Shown: positions 1-64,000 of the stretch, piece after piece
How the letters are laid out: every line of letters begins with the position of its first letter
Numbering within the stretch: position 1 is the first letter of the stretch
NCBI GenBank assembly: GCA_964634465.1
Contig: CAZWLY010000019.1
Location: 71 to 64,070 of the forward strand
Direction: 5' to 3'
DNA length: 64,000 nt
Source: an uncultured Thermodesulfobacteriota bacterium
Lineage (GTDB): Bacteria; Desulfobacterota; Desulfarculia; G963662305
The notes under the pieces: generated by a model
Seen by the model: only the letters and a program-made list of their open reading frames with translations
Database searches by the model: none
What the model was told of the DNA's origin: nothing
Position numbers and translations under genes: made by a program

Positions 1-143
1 CAGCTTGGCGGGGCCCTTCGTCCGATTAGACTTCATGACTCTCATCCTTATGTCGACCGTTCTTGCCAAGGCCAACGTTCCACCTCTCCTTGATGAACGA
101 ACCGGACCGCGGGGCGCAGGCGCACCACGGCCACAGATATCAT

Positions 144-172
144 ATTATATGGGCGAACATACATCAGGTCAA
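144..172 (-). promoter_or_regulatory. Sigma70-type promoter for a gene that runs off the left edge
   Basis: Minus strand TTGACC(172-167)-17 nt-TATAAT(149-144). A palindrome CCGAAATATTTCGG lies at 189-202, just upstream. Confidence 0.55.
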
Positions 173-272
173 ATGAAAAACTGAGCTTCCCGAAATATTT
201 CGGAGTGATAGCTTGTTTCAAGGAGGGAAGCAGCAAGACAAGAGGTAAGATTTTCCGACAGATAGGGCGGCT

Positions 273-881
273 CTATTCTTTTTGGGACGATGATATCTTG
301 CCTTTCTCATTTCCTGACTGGGAAAAAACCATGAAAGATTCTTTCGGCAAGAAATCGAACGACTCAGACAGCACATATCCCGCTGCTTCCATGGCACCGC
401 GGATCTTCTCGACAGGGGTGAAATGCTTGAACAGGCTCACGAAGGACAGCCCACGGTTGGGCATGTGATCTATGATTGCAACCCTCCCACCGGGCTTCAG
501 CGCAGCCCCGAGGTTGCCGAAGTATTCGGCGGGCTCGGGCAAGTGATGAAACACGTTCCTTGCGAAGATAAGATCCACGGAAGATGCCGGCAACCCGACT
601 CCGCCGCTCTCAGCCAGTATGAACTCTATATTGCCCAGGCCCGCCCGTTCCGATTGACGCCTGATGAAATCCAGATACTTTCGCTTGCTGTCCACGGCAA
701 ATACCCGGCCGTTCGCCCCGACCCGCCGCGCGAACTCGAGAGCGAAGTAACCCCCTCCCGACCCTATGTCCGCTATGGTCTGGCCCTCTGTTATTCGTAG
801 GCTGTCCAAGATCCGCACGGCCCCTCGTTCGGGGGACGATGCTTCCCGGTTGAGCATCTTGAGGAAAAGATCGGTGAGCAT
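273..881 (-). CDS. Class I SAM-dependent methyltransferase
   Basis: IADIGSGGGYF motif I, VFAVD motif II, VDLIF..NVFHHL, LKPGGRVAIID. Confidence 0.9.
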   Translation of the reverse strand: MLTDLFLKMLNREASSPERGAVRILDSLRITEGQTIADIGSGGGYFALEFARRVGANGRVFAVDSKRKYLDFIRRQSERAGLGNIEFILAESGGVGLPASSVDLIFARNVFHHLPEPAEYFGNLGAALKPGGRVAIIDHMPNRGLSFVSLFKHFTPVEKIRGAMEAAGYVLSESFDFLPKESFMVFSQSGNEKGKISSSQKE

Positions 882-892
882 CTCGTATCTCC

Positions 893-1426
893 TTATTTCA
901 GGCCTTCACCGGCGGTCCCGTCCCGCAGAATCTGGAGGAAGCAATCCCTGAGTTTCCGCAGCACCGACGAGGCGAGCAGCAACTCCTTCTCGCTCAGGTC
1001 GATCTGCAGTTCCGCCAGGAAGGTCTTCTCTTTCTGTGCCACGGCCTCTGCCAGCTTCTTGCCCTTGGACGCAAGTTGCACCAGGCTGGATCGCTTGTGT
1101 GCGGGGTTGGGGACCAGTTCCACGAGTCCCCTCTTGCCGAGTTGATTGACTACCGTTTGAATGTACTGGCGTGAAACAGGTCTTGCCCTGGCCATCTGCG
1201 GCACTGTTTGGGGACCGATGCGGTCCAGTCCTCTGAGGACACCTCTCGCTGCCGCCGTGAGGTTCGCGTCGGAATGAATGCGGGCCACGACAACCCGCAA
1301 GAGATGGTACAGGGCCACCACCTCGTCAACCAGAATCTCAACCGCCTGTTCCTTTTGCTCGCGTTGCGCCATGATCCGATCAACCATAATGTCAACAAGT
1401 AGCTCCTCGCACCTGCAAAACATCAT
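893..1426 (-). CDS. MarR-family transcriptional regulator (true start may be 1387 or 1372)
   Basis: GPQTVPQMARARPVSRQYIQTVVNQL..RGLVE..PNPAHKRSSLVQL winged HTH. Confidence 0.88.
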   Translation of the reverse strand: MMFCRCEELLVDIMVDRIMAQREQKEQAVEILVDEVVALYHLLRVVVARIHSDANLTAAARGVLRGLDRIGPQTVPQMARARPVSRQYIQTVVNQLGKRGLVELVPNPAHKRSSLVQLASKGKKLAEAVAQKEKTFLAELQIDLSEKELLLASSVLRKLRDCFLQILRDGTAGEGLK

Positions 1427-1463
1427 GACAAGTTAATTGTCATGATGACAAGTTAATTGTCAA
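1425..1463. promoter_or_regulatory. Tandem pair of palindromic operator boxes (probable MarR sites) overlapping a TTGACA -35
   Basis: ATGACAAGTTAATTGTCAT (1425-1443) and ATGACAAGTTAATTGTCAA (1445-1463). Each is a TGACAA-N5-TTGTCA inverted repeat, with a 20-bp period. Confidence 0.75.
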
Positions 1464-1487
1464 GTGAATTCTTTCTTCCTTACCCAA

Positions 1488-1937
1488 CTACCGGTTTGTC
1501 ATCCGTTCCTTGAGAAGCGCCTCCCACATCTTGCGCTGGCGGTTCCAATGGAGGACGGCGGCGATGGGTCGGACGTCCCGCTCGCGGATCGGGTCGCGGC
1601 CCTTCACGGTCCTGGGCAGGAACAGGATCTCCTCCTGGATGTCGGGCGCCAGGTTGAGGAGGTTCATGATCTGCGTGATGCGGGCCCGGGTCACGTAACC
1701 CAGCCGGGCGAGGTCCGCGTAGTCCCGCACCTCACCGCGGCGGACGATGCCGTCGAACTTGATCGCCAGAGCCATGAGGCGCGTGATCCGAGGGACGTTG
1801 CCCGGCTCGATGTCCCGCGGACCAATGCCCGGGCCGTCCTTGTGTTTCCGACCGTTGTGCCTGGGCTTGAAGGTCCACAGGACCTTGATGGTCCCGGTAA
1901 CCGTGCTCGCCTGATTACTCGTCATGCTCGCCTCCAT
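1488..1937 (-). CDS. Hypothetical protein with predicted HTH, of the type found downstream of DUF2924/recombinase modules
   Basis: PRITRLMALAI..GEVRDYADLARLGYVTRARITQIMNLLNLAPDIQEEIL; overlaps the recombinase 3' end. Confidence 0.75.
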   Translation of the reverse strand: MEASMTSNQASTVTGTIKVLWTFKPRHNGRKHKDGPGIGPRDIEPGNVPRITRLMALAIKFDGIVRRGEVRDYADLARLGYVTRARITQIMNLLNLAPDIQEEILFLPRTVKGRDPIRERDVRPIAAVLHWNRQRKMWEALLKERMTNR

Positions 1938-3555
1938 AGACCATGTTGGCTTCGTTGCAGAGCGCCTTTAGCCCTAAGGACCGGAAGCTGACCGTCACGC
2001 TGCCGTCGCGCCCGTCGTAAGCGATGCGGTCGATGAGGAGATGCATCACCCGGTGCCGCTCGCGCGAATTCAGGGACTCCCAAACCGGGTCGAAGATGGA
2101 CAGCGCCTTGACCAGGTCACTCTCGTCAACGGTCTCGCGTTCGAGCGAGAGGACCTCCTCGCGTATAGCGGTCATGCGCTGTTCGATGCTCCGGATCTGG
2201 TCCTGCAAGTCGGCCAGGCGGTCCGCTGTGAGCGATGCGTCCGAACCCGGCGCGACCGCCTGCGTCGCCAGCTCCCGGAGCTTCGTGTGCAGCCGGCGGA
2301 GCTTCCTCTCGAGGGTGCGGTGCTCGCGTTCCAGCTCGGCCATCCGCTTCTCGCTCTTCTCGCGGACCTGACGGATGGTTTCGGCGACGATCTCTTCGTC
2401 GGTTCCCAGCCCACGGATGTGATCCACCACGAACGTCTCGAGGTCATGGGCGTTCACCGACTTCGTGGGGCAGGCGTCCCAGCCGCGTTGCTGGGCGTTG
2501 AGACAGACATAGTACCGGTAGCGTCTGCCGTTCTTCTTCATCGTGTAGGCGTGCACCATGGCCGTGTTGCACGGCACGCAGTAGAGAAGTCCCTTGAGCA
2601 GCGCCCCGTACTTGTTCCGCACTTCCTTCCCGCCGTTCCGGCCGTTCCGGCGCAGCAGCTCCTGGACGCGCTTCCATACCTTCGTGTCCACGATTGCGTC
2701 GTGCTCGCCCGGGTAGATCGTCCCCTTGTAGCTCACCTTGCCGATGTAGATGACGTTGGTGAGCAGGCGGAACAGCGTGTGCTTGGTAAAAGGCGAACCG
2801 CCGTGCGTGGTTCCTTTTTTCGTGATCCAGCGCTTGTTCCTCCACCCGCGGCGGTCGAGCTCACGGACAACGGGAATGAGCGAACGGTGCTCGAGATAGA
2901 GCTCGTAGATGGCGCGCACCTGCGCGGCCTCTTTCTCGTTGACGACCAGGCGGCCGCCCCGGGGCGCCACGTCGTAGCCCAGGACCAGCCCGCCGCCCAT
3001 CCACTTGCCTTTCTTGCGCGCGGCCGCCATCTTGTCCCGTGTGCGCTCGGAGATGATCTCCCGCTCGAACTGGGCGAACGAGAGCAGGATGTTCATGGTG
3101 AGCCGTCCCATGGAACTGGTCGTGTTGAATTGCTGGGTGACCGATACGAAGCTGACACCGTGCTTCTCGAAGGTCTCCATGATCCGGGCGAAGTCGAGCA
3201 GGGAACGGCTCAGGCGGTCCACCTTGTAGACGACCACGCAGTCGATCTCGCCAGCTTCGATGTCGGCCAGGAGCCGTTTGAGTGCCGGACGTTCCATGTT
3301 GCCGCCGGTGAAGCCGCCGTCGTCGTAACGTTCCGGCAGGCAGACCCAACCCTCGTGCTTGTGGCTCAGGATGTAGCTTGAAGCGCTTTCCCGTTGGGCG
3401 TCGAGGGAGTTGAAGTCCTGGTCGAGCCCCTCGTCGGTGGACTTGCGGGTATAGACGGCGCAGCGGACCAGTCCGTCGCGGCGCTGGGGCGGGGATCCCG
3501 TTCCTCTGGTTTGTTCCACCTGGGTGTAGCTTCCTCCGTTCAAGGTCATATTCAT
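1915..3555 (-). CDS. Large serine recombinase (resolvase + recombinase + zinc ribbon + coiled coil)
   Basis: CAVYTRKST catalytic Ser motif, VVYKVDRLSRS, FAQFEREIISERTRD, LLYCVPC..YRYYVC..C. The ATG at 3555 overlaps the upstream stop (ATGA). Confidence 0.93.
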   Translation of the reverse strand: MNMTLNGGSYTQVEQTRGTGSPPQRRDGLVRCAVYTRKSTDEGLDQDFNSLDAQRESASSYILSHKHEGWVCLPERYDDGGFTGGNMERPALKRLLADIEAGEIDCVVVYKVDRLSRSLLDFARIMETFEKHGVSFVSVTQQFNTTSSMGRLTMNILLSFAQFEREIISERTRDKMAAARKKGKWMGGGLVLGYDVAPRGGRLVVNEKEAAQVRAIYELYLEHRSLIPVVRELDRRGWRNKRWITKKGTTHGGSPFTKHTLFRLLTNVIYIGKVSYKGTIYPGEHDAIVDTKVWKRVQELLRRNGRNGGKEVRNKYGALLKGLLYCVPCNTAMVHAYTMKKNGRRYRYYVCLNAQQRGWDACPTKSVNAHDLETFVVDHIRGLGTDEEIVAETIRQVREKSEKRMAELEREHRTLERKLRRLHTKLRELATQAVAPGSDASLTADRLADLQDQIRSIEQRMTAIREEVLSLERETVDESDLVKALSIFDPVWESLNSRERHRVMHLLIDRIAYDGRDGSVTVSFRSLGLKALCNEANMVYGGEHDE

Positions 3556-4094
3556 TCGGTCCTCCTCCTGCATTTTTCGGCCGTTCCACTCGCGGGCGCG
3601 CCGCCGCCCGCCAGGCCGAAGAAGAGGAAGCCGTTCCACTTGGTGCCCGTGACCTCGCGAGCGATGGCGGAGAGCGATTTGTATCGCCGCCCCTCGTACT
3701 CGAACTCCTTATCGAGCACCTTCACCACCACGCTTTCGCCTTTGTACTCTCTTACAAGGAGAGTGCCGGGCAAGGGTAACCGACGGTCACGTGAGGCCGG
3801 GAGCTTTCCGCGCACGCTCCGGTCCCGCTCTTCGGCCGAGCCGGACTTGTGCCGGGCGCGGGGAGCGCGGATTCTGAGATCGGCGTCGTTGGCCAGTTCC
3901 TCGGCGCGCCGCCGGGCCCGCTCGGAGAGGTCGCCTTCGGCGAGGGCCTGGAGCCGCCAGGCGATCCACTTGCGCAGAAAGTCCTTGTGGTGGGAGCGCG
4001 TCTCTTCGCCGAAGACCTCCAGGTACTTGTCCTTGAGCTGTCCGACGGTCATTCTGCCCAACGCCTGGATATCCTCGTAAGTCTCTGTGTTCAT
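3552..4094 (-). CDS. DUF2924 family protein
   Basis: IAWRLQALAEGDLS, PGTLLVREYKG..VKVL..FEYEGRRYKSLSAIAREVTGTKWNGFLFFGL. Confidence 0.88.
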   Translation of the reverse strand: MNTETYEDIQALGRMTVGQLKDKYLEVFGEETRSHHKDFLRKWIAWRLQALAEGDLSERARRRAEELANDADLRIRAPRARHKSGSAEERDRSVRGKLPASRDRRLPLPGTLLVREYKGESVVVKVLDKEFEYEGRRYKSLSAIAREVTGTKWNGFLFFGLAGGGAPASGTAEKCRRRTE

Positions 4095-4165
4095 ACCGAA
4101 AACCTCCTTTCGTAATGGCTGTTCATCCTTGCCGCCGACTCGTTCTCCGGCGGCGTCTCAAAGCG

Positions 4166-4387
4166 TTAACCCGCCTGTGAATGAAGGCTTCGGTGACCGG
4201 AACTATCAAGGCGTTTCTCCGTAACCGCTTCAGATTCTTCGACTTGCGCTACATGCGGCCGGTCTTCGCCTGCAGATGTGTCGAGGGGTCGGCTTTTCCG
4301 GCAGCGGAGATATCCTTGCGCCAGAATCGAGGCGATCTCGCTCGCGACCTCGCCGGGTTTCGTTGGGAGATGAACGTCGTCGCGCAT
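4166..4387 (-). CDS. Small hypothetical protein (73 aa) upstream of DUF2924
   Basis: AAGGAGGAG RBS before ATG 4387; EIASILAQGYLR segment. Confidence 0.55.
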   Translation of the reverse strand: MRDDVHLPTKPGEVASEIASILAQGYLRCRKSRPLDTSAGEDRPHVAQVEESEAVTEKRLDSSGHRSLHSQAG

Positions 4388-4866
4388 GGGCTCCTCCTTC
4401 GCGGGGAAACGCCGCGGGGAGGAAGCGCCGTGGATGTCGCTGGGAAGGGAGGTCCGCCCGCCGAACGGAAACGCTGCGAATCCCCCCGACCCCGTCTCAA
4501 AGGAGGGGCCGGCGACACCCCTGCCTGCGCCGCTGCGTAGCACGGCAGGCAGGCACAACGGTTTCCGTTCCACGGCCGTCCCGCTGTCTGGTGGTTCTCG
4601 TCCCGCCGGACAGACTGCCTGTCCGGCTTTCGACGGATACCTACCGGAGGAGTCCTCGAATCGTCGGAACGGGGTCGCGGTAGATGTAGGCCTGTTAAAT
4701 GACGGCGAACAAGAAACGGAGAATCGGAGAATCCGGAGGAGATTTGCGCGGGTTTCGGTCGCAAACGTGGAGGGTTCGGCGCGAGCCCCGGAGAGGTTGC
4801 CGCGGAACGGAGAATCGGCAAGGGTGTGTGGGGGCGTGTAACTGCTTGAGAAATGGGGAGAAACGA

Positions 4867-4900
4867 CAAGACCCCGAGGGGTTCAACCCTCGGGGTCTTG
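4867..4900. terminator. Perfect 14-bp hairpin downstream of tRNA-Asn
   Basis: CAAGACCCCGAGGG-GTTCAA-CCCTCGGGGTCTTG. Confidence 0.65.
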
Positions 4901-4938
4901 CGTTAACTAAGAACCGCCAGAGTTGGCGGATTGAAATC

Positions 4939-5014
4939 TGGCTCCCCGGGACGGACTCGAACCGCCGACAAGATGGTTAACAGCCACCTGCTCTGCCAGC
5001 TGAGCTACCGGGGA
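4939..5014 (-). tRNA. tRNA-Asn (GTT)
   Basis: Reverse complement TCCCCGGTAGCTCAGCTGGCAGAGCAGGTGGCTGTTAACCATCTTGTCGGCGGTTCGAGTCCGTCCCGGGGAGCCA: 76 nt, GTT anticodon, TTCGA T-loop, encoded CCA. Confidence 0.97.
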
Positions 5015-5099
5015 ACAAATGGCTTAGGTCATATACACGATTAGCCCCTGGGCGTCAAGGGTTATCGGATCGTTTCACTGCCTGAGCGCCAGATTGCGC

Positions 5100-6305
5100 C
5101 TACTCGTTCTCCAGGATCGTCGCCGCGCCCATGCCGCCGCCGACGCACAGCGTGGCCAGGCCCAGCTCGACGCCCCGGCGCTTCATCTCGTAGATGAGCG
5201 AGATCATGATCCGGCAGCCGGTCGCTCCGACCGGGTGGCCCAGGCCGATGCCCGAGCCGTTGACGTTGGTGATCTCCCGGTTGAGCCCCAGGCCCTTCTC
5301 ACAGGCCAGATACTGGGCGGCGAAGGCCTCGTTGAGCTCGATCAGGCCGATGTCGTCCAGGGAGAGACCGGCCTTGGCCAGCGCCTTTTGGGTGGCCGGC
5401 ACCGGGCCGTAGCCCATCAGGTGCGGCTCCACCCCGGCGAAGGCGTGGGCCACGATTCGGGCCAGCGGCGTGGCCCCGATCTCGGCCGCCTTCTTGCGGG
5501 AGGTGACGACCATCGCCGCCGCGCCGTCGTTCAGGCCGGAGGAGTTGCCGGCGGTGACGGTGCCGTCCTTTTTGAAGGCCGGCTTGAGCCTGGCCAGGTC
5601 GTCCATAGTCAAACCGAACCGGGTGTGTTCGTCCTGGTCGAAGACGGTCACCTGGCCCTTCTTGCCCGGCACCTCGACAGGGACGATCTCGTCCTTGAAC
5701 CGGCCGGAGGTGGTGGCCGCCTCGGCGTTGTTGTGGGAGCGAAGGGCGACCTCGTCCTGCTCCTCCCTGGAGATGCCGTACTTCTCGGCCAGGTTCTCGG
5801 CGGTCTGGCCCATGATGTAGCCCTTGCCGCCCTCCAGGAGATTCGAGCCGGAGTGGAGCATCTCCCACATCGAGTCCATCATCTGGCCGTGGGTCAATCT
5901 CGCCCCCCAGCGGGCCTGGGGCAGAAGGTAGGGCGCGTTGGACATCGACTCCACCCCGCCGGCCAACACGATCTCCGAGTCGCCGCACGATATCTGCTGG
6001 CCGGCCAGGATGACCGCCTGCATGCCCGAGGAGCACTGGCGCTGGATGGTCACCGCCGGCACCTCGACCGGAATGCCGATGCCGAGCGCCGCCGTCCGGG
6101 CGGTGTTGGCCTCGTCGGCGCACTGAACGCAGTCGCCCATAATCACGTCCGAGAGCTGGCCGCCCTCGACCCCGGCTCGCTTCATGGCCTCGGCCATGGC
6201 CACCCCGGCCAACTGGTAGGCCCTCATTCCGACCAAGGCGCCGCCGAACCTGGCGATGGCCGTCCTGGCGCAACCGATGATGACGATGTCGTTGTCGCTT
6301 TTCAT
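5100..6305 (-). CDS. Acetyl-CoA C-acetyltransferase (thiolase)
   Basis: [28 protein letters not shown]. Confidence 0.95.
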
Positions 6306-6418
6306 GCCCGCTCCTTTATGTCGGCTTGACTGACTGAACGATCATTCATGGAGTCTCGGTTATAGCAGATTCGGACCGAGTCGGACAAGCAGGAAGCCGC
6401 CCGGCGCTCGGCCGGCGA

Positions 6419-9400
6419 TCACTTGACCCGCTTGAGTTTGAACTCGATCCTCTCGTCGATGCTTCCCCCGCCGAGAGAGAACCTCCACGACCCACCGCCC
6501 TCGAGGCTCTGCGAGCCAAAGGTTCCCTTGATCGACACCCGGCGCTGCTTGTCGGTGATGGTGAAGCGGCCCTGGGCGTCGTGCCGGCCCCGGAAGACAA
6601 GAAGCCCGCATCGCTCGCAGACCGCACCCCGATCGTCGTCGATCTGGGGACAGGAGGCGCCGTTGATCAGTATCAGCGCCTTGTTGCTCGGGGCGGGCTC
6701 GAGCTTCAGCGTCACCTGGACCGGGCGGGGACAACTGGCCTCCCGATTGGCTCCGGAGGACGCTCTGCCCACGGCGGTCCAAAGCCCCTCGCCCTTGTAG
6801 ACCCGGGGGAAGGCGCAGTCCTCGCACTTGCCGATCGGCTCGGTGCGGACCCGGCACTTCAGGCACTTGAGCGGCTTGAAGTTGCGCTCGCGGCACCACT
6901 TGAGCAGGTCGTCGGGACAGCCATCGGCCGGAGGAGGCGGTTCGGTCCCTCCGGCGACGGCCTCGATGGTCACCTGGGCCTCGGCCTGGGCGAGGGCTCG
7001 ACCGCTGGCCTGGTCGATGAGCGACACGACGGCGGTGTATCGGCCGGGCTTGCTCCAGACGTGGGCGGCGGCGTTCCTCTCCCCGGTGCCGGTTCGCGCC
7101 CCGTCGCCCCAGTCCCAACTGAAACCGGCCCCGGCCGGCATGATCTCGGCGGCGGCGGTGAACGAGATGGGTATCCCGACCACTCCCTTGACCCGGGCGG
7201 GGGTGATGGTCAGCCGCCCTCTTTGAATCCGGAACCAGTCGAACCCGGCCCAAGCGATATCGCCCTTAGAGGTCGCGGCCCAGATCTCGACCCCGATCCA
7301 GTTCAGGCCGGGCTGGAGGGGAACCTCGGCGACGCCGTTTTCGACCTTGACCTTGAACTTGGTCAACTTGGCCGACGCCCGGGTATCGCCCGCCGGGGCG
7401 AGGGAGGCCCGCCAGAAATCGGTCGCAAAACTCATTCTCGTGTCGCCGTCAGGCTCTATGGACAGCCTGATCTTGTCCTGAACGGTGGTGTAGGTTCCTT
7501 TGATCCGGCCCTGTGATCGGCCCTTCTCGTCCACCACCTCCCAGTGATAGGCCGGGAAGAGGCCGCGGCCGATGGTCTTGGCCTCGACCTGTTTCCAGCG
7601 AGAGGCCAGTAACTTCCAGTCGACGACGGCGCTCTTGGCGAAGTAGCAGAACCCCTTGAAGGGCAATCCGTTGCCCTGCTTGAGTTCCTTGGCGTTGAGG
7701 GCGGAAAGGTACTTCTTGAACCTCTTTCGGGTCTGATCGAACTCTATCTCCCGGCCGCTCGAGGGATCGTAATTGGGATCGTAGACGGACAACCGGCCGG
7801 TGGTCATATCGACGGCGTAGGCGGCCAGGGCGTGGCCGTACCACTCGCCCGAGGTCTCGTCCTGGCCCCAGATGGAGACGTACTGGGGCTCCCTGGTGAC
7901 CAGCATCGAGTAGACGAAGCAGTACCACACCCCTTCATCGAGTTTCTGGGGGGCTTTCTCTTGCCATTCGCTGATGACCTCTATCCCGGCCCGTTTGCTG
8001 TAACCGACTTGATCCCTTTGGACCACCGAGGCCCACCTGATCCCGGTCGAGTCGTCGGCGCCCAGCTTCGGCGTGGCAAAGGCGCGAGGGGCGTTGTCGA
8101 AACGGCGCTGAAGGCCCTGCTTGGTCTGTTTGTAGCGCTCCAGGTAGTACCACATGGCGGTCATGGCCATGCCGGAGCAGATGCCGCCGGGCGAGAGGTA
8201 GGACCCCTCGTTGATGAAGCCCCAGTTGTCGCGGCCGGGGGTGAAACCGCTCTCCACCCTATTCAGCCTGTCGAGCGCCTCGACGGCGACGTCGCTGACG
8301 AAAAACGAGCTGAAGTGCCTGGTGACGGCGGTCAGGCCCGATTCGTCCCACTCCACGACCGGCATGCCCTCCAGCCGGCCCGTGGCCGGGTCGTAGAAAA
8401 AGGGCATGGCGAAGCGCCCCGGGGCGATCCGGGCCGGTATTCGCACCACCATCAACTCCTCGGCGTAGCCGCCGCCGTTGTCGACCTCGATCAGCGGCGT
8501 GATCGGGTGGACCCAGGAGCTCGTCCGGGCCGCCGGGGGCACCGGCCGCCGGGTGATGGTGAAGGTCCGGGTCTCGGGGTAGGCCCCGGCCGGAATCTCG
8601 ATTTTCAACCCGTCAAGAGGGTCGCCGGGCTTGGCGACGGTGATCGTTCCGCCTGACGGCGGAATTTTTTTTTGAGCCAACACCCCGCCGGGCGGGGCGC
8701 CTCTTCCCGGTCCCAGGCTGGCGCCGCCAGGACCGGCCGGAACCCTGAGATGGCCGACCAGGCCGTAGGTCAGATCCCAGACCCGGCCCCGGCCGTCGAA
8801 GGCGTAGACCCGGCCCCAAAGCGAGATCAGGGCGTCGTCGGGGTCGGCGTTGCTGTAGACGTAGGTTGACCGGCGGCCGTCGTGCTCGTTGAAACCGGTG
8901 CAGGTGAACTTGCCGCCCGAATAGACGACCCGGTAGGTCTGGCCGGCCTTCAAGGTGCCCATCGGGTCGGTCCGCCAGTCGCCGGTGTAGCCCTCGTCGT
9001 CGAACTTGTCGCCCACGGTGTCGAAGACGACCAGGAACGGCCGGCCCGATTTGATGTACTCGATCCAGGCGATCAGGCTCTGCGGCCCCCGGCCGAACCC
9101 GGAGGGTGGAGTCGGACCGGGGGAGACGCCGGTCTGGGGCGGGGGCGTCGGCCGGCCGGACTTGACCACCCGGAAGGAGACCGAGGCCACCTCCCGGCCG
9201 TCCCGGTCGGTGTCGTGCATCCTGAAATCGTAATCGCCCGGTTTGGCCGGCGCGGTGAAGGTCAACCGGCCCGAGGTCCGCTGGTTCAGGTACTTGTAGT
9301 CCAGGTCGTACTTGTCGTTCTCCCGCCCCGAGCCGTGCCGGACGCGGGACGGGATTATCCCCACCCAGGCGTTGGCGTCGTAACCGGCCGGGGCGGTGAA

Positions 9401-10987
9401 ATGGACGGTGATCCTCTCGCCCGGCCTAAAGACGCTCTTCTCCAGCCACAACCGGGCCGGCCCGCCGGTCGGCGGAGTCGGCCGGCCGCCGAGGCGGCGC
9501 AGGGTTCGGGGGTGGGGCTTGTTCTTCGCCCTGGCCGCCGGCGAGCCGCCGTCGGCCCGCTTGGTCACGTTCTTGTTGGCGTCCCACCAGACGTAAAAAG
9601 ACTCGAACGTCCCCTTGAAGCTCTCGGCCCCGGGAACGATGTCGAACTCCATCGGCGAGTAGATGCCGATCACCTGGCGGGCCACCTTGGGCGGCAGCCA
9701 CTTCTCCAGAATCCGGGCGTTGTCGTAGATGATCTTGAGCTTGAGCTTGCCGCCGGAGACCTCGCCGGTCACCTTGGCCGAACCCTTGTCGTAGTAGGCT
9801 CGGCCGGTGATGTCCCTTCCGGTCTGGCTCAGTTCCAGCCGGATGTAGGGCTTGCCCTTGGCGTCGAGCATCTCCCACTGGCCGGAAAAATCACCGGTCG
9901 CGCCGGCCGGCGGCGGAGTCGGGGTCGAGGTCGGGACGGAGACGCAGCCGATGGCGGCCACGGCGTCGATGTCGGCTCCGGGCCACCCGCCCTTGCAGGC
10001 CGAGCGTAGATCGGTCAGGCGGACGTACTTGAACCGGTCGCCGGGGCGAACGTAAGGGCCGATATCGACACTGCCGGTACCGCCCCCGGCCCGGCCGGCG
10101 TCGATCCAGGTCCGGCCGTCCCGGCTCAGCTCGACCTTGGTCGGCTCGACGTCCTTGCCTATCTCGAAGATATAGAGGTCTGGGCCGTCGATATCGACGA
10201 TGTCCACGTTGGAGAAATAGAGGGTCAGCGATCCGCCGCAGCCCAGGGAGACGTAGCCGGTCTCCCTCTTGGCGTCGAAGTCCGGCGGGCCCAGGGCGGT
10301 CCGGGGGTCGGTGTGCTTGGCCTCGGGCTTGGGCGAGCCGATCCGATAGTCGATGATCCGGTCGGCGAAAGATTTCTCGCACCGGACCCGGACCTTATTG
10401 CCCTTGTCGTCCTGGTAGTCCCGACCGCCGCCGGCCGGGGAGGTCGGCCGGCCGCCGAGGCGGCGCAGGGTCTGGGGGTAAGGCTTTTTCATCGCCTTGG
10501 CCGCCGGCGAGCCGCCGTCGGCCCGCTTGGTCACGTTCTTGTTGGCGTCCCACCAGACGTAAAAAGACTCGAACGTCCCCTTGAAGCTCTCGGCCCCGGG
10601 AACGATGTCGAACTCCATCGGCGAGTAGATGCCGATCACCTGGCGGGCCACCTTGGGCGGCAGCCACTTCTCCAGAATCCGGGCGTTGTCGTAGATGATC
10701 TTGAGCTTGAGCTTGCCGCCGGAGACCTCGCCGGTCACCTTGGCCGAACCCTTGTCGTAGTAGGCTCGGCCGGTGATGTCCCTTCCGGTCTGGCTCAGCT
10801 CCAGCCGGATGTAGGGCTTGCCCTTGGTGCCGATCACCTCCCACTGGCCGGAAAAATCATCGGTCGCTCCCGCCGCCGAGGCCGGGATCGCCCAGGCGAG
10901 CGCCAGGCAGAGGGCCAAAGCCACGAAGCCTACGAACCGCCACAGAACTCGACCGACCGCGGACACAATCCACCTCCCTCGCATCAA
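6419..10987 (-). CDS. Large secreted multidomain protein: duplicated N-terminal domain, Ig-like domain, ZU5-like domain ending in HFS, papain-like Cys-His-Asp domain, PKD, Cys-rich C-terminus
   Basis: Signal peptide ending AIPASA; Pro/Gly linkers; TRHFSSF; GICSGM..GHALAAY..VYDPNY; FSWDWGDG..HVWSKPGRY. Confidence 0.8.
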   Translation of the reverse strand: MMRGRWIVSAVGRVLWRFVGFVALALCLALAWAIPASAAGATDDFSGQWEVIGTKGKPYIRLELSQTGRDITGRAYYDKGSAKVTGEVSGGKLKLKIIYDNARILEKWLPPKVARQVIGIYSPMEFDIVPGAESFKGTFESFYVWWDANKNVTKRADGGSPAAKAMKKPYPQTLRRLGGRPTSPAGGGRDYQDDKGNKVRVRCEKSFADRIIDYRIGSPKPEAKHTDPRTALGPPDFDAKRETGYVSLGCGGSLTLYFSNVDIVDIDGPDLYIFEIGKDVEPTKVELSRDGRTWIDAGRAGGGTGSVDIGPYVRPGDRFKYVRLTDLRSACKGGWPGADIDAVAAIGCVSVPTSTPTPPPAGATGDFSGQWEMLDAKGKPYIRLELSQTGRDITGRAYYDKGSAKVTGEVSGGKLKLKIIYDNARILEKWLPPKVARQVIGIYSPMEFDIVPGAESFKGTFESFYVWWDANKNVTKRADGGSPAARAKNKPHPRTLRRLGGRPTPPTGGPARLWLEKSVFRPGERITVHFTAPAGYDANAWVGIIPSRVRHGSGRENDKYDLDYKYLNQRTSGRLTFTAPAKPGDYDFRMHDTDRDGREVASVSFRVVKSGRPTPPPQTGVSPGPTPPSGFGRGPQSLIAWIEYIKSGRPFLVVFDTVGDKFDDEGYTGDWRTDPMGTLKAGQTYRVVYSGGKFTCTGFNEHDGRRSTYVYSNADPDDALISLWGRVYAFDGRGRVWDLTYGLVGHLRVPAGPGGASLGPGRGAPPGGVLAQKKIPPSGGTITVAKPGDPLDGLKIEIPAGAYPETRTFTITRRPVPPAARTSSWVHPITPLIEVDNGGGYAEELMVVRIPARIAPGRFAMPFFYDPATGRLEGMPVVEWDESGLTAVTRHFSSFFVSDVAVEALDRLNRVESGFTPGRDNWGFINEGSYLSPGGICSGMAMTAMWYYLERYKQTKQGLQRRFDNAPRAFATPKLGADDSTGIRWASVVQRDQVGYSKRAGIEVISEWQEKAPQKLDEGVWYCFVYSMLVTREPQYVSIWGQDETSGEWYGHALAAYAVDMTTGRLSVYDPNYDPSSGREIEFDQTRKRFKKYLSALNAKELKQGNGLPFKGFCYFAKSAVVDWKLLASRWKQVEAKTIGRGLFPAYHWEVVDEKGRSQGRIKGTYTTVQDKIRLSIEPDGDTRMSFATDFWRASLAPAGDTRASAKLTKFKVKVENGVAEVPLQPGLNWIGVEIWAATSKGDIAWAGFDWFRIQRGRLTITPARVKGVVGIPISFTAAAEIMPAGAGFSWDWGDGARTGTGERNAAAHVWSKPGRYTAVVSLIDQASGRALAQAEAQVTIEAVAGGTEPPPPADGCPDDLLKWCRERNFKPLKCLKCRVRTEPIGKCEDCAFPRVYKGEGLWTAVGRASSGANREASCPRPVQVTLKLEPAPSNKALILINGASCPQIDDDRGAVCERCGLLVFRGRHDAQGRFTITDKQRRVSIKGTFGSQSLEGGGSWRFSLGGGSIDERIEFKLKRVK
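9477..10867. repeat. Intragenic direct duplication of about 420 bp (9477-9900 vs 10443-10867, offset 966)
   Basis: Core 9532-9861 and 10498-10827 are identical except one synonymous site (9833/10799). The flanks are patchily diverged. Confidence 0.92.
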
Positions 10988-11034
10988 ACCGAAACCAGAC
11001 CAAAACCTTGGCGTTCTACCAATCCACTCTAAAC

Positions 11035-11105
11035 AGCCTACTTCCGCGCTCGACGACCGTCAACGGCTGTCTCCGATTGACAAAAACTCCCGCCGCTTAC
11101 ATACT
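11035..11105. promoter_or_regulatory. Back-to-back sigma70-type promoters for the mosaic gene (-) and the ispG operon (+)
   Basis: Minus: TTGACG(11063-11058)-17-TAGGCT(11040-11035). Plus: TTGACA(11077-11082)-17-CATACT(11100-11105). Confidence 0.55.
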
Positions 11106-11114
11106 AGCCGGGCT

Positions 11115-12182
11115 ATGCTTTTCAAGCCAAGACGCCACAGCAGGGCCATTTCGATCGGCGGTTTGAGCCTGGGCGGCGACGCCCCGGTCAGGGTCCAGTC
11201 GATGACCAACACCGACACCCGCGACGTGGCCGCCACCCTGGCCCAGATCGAACGCCTGACCAAAGTCGGCTGCGAGATCGTCCGGGTGGCCGTGCCCGAT
11301 CAGGCCGCCGTGGAGGCCCTGGCCCACATCAAGGCCAACTGCTCCATCCCGCTGGTGGCCGACGTCCACTTCGATCACCGGCTGGCCCTCGATTCGCTGG
11401 TCGCCGGGGCGGATTGCGTCCGGATCAACCCCGGCAACATCGGCGGTCTGGGCCGCTTGCTGGAAATCGCCGAGAAGGCGGCGGAGCTTTCGGCCTGCCT
11501 GCGGGTCGGGGTCAATGCCGGCTCGCTGGAGAAGGACCTGTTGGAGAAATACGGCCGGCCCGGTCCGGCCGCCCTGGTCGAATCGGCCCTGCGCTCGGTC
11601 AGGGCACTGGAAGAGAACGGCTTTCTGAACTTCAAGGTGTCGCTCAAATCCTCGGACGTCAGGGAGAACATCGAGGCCTGCCGTCTCTTCGCCGCCGAAT
11701 CCGAAGCGCCGCTCCACATCGGCGTCACCGAGGCCGGGCCGCTCATCCCCGGCGTGGTCAAGTCGGCCTTGGGGATCGGCTTCATTCTGGCGATGGGCGT
11801 CGGCGAAACACTCCGGGTGTCTTTGACCCGCGACCCGGTGGAGGAGGTCAAGGTCGGTTACGAGATCCTGCGGGCCCTGGGACTTCGCCGGCGGGGAGTG
11901 GAGATCGTCTCCTGCCCCACCTGCGGGCGAACCGAGGTCGATATCTTCGGCTTGGTGGAGCGGGTCGAGGCCGCCCTGGATCACGTCGAGGAGCCGGTCA
12001 AGGTGGCGGTCATGGGCTGCGTGGTCAACGGCCCGGGCGAGGCCAGGGAGGCCGACGTCGGCGTGGCCGGCGGCCGGGGCCAGGGGCTCATCTTCGCCAA
12101 GGGCGAGCGGCAAAGAAAGATCAGCGAGGACGAGATCGTCTCGGCCCTGGTGGCCGAAGTCGAGAAATTCATCAGGAGTTAA
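11115..12182 (+). CDS. ispG: (E)-4-hydroxy-3-methylbut-2-enyl-diphosphate synthase
   Basis: VQSMTNT, PLVADVHF, RINPGNIG, SCPTCGR, MGCVVNGPGEA; ATG at 11115. Confidence 0.96.
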   Translation: MLFKPRRHSRAISIGGLSLGGDAPVRVQSMTNTDTRDVAATLAQIERLTKVGCEIVRVAVPDQAAVEALAHIKANCSIPLVADVHFDHRLALDSLVAGADCVRINPGNIGGLGRLLEIAEKAAELSACLRVGVNAGSLEKDLLEKYGRPGPAALVESALRSVRALEENGFLNFKVSLKSSDVRENIEACRLFAAESEAPLHIGVTEAGPLIPGVVKSALGIGFILAMGVGETLRVSLTRDPVEEVKVGYEILRALGLRRRGVEIVSCPTCGRTEVDIFGLVERVEAALDHVEEPVKVAVMGCVVNGPGEAREADVGVAGGRGQGLIFAKGERQRKISEDEIVSALVAEVEKFIRS

Positions 12183-12194
12183 GGAGATTTTTTC

Positions 12195-13910
12195 GTGAGA
12201 CTTTCCCGCTACTTCCTGCCCACCTTGCGTCAGGTCCCCTCGGACGCCGAGGTGATCAGCCACATTTTGATGCTCAGAGCGGGCATGATCCGCAAGCTGT
12301 CGTCAGGCATCTACTCCTACCTGCCTTACGGTTTCGCCGCCTTCAAGAAGGTCGAGCAGATCGTCCGGGAGGAGATGAACCGGGCCGGGGCGATCGAGAT
12401 GTTCATGCCCGAAGTCCAGCCGGCCGAGGTGTGGATCGAGTCGGGCCGCTGGACGTACTACGGCAAGGAGCTGTTGCGCTTCAAAGACCGGCACGACAAC
12501 GACTACTGCCTGGCGCCGACCAACGAGGAGGTCATCACCGACATCTGCCGCAAGGAGATCCGCTCCTACCGGGACATGCCGATCAACCTCTACCACATTC
12601 AGCAGAAGTTCCGCGACGAGATCCGACCCCGCTTCGGCGTGATGCGCGGTCGCCAGTTCTGCATGAAGGACGCCTACTCCTTCGACGTGGACGAAGAAGC
12701 CTCGGCCGAAAGCTATAAATTGATGTACGACGCCTACGTGAGAATCTTCTCCCGGATGGGGCTCGAGTTCAAGGCGGTCGAGGCCGACTCCGGCGCGATC
12801 GGCGGCTCGTTCTCCCACGAGTTCATGGTCCTGGCCGAGACCGGCGAGGACGCGGTCGTCTCCTGCACCAAGTGCGACTTCGGGGCCAACATCGAGCGGG
12901 CCGAGGTGGCGCCGGGCGAGTTCACCCCCCCCGACAAGGAGCCCGGCCCGATGGAGAAGTTCGCCACGCCCGGCGTCCATACCATCGAGGACCTGGCCGA
13001 CTTCGAGGGCTGTAAGCCTTCCGACCTGGTCAAGATCGTGGTCTTCATCACCGACAAGGGGCCGGTGGCCGCTTTCGCCAGGGGCGACCACGAGGTCAAC
13101 CAGGTCAAGGTCATGCGGGCCGTCGGCGCGGAGATGATCGAGCTGGCCTCGCCCGAGGACATGGAGACCTACTGCCACGCCCCGGCCGGCTCGTGCGGTC
13201 CGGTGGGCATCGACCCTGGAGTCAGGCTGTTGGCCGACAACGCGCTGAGGGGCGTAAACAGTTGGGTCACCGGCGCCAACGAGGACGGCTACCACCTGCG
13301 CCGCGCCTGCCCCGGCCGGGACTTCCCCGTGCCGGAGTACACCGACCTGCGCCTCATCCAGGAGGGCGATCCCTGCCCCCGCTGCGGCGGGCCGGTCCAT
13401 TTCCTGCGCGGCATCGAGGTCGGCCACGTCTTCAGGCTGGGGACCAAGTACTCCAAGGCGATGAACGCCACCTATCTCGACCAGGACGGCAAGCAGCGCC
13501 CGATCGTCATGGGTTGCTACGGCATCGGCATCGACCGGACCTTGGCCGCGGCCATCGAGCAAAACCACGACGAAAACGGGATGATCCTGCCGGCGCCGAT
13601 CGCCCCGTTCACCGCCCTGGTCCTGCCGGCCGGCAACGACGAAAAGGTCGCTAAAGCGGCCGAAGAGATTTATAATGAACTTATAGGCCTGGGCGTAGAC
13701 GCCCTTTTGGACGACCGGGACGCCCGGGCGGGCGTGAAGTTCAAAGACGCCGACCTCATCGGCGTACCCTATCGGATCACCGTCGGCCGGGACTTGAAAG
13801 ACGGCCTGGTGGAGCTCAAAGCCCGGACGGAAAGCGAGGCGACCAAGGTCGAGGCGAGCGCCGCGGCGGCCAAGACCGCCGAGTCGATCGCCGAAAAGCT
13901 TAAATTTTGA
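12195..13910 (+). CDS. proS: Proline--tRNA ligase with editing insertion
   Basis: LAPTNEE, FRDEIRPRFG, GIEVGHVF, MGCYGIG. Confidence 0.97.
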   Translation: MRLSRYFLPTLRQVPSDAEVISHILMLRAGMIRKLSSGIYSYLPYGFAAFKKVEQIVREEMNRAGAIEMFMPEVQPAEVWIESGRWTYYGKELLRFKDRHDNDYCLAPTNEEVITDICRKEIRSYRDMPINLYHIQQKFRDEIRPRFGVMRGRQFCMKDAYSFDVDEEASAESYKLMYDAYVRIFSRMGLEFKAVEADSGAIGGSFSHEFMVLAETGEDAVVSCTKCDFGANIERAEVAPGEFTPPDKEPGPMEKFATPGVHTIEDLADFEGCKPSDLVKIVVFITDKGPVAAFARGDHEVNQVKVMRAVGAEMIELASPEDMETYCHAPAGSCGPVGIDPGVRLLADNALRGVNSWVTGANEDGYHLRRACPGRDFPVPEYTDLRLIQEGDPCPRCGGPVHFLRGIEVGHVFRLGTKYSKAMNATYLDQDGKQRPIVMGCYGIGIDRTLAAAIEQNHDENGMILPAPIAPFTALVLPAGNDEKVAKAAEEIYNELIGLGVDALLDDRDARAGVKFKDADLIGVPYRITVGRDLKDGLVELKARTESEATKVEASAAAAKTAESIAEKLKF

Positions 13911-16054
13911 TCCGTCTCTCCGACATAACCGACGCCGTTTCGGCCTACCATCCCAAGGCCGATCTGGGGCTGATCCGGCGGGCCTACATCTTTGCCGCCA
14001 AGGCCCACCAGGGCCAGGTCAGGCTCTCGGGTGAGCCCTACCTGGCCCATCCTTTGGAGGTGGCGGCGATACTGACCAGGATACGCCTCGACGCGGCCGC
14101 CGTGGCCGCCGGACTGCTGCACGACACCGTCGAGGACTCGGCGGCCACGATCGAGGAGATCCAAAACCTCTTCGGCGAGGAGGTGGCCCGTATCGTCGAG
14201 GGCGTGACCAAGATTTCGGCCATGACCTTCCGCTCCCGGGCGGCGGCCCAGGCCGAGAACATCCGCAAGATGATTCTGGCCATGGCCGACGACATCCGGG
14301 TGCTCCTGGTCAAGCTGGCCGACCGGCTGCACAACATGCGCACCCTCGGCTTCCAGGAGGACGACAAGCAGACCCGAATCGCCCAGGAGACGCTGGACAT
14401 CTACGCCCCCCTGGCCGGCCGACTGGGCATCCACTGGATGAAGTCCGAGCTGGAGGACCTCTGCCTCTACTACCTGGAGCCCGAAGCCTACCGCCGCATC
14501 GCCCAAGGCATGGACCAGCGGCTGGACCAGCGCCGGGCCTACGTGGAGAAGGTCAAGGCCATCCTGGCCGAAAAGCTGGCCGAGCACGGGCTCAAAGCCC
14601 GGGTCGAGGGCCGGCCCAAGCACTTCTATTCCATCTACAAGAAGATGATCGGCCAGCACCTGGGGTTGGATCAGCTCTTCGACATCATCGGCTTTCGGAT
14701 CATCGTCGATGAGGTCAAGGCCTGCTACGACGCCCTGGGTCTCGTCCACTCGTTGTGGAAGTTCATCCCCGGCCGGTTCAAGGACTACATCAACCTGCCC
14801 AAGCCCAACGGGTATCAATCGCTCCACACCTCGGTGCTGGGCCCGGAGGGGATCAGGATCGAGATCCAGATCCGGACCGAGGAGATGCACCGGGTGGCCG
14901 AGGAGGGCATCGCCGCCCACTGGCGCTACAAGGAGGGCGGCGGGGCCTTGGACGCGGCCGAAGGCGACCGTTTCGCCTGGCTGAGAAGGCTGTTGGAGTG
15001 GCAAAAAGAGCTGTCCGACCCCCGCGAGTTCCTGGACTCGGTCCGGATCGAGCTCTACAGCGACGAAGTCCACGTCTTCACTCCCCAGGGCGAGGTCAAG
15101 GTCCTGCCCAAAGGCGCCACCCCGGTCGATTTCGCCTACGCCATCCACTCCGAGGTCGGCCACCACTGCGCCGGAGCCAAGGTGAACGGCAACATCGTGC
15201 CGTTGAGGTACAAGCTTCAGACCGGCGACGTGGTCGAGATCATCACCAACAAGAACCGCCACCCGTCCAAGGACTGGCTTGGTTTCGTCGTCACCTCCAA
15301 GGCCAGACAGCGCATCAGGTCCTGGATCAAGGCCGAGGAGCGCTCCCGCTCCGAGGCCATCGGCCGGGAGCTTCTGGACAAGCAGCTCGTTCGGATGGGC
15401 TCCAGCTACAAGGCCGTCTTCAAGGACGGCCGGCTGGAGAAGGCGGCGGCCGCCTTCTCGCTCCAGGACGCCGAGGCGGTGACGGTGGCCGTCGGCTACG
15501 GCAAGCTGACCCCGCTCCAGGTCATCCATAAGATCTTCCCGCCCGAGGAGGTGGACGAGGAGAAAGGACCGGGCTTCCTGGACCGGATGGTCCGAAAGGT
15601 CCGCAAAAAGAGCAAGGACGGGATCAAGGTCAAGGGTCTGGACGACATCCTGATCCGCTTCGCCCAGTGCTGCACTCCGCTGCCCGGCGACGAGGTGATC
15701 GGCTTCATCACCCACGGCCGGGGGGTGTCCATCCACCGGGTCGAGTGTCCCAACGTCCAGGCCGCCGACCCCCACCGGCTGGTCGAGGTGGAATGGGAGG
15801 CCGACGAGGACATCGGCCACGCCGTCAAGCTCCAGATCACCTCCCACGACGAGACCGGCACCCTGGCCGCGGTGACCAACGTCTTCTCCGGCCACGCGGT
15901 CAACATCACCGAGGCCCACATCCGCACCAACGACAAGAACAACGCCACCATGGACCTGACGGTCATCGTCAAGGACCGCCGCCAGTTGGATCGGTTGATG
16001 GCCGACCTGAAGAAGATCTCGGCCGTCAACCGGGTGGCGAGGGTGAGCAGCTAG
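13907..16054 (+). CDS. relA: Bifunctional (p)ppGpp synthetase/hydrolase (long RSH)
   Basis: Intact HD motif (LLHDTVED), KPNGYQSLHT, EIQIRT, TGS, ZFD (CC..H..C) and ACT domains. Confidence 0.95.
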   Translation: MIRLSDITDAVSAYHPKADLGLIRRAYIFAAKAHQGQVRLSGEPYLAHPLEVAAILTRIRLDAAAVAAGLLHDTVEDSAATIEEIQNLFGEEVARIVEGVTKISAMTFRSRAAAQAENIRKMILAMADDIRVLLVKLADRLHNMRTLGFQEDDKQTRIAQETLDIYAPLAGRLGIHWMKSELEDLCLYYLEPEAYRRIAQGMDQRLDQRRAYVEKVKAILAEKLAEHGLKARVEGRPKHFYSIYKKMIGQHLGLDQLFDIIGFRIIVDEVKACYDALGLVHSLWKFIPGRFKDYINLPKPNGYQSLHTSVLGPEGIRIEIQIRTEEMHRVAEEGIAAHWRYKEGGGALDAAEGDRFAWLRRLLEWQKELSDPREFLDSVRIELYSDEVHVFTPQGEVKVLPKGATPVDFAYAIHSEVGHHCAGAKVNGNIVPLRYKLQTGDVVEIITNKNRHPSKDWLGFVVTSKARQRIRSWIKAEERSRSEAIGRELLDKQLVRMGSSYKAVFKDGRLEKAAAAFSLQDAEAVTVAVGYGKLTPLQVIHKIFPPEEVDEEKGPGFLDRMVRKVRKKSKDGIKVKGLDDILIRFAQCCTPLPGDEVIGFITHGRGVSIHRVECPNVQAADPHRLVEVEWEADEDIGHAVKLQITSHDETGTLAAVTNVFSGHAVNITEAHIRTNDKNNATMDLTVIVKDRRQLDRLMADLKKISAVNRVARVSS

Positions 16055-16337
16055 CCCCGACCGATTCCCAGAAGTTTGGAGCTTGAAGCCGGATGAGCCG
16101 AGAATCGGCCAAGGGCGGCGATCGTCCGGCCGGGGGCGACGGTCGCCGGAAAAAGGGGGACGGGCCAGGGGAAATAGATCGGCGGGCTCGCCCACGCACC
16201 CCCGCCGCCTGCCGGCCGCAGGGGCGTCGTTGGCCTCGATGGTCGCGAAAAGGGGCGATCCTGTCCGGTGGAGCGTCCCCAACAAGAAGCCGCCGAGGCC
16301 AAAGCCCCGGCGGCCCGACAATTCCTTACAACCGGCC

Positions 16338-16520
16338 TTAAGAGACCTTCTTCTCGATCTTGCCGGAACGGATGCAGCGGGTGCAGACGGTCATCCGACC
16401 CTGGGTGGTCCTGACGGTCTGCAGGTTGGGGTTGAACCGCCGCTTGGTCTTGTTGTGGGCGTGGCTGACATTGTAGCCGGTCTGGTGCCGCTTGCCGCAA
16501 ATCTCGCAAACCCTGGACAT
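16338..16520 (-). CDS. rpmB: 50S ribosomal protein L28 (Zn-ribbon form)
   Basis: [27 protein letters not shown]. Confidence 0.96.
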
Positions 16521-16703
16521 GGCGTCGCTCCTTGAATCTAGTGGTCCCTAAAGGACCGAGGCTGTCTTATACACTCTCTTTTCGGGATTGGCAAGTCTTT
16601 TTGTGGAGCCGCACCCGGCCCGGCCCGTCGCAAAGTGCTGGCCCTGTCCAACGCCGCCGGGTTAAGATGAGGGCATCCGAAAACGATATCTTGGGAGGAG
16701 GCG

Positions 16704-17693
16704 GTGTCGTTTCGTGTGTCGCCCAAAATGTGGCCCGTTCTCGCCCTGGCCTCGCCGGTGTTGATTCCCTGGCTGGTGAGCAAGTCGCTCCGCTTCGCCA
16801 GGGGGCGGGCCGCGGCGGAAAAACAAAACGCCGAGCGGTTGGCCGCCGCCAGGCCCTTGGAGTTGCCCCGACTCGAGCGGCTCGAGATAACCCCGCTGGT
16901 CGAACAGTTCGCCGAGCCCGGCTTCGAGGGCGACTCCGGCGTGTCCTACTTCATCGAGACCGAGTTGGGGGCGCTGGTCATGGACGTCGGCTACGGCCCG
17001 GCCAACGGCGTCTTGACCCACAACGCCGCCAGGCTGGGGCGAACGCTCGACGACGCCCAGGCGCTGGTCATCAGCCACCTCCACCTGGACCACATGGGCG
17101 GACTGGAGGGGCAGCGAAACAGAAAGGTCGCCCTGCCGCCGGAGTTCGCCGCCGCCGAGCCCAAGCCGTGCTATCTGCCCGACGAGGCCGACTGCCAGGG
17201 GCTTCGGGCGATCCGAGTGGTGGAGCCCCGGCTGATCGAGGCCGGCCTGGCGACCACCGGGCCGTTGGCCCGGATGCTCTACTTCTTCGGGCTGACCCAG
17301 GAGCAGGCCCTGCTCGGCTGGCTCGAGGGCAAGGGGATCGCCGTCATCACCGGCTGCGGTCACCCGACCATCCAGACCATCCTGGCCATGGTCGAGCGGC
17401 TGACGAGCGAGCCGATCTACGCCGTGGTCGGCGGCCTGCACTTTCCGGTCACCGCCTCCCGGTCGGTCAGAAACGGCCTTGCGGCCCAACGCCTGTTCGG
17501 CACCGGCAAGGGGCTGCTTTCGCCCATCAACGACGACGACCTGTCCCGGGCCGTCGAGGCGCTCAACGAGGCCGGCGTCAAGCGGTTGCTGATCTCGGCC
17601 CACGATAGCTGCGATCACGCCCTGACCCGCTTCGAGGCCGAGCTCGACGGTCGGGTGGAGGCGCTCAAGGCCGGAGCGACCTACCGGCTCTGA
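16704..17693 (+). CDS. Metallo-beta-lactamase-fold hydrolase
   Basis: ISHLHLDHMGG, ITGCGHP, VGGLH. Confidence 0.85.
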   Translation: MSFRVSPKMWPVLALASPVLIPWLVSKSLRFARGRAAAEKQNAERLAAARPLELPRLERLEITPLVEQFAEPGFEGDSGVSYFIETELGALVMDVGYGPANGVLTHNAARLGRTLDDAQALVISHLHLDHMGGLEGQRNRKVALPPEFAAAEPKPCYLPDEADCQGLRAIRVVEPRLIEAGLATTGPLARMLYFFGLTQEQALLGWLEGKGIAVITGCGHPTIQTILAMVERLTSEPIYAVVGGLHFPVTASRSVRNGLAAQRLFGTGKGLLSPINDDDLSRAVEALNEAGVKRLLISAHDSCDHALTRFEAELDGRVEALKAGATYRL

Positions 17694-17797
17694 ACCGACG
17701 CCGCGGCCGGCAGGGGGCATTCGACCTTGATTCGGCGACGCCTCCCGGCTAAATTGTCTCCGCTCCGGGGATTGTTAAAGATCAAACGAGTGTAGTC

Positions 17798-18829
17798 GTG
17801 TCCGACAACGAGCGCTGGCGACAACTCAAGCAGGCCTACGACATCCTCCAGGAGAACGAGCGGGCCTACTACAACATCAGGGAGATCCGGCACGCCATCA
17901 TCGCCGCCCGGACCCTGGGCGGGGTGGTGACCGGCCTGATCCAAGGGCTGTCCTCCCTGGACGTGGACCAGGTCTCGCTGACCGTGGTCGAGGGGCTCAT
18001 CGCCAACTTCTCCCAACTTCTGGAATCCCTGCCCCAAGACATCGGCCGGCGGGTGCTGTTGGCCCGCGAAGAGAAGCTGCGGCCGGCGCTGATGCCGAAC
18101 GGCAAGCTCATCACCCTGACCGACCCCGGCCGGGTCGATCTGACCGCCTACTTCGGCCGCCCGGGCGAGAAAGTCCGCTCCTGCGTGATCAGTCCGATGG
18201 CCTACCACCACCGGCTGATGGGCTCCGTCAACCTGGGTTCCTATTCGGCCAAACGCTTCCCGTCCGATCTGTCGCCCATCTATCTGGAGGACCTGGCCGC
18301 GACCGCGGCGCTGTGCATCGACAACGCCCTGGCCCACGAGCTCAACGAGAGCCTGGCCGCCTCCGACCCGCTGACCGGCGTCTACAACCGGCGCTACTTC
18401 TACGAGCACGCCGAACGGATGTTCAACCAGGCCCGGCGGTCGGGGGCCCCCTTGTCGTGCCTCTACATCGACCTCGACGACTTCAAGGCCGTCAACGACG
18501 GCCACGGTCACGAGGCTGGCGACGAGGTCCTCAAGCGGATCGCCCAGGCGGTCGACCGGCGGGTCAGGCGCTCCGACCTCTTCTGCCGCCTGGGAGGCGA
18601 CGAGTTCGCCCTGCTCCTGCCCGACACCGCTCCGGCCGAGGCCGAGACGCTGGCCAAAGAGATCGTCGGGGTGATAGAGGGCGTCTCCCTGGCCGAAGCC
18701 GGGATCGAGACCCGCCTTTCGGCCTCGATCGGTCTGGCAACGATGGCGGAAAGCGACGAAACGATCTACGATCTGGTCGGTCGGGCCGACGAGGCCATGT
18801 ACCGGGTCAAGTCGAAGCGAAAGGGCTAG
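17798..18829 (+). CDS. Diguanylate cyclase with N-terminal GAF/DUF484-like domain
   Basis: DPLTGVYNRR, DLDDFKAVND.HGH..GD, RLGGDEF with RxxD I-site. Confidence 0.92.
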   Translation: MSDNERWRQLKQAYDILQENERAYYNIREIRHAIIAARTLGGVVTGLIQGLSSLDVDQVSLTVVEGLIANFSQLLESLPQDIGRRVLLAREEKLRPALMPNGKLITLTDPGRVDLTAYFGRPGEKVRSCVISPMAYHHRLMGSVNLGSYSAKRFPSDLSPIYLEDLAATAALCIDNALAHELNESLAASDPLTGVYNRRYFYEHAERMFNQARRSGAPLSCLYIDLDDFKAVNDGHGHEAGDEVLKRIAQAVDRRVRRSDLFCRLGGDEFALLLPDTAPAEAETLAKEIVGVIEGVSLAEAGIETRLSASIGLATMAESDETIYDLVGRADEAMYRVKSKRKG

Positions 18830-18833
18830 CGGC

Positions 18834-19304
18834 TCAATACCCCGCCTGCTTGCCGGTCAGCTCGTCGATCTCGACCTCGATGACGGCCAGCCGATCGACG
18901 TTCTCCTCGGCGAAGTCATAGCCTTGCTCGCCGTAGTGGGCCATGAGGGCTTTAAGCCCCCGCCGCTTGGCCTCCGGGTCCGTCAGGACCCTGGCCCGTC
19001 CGAAGCCGATGACCGACCGGTACTTGAAGCCCCACTCGCAGGCCCGATCGGCCGGGGTCAGCTCGTGATCCAGGTCGAAGACGAAGGACACCTTGGGGTT
19101 GGCCCTGATCGTCTCGATCTTGCGGCCCTCCCTGGCCGAGTGGAAGTAGAGGCGGCCGTCTTGGTAGCCGAAGTTGAGCGTGACCACGTAAGGCTGATCG
19201 TCGAGACACATGGCTAGGCGGCAGACCGAAGAGCGGCGGATGATGTCTTCGATCAGCTTGGGGTCGGTTATCTCTCGGTCCTTGCGCCTTACGGGTCGGC
19301 TCAT
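18834..19304 (-). CDS. Pyridoxamine 5'-phosphate oxidase-like flavin-binding protein (NimA-like)
   Basis: RRKDREI, PYVVTLNFGY, LYFHSA.EGRK, YRSVIGFG. Confidence 0.88.
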   Translation of the reverse strand: MSRPVRRKDREITDPKLIEDIIRRSSVCRLAMCLDDQPYVVTLNFGYQDGRLYFHSAREGRKIETIRANPKVSFVFDLDHELTPADRACEWGFKYRSVIGFGRARVLTDPEAKRRGLKALMAHYGEQGYDFAEENVDRLAVIEVEIDELTGKQAGY

Positions 19305-19316
19305 ACGGTTTACCTC

Positions 19317-19712
19317 TCAGTCGGACTCAAGCACCGTGTGGCCGGCCGAGCTCAACACGGCCGCAGCCTTGTCGAAAAGCCGGTCTTTGACCAGAAGGTA
19401 GTCGGTATCGTAAGTCGATAGGGCGAACAGGCTCACCTCGGCCTCGGCCAAGGGGCCGGCCAAGGCGGCCAGGACGCCGGTCAGAGCGAAATCCAGCCGG
19501 CCGGCCACCCTGAAGCACCGCCAGCCGCCCTCGTAAGCCACGCCCCGGGGCACGGCCGCCTCGTCGCAGACGAGGGACAGCTCGTCGGCGGTCCTGGTGA
19601 TGGAGTAGAAATCGCCGCTCAGCGCCCAGCGGGGAATCTCGGCCCGGGGATCGAGGCGACAGACGGCCAGGGTCTGGGGAAGCGGAACGAGAGTCAGCAG
19701 CGGAAAAGCCAT
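19317..19712 (-). CDS. ACT-domain protein (CASTOR/ACT_7-like)
   Basis: SITRTADELSLVC, LDFALTGVLA, FALSTYDTDYLLVK. Confidence 0.88.
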   Translation of the reverse strand: MAFPLLTLVPLPQTLAVCRLDPRAEIPRWALSGDFYSITRTADELSLVCDEAAVPRGVAYEGGWRCFRVAGRLDFALTGVLAALAGPLAEAEVSLFALSTYDTDYLLVKDRLFDKAAAVLSSAGHTVLESD

Positions 19713-19911
19713 GGCCGTGTCCTTTTTGTCATCTCCTCGCCAAACCGCTTTCCCGGCCGGGCCGCGCGGCGGGGCCGTCTTTCCGGCCGGCGAGACGATC
19801 GGCCCAAAACGAGATTTGCCGCTCCGAGCGCAGCGGGAGTCCTGACAGGGTCGGCTCGATCGATCGACCCGATAGCGGCGCGGGGCGAATTCCAGGAGCT
19901 GGAACGGACGA

Positions 19912-20655
19912 TCACTCCCAAACCTTGAGCTTGTCCCAAACCTTCTGGTACCAGGCCCGCTCCTCTTCGGGGTCCTTGGGGGCCGGGGCCGGGTCGGGAA
20001 CCTTGACCTTGGGCGACTTCTTGCCTTCCAGAAGGGGCCGGGTGTTGATCAGCTCGGCCTCGATGACCTTATTGTAGCCGACGTCGGGGTATTTGGCCGC
20101 CGCCTCGAAGCGGCCGACGGCCGCCTTGTAGGACTTGGCCTTGCGGTAGAAGCGGCCGACGTAGAGCTCGTGCTCGATCAGCTTGCGGTAGGTCCTAAAG
20201 AGATACGCCTTGGCCTCCTTGGCCTCCTTGGAGTTGGGGAAGCGTCGCTTCAGCCGCTTGAAAGCCTTGACCGCCTCCTCGGCCTCCTCCATGTCCCGGT
20301 CCACAGAAGGGATGAGGTAGTAGTGGCACTGGCCGATTCTGAGCAGGACGTGGGCCATGTCCTTGTGGGTCGGGTGGAGTTCCTCAAAGGTCTCGTAGGC
20401 GGCCAGGGACTCGATGTACTGGCGGCTCAGATAGAGCGCCTCGGCGGCTCTGAGCTGGGCGAAGGTCGATTTGGGGTGATAGGGGTAGTAGTCCCGGACC
20501 TGGCCGTAGTACTTGGCCGCCTTGGCGAACTTGCCCTGGGCCCAGGCCCAGCCTCCTTCGGCCAGGAGCGTGTCGGCCGGTTTGATATCGACCTTGCCGG
20601 AGGCGCAGCCGAACAAGAAAAGGGCCAGGCAGACGAGCAGGAGGCGTTTGAGCAT
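19912..20655 (-). CDS. bamD: Outer membrane protein assembly factor BamD (lipoprotein)
   Basis: Lipobox LFGC, TPRs, DRD..A...F..L...FPNS, HELYVGRFY; ATG at 20655. Confidence 0.88.
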   Translation of the reverse strand: MLKRLLLVCLALFLFGCASGKVDIKPADTLLAEGGWAWAQGKFAKAAKYYGQVRDYYPYHPKSTFAQLRAAEALYLSRQYIESLAAYETFEELHPTHKDMAHVLLRIGQCHYYLIPSVDRDMEEAEEAVKAFKRLKRRFPNSKEAKEAKAYLFRTYRKLIEHELYVGRFYRKAKSYKAAVGRFEAAAKYPDVGYNKVIEAELINTRPLLEGKKSPKVKVPDPAPAPKDPEEERAWYQKVWDKLKVWE

Positions 20656-21584
20656 CACTCGAGACTTTCGATGTAGCGCTCGGCCGAGTAGGCGGCCGTG
20701 GCGCCGTCGCCCACGGCGGTCGAGATCTGGCGAAGTTGCTTGGCCCGGCAGTCGCCGGCGGCGTAGATGCCCGGCACCGAGGTGGCCATCTCGCTGTCGG
20801 TGATGATGAAGCCCCGCTCGTCCATGTCCACCACACCCTTGGCAAAGCCGGTGTTGGGCTGGGTGCCGACGAAGATGAACACCCCGTCCACCGGAATCAT
20901 CTTGACCTCGTCGGTCTTGACGTTCCTGATCCGCACCCCGTCCACCCGGTCGTGGCCCTCGATCATCTCCACCACCGAGTCCCAGACCGTGGTGATCTTT
21001 TCGTTGTTGAGCACCCGTTCCTGAAGGATTTTCTGGGCCCGGAGTCGATCGCGGCGGTGGATGAGAATGACCTCCCGGGCGAAGCGGGTCAAGAAGACGG
21101 CCTCCTCGCAGGCGGTGTCGCCGCCGCCGATGGAGGCGACCACCTGGTCCTGGTAGAACGGCCCGTCGCAGGTGCCGCAATACGATACGCCGTGGCCGGT
21201 GAGCTGCATCTCGCCATCCACACCCAGGCGCCTCGGGTCGGCCCCGGTGGTGATGATGACCGCCTTGGCGGTCAGAACCCGGTCGCCGTCCAATTCGATG
21301 GTGACGTATCCCTGGTGGGGCTCCAGGCTCAAGACCTCGGCCGAGATGTTCGGTAGGTCGAACTTATCGACCTGGGCCTTCATCTTTTCCATCAAAGCGA
21401 ACCCGGCCACGCCGTCGGGATAGCCGGGGTAGTTGTCCACCCAGTCGGTGTTCAAAACCTGCCCGCCGGGCACGAAGCGCTCGACGAGCAAGGTATCCAG
21501 CCGGGAACGAGCGGCATAAAGACCGGCGGTCAGTCCAGCCGGACCGCCGCCGATTATGATCAGATCATGGTCGGTAGCTGGCAT
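20655..21584 (-). CDS. trxB: Thioredoxin-disulfide reductase
   Basis: GGGPAGL, GVSYCGTCDG, GGGDTACEEA, GIYAAGD. Confidence 0.96.
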   Translation of the reverse strand: MPATDHDLIIIGGGPAGLTAGLYAARSRLDTLLVERFVPGGQVLNTDWVDNYPGYPDGVAGFALMEKMKAQVDKFDLPNISAEVLSLEPHQGYVTIELDGDRVLTAKAVIITTGADPRRLGVDGEMQLTGHGVSYCGTCDGPFYQDQVVASIGGGDTACEEAVFLTRFAREVILIHRRDRLRAQKILQERVLNNEKITTVWDSVVEMIEGHDRVDGVRIRNVKTDEVKMIPVDGVFIFVGTQPNTGFAKGVVDMDERGFIITDSEMATSVPGIYAAGDCRAKQLRQISTAVGDGATAAYSAERYIESLE

Positions 21585-21623
21585 GGTTTTCCGCCTGGCA
21601 GGCGGCGGCGCAGAAGCCGAGAG

Positions 21624-21950
21624 CTACAGGAGCTTGTCCAGCGCCGCCGCGATGTGGGATTTGGAAACCGCGCCAGTGATCTGCTCGGCCACCGCGCCGT
21701 CCTTGAAGACGATCAGCGTCGGGATGGCCCGGATACCATACTGGCCCGGCGTCTTGGGATTTTCATCGACGTTGAGCTTGGCCACCTTGACCTTGCCTTC
21801 GTAATCGGAAGCCAACTCCTCGACAACCGGGGCGATGGCACGGCAGGGTCCACACCAAGCAGCCCAGAAGTCGACCAGCACCGGCATGTCGGACTTCAGG
21901 ACTTCGCTCTCAAAGAGATCGTCGGTAACCTGGAGTACGTTCTCGGCCAT
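21624..21950 (-). CDS. trxA: Thioredoxin
   Basis: DFWAAWCGPC, IRAIPTL. Confidence 0.96.
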   Translation of the reverse strand: MAENVLQVTDDLFESEVLKSDMPVLVDFWAAWCGPCRAIAPVVEELASDYEGKVKVAKLNVDENPKTPGQYGIRAIPTLIVFKDGAVAEQITGAVSKSHIAAALDKLL

Positions 21951-22140
21951 ACCTAAACCTCCCGATCGTCTCGAAGCCAAGAGTGTCTACGGAACTATAA
22001 ATTTACTTGGCTTCTCGAATCTTGTCAACCATTTCCGCCGCCCTCCAGGCAACTTGCCAACGCCGGGGGGCAGGTGTAAAATGTTTCGTCATTGAATGAA
22101 GTTAAAGAAAAACGAAACCTTATTGAAGGAACTCGCCGTG

Positions 22141-22515
22141 ATGAAATTCCACTCCGAACACTGCTGGGTCGAGACGGAAAGCGATCGGGCCCGAATCGGC
22201 ATCTCTAACTTCGCCAAGGACGAGCTGGGCGAAATCATCTACGTCGATCTGCCCCAGGTCGGCGACAGGCTGACCCAGGGCGAGCAGTACGCCGAGGTCG
22301 AATCGACCAAAACCACCTCGGACGTCATCGCCCCTGTGAGCGGCCGGGTCGTCGAGGTCAACTCGGGCTTGGAAGACGACATCTCTCCCTTGAACGAATC
22401 ACCCCAGGGGGCGGGCTGGCTGTGCCGGGTCGTCCTCGACAACCCGGCCGAGCTGGACGGCCTGATGGACGAGGCGGCCTACCTCGAATCGGTCGGGACG
22501 GCCGAAGAGGGTTGA
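22141..22515 (+). CDS. gcvH: Glycine cleavage system H protein (lipoyl carrier)
   Basis: GISNFAKDELGEIIYVDLP, EVESTKTTSDVIAPVSGRVVEVN (lipoyl Lys present), NESPQGAGW. Confidence 0.9.
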   Translation: MKFHSEHCWVETESDRARIGISNFAKDELGEIIYVDLPQVGDRLTQGEQYAEVESTKTTSDVIAPVSGRVVEVNSGLEDDISPLNESPQGAGWLCRVVLDNPAELDGLMDEAAYLESVGTAEEG

Positions 22516-22516
22516 T

Positions 22517-23347
22517 TTGACCGCCGCCGAGACAAGGGCCGCCGGGCCCCTGGCCGGCTTCCTCATCGAAGAGGAGCCCTTCTATCTGGATCAGGGCGGC
22601 GAGACCGAGGCCTTCCTGGCCGCCGTCGCGGCCCGGCTGCCGGTGATGCTCAAAGGCCCGACCGGCTGCGGCAAGACCCGCTTCTTGACCGCCATGGCCC
22701 ACCGCCTGAAAAGGCCGCTGATAACCGTCGCCTGTCACGAGGACCTGACCGCGCCCGATCTGGTCGGCCGGTGGCTGTTCAAGGAGGGCCAGACCGAGTG
22801 GTCCGACGGACCGCTGACCTTGGCCGTCAGGTACGGCGCCATCTGTTATCTCGACGAGATCGTCGAGGCCCGCCGGGACTCGCTGTCCATCCTCCATCCC
22901 TTGACCGACGATCGGCGGCTGCTGGTCATCGAGCGGCTGGGGCAGGTGATCAAGGCCGACCCCGATTTTCTGCTGGTGGTCTCCTACAACCCCGGCTACC
23001 AATCGGTCCTCAAGGACCTCAAGGTCTCCACCGCCCAGCGCTTCGTCGCCCTGGATTTCGATTACCCCCCGCTTGAAGCCGAGCGGGAGATCATCGTCAA
23101 CGAGGCCGGGGCGGACGAGGCTCTGGCCGGCCGCCTGGTCCGGGCCGGGACGGCGATAAGAAGGCTCAAGGAGGTCGGCCTGGCCGAAGGGGCCTCGACC
23201 CGCCTTTTGATCTACGCCGCCCAGTTGATCGCCCAGGGCTTGAGCCCGGCCAGGGCGGTCCGCTTGAGCTTGCTCAATCCGCTGACCGACGACGAGGACC
23301 TGCGCCGGGCCATCGACGGCGTGCTGAGCGACTTCTTTCCGGAGTAG
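22517..23347 (+). CDS. CbbQ/NirQ/NorQ-family MoxR AAA+ ATPase
   Basis: LKGPTGCGKTRF, ACHEDLT..DLVGR, YLDEIVEAR, SYNPGYQS..KDLK.ST.QRF, STRLLIYA. Confidence 0.92.
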   Translation: MTAAETRAAGPLAGFLIEEEPFYLDQGGETEAFLAAVAARLPVMLKGPTGCGKTRFLTAMAHRLKRPLITVACHEDLTAPDLVGRWLFKEGQTEWSDGPLTLAVRYGAICYLDEIVEARRDSLSILHPLTDDRRLLVIERLGQVIKADPDFLLVVSYNPGYQSVLKDLKVSTAQRFVALDFDYPPLEAEREIIVNEAGADEALAGRLVRAGTAIRRLKEVGLAEGASTRLLIYAAQLIAQGLSPARAVRLSLLNPLTDDEDLRRAIDGVLSDFFPE

Positions 23348-23471
23348 GCCTCGCGCCGGGCCGACAAGACCGACCGCCTCGCCGGGCGATCTCCTTGGTC
23401 GGTCGCTGGATCCGCCGCGATTTTCAACCGCCGGCTAAAAAGCCTATTTACGCTTGGTGTATCATTACCCC

Positions 23472-25895
23472 ATGGCCCGGACCCGAAAGCCCAACCAACC
23501 CGCCGACCTGCCGCCGGAGCTTGAGGTCGAGCTCAAAGGATTGGACGCCAAGACGGCCGAGTTGCTGTGCCGTCCCCTGGCCGGCGACCCCCAGGCGGCC
23601 GAGACCATCCGAACCGGCCTGAGCCTGATCCGGGACATCGAGCTGGCCGAGTGCCATCTGGCCTTCGGCCTGCTCGATGAACTGCCGCCCGGACCGCTTC
23701 GGGCCTGGTGGCTGAGAGCCGTCTACGACCTGCCCGGCTGGACCGCGCCGTTGGGCCGGACGGTGAGCACCTGTCTGTCGTCGAAAAGGGAGGGCCGGGA
23801 GGTCGCTCTGGAGCTGATCAAGAAGTCCTCGGCGATCTTGAGAGCCATGGATCGGTCCACCGGACGGGCGCTGTTGGAGTTGACCGCCGAGTTGGCCCGG
23901 GCGGAGCCGATAGCCGGGCTGAACCTCTTTCTGTCGGCCCAGGAGTTGCTCGGCTCGATCCCGCCCCGGCATCGAGCCGGCGTGCTCAAAGCCGGCCTCA
24001 AGCTGATCCCGAGCGCCGGCGGGACCAAAGCGGCCGTGGTTCTGGTTCGGCGGGCCGGCCAGATCATCGGCCAGGCCGGCTGGATCGGCTTCGGCCGCTG
24101 GTTCAGGGCCGGCCTCGAACAACCGCCCGAAGCCAGAGAGGCCTACTACGATCTGGCCTCGCCCGCCTCGCTCAGGGCCCTGGACGCGGCCGCCGGCGGG
24201 ATCGGCCTCGTCGCGGCGGCCGAGGTGCTTCGCCTCTACGGCCGGGCGGTGACCGGTCGGCCGGTGAACGTCCGACCGTTGAGCCGGAAGCCGGAGGCGA
24301 TGCTGATCTCGCCGCTGGCTCTGGGCGGCCGACTGGACGACACCGCCTACCTTCCCGAGCGGGAGCACGGCCGCCGCCCCCTGGCCGTCTTCCGGGCCCG
24401 ACTGGCGGTGCTCTTGACCGCCGAGGTGAATCGCTGGGATTTCCTGCTCTCCTTCGACGATCCCTGGCTGGCCGCCGACCTGTGGGCCTTGGCCGCCGAG
24501 GCCAGGGCGGCCAAGGAGTTGGCCGCCCGCCGCCCCGGTCTGGCCGGAGCGCTCCGGGAACTCAATCGCCTTCGCCGAAAAAGCCAACCGGCCGAAGGAG
24601 TGTTACTCCACCCGGCGCTTCGGGCGGCGGCCTTGAGACTGTGGGGCGGGCGGCCAAGGACCGAGGACGCCGAAGTGAACCGGCTGGCCAGGGAGACGGC
24701 CGAGGCGCTCATCGGCGCGCCCGACCTTAAGGCCGGCATCCGGACCGCCTACGACCTGTTGACCGGTCCGAAGGGGCGCTCGGTCCATCCGTTCAAGGAA
24801 GAGAGGGAAAAGCCGCGGTTCAAATTCGGCAAGCTGGACCGGGAGCTGTTCGAAGCCCAAGCCGGCCTGAGCCCGGACCAATCGGTCCGGGCGGCCACCC
24901 TCCATCGCAAGAGCGGCCGGGGCGAGTTCCTGGCCTCGCTGAGCGAACTCAGCGAAAAGCTGCGCCGGGGCGAAACCGAAGACGACGAGCGGAGAGCCGG
25001 CGTATTCCTCTACCCGGAATGGGACCACCGCCTCCAGGACCACCGGCCAGACTGGGTCCGGGTGGTCGAGTCGGCCCCGTGGACCGAGGAGGACGGGCCC
25101 GGCGAGGCCTATCGACCGGCCTCTCTCTCGCCGGGCCTTATCCATCGCGTCCGCCGCCAGTTTCAGCGACTCCGACCCAAGGACCTGGAGCGACTGACCC
25201 GCCAGTTGGACGGCCAGGAGGTCGATATCCAGGCCGCCGTGGAGTGGGCGGTCGATCGCCTCAGGGGCGAGTCGGCCGAGGAGAAGGTCTACCTCTCCCG
25301 GCGACTGATAAGGCGGGAGGTGGTCTGCGGGTTGTTGATCGATCTGTCCGGCTCCACCGGCGAGCGCCTAAACGGCATCGGACCGTCGATTCTGGAGACG
25401 GCCAAGGACGGCGTCTGGCTCTTGGCCGAGGCGCTCAACTCTCTGGGCGACGACTTCGGCGTATTCGGCTTCACCGGTTCCGGTCGCCATCGAGTCGAGT
25501 TCACTATTCTGAAGGACTTCAACGAGTACTGGTCGTCCCGGACCAGAGCCAGGCTGACAACGCTGACCCCCGGCCGGCAAAACCGCGACGGCGCAGCCGT
25601 TCGCCACGCCGCCCAGCGCCTGAAAAGCCACCCGGCCCGGCGCAAGATACTGATCTTCCTCTCGGACGGCCGACCGGACGACTATGATTACTCCGGTGAG
25701 TACGCGATCATGGACACCCGGGCGGCGCTCTTGGAGACCAGACAGGCCGGGATCAAGACCTTCTGTCTGACCATCGACCGCCGGGCCAGGGACTACATCG
25801 CCCAGATGATGGGTTCGACCGGCTACTGCATCCTGGACGACGTCAGGCGGCTGCCCGAGTTTCTGCCCCGGCTCTACCGCCGCCTGGCCGGATGA
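23472..25895 (+). CDS. CbbO/NorD-like vWA adaptor protein
   Basis: YPEWD..Q, DGQEVDI.A.VE, MIDAS DLSGST, NRDGAAVRHA, LSDGRP.D..Y.G.YA..DT. Confidence 0.88.
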   Translation: MARTRKPNQPADLPPELEVELKGLDAKTAELLCRPLAGDPQAAETIRTGLSLIRDIELAECHLAFGLLDELPPGPLRAWWLRAVYDLPGWTAPLGRTVSTCLSSKREGREVALELIKKSSAILRAMDRSTGRALLELTAELARAEPIAGLNLFLSAQELLGSIPPRHRAGVLKAGLKLIPSAGGTKAAVVLVRRAGQIIGQAGWIGFGRWFRAGLEQPPEAREAYYDLASPASLRALDAAAGGIGLVAAAEVLRLYGRAVTGRPVNVRPLSRKPEAMLISPLALGGRLDDTAYLPEREHGRRPLAVFRARLAVLLTAEVNRWDFLLSFDDPWLAADLWALAAEARAAKELAARRPGLAGALRELNRLRRKSQPAEGVLLHPALRAAALRLWGGRPRTEDAEVNRLARETAEALIGAPDLKAGIRTAYDLLTGPKGRSVHPFKEEREKPRFKFGKLDRELFEAQAGLSPDQSVRAATLHRKSGRGEFLASLSELSEKLRRGETEDDERRAGVFLYPEWDHRLQDHRPDWVRVVESAPWTEEDGPGEAYRPASLSPGLIHRVRRQFQRLRPKDLERLTRQLDGQEVDIQAAVEWAVDRLRGESAEEKVYLSRRLIRREVVCGLLIDLSGSTGERLNGIGPSILETAKDGVWLLAEALNSLGDDFGVFGFTGSGRHRVEFTILKDFNEYWSSRTRARLTTLTPGRQNRDGAAVRHAAQRLKSHPARRKILIFLSDGRPDDYDYSGEYAIMDTRAALLETRQAGIKTFCLTIDRRARDYIAQMMGSTGYCILDDVRRLPEFLPRLYRRLAG

Positions 25896-25909
25896 GGTAG
25901 GATCGTCGT

Positions 25910-26233
25910 ATGGCCGACTACGAGGAGACCAAGACCGTTCTCGAAGCCCGACTGGAGGAACTCAAGGACTGGCTTTACGAATTGGACCGGGCGATAATCG
26001 ACCGGGTCGGGCTGACCGGCAAGCCCTCGCCCGAGGAGAAGAAGGCTCGCTCGGCCGTGGTCAAAGAGATAAACAAGACCCGGCGCGAAATCTACAAACT
26101 CATAAAGGGAAAGGGCTCTCCAAAGAAAATCACCCTGACCCTAACCGCCGAGGAGTACCGGCGGCTCGAGCAAGAGGCCGTGGCCGAGGGAGTGGGGGTC
26201 AGGCGATGGATCAAGAGAAAGCTTTTCGATTGA
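25910..26233 (+). CDS. Hypothetical protein: coiled-coil N-terminus, possible ribbon-helix-helix C-terminus
   Basis: Open 107-aa frame with RBS; KITLTLTAEEYRRLEQEA..EGVGVRRWIK. Confidence 0.65.
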   Translation: MADYEETKTVLEARLEELKDWLYELDRAIIDRVGLTGKPSPEEKKARSAVVKEINKTRREIYKLIKGKGSPKKITLTLTAEEYRRLEQEAVAEGVGVRRWIKRKLFD

Positions 26234-26317
26234 GGGCCGTCCCGTTTCTTGAACCCCCGAAGGGTTTCATTCCCCGTAACTTGCGCCTAAAAAAACCATC
26301 CCATACCTGCTACCGAT

Positions 26318-26339
26318 ACCCCGCCCCTTGCGGCGGGGT
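26318..26339. repeat. GC-rich palindrome resembling REP or IS200/IS605 end hairpins
   Basis: ACCCCGCC-CCTTGC-GGCGGGGT in a convergent intergenic region. Confidence 0.45.
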
Positions 26340-26458
26340 CAGTCGTTATCGACCTCGGTCGACCAGACGCACTACCCTCCATCAAAAGCCATAAGATCGA
26401 GCCGCGCTTCGATCCTGTTCGCCGCCAAGCGAGGCGGTCGACTCAAGAAAGGCGGCTC

Positions 26459-26884
26459 CTATCCCTCCAGGAAGGGCAACGGCGAGCCTTTGCGATAGAC
26501 CAGGGCGTTGCAGGCGGCAATCAGCCGGCCCTCGTCGTCATGGACCTTAATGTCGTAGTTGGCCGTCTTTCGACTCCGGCTGAACTCCTTGGCCTCGGCG
26601 ATCAGCCGCCGGCCGGGCTCCGGCGGCGCGACGTAGCTGACGGTCATGTTCAAAGCGACGGCCATTACGCCGTGGGAATTGGAAGCGGTCTCAAAGGCCT
26701 CGTCGATCAAGGCGAAGAGCGCTCCGCCGTGAGCCAAGCCGAACATGTTCTCCATGTCCGGAGTGAAGACCATCTCCACCCTGGAGTAACCGTCATCGAG
26801 CTCGACGAGCTTCAAATCAAACTTTCGAGCGAACGGCTCTTGAGCCACCCGGTCGAAGATCGCCTGCTTGACCTTTTCGTCCAT
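26459..26884 (-). CDS. PaaI-family hotdog-fold thioesterase
   Basis: ENMFGLAHGGALFALIDEAF. Confidence 0.9.
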   Translation of the reverse strand: MDEKVKQAIFDRVAQEPFARKFDLKLVELDDGYSRVEMVFTPDMENMFGLAHGGALFALIDEAFETASNSHGVMAVALNMTVSYVAPPEPGRRLIAEAKEFSRSRKTANYDIKVHDDEGRLIAACNALVYRKGSPLPFLEG

Positions 26885-26959
26885 TCCCCGCCTCCAGTCG
26901 GAAAAGGGCGACCCTTCCGGGCCGCCCTTGATCTTTGTCGAGTCATCCGCTCGTCGGTG

Positions 26960-28075
26960 TCAGGCGACCTGCATCGGCATGATGACGGCCAGGAAGTCCT
27001 CGTCGGCCGGGCCGGATATCCTGGTCGGCCGCGACGGTTCGGTCAGGGTGAAGGTCACTTCCTCGGAGCGCATCACCTTGAGCGCATCGACCAGGTAGGA
27101 AGCGTTAAACCCCACCTCCAGTGGTTCGCCGGAGTAGACGGCCTCGACGGCCTCCTTGGCCTCGCCCAGATCCGGGTTCTGGTGGGATATCTCCATCCCC
27201 TCTTCCGAGACGGCGACTTTGATCCCGCGGTACTTATCGGTGATCATGACCGTTATCCGGCGCAGCGCCTCCAGCATCTCGGGTCGCTTGACGTTGAAGT
27301 TCAAAGCGGCGTCGTCCGGCGGAATCACCTGGCGATAATCAGGGAAGCGGGTTTCCAGCAGGCGCATGATCAGGCTGGCTTCGGCGACCTGCAGAACCGC
27401 CGAGGAGCCCTTGATTCCGATCCTGGCCTCCTCGGCCTCTTCCAGCAAGCGCCGCATCTCCAACACGCCTTTCCTGGGGATGATCGCCCCCTTGGCCAGA
27501 TCAAGGTTGGCCAGCTTGTCCAGACCCCGGTCAATGAGGCTCAAGCGGTGGCCGTCGGTGGAGACCATCCTCAGTTTGCCCTCGGCCTCCAGTTTCTCCA
27601 GGTAGACGCCGGCTAGGTTATAACGACCTTCGTCACTGGCCATGGAGTAGATGGTCTTGTCCAGCATCTCCTTGAGCTCGTCCACCGGAGCGGAGATGAG
27701 TTCGACCTGATCGTGCTGGGGCAGGGCCGGGTACTCCTCGGCCGGCAGTCCGGCCAGATGATACCTGGCCCGGCCGCCTTCGATCAGGACCCGGTGGTTG
27801 TCTTCCTCCTTGAGGAAGACCTCGTCGGCGGCCAGTTCCCGGATGATGGTGTGGAAGGTCCGAGCCGGCAGGCTGACCTCACCGGGCGCGATCACCTCGG
27901 CCGAGTAGACGCCTTTGAAACCGATCTCCAGGTCGGTGGCCAGGATCTCCACCCCGCCGTCGGCGGCCTTGAGCAGCAGGTTGGAGAGAATCTGCATGGA
28001 GGAACGCTTCTCCGAGATCGCCTGCGCCCGGCCCGTGCCCTTCAGCAACTCATCCTTCTTGATCTTGAGTTCCAT
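26960..28075 (-). CDS. dnaN: DNA polymerase III beta clamp
   Basis: ATDLEI, STDGHRL, FPDYRQVIP, GFNASYL.D, VIMPM. Confidence 0.97.
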   Translation of the reverse strand: MELKIKKDELLKGTGRAQAISEKRSSMQILSNLLLKAADGGVEILATDLEIGFKGVYSAEVIAPGEVSLPARTFHTIIRELAADEVFLKEEDNHRVLIEGGRARYHLAGLPAEEYPALPQHDQVELISAPVDELKEMLDKTIYSMASDEGRYNLAGVYLEKLEAEGKLRMVSTDGHRLSLIDRGLDKLANLDLAKGAIIPRKGVLEMRRLLEEAEEARIGIKGSSAVLQVAEASLIMRLLETRFPDYRQVIPPDDAALNFNVKRPEMLEALRRITVMITDKYRGIKVAVSEEGMEISHQNPDLGEAKEAVEAVYSGEPLEVGFNASYLVDALKVMRSEEVTFTLTEPSRPTRISGPADEDFLAVIMPMQVA

Positions 28076-28288
28076 CGGCGCTTCCTTCTAGTCTTGGTAT
28101 TCTTAATCTATATCGAAGTAATAGTCCGGTGGATAGAGTCAGCAAGTTGTAATCTTCTATCTATATCAACCGCTTATTGTCTTCACTGCCCTGAACCGAT
28201 CTGACGGCTGAACTCGGTTTGGCTGGTTGTTTACTCCTTGCTGACAGAATCCTGACAGGCGGTGTGAATAGATCGGTTGATAAACCGC
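28076..28288. other. Probable replication origin (oriC) between dnaA and dnaN
   Basis: Locally AT-rich. Minus strand CTATCCACC-GG-ACTATTACTTC matches the DnaA box + GC + DnaA-trio layout. Further box-like 9-mers at 28239, 28250, 28263 and 28275. Confidence 0.72.
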
Positions 28289-29716
28289 TCAACCCCGCCG
28301 GATCACCTTCTCAAGATTAATCATTTCTTGCCTGAAATCAAAGTTTTTATCTATTCGGCCCTGAATCTTCTTGACCGCGTGGACCACCGTCGAGTGATCC
28401 TTGCCGCCGAATTTCTGACCGATTTTGACCAGCGGCAGATTGGTCAGTTTCCGCGCCAGGAACATGGCGATCTGTCTGGGCTCGGCGATCTTCTTTTCTT
28501 TCTTGCCGCTCTTTAGATCGGCCAGGCTGACGTTGAACCGTTCGCCCACCCGACGCATGATGTCATCCACGGTGATCTCGCGGGTCATCAGCGAGTCGTG
28601 AAGGACCTGTTTGGTCAGCTCCATCGAAATCGGTTGCCCGGTGATTGACGAATAGGCGGCTAAACGGACCAGGTATCCCTCCAGCACCCGGACATTTGAC
28701 TCGTCATTGGAGGCCAATAGATAGGCCACGTCTTCGGGGATGGCGATTCCTTCGTCCTCGGCCTTTTTTTGAATGATGGCCACCTTCGTCTCTCGATCGG
28801 GTACCTGGATGTCGGCGATCAACCCCCACTCGAAGCGGGAGCGGAGCCGTTCTTCCAATCCGGGGATGTCCTTTGGACGCTGGTCGGAGGTGAGCACGAT
28901 CTGCTTACTGGTGTCGTAGAGGGCGTTGAAGGTGAAAAAGAACTCCTCCTGGGTTCGCTCCTTGGAGCCCAGAAAATGGATGTCGTCGATCAAAAGGACG
29001 TCTACGCTTCGGTAGCGGGCCCGGAAGGCGTCCATGGTCTTGTTGCGGATGGCCTGGATCATCTGGTTGGTGAAGTCCTCCGAGGAGACGTAGACTACCA
29101 CCGCCCGGCCGTTCTTGTTTTTGATGTGGTTGCCGACAGCGTTCATCAGGTGGGTCTTGCCCAGGCCGGCCCCGCCGTAGATGAAAAGTGGATTGTAGGT
29201 TTGACCGGGTAGATTGGCCACCGCCTGGGCGGCGGCGTAGGCGAACTGATTCGAACTGCCGACCACGAAGCGCTCGAAGGTGTATCGCGCGCCCAGACCG
29301 TCGGACAGGGGTTCCTTGGCGGCGCCGGGGGTCGAATCGGGATCGGCCGGCGGTTCATCGAAAGAGGAGCCGATCGCCGATGAGGCGGCCTCGGTTTGGG
29401 CTCTCGCTTCCCGGGCGGCCAAGGCCGAGGCCAGCGAGTTCGGCCGGTTGGTCTGGTCATCGTCGGTGCAGACTCTGATTTCCACCTGGCGGCGCAAGGC
29501 GACGGACAGCGCCTCCCGGACGGCCTCGTGATAGCGCTCGTTCACCCAATCGACGTAGAATCGGTTGGGGGCGATGAGTCGGGCCGGGCCGCCGGTCAAT
29601 TCGCACTCCAGGCGCAGCGGCTTGAGCCACCGGCCGACCTCCTCCTTGGAGATCTTGCCGCCCAGCAGAGCCAAGGCCTGAGACCAAATTTCACGTGCGG
29701 ATTGATCTGTTAGCAT
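28289..29716 (-). CDS. dnaA: Chromosomal replication initiator DnaA
   Basis: YNPLFIYGGAGLGKTHL, LLIDDI, RLRSRFEWGL, FGGKDHSTVVHA. Confidence 0.98.
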   Translation of the reverse strand: MLTDQSAREIWSQALALLGGKISKEEVGRWLKPLRLECELTGGPARLIAPNRFYVDWVNERYHEAVREALSVALRRQVEIRVCTDDDQTNRPNSLASALAAREARAQTEAASSAIGSSFDEPPADPDSTPGAAKEPLSDGLGARYTFERFVVGSSNQFAYAAAQAVANLPGQTYNPLFIYGGAGLGKTHLMNAVGNHIKNKNGRAVVVYVSSEDFTNQMIQAIRNKTMDAFRARYRSVDVLLIDDIHFLGSKERTQEEFFFTFNALYDTSKQIVLTSDQRPKDIPGLEERLRSRFEWGLIADIQVPDRETKVAIIQKKAEDEGIAIPEDVAYLLASNDESNVRVLEGYLVRLAAYSSITGQPISMELTKQVLHDSLMTREITVDDIMRRVGERFNVSLADLKSGKKEKKIAEPRQIAMFLARKLTNLPLVKIGQKFGGKDHSTVVHAVKKIQGRIDKNFDFRQEMINLEKVIRRG

Positions 29717-29777
29717 AGACCGTTTTCTCGGGGCGATCGAGCCCGGCCATGGTGTATCGTGGAAGGCTTAGACGCTC

Positions 29778-29806
29778 ATCATAACCCGGCCGGAATTAGC
29801 GGTCAA
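29778..29806 (-). promoter_or_regulatory. dnaA promoter candidate
   Basis: TTGACC-17 nt-TATGAT on the minus strand. Confidence 0.55.
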
Positions 29807-29886
29807 TAGCTCCGCCCACTTGACAGGCCGCCGAATGGGCCCTAGTTAGGGTATGGTGGATTAAAACCGAGCCGAAAGGACGTGTA

Positions 29887-30651
29887 ATGTCGTTGACCAT
29901 CGCTTTGGCCGGCAAGGGCGGCGTGGGTAAGACCACCGTGGCCGGTTTGTTGATCAGATACCTGAAGGAAAGAGGCTTGACCCCGGTCTTGGCCGTGGAC
30001 GCCGACTCCAACGCCAATCTCAACGAGGTCTTGGGTCTCGAGGAACCGCCGACCATGGGCGACGCCCGGGAGGAGATGAAGTCGGTCGGAGCCCAGAACC
30101 CGAACATGACCAAGGACATGCTCATCGAGATGCGGGTCAATCAGGCCTTGGTCGAGGAAGAGGGCTACGACCTCCTGGTCATGGGTCGGCCCGAGGGGCC
30201 GGGCTGCTACTGCGCGGCCAACACCGTCTTGGCGGCCAGCCTGGAGAAACTGATCAACAACTATCCCTATCTGGTCATCGACAACGAGGCCGGCATGGAG
30301 CACATGAGCCGGTTGGTGGCCAAGGACGTCGATGATTTGATCATCGTCTCCGATCCGTCGCGTCGCTCGCTGGCCACTGCGGTTCGCATCCGCGACTTGG
30401 GCCGCTCCCTGCCGATGTCGATCGGCCGGGAGCACCTAATCGTCAACCAGGCGCCCGGCGGCGAACTCTCCGAGGAGGCCAGGAAGTTCATCGCCGAGGC
30501 TGGACTTGAGCTCTTGGGGGTCATTCCGGCCGACGATCACCTGGCCGAACTGGACGCGGCCGGAGAGCCGACCTCGATCAGACTGCCGGCCGACTCGCCG
30601 GTGATCAAGGCCGCCTTCGAGGCCTTCGATGGGTTAGGACTGGGAAGCTAG
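29887..30651 (+). CDS. cooC: CooC/AcsF nickel-insertion ATPase
   Basis: GKGGVGKT, AVDAD.N.NL, MGRPEGPGCYC, IDNEAGMEH.SR. Confidence 0.92.
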   Translation: MSLTIALAGKGGVGKTTVAGLLIRYLKERGLTPVLAVDADSNANLNEVLGLEEPPTMGDAREEMKSVGAQNPNMTKDMLIEMRVNQALVEEEGYDLLVMGRPEGPGCYCAANTVLAASLEKLINNYPYLVIDNEAGMEHMSRLVAKDVDDLIIVSDPSRRSLATAVRIRDLGRSLPMSIGREHLIVNQAPGGELSEEARKFIAEAGLELLGVIPADDHLAELDAAGEPTSIRLPADSPVIKAAFEAFDGLGLGS

Positions 30652-30837
30652 CCCAGATATCGTTCAGCTTTCGGTGCAATCGCCCCGGCGGTCGATCTCC
30701 CGTCCAGAAAAGATGAAGGGCGGCTTTAGCCGCCCGACATCAAATACTCTTCACCCCCCGCGTCCGCTCAGTAATATTGGCGCGGATGGATCGGGAAGCC
30801 TGGTTTCATCGGCGACGTCGCAACGACGCGCCGGGCG

Positions 30838-31149
30838 CTAGGATTTCTCGGCCAGAAATTTGGCCAGATGGCCGAAGACCTCGTAGGAGGTCGGCTCGAG
30901 CAACAGCTCTTCCAGTTCGTCGTCGATGGCCTTCCGTTGGGGGTCGTTCTTCCACCTCTCCCAATCCTCTTGACTTTCCCAGGTGGCGATGACGACCAGC
31001 TTGTCTGGATCGTCCACGCCGTAAAGCGTTTCGCCGGTGATGTAGCCGGGCTGGTTGAGCGCCTTGCTGCGGATTCGCTTCAGCAGGTCGATGACCTTGA
31101 CGATGTTGCCCTTCTTGAACCTCCTGGTGATCAAGACCCGTATCGCCAT
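30838..31149 (-). CDS. Antibiotic biosynthesis monooxygenase (ABM)-domain protein
   Basis: QPGYITGETL..DDP..LVVIATWES.EDWERW. Confidence 0.85.
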   Translation of the reverse strand: MAIRVLITRRFKKGNIVKVIDLLKRIRSKALNQPGYITGETLYGVDDPDKLVVIATWESQEDWERWKNDPQRKAIDDELEELLLEPTSYEVFGHLAKFLAEKS

Positions 31150-31396
31150 CAGGACCTCCCTTGGCTGGGGGCGGTTGCCCAATGAACACTCCTCTCTTTT
31201 CTTTAATCATACACCAGGGAAAAAGATAATTGTAGATGGAGGTTGGTTAAGAGCAGGGAAGATTTAGAAAACCGTAAACCACGACAATTTGGGCCCCCGC
31301 GTGGTCTAAGCCGGAAAAGGGCTTCAAAGGAGATTTGGGTCGGTTCGCGCCGGAAGGTTTTAGCTTACCTGGATCGGGAGGGATATTAATAAGTTA

Positions 31397-32052
31397 TCAG
31401 TTGTCCGCGCTCAGATGGATAGATATTGGTCTTACTTCGTCTGAGTGAGCCATGAATTCCTGATTGGTTTTATTTTTTAATGTCGCGAAGACGACCTGAA
31501 CACCTTCTCGCCTAGCGAACTTCATGGCCGGGATAAAATCGGTATCAGCAGTAAACAAGATGATTCTGTCCACAATTTTGTTCGTCGCCAGCCAGCCAAT
31601 ATCCAACCCAATTTTGGTATCGACACCTTTTTGTTGGAATTTTGGTGACAAATCCCGAGCCGATATCTGATCCGGCTTGTTTTTTATTAATTTTTTCAAA
31701 GCTTTGTTACTAAGACCCCAACCTCTAAACCTTAATTGCCCTGCTCTAAAAGCGAAATGTTTCGCCGATTCTATTTCCTTAAAAAAACTCTCTAATCGGG
31801 ATCGTTCTGGAGATTGAGCGAAATCAATCTCATACTCATCTACCGGGTTCTTACAAACCCCAAGATAGGGCAAGCAGTCATAGTAAAATATTCTAAAAAG
31901 ATCTTCATCATCACTCACGCAGGCCCGCGCGAGATTCTCGACTTCAGACACGGAGGGAACATACGCCTTTGCCCCCTTCCAACTTTTTATTCTTCCCAGC
32001 TCATAGCGAACGTGCCCTCCATACTAACAAAACAGCAACCTTCTTATTTCAC
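31397..32052 (-). pseudogene. NYN (LabA/DUF88, PIN-like) nuclease with two apparent +1 insertions near the 5' end; low GC
   Basis: RIFYYD, QKGVDTKIGLDI, ADTDFIPA.K.ARREG. Removing one base near 32047 and one near 32023 restores MNKKVAVLLDGGHVRYEL from GTG 32052, which has a GGAG RBS. Confidence 0.8.
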
Positions 32053-32192
32053 CGTTGGTCTCCAGATATTACGGAAACGCCCCCTTCCCGAAATGCATGA
32101 GCATGGTGAGGGAAGGGGGCTTCATTCTTTTACCGGCCTTACCGGCGTAGCGGATTCTATAGAGAATGTAGCACATTCTGCCTCAATGTCAA
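32053..32192 (-). promoter_or_regulatory. Promoter and structured leader (about 105 nt) of the NYN gene
   Basis: TTGACA(32192-32187)-16-TACATT with extended TG; 11-bp stem GCCCCCTTCCC/GGGAAGGGGGC (32079-32089, 32110-32120). Confidence 0.55.
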
Positions 32193-32290
32193 CTAGGTAA
32201 TGTTTACATATTTTCAACAACATAAACGACGTCACCTCGAAAGATTTATTTTAGCAGGTGATTTAGTGGTTTCATGAGTCGTTATCCGCT

Positions 32291-33730
32291 TCAGGCCGCG
32301 CTTTTGGCCAGCCTGCGGATGGCCCGCCGGTCGGGATAAAGCATCGAAGTGATCCGCAAGCGGTGGACCCGGCCCTTCCCCGCGCCGCCCCCTTCGTAGC
32401 CGACCGCCTTGGCGTAGATGTCGCCGAAGACGTGCTCGGAGAGACAGCCGGTCAGATCGAGTTTGACGTCGGTGTAGAGTTCGAGGGCCGGGTCGATGAT
32501 CGCCCGCAACTCGATCTCGTTGATGGACAACGCCTCGGCCTCACCGGGCGGTTCGACGATCCGCTTGCCCCCCCCGCCACCAGCTACACGAGCCGGACAA
32601 CTCTATTTCGGCCGTCTCGGGGGTGGTCGGCTCCAGCTCGATATCGTAGGGCGGACCGACGGCGGTCACCGAGTGGATCAAGAGCGGTTGACTGAGGCCC
32701 TTCATCCAGGCGGTGTGGTGCTCGGTGGCGGTGACCATCTCCCTGACCAGCTCGAAGGTCGGTTGGCCCAGAAAGACCTGGCCGCCGGTGGCGTCGGCCT
32801 GGATTCGGGCGGCGGTGTTGACCGCCGAGCCGACGATGCCGTACTTCAACCTCTTGTCCGAGCCGATGTTGCCCAGGAGAACCTGGCCGGTGTTGAGGCC
32901 GATGCCCATCTCCAGCGTCGGCAGATCGTCGGCGAGAAGCTCCCGGTTCAAGCGGCGAAGCTCGTTTTGCATGGCGATGGCGCAGGCCACCGCCCGGACC
33001 GGGTCGTCCGGCCGGTGTTTCGGCATGCCGAAGACGACCATGAACTCATCGCCGATGAAGTCGTTGATGGTGCCGTCGTACTCCAGGATGACGTCGGACA
33101 TCCGGGACAGGTGGCGGTTGAGGAGCTCGAAGACGTCCTCCGGGGCCATGCCCTCGGACAGACCGGTGAAGCCTCTCAGGTCGGCCATCAACACCGTCAC
33201 CGTCTCCCGGCGGCCGCCGACCTTGGTCCCCTCGGGCGAGGTCAGGATCTGTTCGACCTCCTTGTCCGAGAGGTACGCCCGAAGGTTTCCCGGATGAACT
33301 CGACCAGCTTCAGCCGTTCCTCGCTGACCCGGAGAATGATTTCCAGCATCCGCCGCCGGGTGGCCGCGATCTCGACCATTTCCACCGGCGCGTCGGGCCC
33401 CAACTCCATCTCGAGCGCCTCGTCGCCCCCTTCCTCGAAAGCGCGGTTGGCCTCGGAGATGGCCTCCAAGGGGCCGATAACCTTGCGGTTCAGAAAGCCG
33501 CGCAGGGTGATGATCATGAAGGCGACGATGATGCCGATGAGGACGACGATCCGGCCGGCGTAGGCGGCCAGTTCGAGGAAGGTTCCGCCTTGGGAGTAGG
33601 CCCGCCAGCCCACCGACCAGACCAGGAGGACCGCCTCGATGATCAGGATTCGCCAAAAGACGCCGCGGAGTAAAATGGAGCGCACGCTTTTGGACGACCC
33701 GGTCGGGTTTGGAGTTGAAAGACGGTCCAT
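32291..33730 (-). pseudogene. Membrane HAMP-class III adenylate/guanylate cyclase split by two frameshifts
   Basis: TM+HAMP (33730 to about 33277), cyclase core VLMADLRGFT..FIGDEFM..KYGIVGSAVNTAARI, C-terminal domain. Shifts at about 33276 (FGR/YLSD) and near the C8 run at 32568-32575. Confidence 0.82.
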
Positions 33731-33993
33731 TCATCGAATCCAAAGTATGGAAAGCGGCGGCCTTGAGAATCCATAACCTGCATTGATAGATATAAAAATA
33801 GACGAGGCGGGGGGCGGTGTCAACGACGGCCCTCTTTTCCGGGAAGCGGCTGGGCCGCCTCTCGCCGGGCGGAATCGACGGCCGACCGGAAGCCGACAAG
33901 CCGGCTTTACTGAGCGGCCTTATTGGGGCATATTGACCGCAAGATGTTCAAGTATGGGGAGGGAATCGTTTCGGTCCCGAAAAGACGCGTCCG

Positions 33994-36900
33994 GTGAACG
34001 ATCGAGCCAAGACCAAAAAGCAACTGATCGAAGAGCTGACCCGGCTCCGGCGGGAGTTGGCCGAGTACCGCTCGTCCTCTCATGACCTGAAGTACCGGAC
34101 CATGTTGGAGAGTCTCGACGACGTCATCTACCGAACCGACATGGACGGTAACATCCTCTACATCTCGCCCGCCGTCGAAAAGCTGACCGGCTACACGCCC
34201 CAGGAGATCATCGGCAAGATCGGGGTCGAGGCGCTCTACGCCGGCCCGGAGGACCGGGAGAGGGTTCGCGGCGGAGTGGAGCGCTACGGGGTCGTCTCCA
34301 ACGTCCTGGCCCGGATTCGCCGCAAGGACGGAGAGACGGCCTGGGCCTCGATCAACGCCCGCCTGGTCTACGACGATGAGGGCCGGGCCGTGGGCATCGA
34401 GGGCTCGGCCAGGAACGTGACCGCCCTCAAGCGGGTCGAGGACGATCTGAAGCAAAGGATCGCCATGGCCCGGCTGGTGGTCTCCGTTTCGGCCAACTTC
34501 ATCCACCTGCCTTCTTCCAGGATGGATGAGGGCGTGGCCGTGGCCCTGGCCGAGATGGGCCGGTTCGCCGATGCGGATCGCTGCTACGTCTTCCTTTTCG
34601 ACGAGAGGGAGGGGACCGTCTCCAACAGCCACGAGTGGTGCGCCGAGGGCGTCGAGCCCCAGCGGGACAACCTTCAAGACCTGCCGGTGGCGGTGTTCCC
34701 TTGGTTCTGGAAGGCCGTCAGCCGGCTGGAGGTGGTCCACATCCCCCGGGTGGCCGACCTCCCTCCGGAGGCCGCCGCCGAGCGGGAGATACTCCAGGCC
34801 CAGGACATCGTCTCGCTTCTGGCCGTTCCCCTGGTCTCCGAGGGAGAGGCCGTCGGCTTCGTCGGTTTCGACGCGGTCAGGGGGGAAAAGGATTGGTCGC
34901 CGGCCGAGATCGAGGTCCTGAGACTGGTCAGCGAGATATTGGCCGGGGCCATCCAACGCAAGCGGGCCGAGGAGGCGCTTCGCGAGAGCGAAGAGCGCTT
35001 CGCCGCCTTCATGAAGCACCTGCCGGCCCACGCCTTCATGAAAGACATGGATGGTCGCTATCTCTATTTCAATGAAACCTACGAACGGGAGTTCGGCTAC
35101 GAGCTGGCTGGTTTTCTGGGCCGGCCGGACGAGGATATCTGGCCCGACCGGGCGGCCGGCTTCAGGGTGTTGGACCGAGTGGTCATGACCACTCGCCGGC
35201 CGGCCGAAGGAATCGAGCAGGTCCCGGGACCCGACGGCGTGCAGCACTACCTGACCAGCAAGTTTCCCATCTTCCGGGAAGGCGAAATGGTCGCCCTGGG
35301 CGGCATCGCCCTGGACGTAACCGAACAGATCAAGACCGAGGAGGCGCTTCGGGAGAGCGAGGAGCGATTCGCCGCCTTCATGAAGCACCTGCCGGCCCTG
35401 GCCTTCATCAAGGGGTTGGACCGGCGCTACACCTACTGCAACGCCGCCTTCGAGGACATATTGGGGATCAGGGGCAGCGATCGCCTCGGTAAGCGGGTCG
35501 AGGACATCTGGCCCGAACGGGCCGAACTGGTCAACGAGTTCGACGATTTGGTCCTCGAAAGCGGCCGGCCCATGAGCCGGGTCGAGGAGGTGCCTTGCAC
35601 CGACGGCGTGTTGCGCTACTTCCTGGTCCACAAGTTCCCCATCTATACCGACGGACAGATCACCGCCCTGGGTTGCATCTGCCTGGACGTCTCGCCCCTG
35701 AAGTGGGCCGAGGAAAAGCTGCGCCAGGCCCACAGCGAGCTGGAGCGGCGGGTCGAGGAGCGGACCGCCGAGCTTAAGCGGGCCTACGACGACTTGAAAC
35801 GCCAGATCGAGCAGCGCCGCCGGGCCGAGGAGGCCAGGGCCGAGAGCGAGGCCCATTTCCGGGCCCTGGCCGAGAGCGCCTCGGGATTCGCCGTCTTCCG
35901 TTTGGCCATCACCACCGAAACGCCCCTGCAGGCCAAAGTGATCGTGGTCAGCCCGTCTTTCAAAGACATCGTCGGCGCGCCCGACCCCTTGCGCTTCGAG
36001 ACCTGGCTGTCCCACCTCCATCCCGACGACCGGCCCGTTCTCCGGCGGGCCAACTATCGGCTCATCAAGTCCGGCCGAATGAACGAGTCTTTCCGGGTGC
36101 GCCATCCGGAAAAGGGGGAGTGGCGCTGGATTCAGACCATCGCCACCACCAGTTGGGACGAGAGCGGCCGCCCGGCCTTCGCCAACGGCATCATCATCGA
36201 CGTCACCGAACGCAAGCTTTTGGAAGCTCAGTTGGCCCAGGCCCAAAAACTGGAATCCATCGGCCGCTTGGCCTCCGGCATCGCCCACGAGATCAACACC
36301 CCGACCCAATACCTCGGCTCCAACGCCTATTTTCTGTGGAACGCCTTCACCCGCCTGCTCCTGGTCTTGGACCGGCAAAACGAGTTGGTCGAGGCCCTGG
36401 CCGCCGGTGCGGACGTCGATGAGGTCGTCCGGGAGCTGAGCCGGGTGGCGGCCGAGGCCAACCTGGAGTTCCTCCATCGCGAGGTTCCCAAGGCCATCCA
36501 GGCCTTGATCGACGGCGTGGAGCGGATAACCAAGATCGTGCGCTCCATGAAGAGCCTGGCCCACCCCGGCGCCGACCAGAAATCGGCGGCCGACATCAAC
36601 GAGATCATCGAAGCGGCCGTCACCGTGGCCGAGAATAGATGGAAGTATGTGGCCGAGCTCGAAACAGACCTCGACCCGGAGTTGCCGCCGGTCAACTGCC
36701 TGCCGGCCGAGATGGAGCAGGTGTTCCTGAACCTAATCGTCAACGCCGCCCAGGCCATCGAGGGGCAGCGGGGCAAGGACCCCCAGGACAAGGGGCGGAT
36801 CATCGTCTCCAGCCGCCGGGACGGCGACAGCGTCGAGGTCCGGGTCTGCGACTCGGGGCCGGGCGTGCCGGACGAGCTGGCCCCCAACCTGTTCGATCCG

Positions 36901-37080
36901 TTCTTCACCACCAAGGAGGTCGGCCAGGGGACCGGGTTGGGGTTGGCCATTTCCCGCAGCGTGGTCGTCGATCGCCACGCCGGCGTCTTGGAGTTCGAGA
37001 ACCGGCCCGAGGGCGGAGCCTGCTTCATCGTCCGCCTGCCTCTCTCGGGCCCGACAATGGAAAACGAACGGGAGGGTTGA
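33994..37080 (+). CDS. Cytoplasmic PAS/GAF sensor histidine kinase
   Basis: PAS-GAF-PAS-PAS-PAS; GIAHEINTP H-box, NLIVNA, DSGPG, FFTTK..G.GTGLGL. Duplicated PAS units (63-nt near-identity, 34967-35029 vs 35336-35398). Confidence 0.93.
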   Translation: MNDRAKTKKQLIEELTRLRRELAEYRSSSHDLKYRTMLESLDDVIYRTDMDGNILYISPAVEKLTGYTPQEIIGKIGVEALYAGPEDRERVRGGVERYGVVSNVLARIRRKDGETAWASINARLVYDDEGRAVGIEGSARNVTALKRVEDDLKQRIAMARLVVSVSANFIHLPSSRMDEGVAVALAEMGRFADADRCYVFLFDEREGTVSNSHEWCAEGVEPQRDNLQDLPVAVFPWFWKAVSRLEVVHIPRVADLPPEAAAEREILQAQDIVSLLAVPLVSEGEAVGFVGFDAVRGEKDWSPAEIEVLRLVSEILAGAIQRKRAEEALRESEERFAAFMKHLPAHAFMKDMDGRYLYFNETYEREFGYELAGFLGRPDEDIWPDRAAGFRVLDRVVMTTRRPAEGIEQVPGPDGVQHYLTSKFPIFREGEMVALGGIALDVTEQIKTEEALRESEERFAAFMKHLPALAFIKGLDRRYTYCNAAFEDILGIRGSDRLGKRVEDIWPERAELVNEFDDLVLESGRPMSRVEEVPCTDGVLRYFLVHKFPIYTDGQITALGCICLDVSPLKWAEEKLRQAHSELERRVEERTAELKRAYDDLKRQIEQRRRAEEARAESEAHFRALAESASGFAVFRLAITTETPLQAKVIVVSPSFKDIVGAPDPLRFETWLSHLHPDDRPVLRRANYRLIKSGRMNESFRVRHPEKGEWRWIQTIATTSWDESGRPAFANGIIIDVTERKLLEAQLAQAQKLESIGRLASGIAHEINTPTQYLGSNAYFLWNAFTRLLLVLDRQNELVEALAAGADVDEVVRELSRVAAEANLEFLHREVPKAIQALIDGVERITKIVRSMKSLAHPGADQKSAADINEIIEAAVTVAENRWKYVAELETDLDPELPPVNCLPAEMEQVFLNLIVNAAQAIEGQRGKDPQDKGRIIVSSRRDGDSVEVRVCDSGPGVPDELAPNLFDPFFTTKEVGQGTGLGLAISRSVVVDRHAGVLEFENRPEGGACFIVRLPLSGPTMENEREG

Positions 37081-37086
37081 CACGCT

Positions 37087-37470
37087 GTGGGCGTCAAGGT
37101 GCTGTTCGTCGATGACGATGAGGAGATACTGGCTTCCTATCGCCGGGTCTTCATCGGCCGGTTCGAAGTGGCCACCGCCTTGAGCGGCCGGGAGGCGATG
37201 GCCGTGGCCGAAGCCCAGGGGCCGTTCGCCGCGGTGGTGGCCGATTACCTGATGCCGGGGATGGACGGGCTGACCCTTCTGGGGCGGATCAAGGAGATAT
37301 CGCCGGAGACGGTCCGGGTTTTGTTGACTGGCCACACCGAGGCCGAATCGGCCGCCCGAGCCGAACACGACGGGTTGGTGGACGTCTTTCTGGACAAGCC
37401 TTGCCTGCCCCATCTCTTGGCCGAGGTCCTGGAGGGAGCCGTCGGCGGCCTTGGCGGCCGGTTGGGCTAG
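37087..37470 (+). CDS. Single-domain response regulator
   Basis: LFVDDD, ADYLMPGMDG, LLTG, LDKP. Confidence 0.9.
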   Translation: MGVKVLFVDDDEEILASYRRVFIGRFEVATALSGREAMAVAEAQGPFAAVVADYLMPGMDGLTLLGRIKEISPETVRVLLTGHTEAESAARAEHDGLVDVFLDKPCLPHLLAEVLEGAVGGLGGRLG

Positions 37471-38324
37471 CCCGTTTCGCCTGGGTGTGGAATCGTCTTT
37501 TCCAGCAGCCGGCCCAGGGTTTTCAGGTGGTTCTTTTCCTGGGCGCAAAGCTCCCAGAATAGATCCTTGGTCGGCCCGGTCTCCTCTCGGTCGGCGTAAC
37601 GCCAATAGAGATCCAGGGCTTGGGCCTCGAACATCATCGCCGCCTGGATGACGTCGGCCGGGGTTTCCAGGTCGGGCCGGTAGAGGTCGATGAGCTCGGC
37701 GGCGGTCAGTCCGCCCTCCACGGCCGGGATGCGGCATTGATCGGCCAGCGTCCGGGGAGGCGGAAGCTCCTGGCCCATCTCCTTGAGGCGTCTATAGAGC
37801 CGGGCTTGGTGGCCGTCTTCCAGGGCGGCCAGGCGGGAGTAGGTCGCGGCCAGGGAAGCGCTTTCGGGCCGATCGGCCATCTCCCGATAGAACAGCCGCA
37901 GCCCCTCCTCCAGACAGTAGGCCAGGCCGATGACCTCGGCCGGGCTCTCGCCGCCGGTCAAGAAACCCAATCCGACTTCCGCCGGCCCCTTGACCCGCTC
38001 GCCGTTCCAGGCCCTGATTCCGCCCTTGGGGTTGTACACCCGGTCGAACCCCTGGCCGGTGAGCATCTGGGCAGCCGACCGGTTGCGAGAGCCGGCGGCT
38101 CAATAGGCCACCACCGGCTTGGCCGGGTCCAGTTCGCCCGACCGCCCGCTCAGCTCGGGCAGGGGGATCAGGGTCGAGCCGGGGATGCGCCCCTGTTCGT
38201 ACTCGCTCGGCTGGCGGACGTCCAACAGGGTGAACCGGCCCGGTTCGTGCTCGGCCAGGAAGACCCTCAGTCGGTCGGGGCTTAAGTCTTGGTATGACTT
38301 GCCGAACAGTTTCGCCAGATCCAC
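37467..38324 (-). CDS. Selenocysteine-containing rhodanese fused to a rubrerythrin/ferritin-like domain
   Basis: ORFs 38100-38324 and 37467-38066 are in frame across TGA 38102-38100, which sits at the rhodanese active-site Cys position (VVAY-U-AAGSR). SECIS-like GGUC loop 19 nt downstream. EE..F..E.GH / E..A..E.NH di-iron motifs. Confidence 0.85.
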
Positions 38325-38663
38325 GGCTCACCTCCCTCCGCCCGCCGGGCCCGGCCGGCTCATGATTCGATGGTACCGCATCGACTCGGGATGACAAGCC
38401 CGGCCGCGAGCGCTCACCGGAAGCAATAGGGCGGAACGATGGGGAGAACAGCCTGAAAAGACAAGATAATACGGGCCGACGGGCCGATGCCCCTTTCGGC
38501 GACGCCGGCTGCTCGGCCCCGGGACCGCCTGCCTGCCGTCCCGCCTAGATTATATCAGCCCGGACAAGGGCCGCCACTCGGGCGAACTGGCTCGTTTTTA
38601 TTCCTCGGCTCCCGAAATCCGCTCGGGCGGCCCGAAGCCGTTTTCCCGGCCCGGCCGCCTGGC

Positions 38664-39359
38664 TCACGGCACCTGCCCCGCCTCCCAGGCCAGCTCGGCC
38701 ACGCCGGGGATGTTTTGCAGGTCGGTGGTGATCAGCCCGAAGGGGATGTCGTCCTTGGTCCGCAGAAAGAGGCGGTAGGTCACCGTGTCGTTCTTGACGT
38801 CCATGAAGTAGCTGACGAAGGTGATCTTTATGCCGGGGAACTGGTCGAGGATGTCCCGGACCTGGATCAAGCGCCGGCCCGAGCCCTCGAACTTGATCAC
38901 CAGGGTGGTGTAGGTTTCCTTTTTGACGCTGAAGTACCGGGAGGCGTAAAGGATGGCCACCGTCACCGCCGTGGTCAGGGCGGCCGGAATGACGTAGCCG
39001 GCGCCCACGGCCAGGCCGATGCCGGTCAAGAGCCACAGGGTAGCCGCCGTGGTCAGCCCCCGGACCGAGCCGCGGCCCTTGATGATCGCCCCGGCGCCGA
39101 TGAAGCCCATACCGGCGATGCCGTAGGAGGCGATTCGGCCCGGATCGAGCCTGACGGCCGACTCGGCCCCCAGGTGGCGGAAGAGCTCCTCCATGTGGAG
39201 CGAGATCATCATCAGCAGGCAGGCGCCCAGGGAGACCAGGACGTTGGTTCGAAGCCCGGCGTAGCGACCGTGGGTCTCGCGCTCCAGGCCGATCATCGCC
39301 CCCAGCAAAGCGGCGATGAGCAACCTCAACAGCTCGGTGTAATCGAAGGTCAAATCCAT
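38664..39359 (-). CDS. MgtC/SapB-family membrane protein
   Basis: IGLERE.HG..AGLRT, DPGRIA..GMGFIGAG.I, VRGLTTAATLW. Confidence 0.92.
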   Translation of the reverse strand: MDLTFDYTELLRLLIAALLGAMIGLERETHGRYAGLRTNVLVSLGACLLMMISLHMEELFRHLGAESAVRLDPGRIASYGIAGMGFIGAGAIIKGRGSVRGLTTAATLWLLTGIGLAVGAGYVIPAALTTAVTVAILYASRYFSVKKETYTTLVIKFEGSGRRLIQVRDILDQFPGIKITFVSYFMDVKNDTVTYRLFLRTKDDIPFGLITTDLQNIPGVAELAWEAGQVP

Positions 39360-39428
39360 GAGCGTTCGTCCTCGGCCCCCCACCGGCGCTCCGGAGAGGG
39401 CCGGGGACATACTAACACCGGGAGGGGC

Positions 39429-42400
39429 CTATTCGTCCAGCGTTTGTCTGACGATGCCGGCCAACTGCTCGGCGGTGAACGGTTTGGCCAGGAAGTGGGG
39501 CGAGCCGGTCAGGTCGTCTTCCCCCAACACGGCCCCGTTGGTGTAGCCGGACATGTAGACCACCTTGATGTCGCCCTTCAGCTCGGCCAGGCGCTCGGCC
39601 AGCTCCAGGCCGCCCGTACCCGGCATGACCACGTCGGTGAGGAGCAGTTGGAAGCCGAGGTTGCGCCGGCGGCACATCTTGAGGGCGTCCTCGCCGTTGG
39701 CGGCCGAGAAGATTCGATACCCCAGGGCCCCCAGCAGGTCGCAGACCAGGTCTCTGACCGAGTCGTCGTCCTCGACCACCAGAATCGTCTCCGTTCCGCC
39801 GGGCAACTTCAGGTCGCGGATGTCTTCTTCTTCCCGGACGTCGTAGTCGGCGGCGAAGGGCAGGTAGATGCTGAACCTGGCGCCCTGCCCCGGCCGGGAC
39901 CAGACGGTGATGTGGCCGCCGGACTGCTTGATGATGCCGTAGACCACGGAGAGGCCCAGGCCGGTGCCTTTTCCCTTCTCCTTGGTGGTGAAGAAGGGTT
40001 CGAAGAGGTGGGAGATAGTCTCTTCGTCCATGCCGTGGCCGGTGTCGGTCACGGTCAGAACAACGTACTCGCCCGGCGACAGCCCGATCGTCCGGGCTCC
40101 GGCCTCCTCCAAGCGGACGATCGAGGTCTCGATGGAGATGCGGCCGCCGGAATCGACGGCGTCCCGGACGTTGACCACCAGGTTCATGATCACCTGCTCG
40201 ATCTGGCTCGGATCGGCCAGCACCGGGGCCGGCGTCTCGACCGGCGAAAAAGTCAGCTCGACGATCTCGCCGATGAGCCTTCGTAGCATGTCCTGCATGC
40301 CGGCCACGACCTTGTTGAGATCGAAGGTTCGGGGCTTGAGCACCTGGCGGCGGGAGAAGGCCAGCAACTGGCTGGTCAAGGCCGCGGCGCGCTGGCCGGC
40401 GGCTTTGATCTCTTCCACGTGGCGGATCAGGGGGCTGTCTTTGTCGAGGCGGGTCAGTAACAGGTCGGTGTAACCGGTGATGGCGGTCAAGAGGTTGTTG
40501 AAGTCGTGGGCCACGCCCCCGGCCAGGCGGCCGATGGCTTCTTGCTTCTGCGATTCCCGAAGTTGCTCTTCCAGGCGGACCCGCTCCGTGTCGTCGAAGA
40601 GATAAGCCCTGATCTCGGTCAGGCAGCCGGCCTCGTCGAACTCGGCGTTGAGGTTCTGGACCACGTGGAGCGTCTGGCCGTCCAGGCCGACGAGTTGGGC
40701 CTCGTGATAACTCACCCGGCCCTCTTTGACGACCCGTTCGACCAGCGCGTCGTAGTCCTCTCGGGACGGATAAAAGGCGGCGAAGTCGACGCCCTTGGCC
40801 TCCCGGGTGGACTTGAAGCCGAAGATTCGGGTGAAGGCCTGGTTGCAGTCCACCACCCGGCCTTCGGGCGAGAGGATGACGTCGGCGGTCAAGTCTTCCT
40901 CGAAGAGCAGCCGAAGCCGCTCCTCGCTCTCCCGGAGCGCCTCCTCGCTCCACTTTCGCTGCAGGGCGCCGGCCACGATCTCGCCGACGATCTTCAAGGC
41001 CACGATATCGACCTTGGCCCACTCCTTCTCGTTGTGGACACTGTCGAAGCCGAGGAAACCGATGGTTCGCTCGCCTTGAATCAGGGGCACGTTCAAGAGC
41101 GAGACGATGCCTTGCCCCTCCAGGAATTCCCGCAGTCCGGCGGCCTTGGGCGGGATGTCGTCCAGGGTCGAGAGGTGGATCACCTCCCGGCGGCGAATCG
41201 CCTGGACGAGAAGGTCTGTCGCGGGCAGGTCCTGCAGCTTGTCTTTTTGCGGTTCCACGCCCTCGGCGCACCACTCGTGGGTGTTGGACATTCTCCGGCC
41301 GTCTTCGGAAAAGAGGAAGATGTAACTTCGATCGACCTCGCAGAAGCGCCCGATGACGGCCAGGGCGTCGTCGAGGGCGTCGTCGATTTGATCGGCGCTC
41401 AGCTCGATGAAGCCGGTGGACAGCGAGGCGATCAGCTCGTCCAGCCTGGCCCGGTGGGCCAGCGCCTCCTCCATCAACTTGCGCTCGGTCATGTCCCGGC
41501 CGTTGAGGACGAGGCCGCCCACGGCCGGGTCGTTGAGGAGGTTGGTGGCGATGACGCCGAGGATCCGCCAGTCGCCCCGGCGGTGTCTGAGGCGCATCTC
41601 GGTGTAGACCGCCTCGCCGGGTCGCGCCAGGAGTTCGTTGAAGTCATGCTCGACCAATTCGACGTCGTCCGGGTGGACGAAGGAGGTCGCCTTCCGGCCG
41701 ATCAGACGCTCCGGGTCATGACCCAGCAACCGCTCCACCGACGGACTGGCGTAGAGAATCACGCCGGCGGCGTCGAGAACCACGGTGATGTCCATGGCGT
41801 TTTCAATGAGCGAGCGGAAATGGGCCTCGCTGCGCTTGACGGCGTCGTAGAGAGCGTTCAATTGGGCGGTCATCTGGTTGAAGGTTCGGGCCAGGGTTCC
41901 GACTTCGTCATCGGTCAACTGGGGTACGGTCTGGGTCAGTTCGCCGCCGGCGACCTTCTGGGCGGCCTCGGTGATGGTCTTGATCGGGCCGACTATCTTT
42001 CGGGCGATGAAGGAGACGCCGACGGCCAGCAGGCCGATGGCGGCCAGGCCGATCAAGCCGATGGTCCAGGCCAGGCGTCGAGCCGGGGCCATGGCCTCGC
42101 CGCGGCCCATCTCGACGACGAGGGCCACGTCCCAGTTCTCCAGCCAGCGGTAGACGCCGATGACCGGCTCGCCCCGGTAGTTGGTGTAGCTCCCTTGCCC
42201 GTCGACGCCTTCGAGAGCCCGCTCGATGGCCCAGGAGTGAGCGCCCCTGGGCTGAGCGCCCCGGCCTCGCCGACGATCGGACAGGATGACGTTGAACTGG
42301 TCGACCAGGTAGGATTCGCCGGTCAACCCGGTCCCGGTCCGTTCCAGGATGAGCTCGTCGAGATGGTCGAGATCGAGATGGGCGGCCAGGACGCCGAAAC

Positions 42401-42953
42401 GCCGGCCGTGGCCGTCCAACAGCGGCGTGGCCACGGTCATCCTGGGCGAGCCGTCTTCGGGCGAGGGGTAGACCGTCTGGGTGTAGGTCGCCTCCCGGCC
42501 GCGGAGAAAATAGGTGGTCGCCACCTGGTAGAGCCCCTGGCGGGTCTCGTCGGTGGAGAGTATCACCTGGCCGTCGGGGTCGGTCAGGATGAAGATTTCC
42601 TTCAGGCCGTCGTGACCGGCCAGAAGGGTGTCGAGCAGCTTGGAGAGTTGGGCGCGGGCCGTTCTGATCCGGGGCAGATAGGGGTCGTCTTGGAGCAACA
42701 CCTTGGCCCGGCTCAAGACCTCCTCCAGCCGGGCGATCATGATGACGATCTCGCGTTGCCGGCGGAAAAAGCGGTCCAGCACCGCCTCCTGGTGATCGGC
42801 CACGGCGTTTAAGCGCTGAAGGATAGAGCGTTCGAGGCCGGCTTCGCCTTTCAAAAGGGCCAGGAAACACATCGAGCCGACGATGATCAGCGACAGCAGT
42901 AAAAAAGAGCCGACCAGTCGGGCCATGAGGCTGGTGCGCCAGAAGCTGATCAT
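39429..42953 (-). CDS. Hybrid histidine kinase (Cache-HAMP-PAS-GAF-PAS-HisKA-HATPase-REC)
   Basis: Two TM segments, GVAHDFNNLL, FFTTKEKGKGTGLGL, LLTDVVMPG, MSGY, LAKPF. Confidence 0.93.
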   Translation of the reverse strand: MISFWRTSLMARLVGSFLLLSLIIVGSMCFLALLKGEAGLERSILQRLNAVADHQEAVLDRFFRRQREIVIMIARLEEVLSRAKVLLQDDPYLPRIRTARAQLSKLLDTLLAGHDGLKEIFILTDPDGQVILSTDETRQGLYQVATTYFLRGREATYTQTVYPSPEDGSPRMTVATPLLDGHGRRFGVLAAHLDLDHLDELILERTGTGLTGESYLVDQFNVILSDRRRGRGAQPRGAHSWAIERALEGVDGQGSYTNYRGEPVIGVYRWLENWDVALVVEMGRGEAMAPARRLAWTIGLIGLAAIGLLAVGVSFIARKIVGPIKTITEAAQKVAGGELTQTVPQLTDDEVGTLARTFNQMTAQLNALYDAVKRSEAHFRSLIENAMDITVVLDAAGVILYASPSVERLLGHDPERLIGRKATSFVHPDDVELVEHDFNELLARPGEAVYTEMRLRHRRGDWRILGVIATNLLNDPAVGGLVLNGRDMTERKLMEEALAHRARLDELIASLSTGFIELSADQIDDALDDALAVIGRFCEVDRSYIFLFSEDGRRMSNTHEWCAEGVEPQKDKLQDLPATDLLVQAIRRREVIHLSTLDDIPPKAAGLREFLEGQGIVSLLNVPLIQGERTIGFLGFDSVHNEKEWAKVDIVALKIVGEIVAGALQRKWSEEALRESEERLRLLFEEDLTADVILSPEGRVVDCNQAFTRIFGFKSTREAKGVDFAAFYPSREDYDALVERVVKEGRVSYHEAQLVGLDGQTLHVVQNLNAEFDEAGCLTEIRAYLFDDTERVRLEEQLRESQKQEAIGRLAGGVAHDFNNLLTAITGYTDLLLTRLDKDSPLIRHVEEIKAAGQRAAALTSQLLAFSRRQVLKPRTFDLNKVVAGMQDMLRRLIGEIVELTFSPVETPAPVLADPSQIEQVIMNLVVNVRDAVDSGGRISIETSIVRLEEAGARTIGLSPGEYVVLTVTDTGHGMDEETISHLFEPFFTTKEKGKGTGLGLSVVYGIIKQSGGHITVWSRPGQGARFSIYLPFAADYDVREEEDIRDLKLPGGTETILVVEDDDSVRDLVCDLLGALGYRIFSAANGEDALKMCRRRNLGFQLLLTDVVMPGTGGLELAERLAELKGDIKVVYMSGYTNGAVLGEDDLTGSPHFLAKPFTAEQLAGIVRQTLDE

Positions 42954-43008
42954 CCTTGAGAGGCCTTTACTCCTATTGGTTCGGTCTGTTTGTTTGCTCG
43001 GAGCGGGT

Positions 43009-44208
43009 TTAAGGGCCGATCCGCTTGAAGAAAGCGACTCGTTTGTCCTTTATTTGACAGATCACCGCGCCCTTGATCGGGTCGCCGTTTTTCTTGTACT
43101 CGATCACGCCGGTGACCCCCATGAACGGGCCGAGCCGCTTCAGCCCCCGGTTGATCGACTCGGCGTCGGCCTTGTCCTGCTCGGCGATGGCCGCCAGCAG
43201 GAGGCCCATGGCGTCGTAGGTCAGGGCGGCCATGCTCACCAGCGGTTCGGCGTCGCCGTAGGCGGCGCGGTAGGCCTTGATGAACTCCCGGGCCTTGTCG
43301 TTGGCGACGTCCGGGTGCCAGTGATCGCTGAAGAAAGCCCCGGCCAAGTAGGGACTCGAAGCCAGGTCGTAGTTCCAGCCGTCGCTGCCCAGGATGACCG
43401 CCTCGATCCCCATGGTCCGGGCCTGTTCGGCTTGCCGAAGGACGTCTTGGGCGTAATTGGGCAGGAACAACACGTCGGGTCGGGCGGCCTTTATCCGGGT
43501 CAGTTGGGCGGTGAAGTCGGTGGCGCCGGTAGTGTAGCTCTCGAAGGCGACCACGTGGCCGCCGCCGGTCAGAAAGGCGTCCTTGAAGATTTCGGCGATG
43601 CCCCGGTTGTAGGCGCTGGCCACGTCGTAGAGCACCGCCGCCCGCCTGGCGCCCAGGTCTTCGAGGGCGAACCTGGCCACCACCCGACCCTGGAAGGAGT
43701 CGACGAAGGTCACCCGGCGGACATACTTCTTTCCGGCCGTGGTCAGCGGGTTGGTCGAGCCGGGCGAGATCATGGGGACGCGAGATCTTTCGGCTATCGC
43801 GGCCACCGGGATGGCGTTTTTCGACCAGTTGGGCCCGATGAGGGCGACCACGTTTTCCTGGTTGATGAGTCGCTTGGCCGCCTTGACGGCCTCCTCGGGC
43901 TGGCCGCGGTCGTTGCCGGTCACCAGCACCAATTTTCGCTTGACTCCGGCTACGCTCAGGCCGCCGGCCCGGTTGACTTGATCGATGGCCAGTTTGGCCG
44001 CGGCCGCCGCGGCCCGGCCGCTTTCGTTGTCGATGTTGGCAATCAGCCCGATGCGGATCTCCGGCGGAGGTTGGGGCGGAGACGAGCAGCCGATCGTTCC
44101 GGTGAGGGCCAGCCCGGCCAGGAGAAGCGCACCGCCCAACCGGCGAAACGCCGCGCCGACGCTCGTCCAATGATCGCGGTGCCCGGCAGACAAATCGACC
44201 CCCCCCAA
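43009..44208 (-). CDS. LivJ-type (branched-chain amino acid) periplasmic binding lipoprotein; start uncertain
   Basis: Lipobox TIGC, PMISPGSTNP, FVDSFQG, DFTAQLTRIK, LGSDGW, LTYDA, GVTG. Confidence 0.88.
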   Translation of the reverse strand: MGGVDLSAGHRDHWTSVGAAFRRLGGALLLAGLALTGTIGCSSPPQPPPEIRIGLIANIDNESGRAAAAAAKLAIDQVNRAGGLSVAGVKRKLVLVTGNDRGQPEEAVKAAKRLINQENVVALIGPNWSKNAIPVAAIAERSRVPMISPGSTNPLTTAGKKYVRRVTFVDSFQGRVVARFALEDLGARRAAVLYDVASAYNRGIAEIFKDAFLTGGGHVVAFESYTTGATDFTAQLTRIKAARPDVLFLPNYAQDVLRQAEQARTMGIEAVILGSDGWNYDLASSPYLAGAFFSDHWHPDVANDKAREFIKAYRAAYGDAEPLVSMAALTYDAMGLLLAAIAEQDKADAESINRGLKRLGPFMGVTGVIEYKKNGDPIKGAVICQIKDKRVAFFKRIGP

Positions 44209-44636
44209 GGTGAGCCCAGAAGCGACGGATCGCTTGCGGTTATCGCAACGACCGCCCCCTCTTCAATTGTAGCCCAGTTTTTGCCTTTCGCTTCTTGCTC
44301 GCCCCACAATGACGCCGAAGCTTGAATATATAATAACCGATTCGCAGGCCAGAGAAAACCGGGTTCGGGGCGCTTGGTTCGGGACCGGGAGGTGCAGTGC
44401 AGGCCAAGCGCCGTCGAGGTCGAGCCGCCGCCGGCCGGACGAGAGCGGCGAGGGTTCCTGGCGACGCCGGATTCGGATCGGGTCGGATTCGACCCTCAAG
44501 GGCGCAACCACACCATGTTGTGGTCGTTTCCGCGGCGAGGCCTAGCCGGCGATTCTCCTTGACATCGTTTTTTGCTATGGTCTACTTTATCTGCTCGTAT
44601 TGGGTGAATGGCCTGTCATCTTTTGGGCCGGAGCCT

Positions 44637-44654
44637 GTGTTCAATATTTCACGA
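44637..44654. promoter_or_regulatory. Candidate Rex operator upstream of the acs operon
   Basis: GTGTTCAATATTTCACGA matches 14/18 of TCGTGAAATATTTCACGA, the deltaproteobacterial Rex-type palindrome as I recall it. A TTGACA lies at 44559. Confidence 0.4.
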
Positions 44655-44713
44655 TCACGGCGCCAGCGTCCGTGATCGGTCGGTGTGGATCTTCGATAAG
44701 GAGGGGCGCTGAA

Positions 44714-46267
44714 GTGGCCTTTGAGATCCCGACTATCAATTATTCCGGCGCCATCGAGAAGGTGGTGCTTGGTCAGGGCGAGAAGGCCCTGACCCTTGGT
44801 GGTGAGAATTGCTACCCCTTCCACGACTGGGAGGGCGAACTGCCCAACCGGCCGGTGATCGGCATGGAGGTCTGGGACGTCGAGCCCGAGGACTGGCCGG
44901 CCTGGCTGACCGAGCCCTTCGAGGGCGTGCTGGGCGATCCGGTCGCCTGGGCCAAGAAGTGCGTCGAGTTCGGGGCCGAGTTCATCTGCCTGAGTCTGGT
45001 CTCGACCGATCCCAACGACCAGGACGCCGACCCCGAGTCGGCCGCCAAGACGGCGGTCAAGGTGGTCGAGGCGGTGGACGTGCCGGTGGTGGTCTGGGGT
45101 ACGGCCAATCCCGACAAGGACGCCGCGGTCCTGGCCGCCGTGGCCGAGGCCTGCCAGGATTATGATTTGAGCCTGGGGCCGGTCGAAGAGAAAAACCACA
45201 AGCAGGTCGGCGCCCAGGCGCTGGCTTACAAGCACGCCATCATCGCCAATAGCCCCATCGACGTCAACCTGGCCAAACAACTGAACATTCTCTTGGGTAA
45301 CCTCGGAGTGGGTCTGGACAAGATCGTCATCGATCCGACCACCGGCTCCCTGGGCTACGGCATGGAGTACTGCTACTCGGTCATGGAGCGGATCAGGATG
45401 GCCGCACTGACTCAGGACGACGACAAGCTGGTTTCGCCCATCATCAACGTCGTCGGCCCCGAGGTCTGGAAGGCCAAAGAGGCCAAGCTGGGCGCCGACG
45501 AGGCCCCCGAGCTGGGCGATCCCTTCGCCCGGGCGGTGCTGATGGAGGCCATCACCGCCGCGTCGATGCTTTTGGCCGGCAGCGACATGCTGGTCTTGCG
45601 CCATCCGGAGACGGTCAAGCTGATCAACGCCTACCTCGACCTGATGATCGACGGCGGCGCTTCCAAGGCCGCCGAGCGCCGGCCCGGCGACACGGCCGCG
45701 CCCGAGGCCGAGGCCGCTCCCAGGGAGGAGGCCGCGGTGGCCGAGGCCAAGCCCAAGCCCAAGCCGGCCGCCAAGAAGGCCGCTCCCAAGAAGCCCGAGA
45801 AGAAGGCCGCGCCGAAAGCCGAAGCCAAGCCGGCTCCGGCCAAGAAAGAGCCCGGGAAGAAGCCCGAAGAAGCCAAGGCGGCCGAGGAGGCCAAAGCGGC
45901 TGAAGAGGCCAAGGCGGCTGAAGAGGCGAGGGCCAAGGCGGAAGCCGAAGCCAAGGCCAAGGCCGAGGCCGAGGCCAAGGCGGCCGAGGAGGCCAAGGCC
46001 AAGGCCGAAGCCGAAGCCAAGGCCAAGGCCGAGGCCGAGGCCAAAGCCAAGGCGGAAGCCGAAGCCAAAGCCAAGGCCGAAGCCAAGGCCAAGGCGGAAG
46101 AGGAGCTGGAGGCCTTGAGGGCCAAGCGCCGGGCCGAGCGCATGAAGGCGCTCGAGGAGAGAGGGGAAGCCGGTCCGGAGATTCCCAAGACGGCGGCCGC
46201 CGAGCAGTTGCCGCGTCTGGTCAAGATGGCCAGGCAGCTCGATCGGGTCCATCGTCGCAACCGGTAA
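44714..46267 (+). CDS. acsD: Corrinoid Fe-S protein small subunit with a long Ala/Glu/Lys/Pro-rich C-terminal extension
   Basis: AAGGAGG + GTG 44714; SPIDVNLAKQLN, IDPTTG.LGYG.EY, MERIR.AAL, LRHP; then about 200 aa of low-complexity tail. Confidence 0.93.
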   Translation: MAFEIPTINYSGAIEKVVLGQGEKALTLGGENCYPFHDWEGELPNRPVIGMEVWDVEPEDWPAWLTEPFEGVLGDPVAWAKKCVEFGAEFICLSLVSTDPNDQDADPESAAKTAVKVVEAVDVPVVVWGTANPDKDAAVLAAVAEACQDYDLSLGPVEEKNHKQVGAQALAYKHAIIANSPIDVNLAKQLNILLGNLGVGLDKIVIDPTTGSLGYGMEYCYSVMERIRMAALTQDDDKLVSPIINVVGPEVWKAKEAKLGADEAPELGDPFARAVLMEAITAASMLLAGSDMLVLRHPETVKLINAYLDLMIDGGASKAAERRPGDTAAPEAEAAPREEAAVAEAKPKPKPAAKKAAPKKPEKKAAPKAEAKPAPAKKEPGKKPEEAKAAEEAKAAEEAKAAEEARAKAEAEAKAKAEAEAKAAEEAKAKAEAEAKAKAEAEAKAKAEAEAKAKAEAKAKAEEELEALRAKRRAERMKALEERGEAGPEIPKTAAAEQLPRLVKMARQLDRVHRRNR

Positions 46268-46278
46268 GGAGGCTTCCC

Positions 46279-46401
46279 ATGGCCAAGAAGACCAGCAAGG
46301 CTAAGGCGGTCAAGAAGAAAGCGACTCCGGCCGAGGTTCAAATGAGCCTGGCCGACAAGTTGGCCGCCAACCTTGAGAGAGTCCACCGGCGCAACCGGTA
46401 A
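46279..46401 (+). CDS. Unannotated 40-aa protein MAKKTSKAKAVKKKATPAEVQMSLADKLAANLERVHRRNR
   Basis: AAGGAGG RBS (46266-46272). Its C-terminus matches the AcsD C-terminus LDRVHRRNR while using different codons. Confidence 0.8.
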   Translation: MAKKTSKAKAVKKKATPAEVQMSLADKLAANLERVHRRNR

Positions 46402-46407
46402 TGTAAG

Positions 46408-46432
46408 ACGGGGCCCTTAGAGCCCCGTTTTT
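46408..46432 (+). terminator. Intra-operon hairpin with U-tract between the small ORF and cooS
   Basis: ACGGGGC-CCTTAGA-GCCCCGT-TTTT. Confidence 0.55.
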
Positions 46433-46454
46433 CCCAGAAGGGAGGAGGACTTTA

Positions 46455-48470
46455 ATGGCGGAAGAGAAAAAGGCTGCTGCTGAAGCGGCTAAGCCTAAAG
46501 CTAAGAGGCCAGTGGATCAGCTCACCGTCGATCCGGCGACCAAAGAGATGATTCTCAAGTCCCGGGCCGAAAATATCGAGACCATTTTCGACCGGGCCGA
46601 GACCATCAAGCCCTGCCCCATCGGCGCCACCGGCATCTGCTGCAAGATGTGCGCCCAGGGGCCGTGTCGGATCACGGCCAAGAACCCGATCGGCATGTGC
46701 GGCGCCACCCCCGAGACCATCGCCGCCCGCAACTTCGCCCGGATGGTGGCCGCCGGCGCGGCCGCTCACTCCGATCACGGTCGCGGCGTGGCCGAGACCT
46801 TCCTGGCCGCCGCCAGGCGGGAGACCAGCGACTACACCATCAAGGACGAGCTCAAACTGCGCGAGATCGCTCCCTACTTCGGCGTCGATATCACCGTCAC
46901 CGACGAAGAGGGCAACGAGCTGGATCGCGACATGTGGGAGATCGCCGAGGAGGTCGGCGTCAAGGCCCTGGCCGAGTGGGGCCGGCAGGAGGGCGAAATC
47001 GCCTACGCCAAGCGCGCGCCCGAGGCCCGCTACGAGCTGTGGCAGAAGCTGGACGTCGTTCCCCGGGGCGTCGACCGCGAGATAGTCGAGATCATGCACC
47101 GGACCCACATGGGCGTCGATCAGGACTACAAGAACCTGATCAAGCAGTGCTCCAGGGCCGCCCTGGCCGACGGCTGGGCCGGCTCGATGATCGCCACCGA
47201 CCTCCAGGACATCATGTTCGGCACGCCCTACCCCAACCAGGGCAACATCAACCTGGGCTGCCTGGAGGAGAACTCGGTCAACATCATCGTCCACGGCCAC
47301 GAGCCGCTTCTCTCCGAGATGATCGTCATCGCCGCCCAGGATCCGGAGATGGTCGAGTACGCCAAGGAGAAGGGCGCCGACGGCATCGTCCTGGCCGGGA
47401 TGTGCTGCACCGCCAACGAGATCCTGCAGCGCCACGGCGTGCCCATCGCCGGCAACTATCTCCAGCAGGAACTGGCCCTGATCACCGGTGCGGTGGACGC
47501 GATGGTGGTCGATGTCCAGTGCATCATGGAGAACCTGGCCAACATCGCCCAGTGCTACCACACCAAGATCATCACCACCAACCCGCGGGCGATGATCGCC
47601 TCCGGCGAGACGCTGCACATCGAGTTCGACGAGCATCACGCCCTTGAAGACGCCAAGCGCATCGTCAAGGAGGCCATCGACAACTTTGGCAATCGCAAGG
47701 CCGAGGTGATGATCCCCAATTACAAGGAGCGCCAGGTGGTCGGCTTCTCGGTCGAGGCCATCAACTACCACCTGGGCGGCACCTTCCGCGGTTCGTTCGT
47801 GCCCTTGAACGACAACATCATGAACGGCCGCATCAGGGGCATTGCCGGCGTGGTCGGCTGCAACAACGCCCGGACCCTGCACGACAACGCCCACCTGACC
47901 TTGATCAAAGAACTGTTGAAGAAAGACGTCATCGTGCTCACCACCGGCTGCTCGGCCATGGCCTGCGGCAAGGCCGGTCTCCTGACCCCCGAGGCAGCCC
48001 ACGTCTACTGCGGCGCCGGGCTGGCCGAGGTCTGCGAGACGGTCGGCATCCCGCCGGTGTTGCACATGGGCTCTTGCGTGGACAACTCCCGCATCCTTTT
48101 GGCCGCCACGGAGGTGGTCAAGGCCGGCGGATTGGGCAAGGACATCTCCGACCTGCCCGCGGCCGGATGCGCTCCCGAGTGGATGAGTGAGAAGGCTATC
48201 TCCATTGGCCACTACTTCGTCGCCTCGGGCGTCTACACCGTCTTCGGCGTCCACCTGCCGGTCACCGGCGCCCCGGTCTTCCAGGATTATCTGTTCAAGG
48301 GCCTGGAGAGCGTCTACGGCGGGATGTGGGATCTGGTGGAAGACCCCTACGAGATGGCCCGAAAGATGATCGCCCACATTGACAAGAAGCGCGCCGCCCT
48401 GGGTCTGGACAAGGGCAAAGAGCGGGTGCTCATGGATATGGCCGACCGGCAGAAGCTGGACGCTGCTTAA
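46455..48470 (+). CDS. cooS: Anaerobic Ni-CO dehydrogenase catalytic subunit
   Basis: CCKMCAQGPC, AAHSDHGR, VHGHEP, GMCCTANE, DVQC, GCNN, HMGSCVDNSR, MSEKA. Confidence 0.97.
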   Translation: MAEEKKAAAEAAKPKAKRPVDQLTVDPATKEMILKSRAENIETIFDRAETIKPCPIGATGICCKMCAQGPCRITAKNPIGMCGATPETIAARNFARMVAAGAAAHSDHGRGVAETFLAAARRETSDYTIKDELKLREIAPYFGVDITVTDEEGNELDRDMWEIAEEVGVKALAEWGRQEGEIAYAKRAPEARYELWQKLDVVPRGVDREIVEIMHRTHMGVDQDYKNLIKQCSRAALADGWAGSMIATDLQDIMFGTPYPNQGNINLGCLEENSVNIIVHGHEPLLSEMIVIAAQDPEMVEYAKEKGADGIVLAGMCCTANEILQRHGVPIAGNYLQQELALITGAVDAMVVDVQCIMENLANIAQCYHTKIITTNPRAMIASGETLHIEFDEHHALEDAKRIVKEAIDNFGNRKAEVMIPNYKERQVVGFSVEAINYHLGGTFRGSFVPLNDNIMNGRIRGIAGVVGCNNARTLHDNAHLTLIKELLKKDVIVLTTGCSAMACGKAGLLTPEAAHVYCGAGLAEVCETVGIPPVLHMGSCVDNSRILLAATEVVKAGGLGKDISDLPAAGCAPEWMSEKAISIGHYFVASGVYTVFGVHLPVTGAPVFQDYLFKGLESVYGGMWDLVEDPYEMARKMIAHIDKKRAALGLDKGKERVLMDMADRQKLDAA

Positions 48471-48506
48471 TTAGCGGGCTCGCCTGCCACGAAGGGAGGT
48501 TTATCG

Positions 48507-50726
48507 ATGTCTAAAATGGTCGCCTTCGCCGCCATCCAGGGTGGCTACAATATCGTCTCCAAGGCCGAAGGCAAACTCAAACAGGCTCTGGAGGCCTACG
48601 GCGGCACGCAGAAGCTGGAGTTCCCCAACACCGCCTACTACCTGCCCATCATCTACTCGCTGCTGGGCATCAAGGTGGAGACGCTGGAGGACGCCCTTCC
48701 GGTCATGGAGTTCTGCCGGAAGCTCCTGCCGCCTCACATAAAGAATGTCAACTACACCCCCTATCTCGGGCCCCTGCTGGACGCGGGCATGGCCGCGCTC
48801 TTCGCCGAGGAGATCGTCGAAGCCATCCGCTACATCGAGGACCCGGATTTCTACTACGTCTCCGAGGAGTGCGACCCGGAGAACGGCAAGCTCTGGCTGG
48901 GCGCCGCCGAGGACACCATCTTCCGTAAGCGCGGCGTGGAGTTCGTCGACGGCACCGCTCCCGGCTTCGCCGCCATCGTCGGCGCGGCCCCCGATCCGGA
49001 GACGGCCAAGATGATCGCCGAAGAGTATCAGCAGAAGATGCTCTACGTCTTCATGTGCGCCAACCAGAACGGGACCACCTTCGCCGAGCAGTTGGTCGAG
49101 GCCGGCGTCCAGGTCGGCTGGAACACCCGCCTGGTGCCGTTCTCCCCCGACATCTCCGGCGCCGTGTTCGCCCTCGGCTTCGCCAACCGGGCGGCCATGG
49201 CCTTCGGCGGCATCGAGCCCGGCGACTACAAGCGGATCCTGCTCTACAACAAGGACAGGATCTTCGCCTTCGTCAACGCCTTGGGCGACGTCAACGCCGA
49301 GTGGGCCGCCAACGCCGCCGGCTGCGTCAACTGGGGCTTCCCGACCCTGGCCGATACTGACATCCCCGAGATTTTGCCCACCGGCGTGTGCACCTACGAA
49401 CACGTGGTGGCCAACGTCAAGCACGAGGAGCTGGTCTCCAAATCGACCGAGATTCGGGGCCTGAAGGTCACGGTGACCAAAGTCGACGTTCCCACCGCCT
49501 ACGGCCCGGCCTTCGAGGGCGAGCGCATCCGCAAGGACGATCTCGTCGTCGAGATGGGCGGCGGCAAGACCCAGGCCGTCGAGCTGTGCCAGATGGCCGA
49601 GATGGACGAGATCAACGACGGCGACATCAACGTCTACGGTCCCGACATCACCGACCTGCCTGAGAAGCCTTTCCGCCTGCCCTTGGCCATCGAGGTCAAG
49701 GTGGCCGGCCGCAAGATGCAGGAGGACTTCGAGCCCATCCTGGAGCGGCAAATTCACCACCTGATCAACTACGCCCAGGGCATCATGCACATCGGACAGC
49801 GCGACATCGCCTGGATCCGCATCGGCCAGGGCGCGCTGGACAAGGGCTTCGAACTCAGGCACATCGGCCAGATAATCCACGACATGTACCACAAGGACTT
49901 CGGCGCGGTCCTCGACAAGGTCGCGGTCAATCTCTACACCGAGAAGGACAAGGTGGACGAGATCACCGAGCGGGCCCGGGTCATCTACCAGACCCGCGAC
50001 GCCCGGGTCGAGGGCATGACCGACGAGGACGTGGAGACTTTCTACTCCTGCACCCTGTGCCAGTCCTTCGCCCCGTCCCACGTCTGCGTGGTTTCGCCCG
50101 AGCGGACCGGCCTGTGCGGCGCCTACAACTGGTTCGACTGCAAGGCCTCTTACGAGATCAACCCGACCGGACCCAACCAGCCGGTGGAGAAGGGTGAGGT
50201 TCTCGATCCCAAGCTGGGCCGCTTCGCCGGCGTGGACGAGTTCGTCTTCAAGGCCTCGCGCCAGAAGGTGCCGACCTACAACTTCTACTCCATCGTTCAC
50301 GATCCGATGACTACCTGCGGTTGCTGCGAGTGCATCGCCGCCGTGCTGCCGATGTGCAACGGCGTCATGACCGTCAACCGCGACTACACCGGCGAGACGC
50401 CCTGCGGCATGAAGTTCACCACCCTGGCCGGCGTCATGGGCGGCGGACAGACCTCGCCGGGCTTCGTCGGCCACTCCAAGTACAACATCATCCAGCGCAA
50501 GTTCATCGCCGGTGACGGCGGGCTGTTGCGGATGGTGTGGATGCCCAAGATGCTCAAGGAGGAGCTCAAGGACAAGCTCATCGCCCGCGGCGAGGAGTTG
50601 GGCGTACCCGATCTCTACGACAAGATCGCCGACGAGACGGTGGGCACCGACGAAGCGACCGTCTATGAGTGGCTCCAGAAGGTCGGCCATCCGGCCCTGG
50701 AGATGGAGCCCATTATCAGCGAATAG
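48507..50726 (+). CDS. acsB: Acetyl-CoA synthase
   Basis: FPNTAYYLP, FYSCTLCQSFAP.HVC, PER.GLCGA, PMTTCGCCEC. Confidence 0.97.
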   Translation: MSKMVAFAAIQGGYNIVSKAEGKLKQALEAYGGTQKLEFPNTAYYLPIIYSLLGIKVETLEDALPVMEFCRKLLPPHIKNVNYTPYLGPLLDAGMAALFAEEIVEAIRYIEDPDFYYVSEECDPENGKLWLGAAEDTIFRKRGVEFVDGTAPGFAAIVGAAPDPETAKMIAEEYQQKMLYVFMCANQNGTTFAEQLVEAGVQVGWNTRLVPFSPDISGAVFALGFANRAAMAFGGIEPGDYKRILLYNKDRIFAFVNALGDVNAEWAANAAGCVNWGFPTLADTDIPEILPTGVCTYEHVVANVKHEELVSKSTEIRGLKVTVTKVDVPTAYGPAFEGERIRKDDLVVEMGGGKTQAVELCQMAEMDEINDGDINVYGPDITDLPEKPFRLPLAIEVKVAGRKMQEDFEPILERQIHHLINYAQGIMHIGQRDIAWIRIGQGALDKGFELRHIGQIIHDMYHKDFGAVLDKVAVNLYTEKDKVDEITERARVIYQTRDARVEGMTDEDVETFYSCTLCQSFAPSHVCVVSPERTGLCGAYNWFDCKASYEINPTGPNQPVEKGEVLDPKLGRFAGVDEFVFKASRQKVPTYNFYSIVHDPMTTCGCCECIAAVLPMCNGVMTVNRDYTGETPCGMKFTTLAGVMGGGQTSPGFVGHSKYNIIQRKFIAGDGGLLRMVWMPKMLKEELKDKLIARGEELGVPDLYDKIADETVGTDEATVYEWLQKVGHPALEMEPIISE

Positions 50727-50783
50727 CCCGAAGCGCCTCCCCCCGGCTTCGGGGAGAGGCTTTTGAGCAACAAGGAGTTTGCC

Positions 50784-52127
50784 ATGGGCCTGACCGGTAT
50801 TCAGATTTTCAAATTGCTGCCCAAAACAAACTGCGGCGAGTGCGGCACTCCGACCTGTTTGGCTTTCGCCATGAATTTGGCCGCCGGCAAGGCCGAGCTG
50901 GACGCCTGCCCCTACGTCTCCGACGAAGCCCGGGAGCAACTGTCCGAGGCTTCGGCCCCGCCGATTCGCTCGGTGGTCATCGGCGCCGGCCAATCGGAGG
51001 TCAAGCCGGGCGGCGAGACGGTGCTGTTCCGCCACGAGAAGACTTTCTACAACCCTTGCGCCCTGGCTATGCTGGTCACGCCGGAGACGCCCAACCTGGA
51101 CCTCGAAATCGGCTGGTTCAACGCCATGAAGTACGACCGGGTGGGGCTGACGCTTCGTCCCGAGATGTTCTGCATCAAGGACACCGGCGACGCGGCCGCC
51201 TTTGAGGCCCTGGTCGACAAGATCGTGGCCGAGACCGACGCCTCGATGTGCCTGATGAGCGAGAGCGTGGACGCCTTGAAGACGGTGGCCGAGAAGACCA
51301 AGCAGTACCGGCCGCTTCTCTACGCCGCCACCAAGGACAACGTCGAGGACATGGGCGGTTTGGCCAAGGAGCTGAACCTGCCGTTGGTGGTCAAGGGCGA
51401 GGGCCTGGAAGAGGTCATCGGCTTGACCAAGAAGCTGACCGAGATGGGCCTCAAGGACCTGGTCATCGACTCGGGCGCCCGGGAGCTCAAGGCCGCCTTC
51501 ATCGACTCGGTGGCCATGCGCCGGGCAGCTCTCCTGGAGCAAAACCGCGACCTGGGCTTCCCGTCCATCGTCTTCCCGGCCGAGATGACCGACGACTACC
51601 TGGAGGAAGCGGTCATCGCCTCGACCTTCGTGGCCAAGTACGGCGGCATCGTCGTCCTGTCCACGTTCAGGGGCGAGAACGTCTTCCCGCTTCTGCTCCA
51701 GCGGCTCAACCTCTACACCGACCCGCAGCGGCCGATGGTGGTCGAGCAGGGCATCTACGAGATCGGCAACCCCGGTCCGGAGTCCCCGGTGCTGGTCACC
51801 TCCAACTTCTCGCTGACCTACTTCATCGTCTCCGGCGAGGTCGAGTCGTCCAAGGTGCCGGCCTGGTTGATGATCATGGACACCGAGGGCCTGTCCGTGC
51901 TGACCGCCTGGGCGGCCGGCAAGTTCGTCGGTGACGCGGTGGGCATGTTCGTCAAGAAGAGCGGCATCGAGGAGAGGGTCAAGCACAAGTCGATCATCAT
52001 CCCCGGCTACGCCGCGGCCATCGCCGGCGACATGGAGGAGGAGCTGCCCGGCTGGAACGTGATGATCGGCCCGCGCGAGGCGGCCCACATACCCAAGTTT
52101 CTCAAGGAGTGGAGGCCGGCCGCTTGA
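50784..52127 (+). CDS. acsC: Corrinoid Fe-S protein large subunit
   Basis: LPKTNCGECG.PTCLAFA..CP, YTDPQRP, NFSLTYF.V, VLTAWAAGKF. Confidence 0.96.
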   Translation: MGLTGIQIFKLLPKTNCGECGTPTCLAFAMNLAAGKAELDACPYVSDEAREQLSEASAPPIRSVVIGAGQSEVKPGGETVLFRHEKTFYNPCALAMLVTPETPNLDLEIGWFNAMKYDRVGLTLRPEMFCIKDTGDAAAFEALVDKIVAETDASMCLMSESVDALKTVAEKTKQYRPLLYAATKDNVEDMGGLAKELNLPLVVKGEGLEEVIGLTKKLTEMGLKDLVIDSGARELKAAFIDSVAMRRAALLEQNRDLGFPSIVFPAEMTDDYLEEAVIASTFVAKYGGIVVLSTFRGENVFPLLLQRLNLYTDPQRPMVVEQGIYEIGNPGPESPVLVTSNFSLTYFIVSGEVESSKVPAWLMIMDTEGLSVLTAWAAGKFVGDAVGMFVKKSGIEERVKHKSIIIPGYAAAIAGDMEEELPGWNVMIGPREAAHIPKFLKEWRPAA

Positions 52128-52168
52128 GGCTCGGTTTGGCCCTTAATCAGACGGATAAGGGGATTCGA

Positions 52169-53056
52169 ATGAAGATCATTGGTGAGAGCCTGAACGTTAT
52201 CAGCAAGGTTATCGGGACCGCCATGAAGGAGCGCGATCCCGGTCCGATCCAGGCCCTGGCCAAGGAGCAGAAAGAGGCCGGCGTCGACTGGATCGACATC
52301 AACCTGGGACCGGCTCGCAAGGGCGGCCCGGAGTTGATGCAGTGGATCATCCAGACGGTCCAGGAGGTCGTCCCCGATGTTCCCTTGGCCCTGGACACCT
52401 CCAACATCGAGGCCATCGAGGCCGGTCTCGAGGTCTACCAGGCCACCGAGACCAACGTGCCGCTGATCAACTCGATCATGGCTCGGCCGGAGCGCTACGA
52501 GGTGATGATCCCCATCGCGGCCAAGTACAACGCCGACGTGGTCGCCTTGATGTGGGGCCCGGAGGGCCTGCCCCGCGACGAGAACGAGCGGGCCGCCTTG
52601 GCGGTGGAGCTGCTGTACGCCATGAACGAGGCGGGCATCCCCAACGAGAAGATCTACGTTGACGGGATCACCACCCCGGTCAACATCCAGCAGCCCCAGT
52701 TGATGTCGCTGCTGGCCTTCCAGGAGATGCTCCAGGACATCGCGCCGGGGGCCAGGTCGACCAACGGTCTGTCCAACTGCTCCAACGGCGCGCCGGACCA
52801 CCTGCGGCCGATTCTGAACCAGACCTACATGGTCATGCTGGAGCGCAAGGGCATGTTTTCCTGCATCGCCGACCACGCCGACGCCCAACTGATGGCCATC
52901 GCCCGCGGCGAGAAGCCGGAGGTGGTCGAGGTCATCCACCAGGTCATGGACGGCGAGGAGCCCCAGCCCGACAGCAAGGAGCTGATCGACTACGTCAAGA
53001 CGGCCAAGGTCCTTCTGGGCCACACCCTCTACTCCGACTCCTGGTTGGAGCTCTAG
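52169..53056 (+). CDS. acsE: Methyltetrahydrofolate:corrinoid Fe-S protein methyltransferase
   Basis: IIGESLN, IDINLG, LALDTSN, INS, GLSN.SNG; last gene of the acs operon. Confidence 0.92.
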   Translation: MKIIGESLNVISKVIGTAMKERDPGPIQALAKEQKEAGVDWIDINLGPARKGGPELMQWIIQTVQEVVPDVPLALDTSNIEAIEAGLEVYQATETNVPLINSIMARPERYEVMIPIAAKYNADVVALMWGPEGLPRDENERAALAVELLYAMNEAGIPNEKIYVDGITTPVNIQQPQLMSLLAFQEMLQDIAPGARSTNGLSNCSNGAPDHLRPILNQTYMVMLERKGMFSCIADHADAQLMAIARGEKPEVVEVIHQVMDGEEPQPDSKELIDYVKTAKVLLGHTLYSDSWLEL

Positions 53057-53084
53057 ACCTTAGTTTGCCCGGATGAAGCAACCG

Positions 53085-53115
53085 AACCGGGGTCCTTCGG
53101 GGCCCCGGTTTTTTT
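53085..53115 (+). terminator. Rho-independent terminator of the acs operon
   Basis: AACCGGGGTCC-TTCG-GGGCCCCGGTT followed by a T-run. Confidence 0.85.
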
Positions 53116-53503
53116 AGACGGCCAATCTGTCGGCCTATCTTTTTTTCTCCTCTCATCAAGCGACGTTCCCGATTCATCCTTGCTTGTTGAGCGCCCATTG
53201 AACGACAAGGTCGGCGGCGGGGTGCATCGTCGCCGCCCGCCCCCTCTGGCTCTTGATCGAGAGCGAATCGAGACGAAATCGAACCCGAGGGTCGAGGGCG
53301 ACCTTTTTCTTCCGGTCGGCCTCGCTTCGGGGTCGTCCAGGGAAACCTCAGGCCGGCCTCTTCGCCGCCCGTTCGGGCCTCACCTTGACCCAACCCCCTG
53401 GAAAATCTATAATCCGGCCAACAGCCCGCACCGGCGGCGGTCCAAGAGGGGTCGGGGACAGGAGCGCCGTCCGGATTTATTGACGCCCCGCATGGATTCC
53501 AGC

Positions 53504-56335
53504 ATGAACAGACCGGTTGTTCCCATTGCTGTGCTGATTTTAGTCGGCCTGATAGTCGCCCCGTTGGCTCGGGCCGAAACGAGGCTCAGGGTTGGCGTCT
53601 ATCAGAACCGACCCCTGGTCTTCATGGAGCACGGCCGGGCCCAGGGCATCTACCCCGACCTGATCGACTACCTCGCCGCCCGGGAGGGTTGGGAGGTGGA
53701 GTACCTCCCCTGCGAGTGGAACGACTGCCTGAAATACCTGGAGCGGGGCGAGCTGGATCTCATGACCGGCATCGCCTACACCAAGGAGCGGACCAAGCGC
53801 TTCGCCTACAACTGGGAAAACGTGATCATCGAGTGGGGCCAGATCTACGCCCGCCCGGATTCCAACCTCAAATCGATTCTCGACCTGGAGGGCAAGAAGA
53901 TCGCCGTGCTGACCGGCGACATCTTTTACGAGAGCCTGAGAAACCTCGTCAAGCGGTTCAATATCAACTGCCGGTTCATCGAGGCGCCGGAGTTGGAGTG
54001 GGTTCTCGACATGGTCGCCCAGGGCCGGGTGGCGGCCGGGGCGGTCAATCGTCTTTACGGCGTCCAGTTCACCGCCGGCTACGATCTCGTCGCCACCCCG
54101 ATCATCTACTACCCGGTCGAACTGCGCTTCGCCGCCTACAAGGGCCTCGACAAAAACATCCTGGCCGCCATCGACAACCAACTGATCAAGCTGAAAAAAG
54201 ACAAGAGCTCGATTTACCACCGGACCTTGGATAGGTGGCTGGGCCAGGGAGCGGTGGCCAGGCGCTTCCCGGCCTGGCTCAAGTGGGCCCTGGCCGCGGC
54301 CGGCCTCGGGGCCTTGTGGGCGCTGGCGACCGCGATCTACCTCCGGGTCCAGGTCAGGCGCCGGACGGCCGAGCTGAAAGCGAAGAACGAGGAGCTGGAG
54401 GCCAGCTTGGCCGAACAGCGACGGGTGGAGCGGGAACTCCAGGTCCAGAAGGCCCGGTTGGAGCGGCTTTTCTCCAGCGCGCCGGAAGGGATCGCCATCG
54501 TCGACCAGCGGGATGTGGCGCTCCAGGTGAACGAGGAGTTCACCAGGATGTTCGGATACCCGGCCGAGGAGGTGATCGGCCGGCCGCTCAATGACTTGAT
54601 CGTCCCCGCCGACAAGATTGAGGAATCCAATCGTATCACCGAGCTGGTGTGGGCGGGCGAAGACGTGGCGATGGAGACGGTTCGACACCGCAAGGACGGC
54701 TCACTCGTCCAGGTCTCCTTGTTGGGGACGGCGATCAAGTTGGGGGAGGGGCAGATAGGAGCCTTCCTCATCTATCGCGACGTCACCGAGCGCAAGGAGG
54801 CCGAGGCGGCCTTGGCCTCGGAGCGGGAACGGCTGGCGGTCACGCTTCGCTCCATCGGCGACGGAGTCATCACCACCGACACCGAGGGCCGGATAACGCT
54901 GGTCAATCGGGCGGCCGAAGCCCTGACCGGCTGGCGCCAGTCCGAAGCTCTCGGCCGGAACTTGGAAGAGGTCCTGTGCATCTTCGATCAACACTCCGGC
55001 GAGCGGTGCCGCAATCCGGTCGAGCGGGCGATGGCTTTGGGCCGGGCGGTCACCCTGGAACGAAACGCCGTGCTCAAAACCAGGGACGGCCGGGAGATAT
55101 TCATCGCCGATTCCTGCGCCCCGATTCGGGATTGGGAGAGCAGGATCGTCGGCGTGGTGGTCGTCTTCCGCGACGCCACCAGCGAGCGCCAGCGGGAGCA
55201 GGAACAACTCCGGGCGGACAAGATGGACTCCCTCGGCGTTTTGGCCGGCGGAATCGCCCACGATTTCAACAACATCCTTTCCGGCGTCATCGGCCACATC
55301 TCCCTGGCCAAGTTCCGGGCGGCCTCCAACGAGGAGCTGGTCGCCACCTTAAACGAGGCCGAGAAGGCGGCGCTTCGAGCCAAGGGGCTGACCAGACAGT
55401 TGTTGACCTTCTCCTCGGGCGGCGCGCCGATCAAGGTGACCGCCTCCATCGCCGAGATACTGATCGATTCGCTGGGGTTCGCGTTGAGAGGCTCGAACGT
55501 CACCTACACCCTGGAGCTGGAGGAGGAACTGTGGCCCGTCGAGGCCGACGCCGAGCAGATCTCTCAGGTGATGAACAACCTGATCATCAACGCCGACCAG
55601 GCCATGCCCGACGGCGGTCTGGTCCGGGTCGATGCGGTCAACACCGAACTGGAACCCGGAAACGCCTTCGACCTGAAACCGGGCCGCTACGTGGCCATCA
55701 CCATCAAGGACCAGGGCCCCGGCATCTCTCCCGAACACCAGAGCAAGATATTCGACCCTTACTTCACCACCAAGGATTCCGGCAGCGGCCTGGGGCTGTC
55801 CACCGCCTACTCCATCGTCGCCAGGCACGGCGGCCACCTCTCGGTCGTCTCCGAGCTCGGTCAGGGGGCGGTGTTCACCGTCTATCTGCCGGCCAGCGAC
55901 AAGGCGGCGCCCCCGCCGGAGAGCCGGGAAGGAGGATTGATGATCGGTCAAGGTCGGGTGTTGGTCATGGACGATGAGAAGGTGGTCACCGACGTGGCCT
56001 GCGAGATGCTCGGGGTGCTGGGCTACGAAGCGGTCGGGGTCGCCAACGGAGAGGAAGCGCTCGAACGCTACGCCGAGGCCTTGGAGGCGGGCCGGCCCTT
56101 CGACGTGGTCCTCATGGACCTGACCATTCCCGGCGGCATGGGCGGCAAGGAGGCGCTGGCCAAACTCAAGGAGATCGACCCCCAGGTCAAGGCCATCGTC
56201 TCCTCGGGTTACTCCAACGACCCGCTCATGTCCCGCTTCGCCGAGTACGGGTTTTCGGGCGTGGTGGCCAAGCCCTACCGCCTGGAGGATTTGGCGGCCG
56301 CGGTCAAGAAAGTGCTCAATGAGCCCCGGCGGTAG
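53504..56335 (+). CDS. Hybrid histidine kinase with periplasmic amino-acid-binding (PBPb) sensor, 2 PAS domains and REC
   Basis: Signal peptide, LRVGVYQN.PL, GIAHDFNN, DQGPGI, LMDLTIPGGMGG. Confidence 0.92.
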   Translation: MNRPVVPIAVLILVGLIVAPLARAETRLRVGVYQNRPLVFMEHGRAQGIYPDLIDYLAAREGWEVEYLPCEWNDCLKYLERGELDLMTGIAYTKERTKRFAYNWENVIIEWGQIYARPDSNLKSILDLEGKKIAVLTGDIFYESLRNLVKRFNINCRFIEAPELEWVLDMVAQGRVAAGAVNRLYGVQFTAGYDLVATPIIYYPVELRFAAYKGLDKNILAAIDNQLIKLKKDKSSIYHRTLDRWLGQGAVARRFPAWLKWALAAAGLGALWALATAIYLRVQVRRRTAELKAKNEELEASLAEQRRVERELQVQKARLERLFSSAPEGIAIVDQRDVALQVNEEFTRMFGYPAEEVIGRPLNDLIVPADKIEESNRITELVWAGEDVAMETVRHRKDGSLVQVSLLGTAIKLGEGQIGAFLIYRDVTERKEAEAALASERERLAVTLRSIGDGVITTDTEGRITLVNRAAEALTGWRQSEALGRNLEEVLCIFDQHSGERCRNPVERAMALGRAVTLERNAVLKTRDGREIFIADSCAPIRDWESRIVGVVVVFRDATSERQREQEQLRADKMDSLGVLAGGIAHDFNNILSGVIGHISLAKFRAASNEELVATLNEAEKAALRAKGLTRQLLTFSSGGAPIKVTASIAEILIDSLGFALRGSNVTYTLELEEELWPVEADAEQISQVMNNLIINADQAMPDGGLVRVDAVNTELEPGNAFDLKPGRYVAITIKDQGPGISPEHQSKIFDPYFTTKDSGSGLGLSTAYSIVARHGGHLSVVSELGQGAVFTVYLPASDKAAPPPESREGGLMIGQGRVLVMDDEKVVTDVACEMLGVLGYEAVGVANGEEALERYAEALEAGRPFDVVLMDLTIPGGMGGKEALAKLKEIDPQVKAIVSSGYSNDPLMSRFAEYGFSGVVAKPYRLEDLAAAVKKVLNEPRR

Positions 56336-57045
56336 ATTCTGGCCAAGGTGGCCGAGTCGATTCCTAGGTGAAAACCGACTATGATCACCTGGTTGAGCCA
56401 CCAGGTTCTGAAGGGCCCTTTTCCCCGCCACCGCCGGGCCGAGGTGAGCGCCCCGGCCGGCGCGATTCTGATCCGGCCCAGCCGCTTCAACCGCTTGACC
56501 AGGGCGTAGTCGTCCATCAGGGCCAACTCGGGGAAGCCGCCGGCCCGGTCGAACATCCGCCGGGTCATGAACAGGGCCTGATCGCCATAGGGCAGTTGGA
56601 AAAATCGGGACCTGAGCTGGGCGCCGAACTCCATCAGGCGCAGGCTCGAACGCCCGTCGTCGATCAAGAGCCGGAAGGCGCCGGCCGCCGTGTTGGGCCG
56701 GGCCAGGGTGCGGCGGACGTGATCGGGCCAGTCGAGGGGCAGGAGCGTGTCGGCGTGGAGAAAGAGCAGGATGTCGGCCTTGGTCGCCGCCGCACCGGCG
56801 TTGAGTTGGGCCGCCCGGCCGCCGGGGACGACGATCGCCTCCGCGCCCAGGCTTTCGGCCAGGGGGACGGTGGCGTCACTCGAACCGCCGTCGGCGACGA
56901 CGATCCGCACCGGCTCGCCGCACTCCCGGACCCGGGCGATGGTCCGGCCCAGCCGGGCTTCCTCGTTGAGAGAGGGGATGACGACGGCGATGCCGGGCTC
57001 CGCCGCCGGGCCGATCCTGTGGCGTCCTGTGCTCAAGAAAGTCAA
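56275..57045 (-). CDS. GT2 glycosyltransferase, TIGR04283-like (arsenosugar-cluster associated)
   Basis: VIPSLNEE, DGGSSDAT, GRAAQLNAGA, FLHADT, PYGDQ, TSARRW. Confidence 0.88.
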   Translation of the reverse strand: MTFLSTGRHRIGPAAEPGIAVVIPSLNEEARLGRTIARVRECGEPVRIVVADGGSSDATVPLAESLGAEAIVVPGGRAAQLNAGAAATKADILLFLHADTLLPLDWPDHVRRTLARPNTAAGAFRLLIDDGRSSLRLMEFGAQLRSRFFQLPYGDQALFMTRRMFDRAGGFPELALMDDYALVKRLKRLGRIRIAPAGALTSARRWRGKGPFRTWWLNQVIIVGFHLGIDSATLARIYRRGSLSTFLTAAAKSSRR

Positions 57046-57570
57046 CTAACCCTGGGCCGTTGGTTCGGCCGGACCGTAGAGGTACATCTGCTCGGTGATG
57101 GCGTTTCCCCACTTCTCGACCGGGACCTCGGCGTGTAGCCTGAACCCGGCCCGCTCGTAGAGAACCCGGGCCACCTCCAACCCCTTGAAGGTCCACAGAT
57201 GGACCCTCACCTGGCCGACCCGGCGGCAAAACGCCATCGCCTCGTCCATCAGCAACCGGCCCACACCCCGGCCCTGGAACCGCTCATCGACGATGAACCA
57301 TCTCAGCCGCGCTCCGTGTTGGCCGGATTGCCGGCCGTCGATGGCGATCGCCCCGGCGAACTCGTCGCCGACCAACGCCGCCCAGAAGCCGTCCCTGCTT
57401 TCGTCGAAGCCGGCCATGAACTCGGACAGCTCCCGGCCGACCTGGGTTTCGAAGGAGATATCGAAGCCCCAGTGCCGGGCGTAGTAGACGGCGTGGAGCT
57501 CGACGATCTTGCCGATGACGCCGGGAAAATAACCGGTCAGGCGCGCCTTTCCCGGAGGTGAAGAGTCCAT
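57046..57570 (-). CDS. GNAT-family N-acetyltransferase
   Basis: ARLRWFIV..FQGRGVGR.LM, LWTF.GL..AR.LYE..GF. Confidence 0.88.
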   Translation of the reverse strand: MDSSPPGKARLTGYFPGVIGKIVELHAVYYARHWGFDISFETQVGRELSEFMAGFDESRDGFWAALVGDEFAGAIAIDGRQSGQHGARLRWFIVDERFQGRGVGRLLMDEAMAFCRRVGQVRVHLWTFKGLEVARVLYERAGFRLHAEVPVEKWGNAITEQMYLYGPAEPTAQG

Positions 57571-57660
57571 GGCCGTCGCTCCCGAGAGTTTGTCGTCCTA
57601 AGGGCCGTTTGAGGCTCGTTTTCTGATTATATAGCACGCCGGAAGGGGGTTCCCGAACAG

Positions 57661-58296
57661 CTAACCGGAGCCGAGCTTGTCCCTGATCGCCGCCAGGTCC
57701 GGGGGCCGGTCCACGTCGGCCAGTTCGTCTACAAGGGCGACGGCGAGATTCATCTCCCGGGCCCGCTTAAGGGTGACCTCGGCCGTCCGATCGGTGGACC
57801 AGGGGATGTCGGTGAACAGCTCGGGTAAGGGCCGTTTGAGGCCGATCAAGTAGTAGCCGCCGTCGGCGGCCGGTCCGAGGACCACCTCGGCCCGCTCGAG
57901 CGCCTCGAAGGCCCGCTCGAGGACGCTTGCGCTCAGGTCGATGACGTCGGTCCCGATCAGAACCGCGGCCGCCACGCCGGGCTCGAAGGCGGCCTCGAAG
58001 GCGGCCGCCAGGCGTCGCCCCAACCCTTCGCCCCGTTGGGGACGAAAGGCGAGGTCCTTCCCCAGCCAGGCGGCCATCTTGTCCGGGTCGCCGCCGGCGT
58101 AATGGACCTCCAGGTCCGTCCCCCGCCCCTGGCAGAGCAACCGGGCCTGAGCGACGACCCGCTCGGCCAGCCGGCGCTGCAGGTCGGCCGCGCCCTGGGG
58201 GCCCAAGGCCGGTATGAGCCGGGTCTTGGTCCGGCCCGGCTCGGGATAGCGGGTGAAGACGATCAGTTTTTCGCTCGGCGTCACGGCGCTGACCAC
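57661..58296 (-). CDS. TIGR04282-like (DUF2064/CofC-like) transferase, arsenosugar-cluster associated
   Basis: FTRYPEPGRTKTRL, Q.GE.LG.RL, IGTD, LGPA.DGGYYLIG, IPWST, DVD.P.DL. Confidence 0.88.
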   Translation of the reverse strand: MVSAVTPSEKLIVFTRYPEPGRTKTRLIPALGPQGAADLQRRLAERVVAQARLLCQGRGTDLEVHYAGGDPDKMAAWLGKDLAFRPQRGEGLGRRLAAAFEAAFEPGVAAAVLIGTDVIDLSASVLERAFEALERAEVVLGPAADGGYYLIGLKRPLPELFTDIPWSTDRTAEVTLKRAREMNLAVALVDELADVDRPPDLAAIRDKLGSG

Positions 58297-58546
58297 AACT
58301 TTTCTGAAAGGGCTCGGCGTCTCAAGGCGGAGCGGGTAAGCGCCGGGGTGAGCCCCCAGGCGGGGCGCATTTCGGGTTGGGCCTCGGGGCGCCTAGATTC
58401 TTCCCTGCCGGGAGAGGGCGGGGCGGGGTCCGCCTGGCCGGGGCCGATTTCCCGCCTCGTGGTCGCCGTCCTCCCTTCCTCAAGAGCCGCCTGCTCGTCT
58501 TTCATGATCATCCGCCCGCCGGACCGTGCTCCGCTCGCCCCAAGGG

Positions 58547-60058
58547 CTACAGCTTTCGCTTCAACCAGACCTTGAGCCATTTCCGGGCTCTGGGCGTCAA
58601 CCGGGTCCGGTTGTAGGCCCCGGCCGCCTGTTTCAGGGCCATGGCCAGGGTCGGGTAGGGCTGAATGATCTCGGCCAGGGTCTTCAACCCGACCCCGCCG
58701 GCCATGGCCACCGTCACTTGGCCGATCAGCTCGCCGGCCATGGCCGAGCAGATGGTCGCACCCAATATCTTGTCGCTCCCTTTCTTGACGTAGAGTTTGA
58801 CGAAGCCGTTCTCCCGGCCGTCGGCCACGGCCCGATCGACCTGGTCGAGATCGACCTTGAACGTCTCCAACTCGATCCCCTGCTCCTCGGCCTGGGCCGG
58901 GGTGAGGCCGACGTGGGCCACTTCGGGATCGGTGTAGGTGCACCAGGGGATTATCAGCGACGACAGCTTCTTGCGTCCGGCGAAGAGGGCGTTTTGGATG
59001 ACGATCCGGGCCGCGGCGTCGGCGGTGTGGGTGAACTTCAGCGGCAGGCAGACATCGCCGGTGGCGTAGATGTTGGGGTTGGTCGTCCGGAGTCGATCAT
59101 CGACCTTGACCCCACGCTCATCGTACTCCACCCCGGCCGCCTCCAGGCCCAGATCGGTCACGTTGGGCGTTCGACCGGCGGCGACCAGGATCTCGTCGGC
59201 GGCCACGGCCAGCTCCTGGCCGTCGATTGCGAGGTGGATCACCTTGTCCCCGTCCCGGCGCTCGATGCGTTTGTAGGTCGATCGGAGCAGCAGCCTCACC
59301 CCGTCGGCCGACAGCGCTTCGGCGACGATGGCCGTCGCGTCCGTGTCCTCCCTGGGCATGATCCGCTCCGAGCGGCCGCAGAGGTAGACCTGGCTGCCCA
59401 ACCGCTGAAAGGCCTGGGCCAGTTCGCAGCCCAGCGGGCCGGGGCCGATCACGGCCAGGGAGCCGGGCCGCTCGGTCAGCTCGAAGACTGTCTCGTTGGT
59501 CAGGTAGCCGGTCTCGGCCAGGCCGGGAATCGGCGGGGCCGAGGCCCTGGCCCCGGTGGCGATGAGGGCCTTTCTGAACTTGAGCCTCCGGCCGCCCACC
59601 TCGATCGTGTCCGGCCCGGTGAAGCGACCCCGGCCCAGAAAGACGTCCACGCCGTGCTCTCGACAGCGGCGGGCCGAGTCGTTGACGCTGATTTTGGCCC
59701 GCACCGCCCGCATCCGTTCCATGACCGCAGCGAAGTCGGGCTCGGGCGGGGCCGCGTTTATCCCCAGCCGGGCCGCGTTTTTGATCTCGGCCGCCGCCCT
59801 GGCCGAGCGGATGAGCGCCTTGGAGGGCACGCAGCCCACGTTCAGGCAATCGCCGCCCATGAGGTGGGCTTCGACCAGGGCCACCTTGGCCCCCAACCCG
59901 GCCGCGCCGATGGCCGAGACCAGTCCGGCCGTACCCGCGCCGAGAACGACCAGATTGTACCTCGCCGCCGGGGTCGGGTTTTGCCAGTCGGCCGGGTGGA
60001 CGTTGTCGATCAGGGTCCGGTTGTGGACGTCGTCGGGCGACACCTTGGCCCGGCCCAT
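58547..60058 (-). CDS. Pyridine nucleotide-disulfide oxidoreductase (MerA/Lpd-like, no C-terminal Cys pair)
   Basis: GAGTAG, GGDCLNVGCVPSK, FTHTA, TYTDPEVAHVG. Confidence 0.9.
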   Translation of the reverse strand: MGRAKVSPDDVHNRTLIDNVHPADWQNPTPAARYNLVVLGAGTAGLVSAIGAAGLGAKVALVEAHLMGGDCLNVGCVPSKALIRSARAAAEIKNAARLGINAAPPEPDFAAVMERMRAVRAKISVNDSARRCREHGVDVFLGRGRFTGPDTIEVGGRRLKFRKALIATGARASAPPIPGLAETGYLTNETVFELTERPGSLAVIGPGPLGCELAQAFQRLGSQVYLCGRSERIMPREDTDATAIVAEALSADGVRLLLRSTYKRIERRDGDKVIHLAIDGQELAVAADEILVAAGRTPNVTDLGLEAAGVEYDERGVKVDDRLRTTNPNIYATGDVCLPLKFTHTADAAARIVIQNALFAGRKKLSSLIIPWCTYTDPEVAHVGLTPAQAEEQGIELETFKVDLDQVDRAVADGRENGFVKLYVKKGSDKILGATICSAMAGELIGQVTVAMAGGVGLKTLAEIIQPYPTLAMALKQAAGAYNRTRLTPRARKWLKVWLKRKL

Positions 60059-60059
60059 T

Positions 60060-60785
60060 TCAATCTCCTTTTCCGGCGCTTCCCTGGGCCGCCCTCCCCT
60101 TGAGCCGCTTTCTGGCCTGGGGCACGATGACGGCCAGCAAGGCGACGACGAAGGCCAGCACCCCGAGGTGAACCCAAGGCACCCGCCCGGCCTTGATCGC
60201 CTCGGTGACCGCGCCGGCCCCGCTGACGTAGAGCACCGTACCGGGCAGCATGCACAGCCACGACCAGCCGACGTAGGTCAGGAACCTGACCCTGGTCAAC
60301 CCGAAGGCGTAGTTCAAAAGATTGAAGGGGAAGAGGGGCACCAGCCTGGTTACGGCGACGATGATCGCTCCCTGCTCCTCGGTCAACTTGTCGAGCCGCT
60401 GGAATTTCTCCCGGCCGGCCAGCCACTTGGAGACGGCGTCCCGGGCCAGGTAGCGGCCGACCAGAAAGGCCAGGGCCGCACCCAGGGTGGCGGCGTTGAT
60501 CACCAGCACCGAGCCCCAGAAGGCGCCGAAGATCACGCCGGCGACGATGCTTATCGCCGAGCCGGGCAGGGCGGCCACGGTGGCGGCGACGTAGAGCAGG
60601 ATGAAGACGACCGGCCCCCAGAATCCGGCTCCCTCGATCCAGCCCTGGAGCCGGCCGATCTTCTCGCCCAGGCCCAGAAAGGGCGACGCGGCCATGATTG
60701 TCGCCACCGCGGCCAGCAGGATGATCGCCCGCCAGGGGATGTTTTTCCGGCCCGCTTGGGGAGCGTCGGTGCTTGTCGGCGGCAT
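60060..60785 (-). CDS. TVP38/TMEM64 (DedA/SNARE-associated) membrane protein
   Basis: GATLGAALAFLVGRY-like segment, RLVPLFPFNLLNYAFGLT, MLPGT. Confidence 0.9.
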   Translation of the reverse strand: MPPTSTDAPQAGRKNIPWRAIILLAAVATIMAASPFLGLGEKIGRLQGWIEGAGFWGPVVFILLYVAATVAALPGSAISIVAGVIFGAFWGSVLVINAATLGAALAFLVGRYLARDAVSKWLAGREKFQRLDKLTEEQGAIIVAVTRLVPLFPFNLLNYAFGLTRVRFLTYVGWSWLCMLPGTVLYVSGAGAVTEAIKAGRVPWVHLGVLAFVVALLAVIVPQARKRLKGRAAQGSAGKGD

Positions 60786-61066
60786 GGCCCCTCTCGTGAA
60801 CCGGTCGACAGATCGGCGGCGGCGATGGCCGGCGGAAAATATTATCAAAAAAATCAATAAGCTGCCGAGCCGGAGCGAATCGATCGCTGCCAAGAGTATA
60901 TAGCCGGTCTCAAGTCGCCGCAAGCCGAGCGAGGGCGGCCCCCGCCCGTTGACACCCGACCGGACGATGGTACAAAAAGGTATGGACTCGGGTCCGATCG
61001 GGCTTTGATCGAGTAAAGAAGAAGCCCGTCGGCCACAGCCGCCACCCCAGTCAGGAGCGAAAATTC

Positions 61067-61399
61067 ATGGACACTTACTACGACCCGGCGGATCTCTCCC
61101 GCTTCGAGGAGGTCGGCAAGGACGCCCCCGAGCTGGCCAAGAAGTTCTTCGATTACTACGGGGCCGTCTTCGCCGAGGGCGAGTTGAGCGAGCGCGAGAA
61201 GGCCCTCATCGCCCTGGCCGTGGCCCACGCCGTCCAGTGTCCCTACTGCATCGACGCCTACACCCAGGCCTGCCTGGAGAAAGGCAGCAACCTGGCCGAG
61301 ATGACCGAGGCTCTCCACGTGGCCAACGCCATCAGGGGCGGGGCGTCGTTGGTCCACGGCGTCCAGATGCGCAAGGTCGCCGAAAAGCTGTCGATGTAG
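61067..61399 (+). CDS. CMD/AhpD-like protein of the arsenosugar-cluster-associated type
   Basis: YYDPADL..F, EREKALIALAVAHAVQCPYCIDAY, IRGGASLVHGVQM. Confidence 0.9.
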   Translation: MDTYYDPADLSRFEEVGKDAPELAKKFFDYYGAVFAEGELSEREKALIALAVAHAVQCPYCIDAYTQACLEKGSNLAEMTEALHVANAIRGGASLVHGVQMRKVAEKLSM

Positions 61400-61410
61400 G
61401 GGAATCGGTC

Positions 61411-62427
61411 GTGCCCCGGCCCGCCGCCCTCACGGCCCAAGGACGGATCGAGACGGCCGGCGAATCGCCGGCGGTGGAGCCCTTCGCACGGGCCTTGAGC
61501 CGCCGCGGCCTGGAACTCAGGCGGGGCGAGACCGACACCCTCCAGATCAACGTCGGGCTGAGGTGCAATCAGACCTGTCGCCACTGTCACTTGAACGCCG
61601 GTCCGGGACGAAGAGAGATCATGGACCGAGAGACGATAGAGCGGGTCATCGACTTCGCCCGGCGGGGTGGATTTTCGACGATCGACGTCACCGGCGGCGC
61701 GCCGGAACTAAACCCCGACCTGCCCTACCTCCTCGAGAGAGTCAGGCCGCTGGCCGAGAAGGTGATGGTCAGGGCCAACCTGACCGCCCTGGCTCAACCC
61801 GGCCGGGAAGGGTTGCTGGAGCTTTTCCGCGACCTGATGATTACGGTGGTCGCCTCCTTTCCCTCGCTTTCCGAGTCCCAAGCCGACGCCCAGCGGGGCG
61901 AGGGCGTGTTTGCGCGCTCGATCGAAACGTTCAACAAGCTCTGCGCCCTGGGCTACGGCCGGGAGGGCTCGGGCCTGGAGCTGAACCTGGTCTCCAACCC
62001 GACCGGGGCGTTTCTGCCGCCCGAGCAGGCCCAGGCCGAGAAGCGCTTCCGCCGCCGGCTCTACGACAGGTGGGGGGTCGTTTTCAACAACCTCTTTACC
62101 TTCGCCAACGTCCCCCTGGGTCGCTTTCGGGACTGGTTGATCGAGTCGGGCAACCTGGACGGCTACCTGGCCAGGCTGGCCGACAAGTTCAACCCCTGCG
62201 CCCTTGACGGGGTAATGTGCCGGACGCTGGTCTCGGTCGATTGGAACGGGCGTCTCTACGACTGCGATTTCAACCTGGCGGCCGGGATACCCCTGGGCGG
62301 GAACCAGGTCCACGTCTCGGAGATGGCGGCCAAGCCCGAGCCAGGCTCGCTCATCGCCGTCGGCGATCACTGCTACACCTGCAGCGCCGGGGCCGGGTTC
62401 ACCTGAGGCGGGGCGATCGTGACCTGA
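61411..62427 (+). CDS. arsS: Radical SAM (seleno)protein of the ArsS family; Sec at TGA 62404-62406
   Basis: LQINVGLRCNQTCRHCH, TGGAPE, MCR..SVDWNG.LYDCDFN, HCYTCSAGAGFT-U-GGAIVT*. Confidence 0.88.
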
Positions 62428-62438
62428 GGTCTCGGGTC
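62421..62438 (+). promoter_or_regulatory. Bacterial SECIS-like hairpin
   Basis: GACCTGA-GGTC-TCGGGTC. The apical loop is 21 nt after the UGA, with an AGGUCU core as in the E. coli fdhF SECIS. Confidence 0.7.
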
Positions 62439-62608
62439 GTATTGTATAGCATCTTCCTGATCTTCAAAACCGTCACCACGTCTTGCCATAAGCCAAGCAA
62501 ATTGGTAGATTAGTGGAGTAAAAGACGACGCAATTGGAAACGAACTATATGAAAAAGACTTTAGGGACGAATATGGGTATGGTTGTTAACAATAGAGAAG
62601 TAGAGCGA

Positions 62609-63295
62609 ATGAATGTATACTGCGACGAAAGCCGACACACATCAAATCACGGAGATTCTTTTTTCGTAATAGGGGCTATTGAATGCCCAAGAAGCGAAAA
62701 AAGACGCATTATTCACCAAATAAATATTGCCAAAAGGCGACATGATACTCAAGGTGAATTCGGCTAGAAAAGACTGTCGCCAAACAAAAAAGATTTTTAT
62801 TGGGAGCTCGTTGATTTATTTAGACGCGAAGAGTCTCTTCGTTTTCGTTGCATTGTCGTTGATAAAATAATTCTGGATCATAAACTATACAATAAAGGGG
62901 ATGAGGAGCTAGGGTTTTATAAACTGTATTACCAAATGCTCGTCCATTGGCTTCGTCCCAACCACTCATATAATATATATTTAGATTGGCAGAAGAATAG
63001 GGCGCATAGTCGCTTTGCTGACCTGAGAAGGATTCTCCAGGCTAAGCTGTCTGAACAATTGATCATAGAGTGTCTCGAACCGGTTAGTTCCCACAAAATG
63101 CTGCTAGTTCAACTAGTTGATCTGTTCATAGGGGCAGTGGGTTATGCTTGGAACAACAGGTGCACAAGCCATACAAAAATATCTTTTATACGGCATCTTG
63201 CTAGGGCCGTAAACTTGCCCCAGTTGAACGTTTCTACGCCTTTAACTGCCGTGAAGTTTAACATATTCCAGTTTTCAGGACGACGTAATGAGTGA
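62609..63295 (+). pseudogene. DUF3800-family (RNase H-like) protein with an in-frame TAG at 62765-62767; low GC
   Basis: VYCDES N-terminal motif and QLVDLFIGA C-terminal motif. The frame is open on both sides of GEFG*KRLS, where Trp (TGG) is expected. Confidence 0.8.
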
Positions 63296-63804
63296 GCATC
63301 TTTGGCCTTTTTTGCGGTTAAAGGCAAAATCCAAAAAAGAACTCAAAGAACTTTACAAGAAAGTCTATTTAGATACTTATGTTAGGAGTCCCGACGGCAG
63401 TGAGATTGAAATATATGATTGGAAAAGGCGACGAGTTTATTTTTTCGGGTAGCTTTGATCATGCGTTTAGCCGCAGTACAAATTATCGTTTCTCACCCGA
63501 CCATGATATCGATTTTTCGGAGCAAAGAGCCCGTCGCATTTTATGGATTAAGGAGGTAGTTCAGTGCACGAAGGGAACGATAGGGCGATATGCTCAAATC
63601 AAAAAAGACTCTCGCGGAAGGATAGTGCAAAGACGAGTATTGGTAGTATTTGAAGAAAATTATGTTGTAGTCCTTGAACAGATGAAAAGAAGCCAGGACT
63701 TGAAATTTATTTCAGCCTTCCCCGCCGACCAGGACTATATAGAAAAAATCAGGAGGCGTGGCTTCTTGGAAAAAATAGAATGCCCCAGTCTTAATGGCGA
63801 CTGA
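63288..63804 (+). pseudogene. Basic hypothetical protein (possibly RelE/BECR-like RNase) coupled to DUF3800; +1 frameshift in a T6 run at 63440-63445
   Basis: ATG 63288 overlaps the DUF3800 end. MSEHLWPF..RRVYF joins SGSFDHAF..RARRILWIKEV..YVVVL..FISAFP if one T is removed. Confidence 0.65.
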
Positions 63805-63857
63805 GGCGCTGCCACGGTCCTAAGCCTTTGGCAAAGGGCCACCAGCCTTTCGGCTTA
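63770..63857 (-). ncRNA. Putative structured RNA (about 90 nt) convergent on the DUF3800 cassette
   Basis: AGCC-GAAA-GGCU hairpin, CCUUU-GCC-AAAGG hairpin, and a 9-bp stem with a G-U pair that forms only on the minus strand, followed by a U-tract. Confidence 0.65.
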
Positions 63858-63862
63858 CTGTA

Positions 63863-63891
63863 AGTATAAGGACTCCCCGTACACATTTCAA
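63863..63891 (-). promoter_or_regulatory. Near-consensus sigma70 promoter for the putative ncRNA
   Basis: TTGAAA(63891-63886)-17 nt-TATACT(63868-63863). Confidence 0.7.
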
Positions 63892-64000
63892 GCTTTTTTC
63901 AAGCCATGCTATCTTAAAATACTTGGAACGAAACGTAACGCCAAAAGGGTTGATTTGTTCAGTCAACCTTTTTAGGGGGCATTTTGCTGAACTTTTTCAC

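Follow-up and report, generated by a model that had tools for sequence, protein, structure and literature searches.

The locus lies in a window of 64,000 nt (the whole stretch of DNA analyzed, whose positions serve as coordinates throughout) and consists of an operon with all of its features on the + strand, in which acsD stands together with acsC, acsE, cooS, and acsB, as expected of AcsD/CdhD. The features are as follows:

44698..44704, + strand: ribosome-binding site of acsD, AAGGAGG, 9 nt upstream of the GTG start (from the sequence)
[quoted passage not shown]
45677..45931, + strand: Pro/Ala/Lys-rich disordered linker of AcsD, residues 322-406 (AF2 pLDDT 34-49, no secondary structure)
45932..46162, + strand: single long E/A/K-rich helix of AcsD, residues 407-483, including LxALRAKRRxER (AF2 helix, pLDDT up to 93)
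46178..46264, + strand: fused copy of the terminal module, AcsD residues 489-517, IPKTAAAEQLPRLVKMARQLDRVHRRNR (alignments A1 and A2, invariant R-x-H-x-R)
46266..46272, + strand: ribosome-binding site of the small ORF, AAGGAGG, overlapping the acsD stop codon (from the sequence)
46279..46401, + strand: 40-aa microprotein with a Lys-rich N terminus and the free copy of the module (ORF, small-protein clusters, dN/dS)
46405..46431, + strand: GC hairpin with a U run and a terminator-like shape, stem 46405-46414/46422-46431, not statistically distinct
46455..48470, + strand: cooS/acsA, CODH subunit and candidate docking partner (PF03063, E = 1.8e-173; gene order)
48507..50726, + strand: acsB, acetyl-CoA synthase (PF19436, PF03598, PF18537)
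50763..52127, + strand: acsC, large subunit of the corrinoid iron-sulfur protein (PF03599 and PF04060)
52109..53056, + strand: acsE, methyltransferase, without a tail here (PF00809)

Beyond a normal barrel, the AcsD reading frame (44714-46267) encodes ~197 extra residues ending in ...LDRVHRRNR (C-terminal end ...LVKMARQLDRVHRRNR; stop codon TAA at 46265-46267), in agreement with the initial annotation, which had described a tail of ~200 aa after the normal fold and its absence from model AcsD proteins. The GTG codon at 44714 (MAFEIPTINYSG) is most likely the start, because relatives have their GTG or TTG start at this residue and because the solved AcsD chains align from residue 1; both observations disfavor TTG 44600, the start given in the ORF listing. 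The barrel is recognized by PF03599 at aa 16-256 (E = 9.8e-40, 136.9 bits, cut-off 24.8) and by NCBIfam NF003377 (557.6 bits, cut-off 527), is modeled by AF2 with pLDDT mostly >90, and aligns over residues 1-312 with the solved chains 4djd_D, 2h9a_B, 4c1n_B, and 9fzy_E (E values from 8e-80 to 4e-77). The canonical AcsD proteins of Moorella (4DJD), Carboxydothermus (2H9A/2YCL/4C1N), and C. autoethanogenum (9FZY) share the homologous barrel and the same operon partners, but their chains, at 309-323 aa, all align within residues 1-312, so that the long tail of the window protein is absent from model AcsD. Long-tailed AcsD proteins are nevertheless already catalogued, given that the 432-position model NF003377 (PRK04452.1-3, subunit delta subfamily) reaches residue 424 of the window AcsD; the model stops short of the terminal module, and its name is silent on the tail.

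The DNA encoding the linker contains short tandem repeats, and a 66-bp repeat (2.9 copies at 45905-46095) overlaps the stretch that encodes the long helix, the ALRAKR segment of which is also present in the tails of relatives. By composition, the tail matches the TolA model TIGR02794 (E = 4.7e-17). The fused module at its very end is predicted by AF2 to form a helix at residues 494-515, with pLDDT of about 78.

Eleven bases (46268-46278) separate the acsD stop codon from the ATG of the small ORF at 46279, so that the arrangement initially reported, a small ORF with a good ribosome-binding site 11 nt past acsD, is seen directly in the sequence. The encoded peptide ends in ...LADKLAANLERVHRRNR, that is, ...LERVHRRNR, followed by TAA. 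Read-through of the acsD stop codon into the small ORF was considered and dismissed because the two ORFs occupy different frames (44714 vs. 46279). The two copies of the module use different codons (ctc/ctt, gat/gag, cgg/aga, cat/cac, and cgt/cgg), and over the 23 module codons the fused and free versions agree at 11 of 23 residues and at 58% of bases (pS 0.66); as had been proposed, it is the peptide rather than the DNA that is conserved. A scan for further C-terminal carriers of the motif, which the initial annotation had proposed, revealed none in the same genome: its six-frame translation (3.92 Mb) contains the pattern [VIL]H[RK][RK]N[RK]-stop at these two sites and nowhere else, and a profile of the module likewise yields just two matches, the AcsD end and the microprotein. 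No Pfam or NCBIfam model matches the microprotein, and the module profile finds only a chance match in the PDB (E = 0.77). A homologue search with the single 40-aa sequence returned only the query itself (1 candidate); the word index is too coarse for a query of this length, and profile searches were therefore used instead.

The profile searches recovered a module of ~30 residues with an invariant R-x-H-x-R (hereafter the RVH type) in 45 of the 95 genomes of the class and, across the phylum, in 20 of the 401 genomes sampled. Judged by frame length in the genome table, on which the division into fused and free copies rests, 13 genomes carry it only fused to AcsD, 26 only in small frames, and 6 in both forms; in the small-frame-only genomes whose loci were read, a free ORF follows a tail-less AcsD. 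A representative protein search gave 41 clusters, 38 of them consisting of proteins of 30-79 aa, and a search among longer proteins with alignment A1 gave 11 proteins, all with PF03599 (8000 candidates scored), and no new fusion partner. Between the AcsD core and CooS is where the module lies in 26 of 29 loci (L021-L049), the other three comprising two that end at contig edges and one with CooS only; among 10 loci from other classes, CooS accompanies it in all 10 and the AcsD core in 9. The relatives in the single-protein scan are labeled Desulfobacterales, Desulfatiglandales, Thermodesulfobacteriota, and Ca. Adiutrix. One AcsD (genome G001) has 28 further residues after the module. Outside the operon, genome G011 encodes a 390-aa protein of no known family with a paralogous tail and the module at its end; in the ESM Atlas it reaches only 0.81-0.82 to phage small-terminase-like clusters, below the usable level.

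A Shine-Dalgarno-like site stands before every small ORF that was printed with its start, and dN/dS of the small ORF is 0.04-0.41 in closely related pairs, with a median of 0.365 over the 98 usable of 253 pairs. Many relatives thus carry the small ORF, with the ribosome-binding site kept. These data bear directly on the possibility that the small ORF is an untranslated or functionless relic of a partial duplication of the 3' end of acsD, as the adjacency and similarity of the two copies might suggest. However, the small ORF is the sole detected copy in 26 genomes, its start codon and ribosome-binding site are kept across families, its dN/dS is well under 1 in close pairs, and the copies within a genome are old: in the six genomes with both forms, fused and free copies are each other's best match in four, with pS values of 0.42-0.82. 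The relic explanation, to which we give next to no credence, is already contradicted by the comparative data, which mark the small ORF as a genuine gene conserved among relatives.

A variant of the module, the RW type (…SLxRWRLRG), occurs in 33 of the 95 genomes, including 30 of the 35 in family f3. At the acsD-cooS junction it shows the same fused and free layout as the RVH type, and it extends to a second enzyme: it is found at the end of AcsE in genomes G029 and G007 (sequence read) and in G041 (by position and frame), and as a free ORF behind acsE in G043, G033, and G021. A 1012-aa AcsD from genome G087 carries four tandem RW-type modules, which AF2 leaves at pLDDT 32-68 while assigning about 90 to the charged helices; the low values would suit modules that fold on a partner absent from the modeled chain. 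Comparison of the two types with hhalign gave a probability of 39.7% (E = 3e-4, 20 columns), a weak likeness. The AcsE fusions and the four-copy AcsD belong to the RW type only, the window to the RVH type, and evidence is carried over from the one to the other mainly because of their identical placement and architecture. Either type is present in 45 of 49 high-quality genomes; the four without a module are the two genomes of genus g17 and two assemblies broken at the locus. The idea of the motif as a portable unit on long arms is upheld by its occurrence fused to AcsD, fused to AcsE (as the variant), in four tandem copies, or free. As far as sequence comparison goes, the data show a conserved, portable module that is under purifying selection and tied to the acsD-cooS operon.

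The hairpin behind the small ORF has the stem and U run of a terminator, as originally described, but does not stand out from chance: its MFE is -21.1 kcal/mol (z = -1.58), 15 of 200 shuffled sequences fold as well, and a consensus terminator scan placed no + strand site at it. Because its folding is nonsignificant and neither its place nor its form is conserved in relatives, the suggested over-production of acsD and the microprotein through this hairpin is unsupported. An Rfam search of six loci found nothing with E ≤ 0.1. A related possibility is that the small ORF encodes a leader or arrest peptide, the C-terminal residues of which stall the ribosome and thereby control the hairpin and cooS expression. 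The ORF lies directly upstream of cooS, conservation peaks beside the stop codon, a hairpin begins a few bases past the stop in the window (three) and in G001, and in other families the Shine-Dalgarno site of cooS is inside a conserved small hairpin. Stalling nevertheless appears very improbable, since among the loci listed the gap between the module stop and the start of cooS can be as small as 53 nt and as large as 625 nt, with no fixed short spacing, and the hairpins are as inconstant as noted above. The module is also internal, four times over, in one protein, is followed by 28 residues in the G001 AcsD, and occurs at the AcsE end or behind acsE, where cooS is not the next gene.

The distribution of the module points to CODH/ACS. 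Genome G056 has a second cluster consisting of peptide, cooS, and acsB, without acsC, acsD, or acsE. Conversely, the two genomes of genus g17 (90-92% complete) have acsD-acsC-acsE, in which AcsD lacks both tail and module, and CooS and AcsB were not found in them. Tail and module are also absent from four stand-alone AcsD paralogs encoded away from cooS and from one in a divergent cluster. The module thus occurs only where CODH/ACS is encoded, although the contrasting cases are few (one genus with two genomes and five paralog loci). AcsE, one of the partners initially suggested, is unlikely in that role, because AcsE can itself bear the tag. The same loci weigh on the rather improbable alternative of a docking site on the corrinoid protein, either on AcsC or on the barrel of AcsD. 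The tag on AcsE would then keep the methyltransferase on a leash to the protein that is its substrate, the tag on AcsD would connect CoFeSP molecules head to tail, and the peptide made separately would be a small CoFeSP subunit. In nearly all loci the module gene adjoins acsD, a free peptide beside a tail-less AcsD resembles a split gene, and a tagged AcsE would benefit most from nearness to CoFeSP. Yet the G056 cluster lacks acsC and acsD, the module is missing where AcsD/AcsC have no CODH/ACS nearby, be it in whole genomes or in paralogs, and a leash of ~200 residues would be needless for binding inside one molecule.

A complex prediction was run with CooS 18-671, AcsB 1-306 (the A1 domain), and the microprotein. 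The median score was 0.57 (runs of 0.72, 0.00, and 0.57), and the best of three controls, including one with CooS replaced, scored 0.00; contact agreement between runs was at least 0% and partner pLDDT at least 31. The score mark is passed by 58 of 80 solved complexes and by 2 of 110 mismatched pairs, and scores at or under 0.60 include 7 of the 80 solved complexes and both mismatches. A pass of this kind is wrong in more cases than it is right, except where the guess already had a good chance. Gene order and this one weak complex prediction make CODH/ACS the favored partner of the module.

The module might instead bind to itself. Its helix displays a hydrophobic stripe of two heptads (A-x-x-I-x-x-x-L-x-x-V in alignment A2), and the helices of AcsD, AcsE, and the free peptide could bundle as a coiled coil, forming a self-assembling hub that oligomerizes CoFeSP and the methyltransferase, with free peptides filling or capping the bundle and setting its stoichiometry. 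The homologous subunit in archaea offers a precedent: in the ACDS complex of M. acetivorans, according to a preprint, the scaffold is a short Leu-zipper helix that belongs to the disordered N-terminal region of CdhD (PMC13370988). The two systems have in common the homologous subunit (the corrinoid small subunit), a short helix in a long disordered end, and a proposed job of holding CODH, ACS, and CoFeSP together yet mobile. They differ in that the CdhD helix is N-terminal and the present module C-terminal, with no sequence likeness seen; in that the CdhD helix is reported to form hexamers or octamers, whereas docking on CODH/ACS is favored here; and in the free microprotein and the tagged methyltransferase, which the preprint is not known to describe for archaeal ACDS. 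Self-assembly would also account for the co-occurrence of fused and free copies in 6 genomes, for the four tandem copies in one AcsD, and for the mutual best matches of within-genome copies in 4 of 6 genomes despite the pS of 0.42-0.82. On the other side, the module was found only in small frames in 26 genomes, and such a bundle would have no cargo where the free peptide is the sole carrier; the helix is short, about 15 residues; and AF2 leaves the four tandem modules unpacked, which is weak evidence. We regard self-assembly as unlikely.

A terminal basic amphipathic helix on a long Pro/Ala/Lys arm, with the TolA-like composition recorded by TIGR02794, could also anchor the enzymes to a general cell structure, such as a membrane, nucleic acid, or a protein compartment, rather than to CODH/ACS, and the unrelated 390-aa protein of G011 bears the same tail. 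However, the module helix has conserved acidic residues (D/E at three positions), which are unusual in membrane-binding helices, and the occurrence of the module follows the operon linked to cooS strictly. As for a compartment, the genome of the window (96.7% complete) yielded no BMC shell or encapsulin genes: PF00936 and PF04454 gave 0 matches, and the positive controls matched. Anchoring of this kind seems quite improbable.

The reading we favor, tentatively and with chances a little short of even, is that the module serves as a docking tag, by which CoFeSP and, in some lineages, also the methyltransferase are bound to one shared hub, CODH/ACS being the likeliest candidate; the docking, its partner, and the role of the free copy are what we infer. 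The end of the AcsD tail and the microprotein would be two copies of one portable module, a short amphipathic helix ending in R-x-H-x-R, the fused copy being held on an arm of about 85 disordered residues and a single helix of ~77 residues. Docking of the module would leash the corrinoid protein (AcsC/AcsD) to the hub while still letting it swing between reaction partners. The hub would most likely be the CODH/ACS core encoded by the genes just downstream, that is, CooS, perhaps with AcsB. In a sister family, where the variant module also tags AcsE, the whole methyl/carbonyl branch might be gathered in a single loose supercomplex, which would parallel the archaeal ACDS complex in bacteria.

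The site bound by the tagged enzymes would also accept the free microprotein, either as a small subunit that fills the sites those enzymes leave or as an ancestral subunit, the helix of which was later captured by the enzymes. A leash role cannot apply where the free peptide follows a tail-less AcsD, as in the loci read from the 26 small-frame-only genomes, and these genomes also fit poorly with a free peptide acting as a competitor. The more specific proposition that sulfate-reducer-type bacteria arrive at such a supercomplex by a device other than the archaeal one, in which the helix on the AcsD arm and, in some lineages, the AcsE arm plugs into CODH/ACS while the free microprotein competes for or fills the sites, thereby setting the number of carriers, is possible but doubtful.

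Short helical motifs on flexible linkers recruit enzymes in several other systems, namely EPYC1, CsoS2, CcmM, the encapsulation peptides of BMCs, and the docking domains of PKS/NRPS. Such sticker-and-linker scaffolds resemble the present arrangement in having helical motifs on linkers, sometimes in tandem, and bear no sequence relation to it; unlike them, the tag described here is common to consecutive enzymes of one pathway and has, in addition, a separate gene for a free peptide. The claim that the feature is undescribed stands: we found no description of the module or the microprotein in the literature, and no Pfam or NCBIfam model of it. The genome paper of Db. autotrophicum has no text on acsD or the corrinoid protein.

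It has yet to be settled how CODH, ACS, the corrinoid protein, and the methyltransferase hand reactive methyl and carbonyl groups to one another. For the acetogen structure, CoFeSP was added to CODH/ACS as a protein in its own right, and its release by ACS after the reaction is described (10.1101/2024.08.05.606187). In methanogens, all of these components are in one 2-MDa complex, whose scaffold was not described until 2026. A conserved tag common to two pathway enzymes, together with a microprotein, points to a third solution besides those of acetogens and methanogens, in organisms that often reverse the pathway to oxidize acetate. The unannotated microprotein, which is present in most CODH/ACS operons of the class, adds a missing gene to the annotation of the operon, and the 30-residue peptide offers a cheap and concrete handle on the questions of the partner and the supercomplex. 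If the proposed role is true, one of the oldest machines of carbon fixation would have, in the microprotein, a regulator or small subunit that has so far gone unrecognized.

The acs genes of the window, together with a small ORF and a hairpin between acsD and cooS, are arranged as follows.

44714-46267, + strand, acsD, start GTG 44714
46279-46401, + strand, 40-codon ORF (microprotein)
46405-46414 / 46422-46431, stem of a hairpin with a U run, after the small ORF
46455-48470, + strand, cooS
48507-50726, + strand, acsB
50763-52127, + strand, acsC
52109-53056, + strand, acsE

Judging from the AAGGAGG ahead of it and from relatives, which begin with GTG or TTG, the acsD start is most likely GTG 44714; across the acsD loci, 40 of 43 listed ORFs open with GTG or TTG rather than ATG. 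The core of the protein is that of an ordinary family member. Solved AcsD chains (309-323 aa) align to residues 1-312, leaving a tail of ~197 residues, close to the ~200-aa tether reported in the initial annotation, and the NCBIfam subfamily model extends to residue 424, within this tail. AlphaFold2, run on an alignment of 46 rows, predicted a confident barrel followed by a disordered segment (residues 322-403, pLDDT <50), a single long helix (407-483, pLDDT up to 93) and, after a short break, a terminal helix (494-515, pLDDT ~78). The tail ends in LDRVHRRNR and the microprotein in LERVHRRNR; the small ORF begins 11 bases past acsD, with its AAGGAGG overlapping the acsD stop, so that the re-encoding of the motif behind a perfect ribosome-binding site holds as originally described. 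The codons of the two copies of the module, the ~30-residue helix closing the tail, differ as well: over 23 codons, 11 of 23 residues are shared and 58% of bases are identical (pS 0.66).

The finding is real and conserved, and the small ORF is a genuine gene. A profile of 19 module sequences (A1) found a match in 45 of the 95 genomes of the class; a trimmed profile of 35 sequences with an invariant R-x-H-x-R (A2) matched 20 of the 401 genomes sampled from the phylum. With an E cut-off of 0.001, A2 gathered 41 clusters from 1.84 billion representative proteins, including 38 of proteins of 30-79 aa and two of tailed AcsD fragments; a 622-aa repeat protein among them was read as a false match. 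Shine-Dalgarno-like sites precede those small ORFs whose starts were listed, and the median dN/dS is 0.365 (98 usable of 253 pairs), with values of 0.04-0.41 in the closest pairs and a scatter up to ~1.3 in distant, saturated ones. That the small ORF is a dead duplication is hardly credible in the face of these comparative data. Within the whole 3.92 Mb of the organism's own genome, the C-terminal pattern has no further occurrence, and the module profile no further match, outside this locus. The small proteins are annotated at source as 'hypothetical protein' only and have no model in Pfam or NCBIfam, and full-text literature searches, covering listings and selected passages, returned no description of the tail module or microprotein, in line with the suggestion that the system is undescribed.

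Of 29 loci fetched (L021-L049), 26 have the module type of the window, here called RVH, between an AcsD core and CooS, the rest being two loci cut by contig ends and one, in genome G056, with CooS only; in other classes of the phylum, CooS is present in 10 of 10 fetched loci and the AcsD core in nine of them. Sorted by frame length, 13 genomes have the module solely as an AcsD fusion, in 26 it was found solely in small frames (a tally that takes in three frames of 149-234 aa), and 6 have both forms. Family f2 usually has an AcsD of ~328-333 aa that lacks the tail and, after it, a free protein of 35-58 aa whose C-terminus reads ELDRVH(V/M)RxP(R/K)Y. Some f2 genomes carry two tandem acsD genes, one short and one long and tailed (L064 = G079:C486; L065-L067 = G050, G026, G065), and in G079 both cores are joined in one 865-aa AcsD-AcsD-tail-module protein. 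Outside the operon, G011 encodes a 390-aa protein (G011:C1, L073 2401-3570, - strand) with a terminal tail and module paralogous to those of its AcsD (...PMTPANVQLTDTDKLNMMIDRTRRRR); it has no Pfam or NCBIfam family, and the ESM Atlas gave sub-threshold phage-like matches only.

Family f3 gave no match to the RVH profile (0/35), though its AcsD proteins are long-tailed. These tails close with a different module, EYGEPRxxGVAGPDAxYIxKSLxRWRLRG (RW type), whose profile (A7) matched in 33 of 95 genomes, including 30 of the 35 of f3. Together, the two types occur in 77 of 95 genomes, the AcsD core being found in 85, and one or the other is present in 45 of 49 high-quality genomes; of the remaining four, two are without CODH/ACS and two have assemblies broken at the locus. 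Between acsD and cooS, the RW variant likewise occurs as fused plus free copies. In G029 and G007 (and, as position and frame indicate, in G041) it also forms the terminus of AcsE, attached through a Pro/Glu/Lys linker; in G043, G033 and G021 a free ORF encoding it comes after acsE; and a 1012-aa protein of G087 carries four tandem copies after a single AcsD core. Profile-profile likeness between the types is weak (probability 39.7%, E 3e-4, 20 columns); hence their kinship derives mostly from identical placement and architecture, a caveat shared by anything carried from the RW variant to the RVH type of the window. The module is conserved, portable and coupled to the operon. A leader or arrest peptide is highly improbable, given the gap to cooS of anywhere from 53 to 625 nt among the loci listed and the module copies that are internal to a protein or linked to acsE. 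The acsD-cooS spacers of f3 are long (481-625 nt; L050 1724-2208, L068 1694-2322), with GC-rich tandem units such as GGGCGAAAGCC, and many f3 assemblies break exactly between the two genes.

We infer that the module serves as a docking tag. [quoted passage not shown] The free peptide would occupy the same site, as a small subunit or site-filler, or as an ancestral subunit whose helix the enzymes captured. The weakest point of the docking-tag reading is the lineages with the module in small frames only, because a leash is impossible there. Those with a free peptide only are also left unexplained if module helices self-assemble into a hub, an unlikely arrangement for which the archaeal ACDS scaffold offers a precedent.

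Several loci bear on the partner. A second cluster of G056 consists of peptide-cooS-acsB and nothing else of the pathway. Genus g17 (two genomes, 90-92% complete; L063 = G023:C9, and G035) contains acsD-acsC-acsE, with no CooS or AcsB found using the proteins of the window as queries, a corrinoid/methyltransferase set lacking CODH/ACS; its AcsD has neither tail nor module. Both are also missing at five loci where AcsD paralogs lie outside the canonical operon. These cases, few but all in one direction, point the same way: the module accompanies CODH/ACS rather than the corrinoid protein as such. Docking on CoFeSP itself, contradicted by both the G056 cluster and the module-free AcsD copies, is accordingly quite unlikely. 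A general anchor is very unlikely: acidic residues inside the helix argue against it, as does the lack of BMC and encapsulin genes in the organism's own genome. The lone cooS paralogs of G001 and G008 lack the peptide. The organism's own genome has a second CooS paralog (56% identity) on another contig (G000:C26:3616-5541).

Complex prediction, with separate alignments for CooS 18-671, the AcsB A1 domain (1-306) and the microprotein, gave weak support, with a median score of 0.57 (runs 0.72, 0.00 and 0.57; contact agreement at least 0%, partner pLDDT at least 31) and 0.00 for the best of three controls, the CooS-replaced one included. Of 80 solved complexes, 58 attained the mark, as did 2 of 110 mismatched pairs; at a score of 0.60 or under, only 7 of the 80 did so, and both mismatches. 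The prediction may be taken as a slight push towards CooS, not as a finding. In the AlphaFold2 model of the four-module AcsD, the modules have pLDDT 32-68 and the intervening charged helices ~90, which would suit motifs folding on an absent partner and argues, weakly, against packing among the modules. All 32 CooS sequences (window 46455-46520, L074-L103) open with ~20 poorly conserved Lys/Glu/Ala-rich residues before a conserved VDPAT motif, a feature resembling the disordered N-terminus that PMC13370988 discusses for CdhA of archaeal ACDS.

The hairpin after the small ORF had been proposed to over-produce acsD and the microprotein relative to cooS. It is indistinguishable from shuffled sequences (z -1.58, 15/200) and absent from the terminator scan listing, and in relatives GC hairpins often follow the module ORF at no fixed place and with no fixed U run; differential expression by this route is possible but unsupported. 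Separately, the cooS ribosome-binding site of relatives lies inside a small conserved hairpin just before the cooS start, AGAGGAGGAACCTCTNATG in f3, f6 and f7 (L052, L053, L054, L036, L043 and others) and GACTCGTTGAAAGGAGT, with GCCGCCTATGAAAGGCGG ahead, in f2 (L004, L017, L034, L041). This element, which is missing from the window and had no Rfam match in 6 loci, may serve to control the translation of cooS.

Functionally, the nearest parallel is the archaeal ACDS scaffold, in which CdhD, the AcsD homologue, has within its disordered N-terminal region a short helix that forms hexamers or octamers (PMC13370988). For an acetogen, CoFeSP was a separate protein that was mixed with CODH/ACS, and its release by ACS once the reaction is over is described (10.1101/2024.08.05.606187). 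The module would be a candidate member of the terminal docking or scaffold motifs known from multi-enzyme machines; it is unusual in that two enzymes share it as a tag and that it is encoded as a free microprotein besides.
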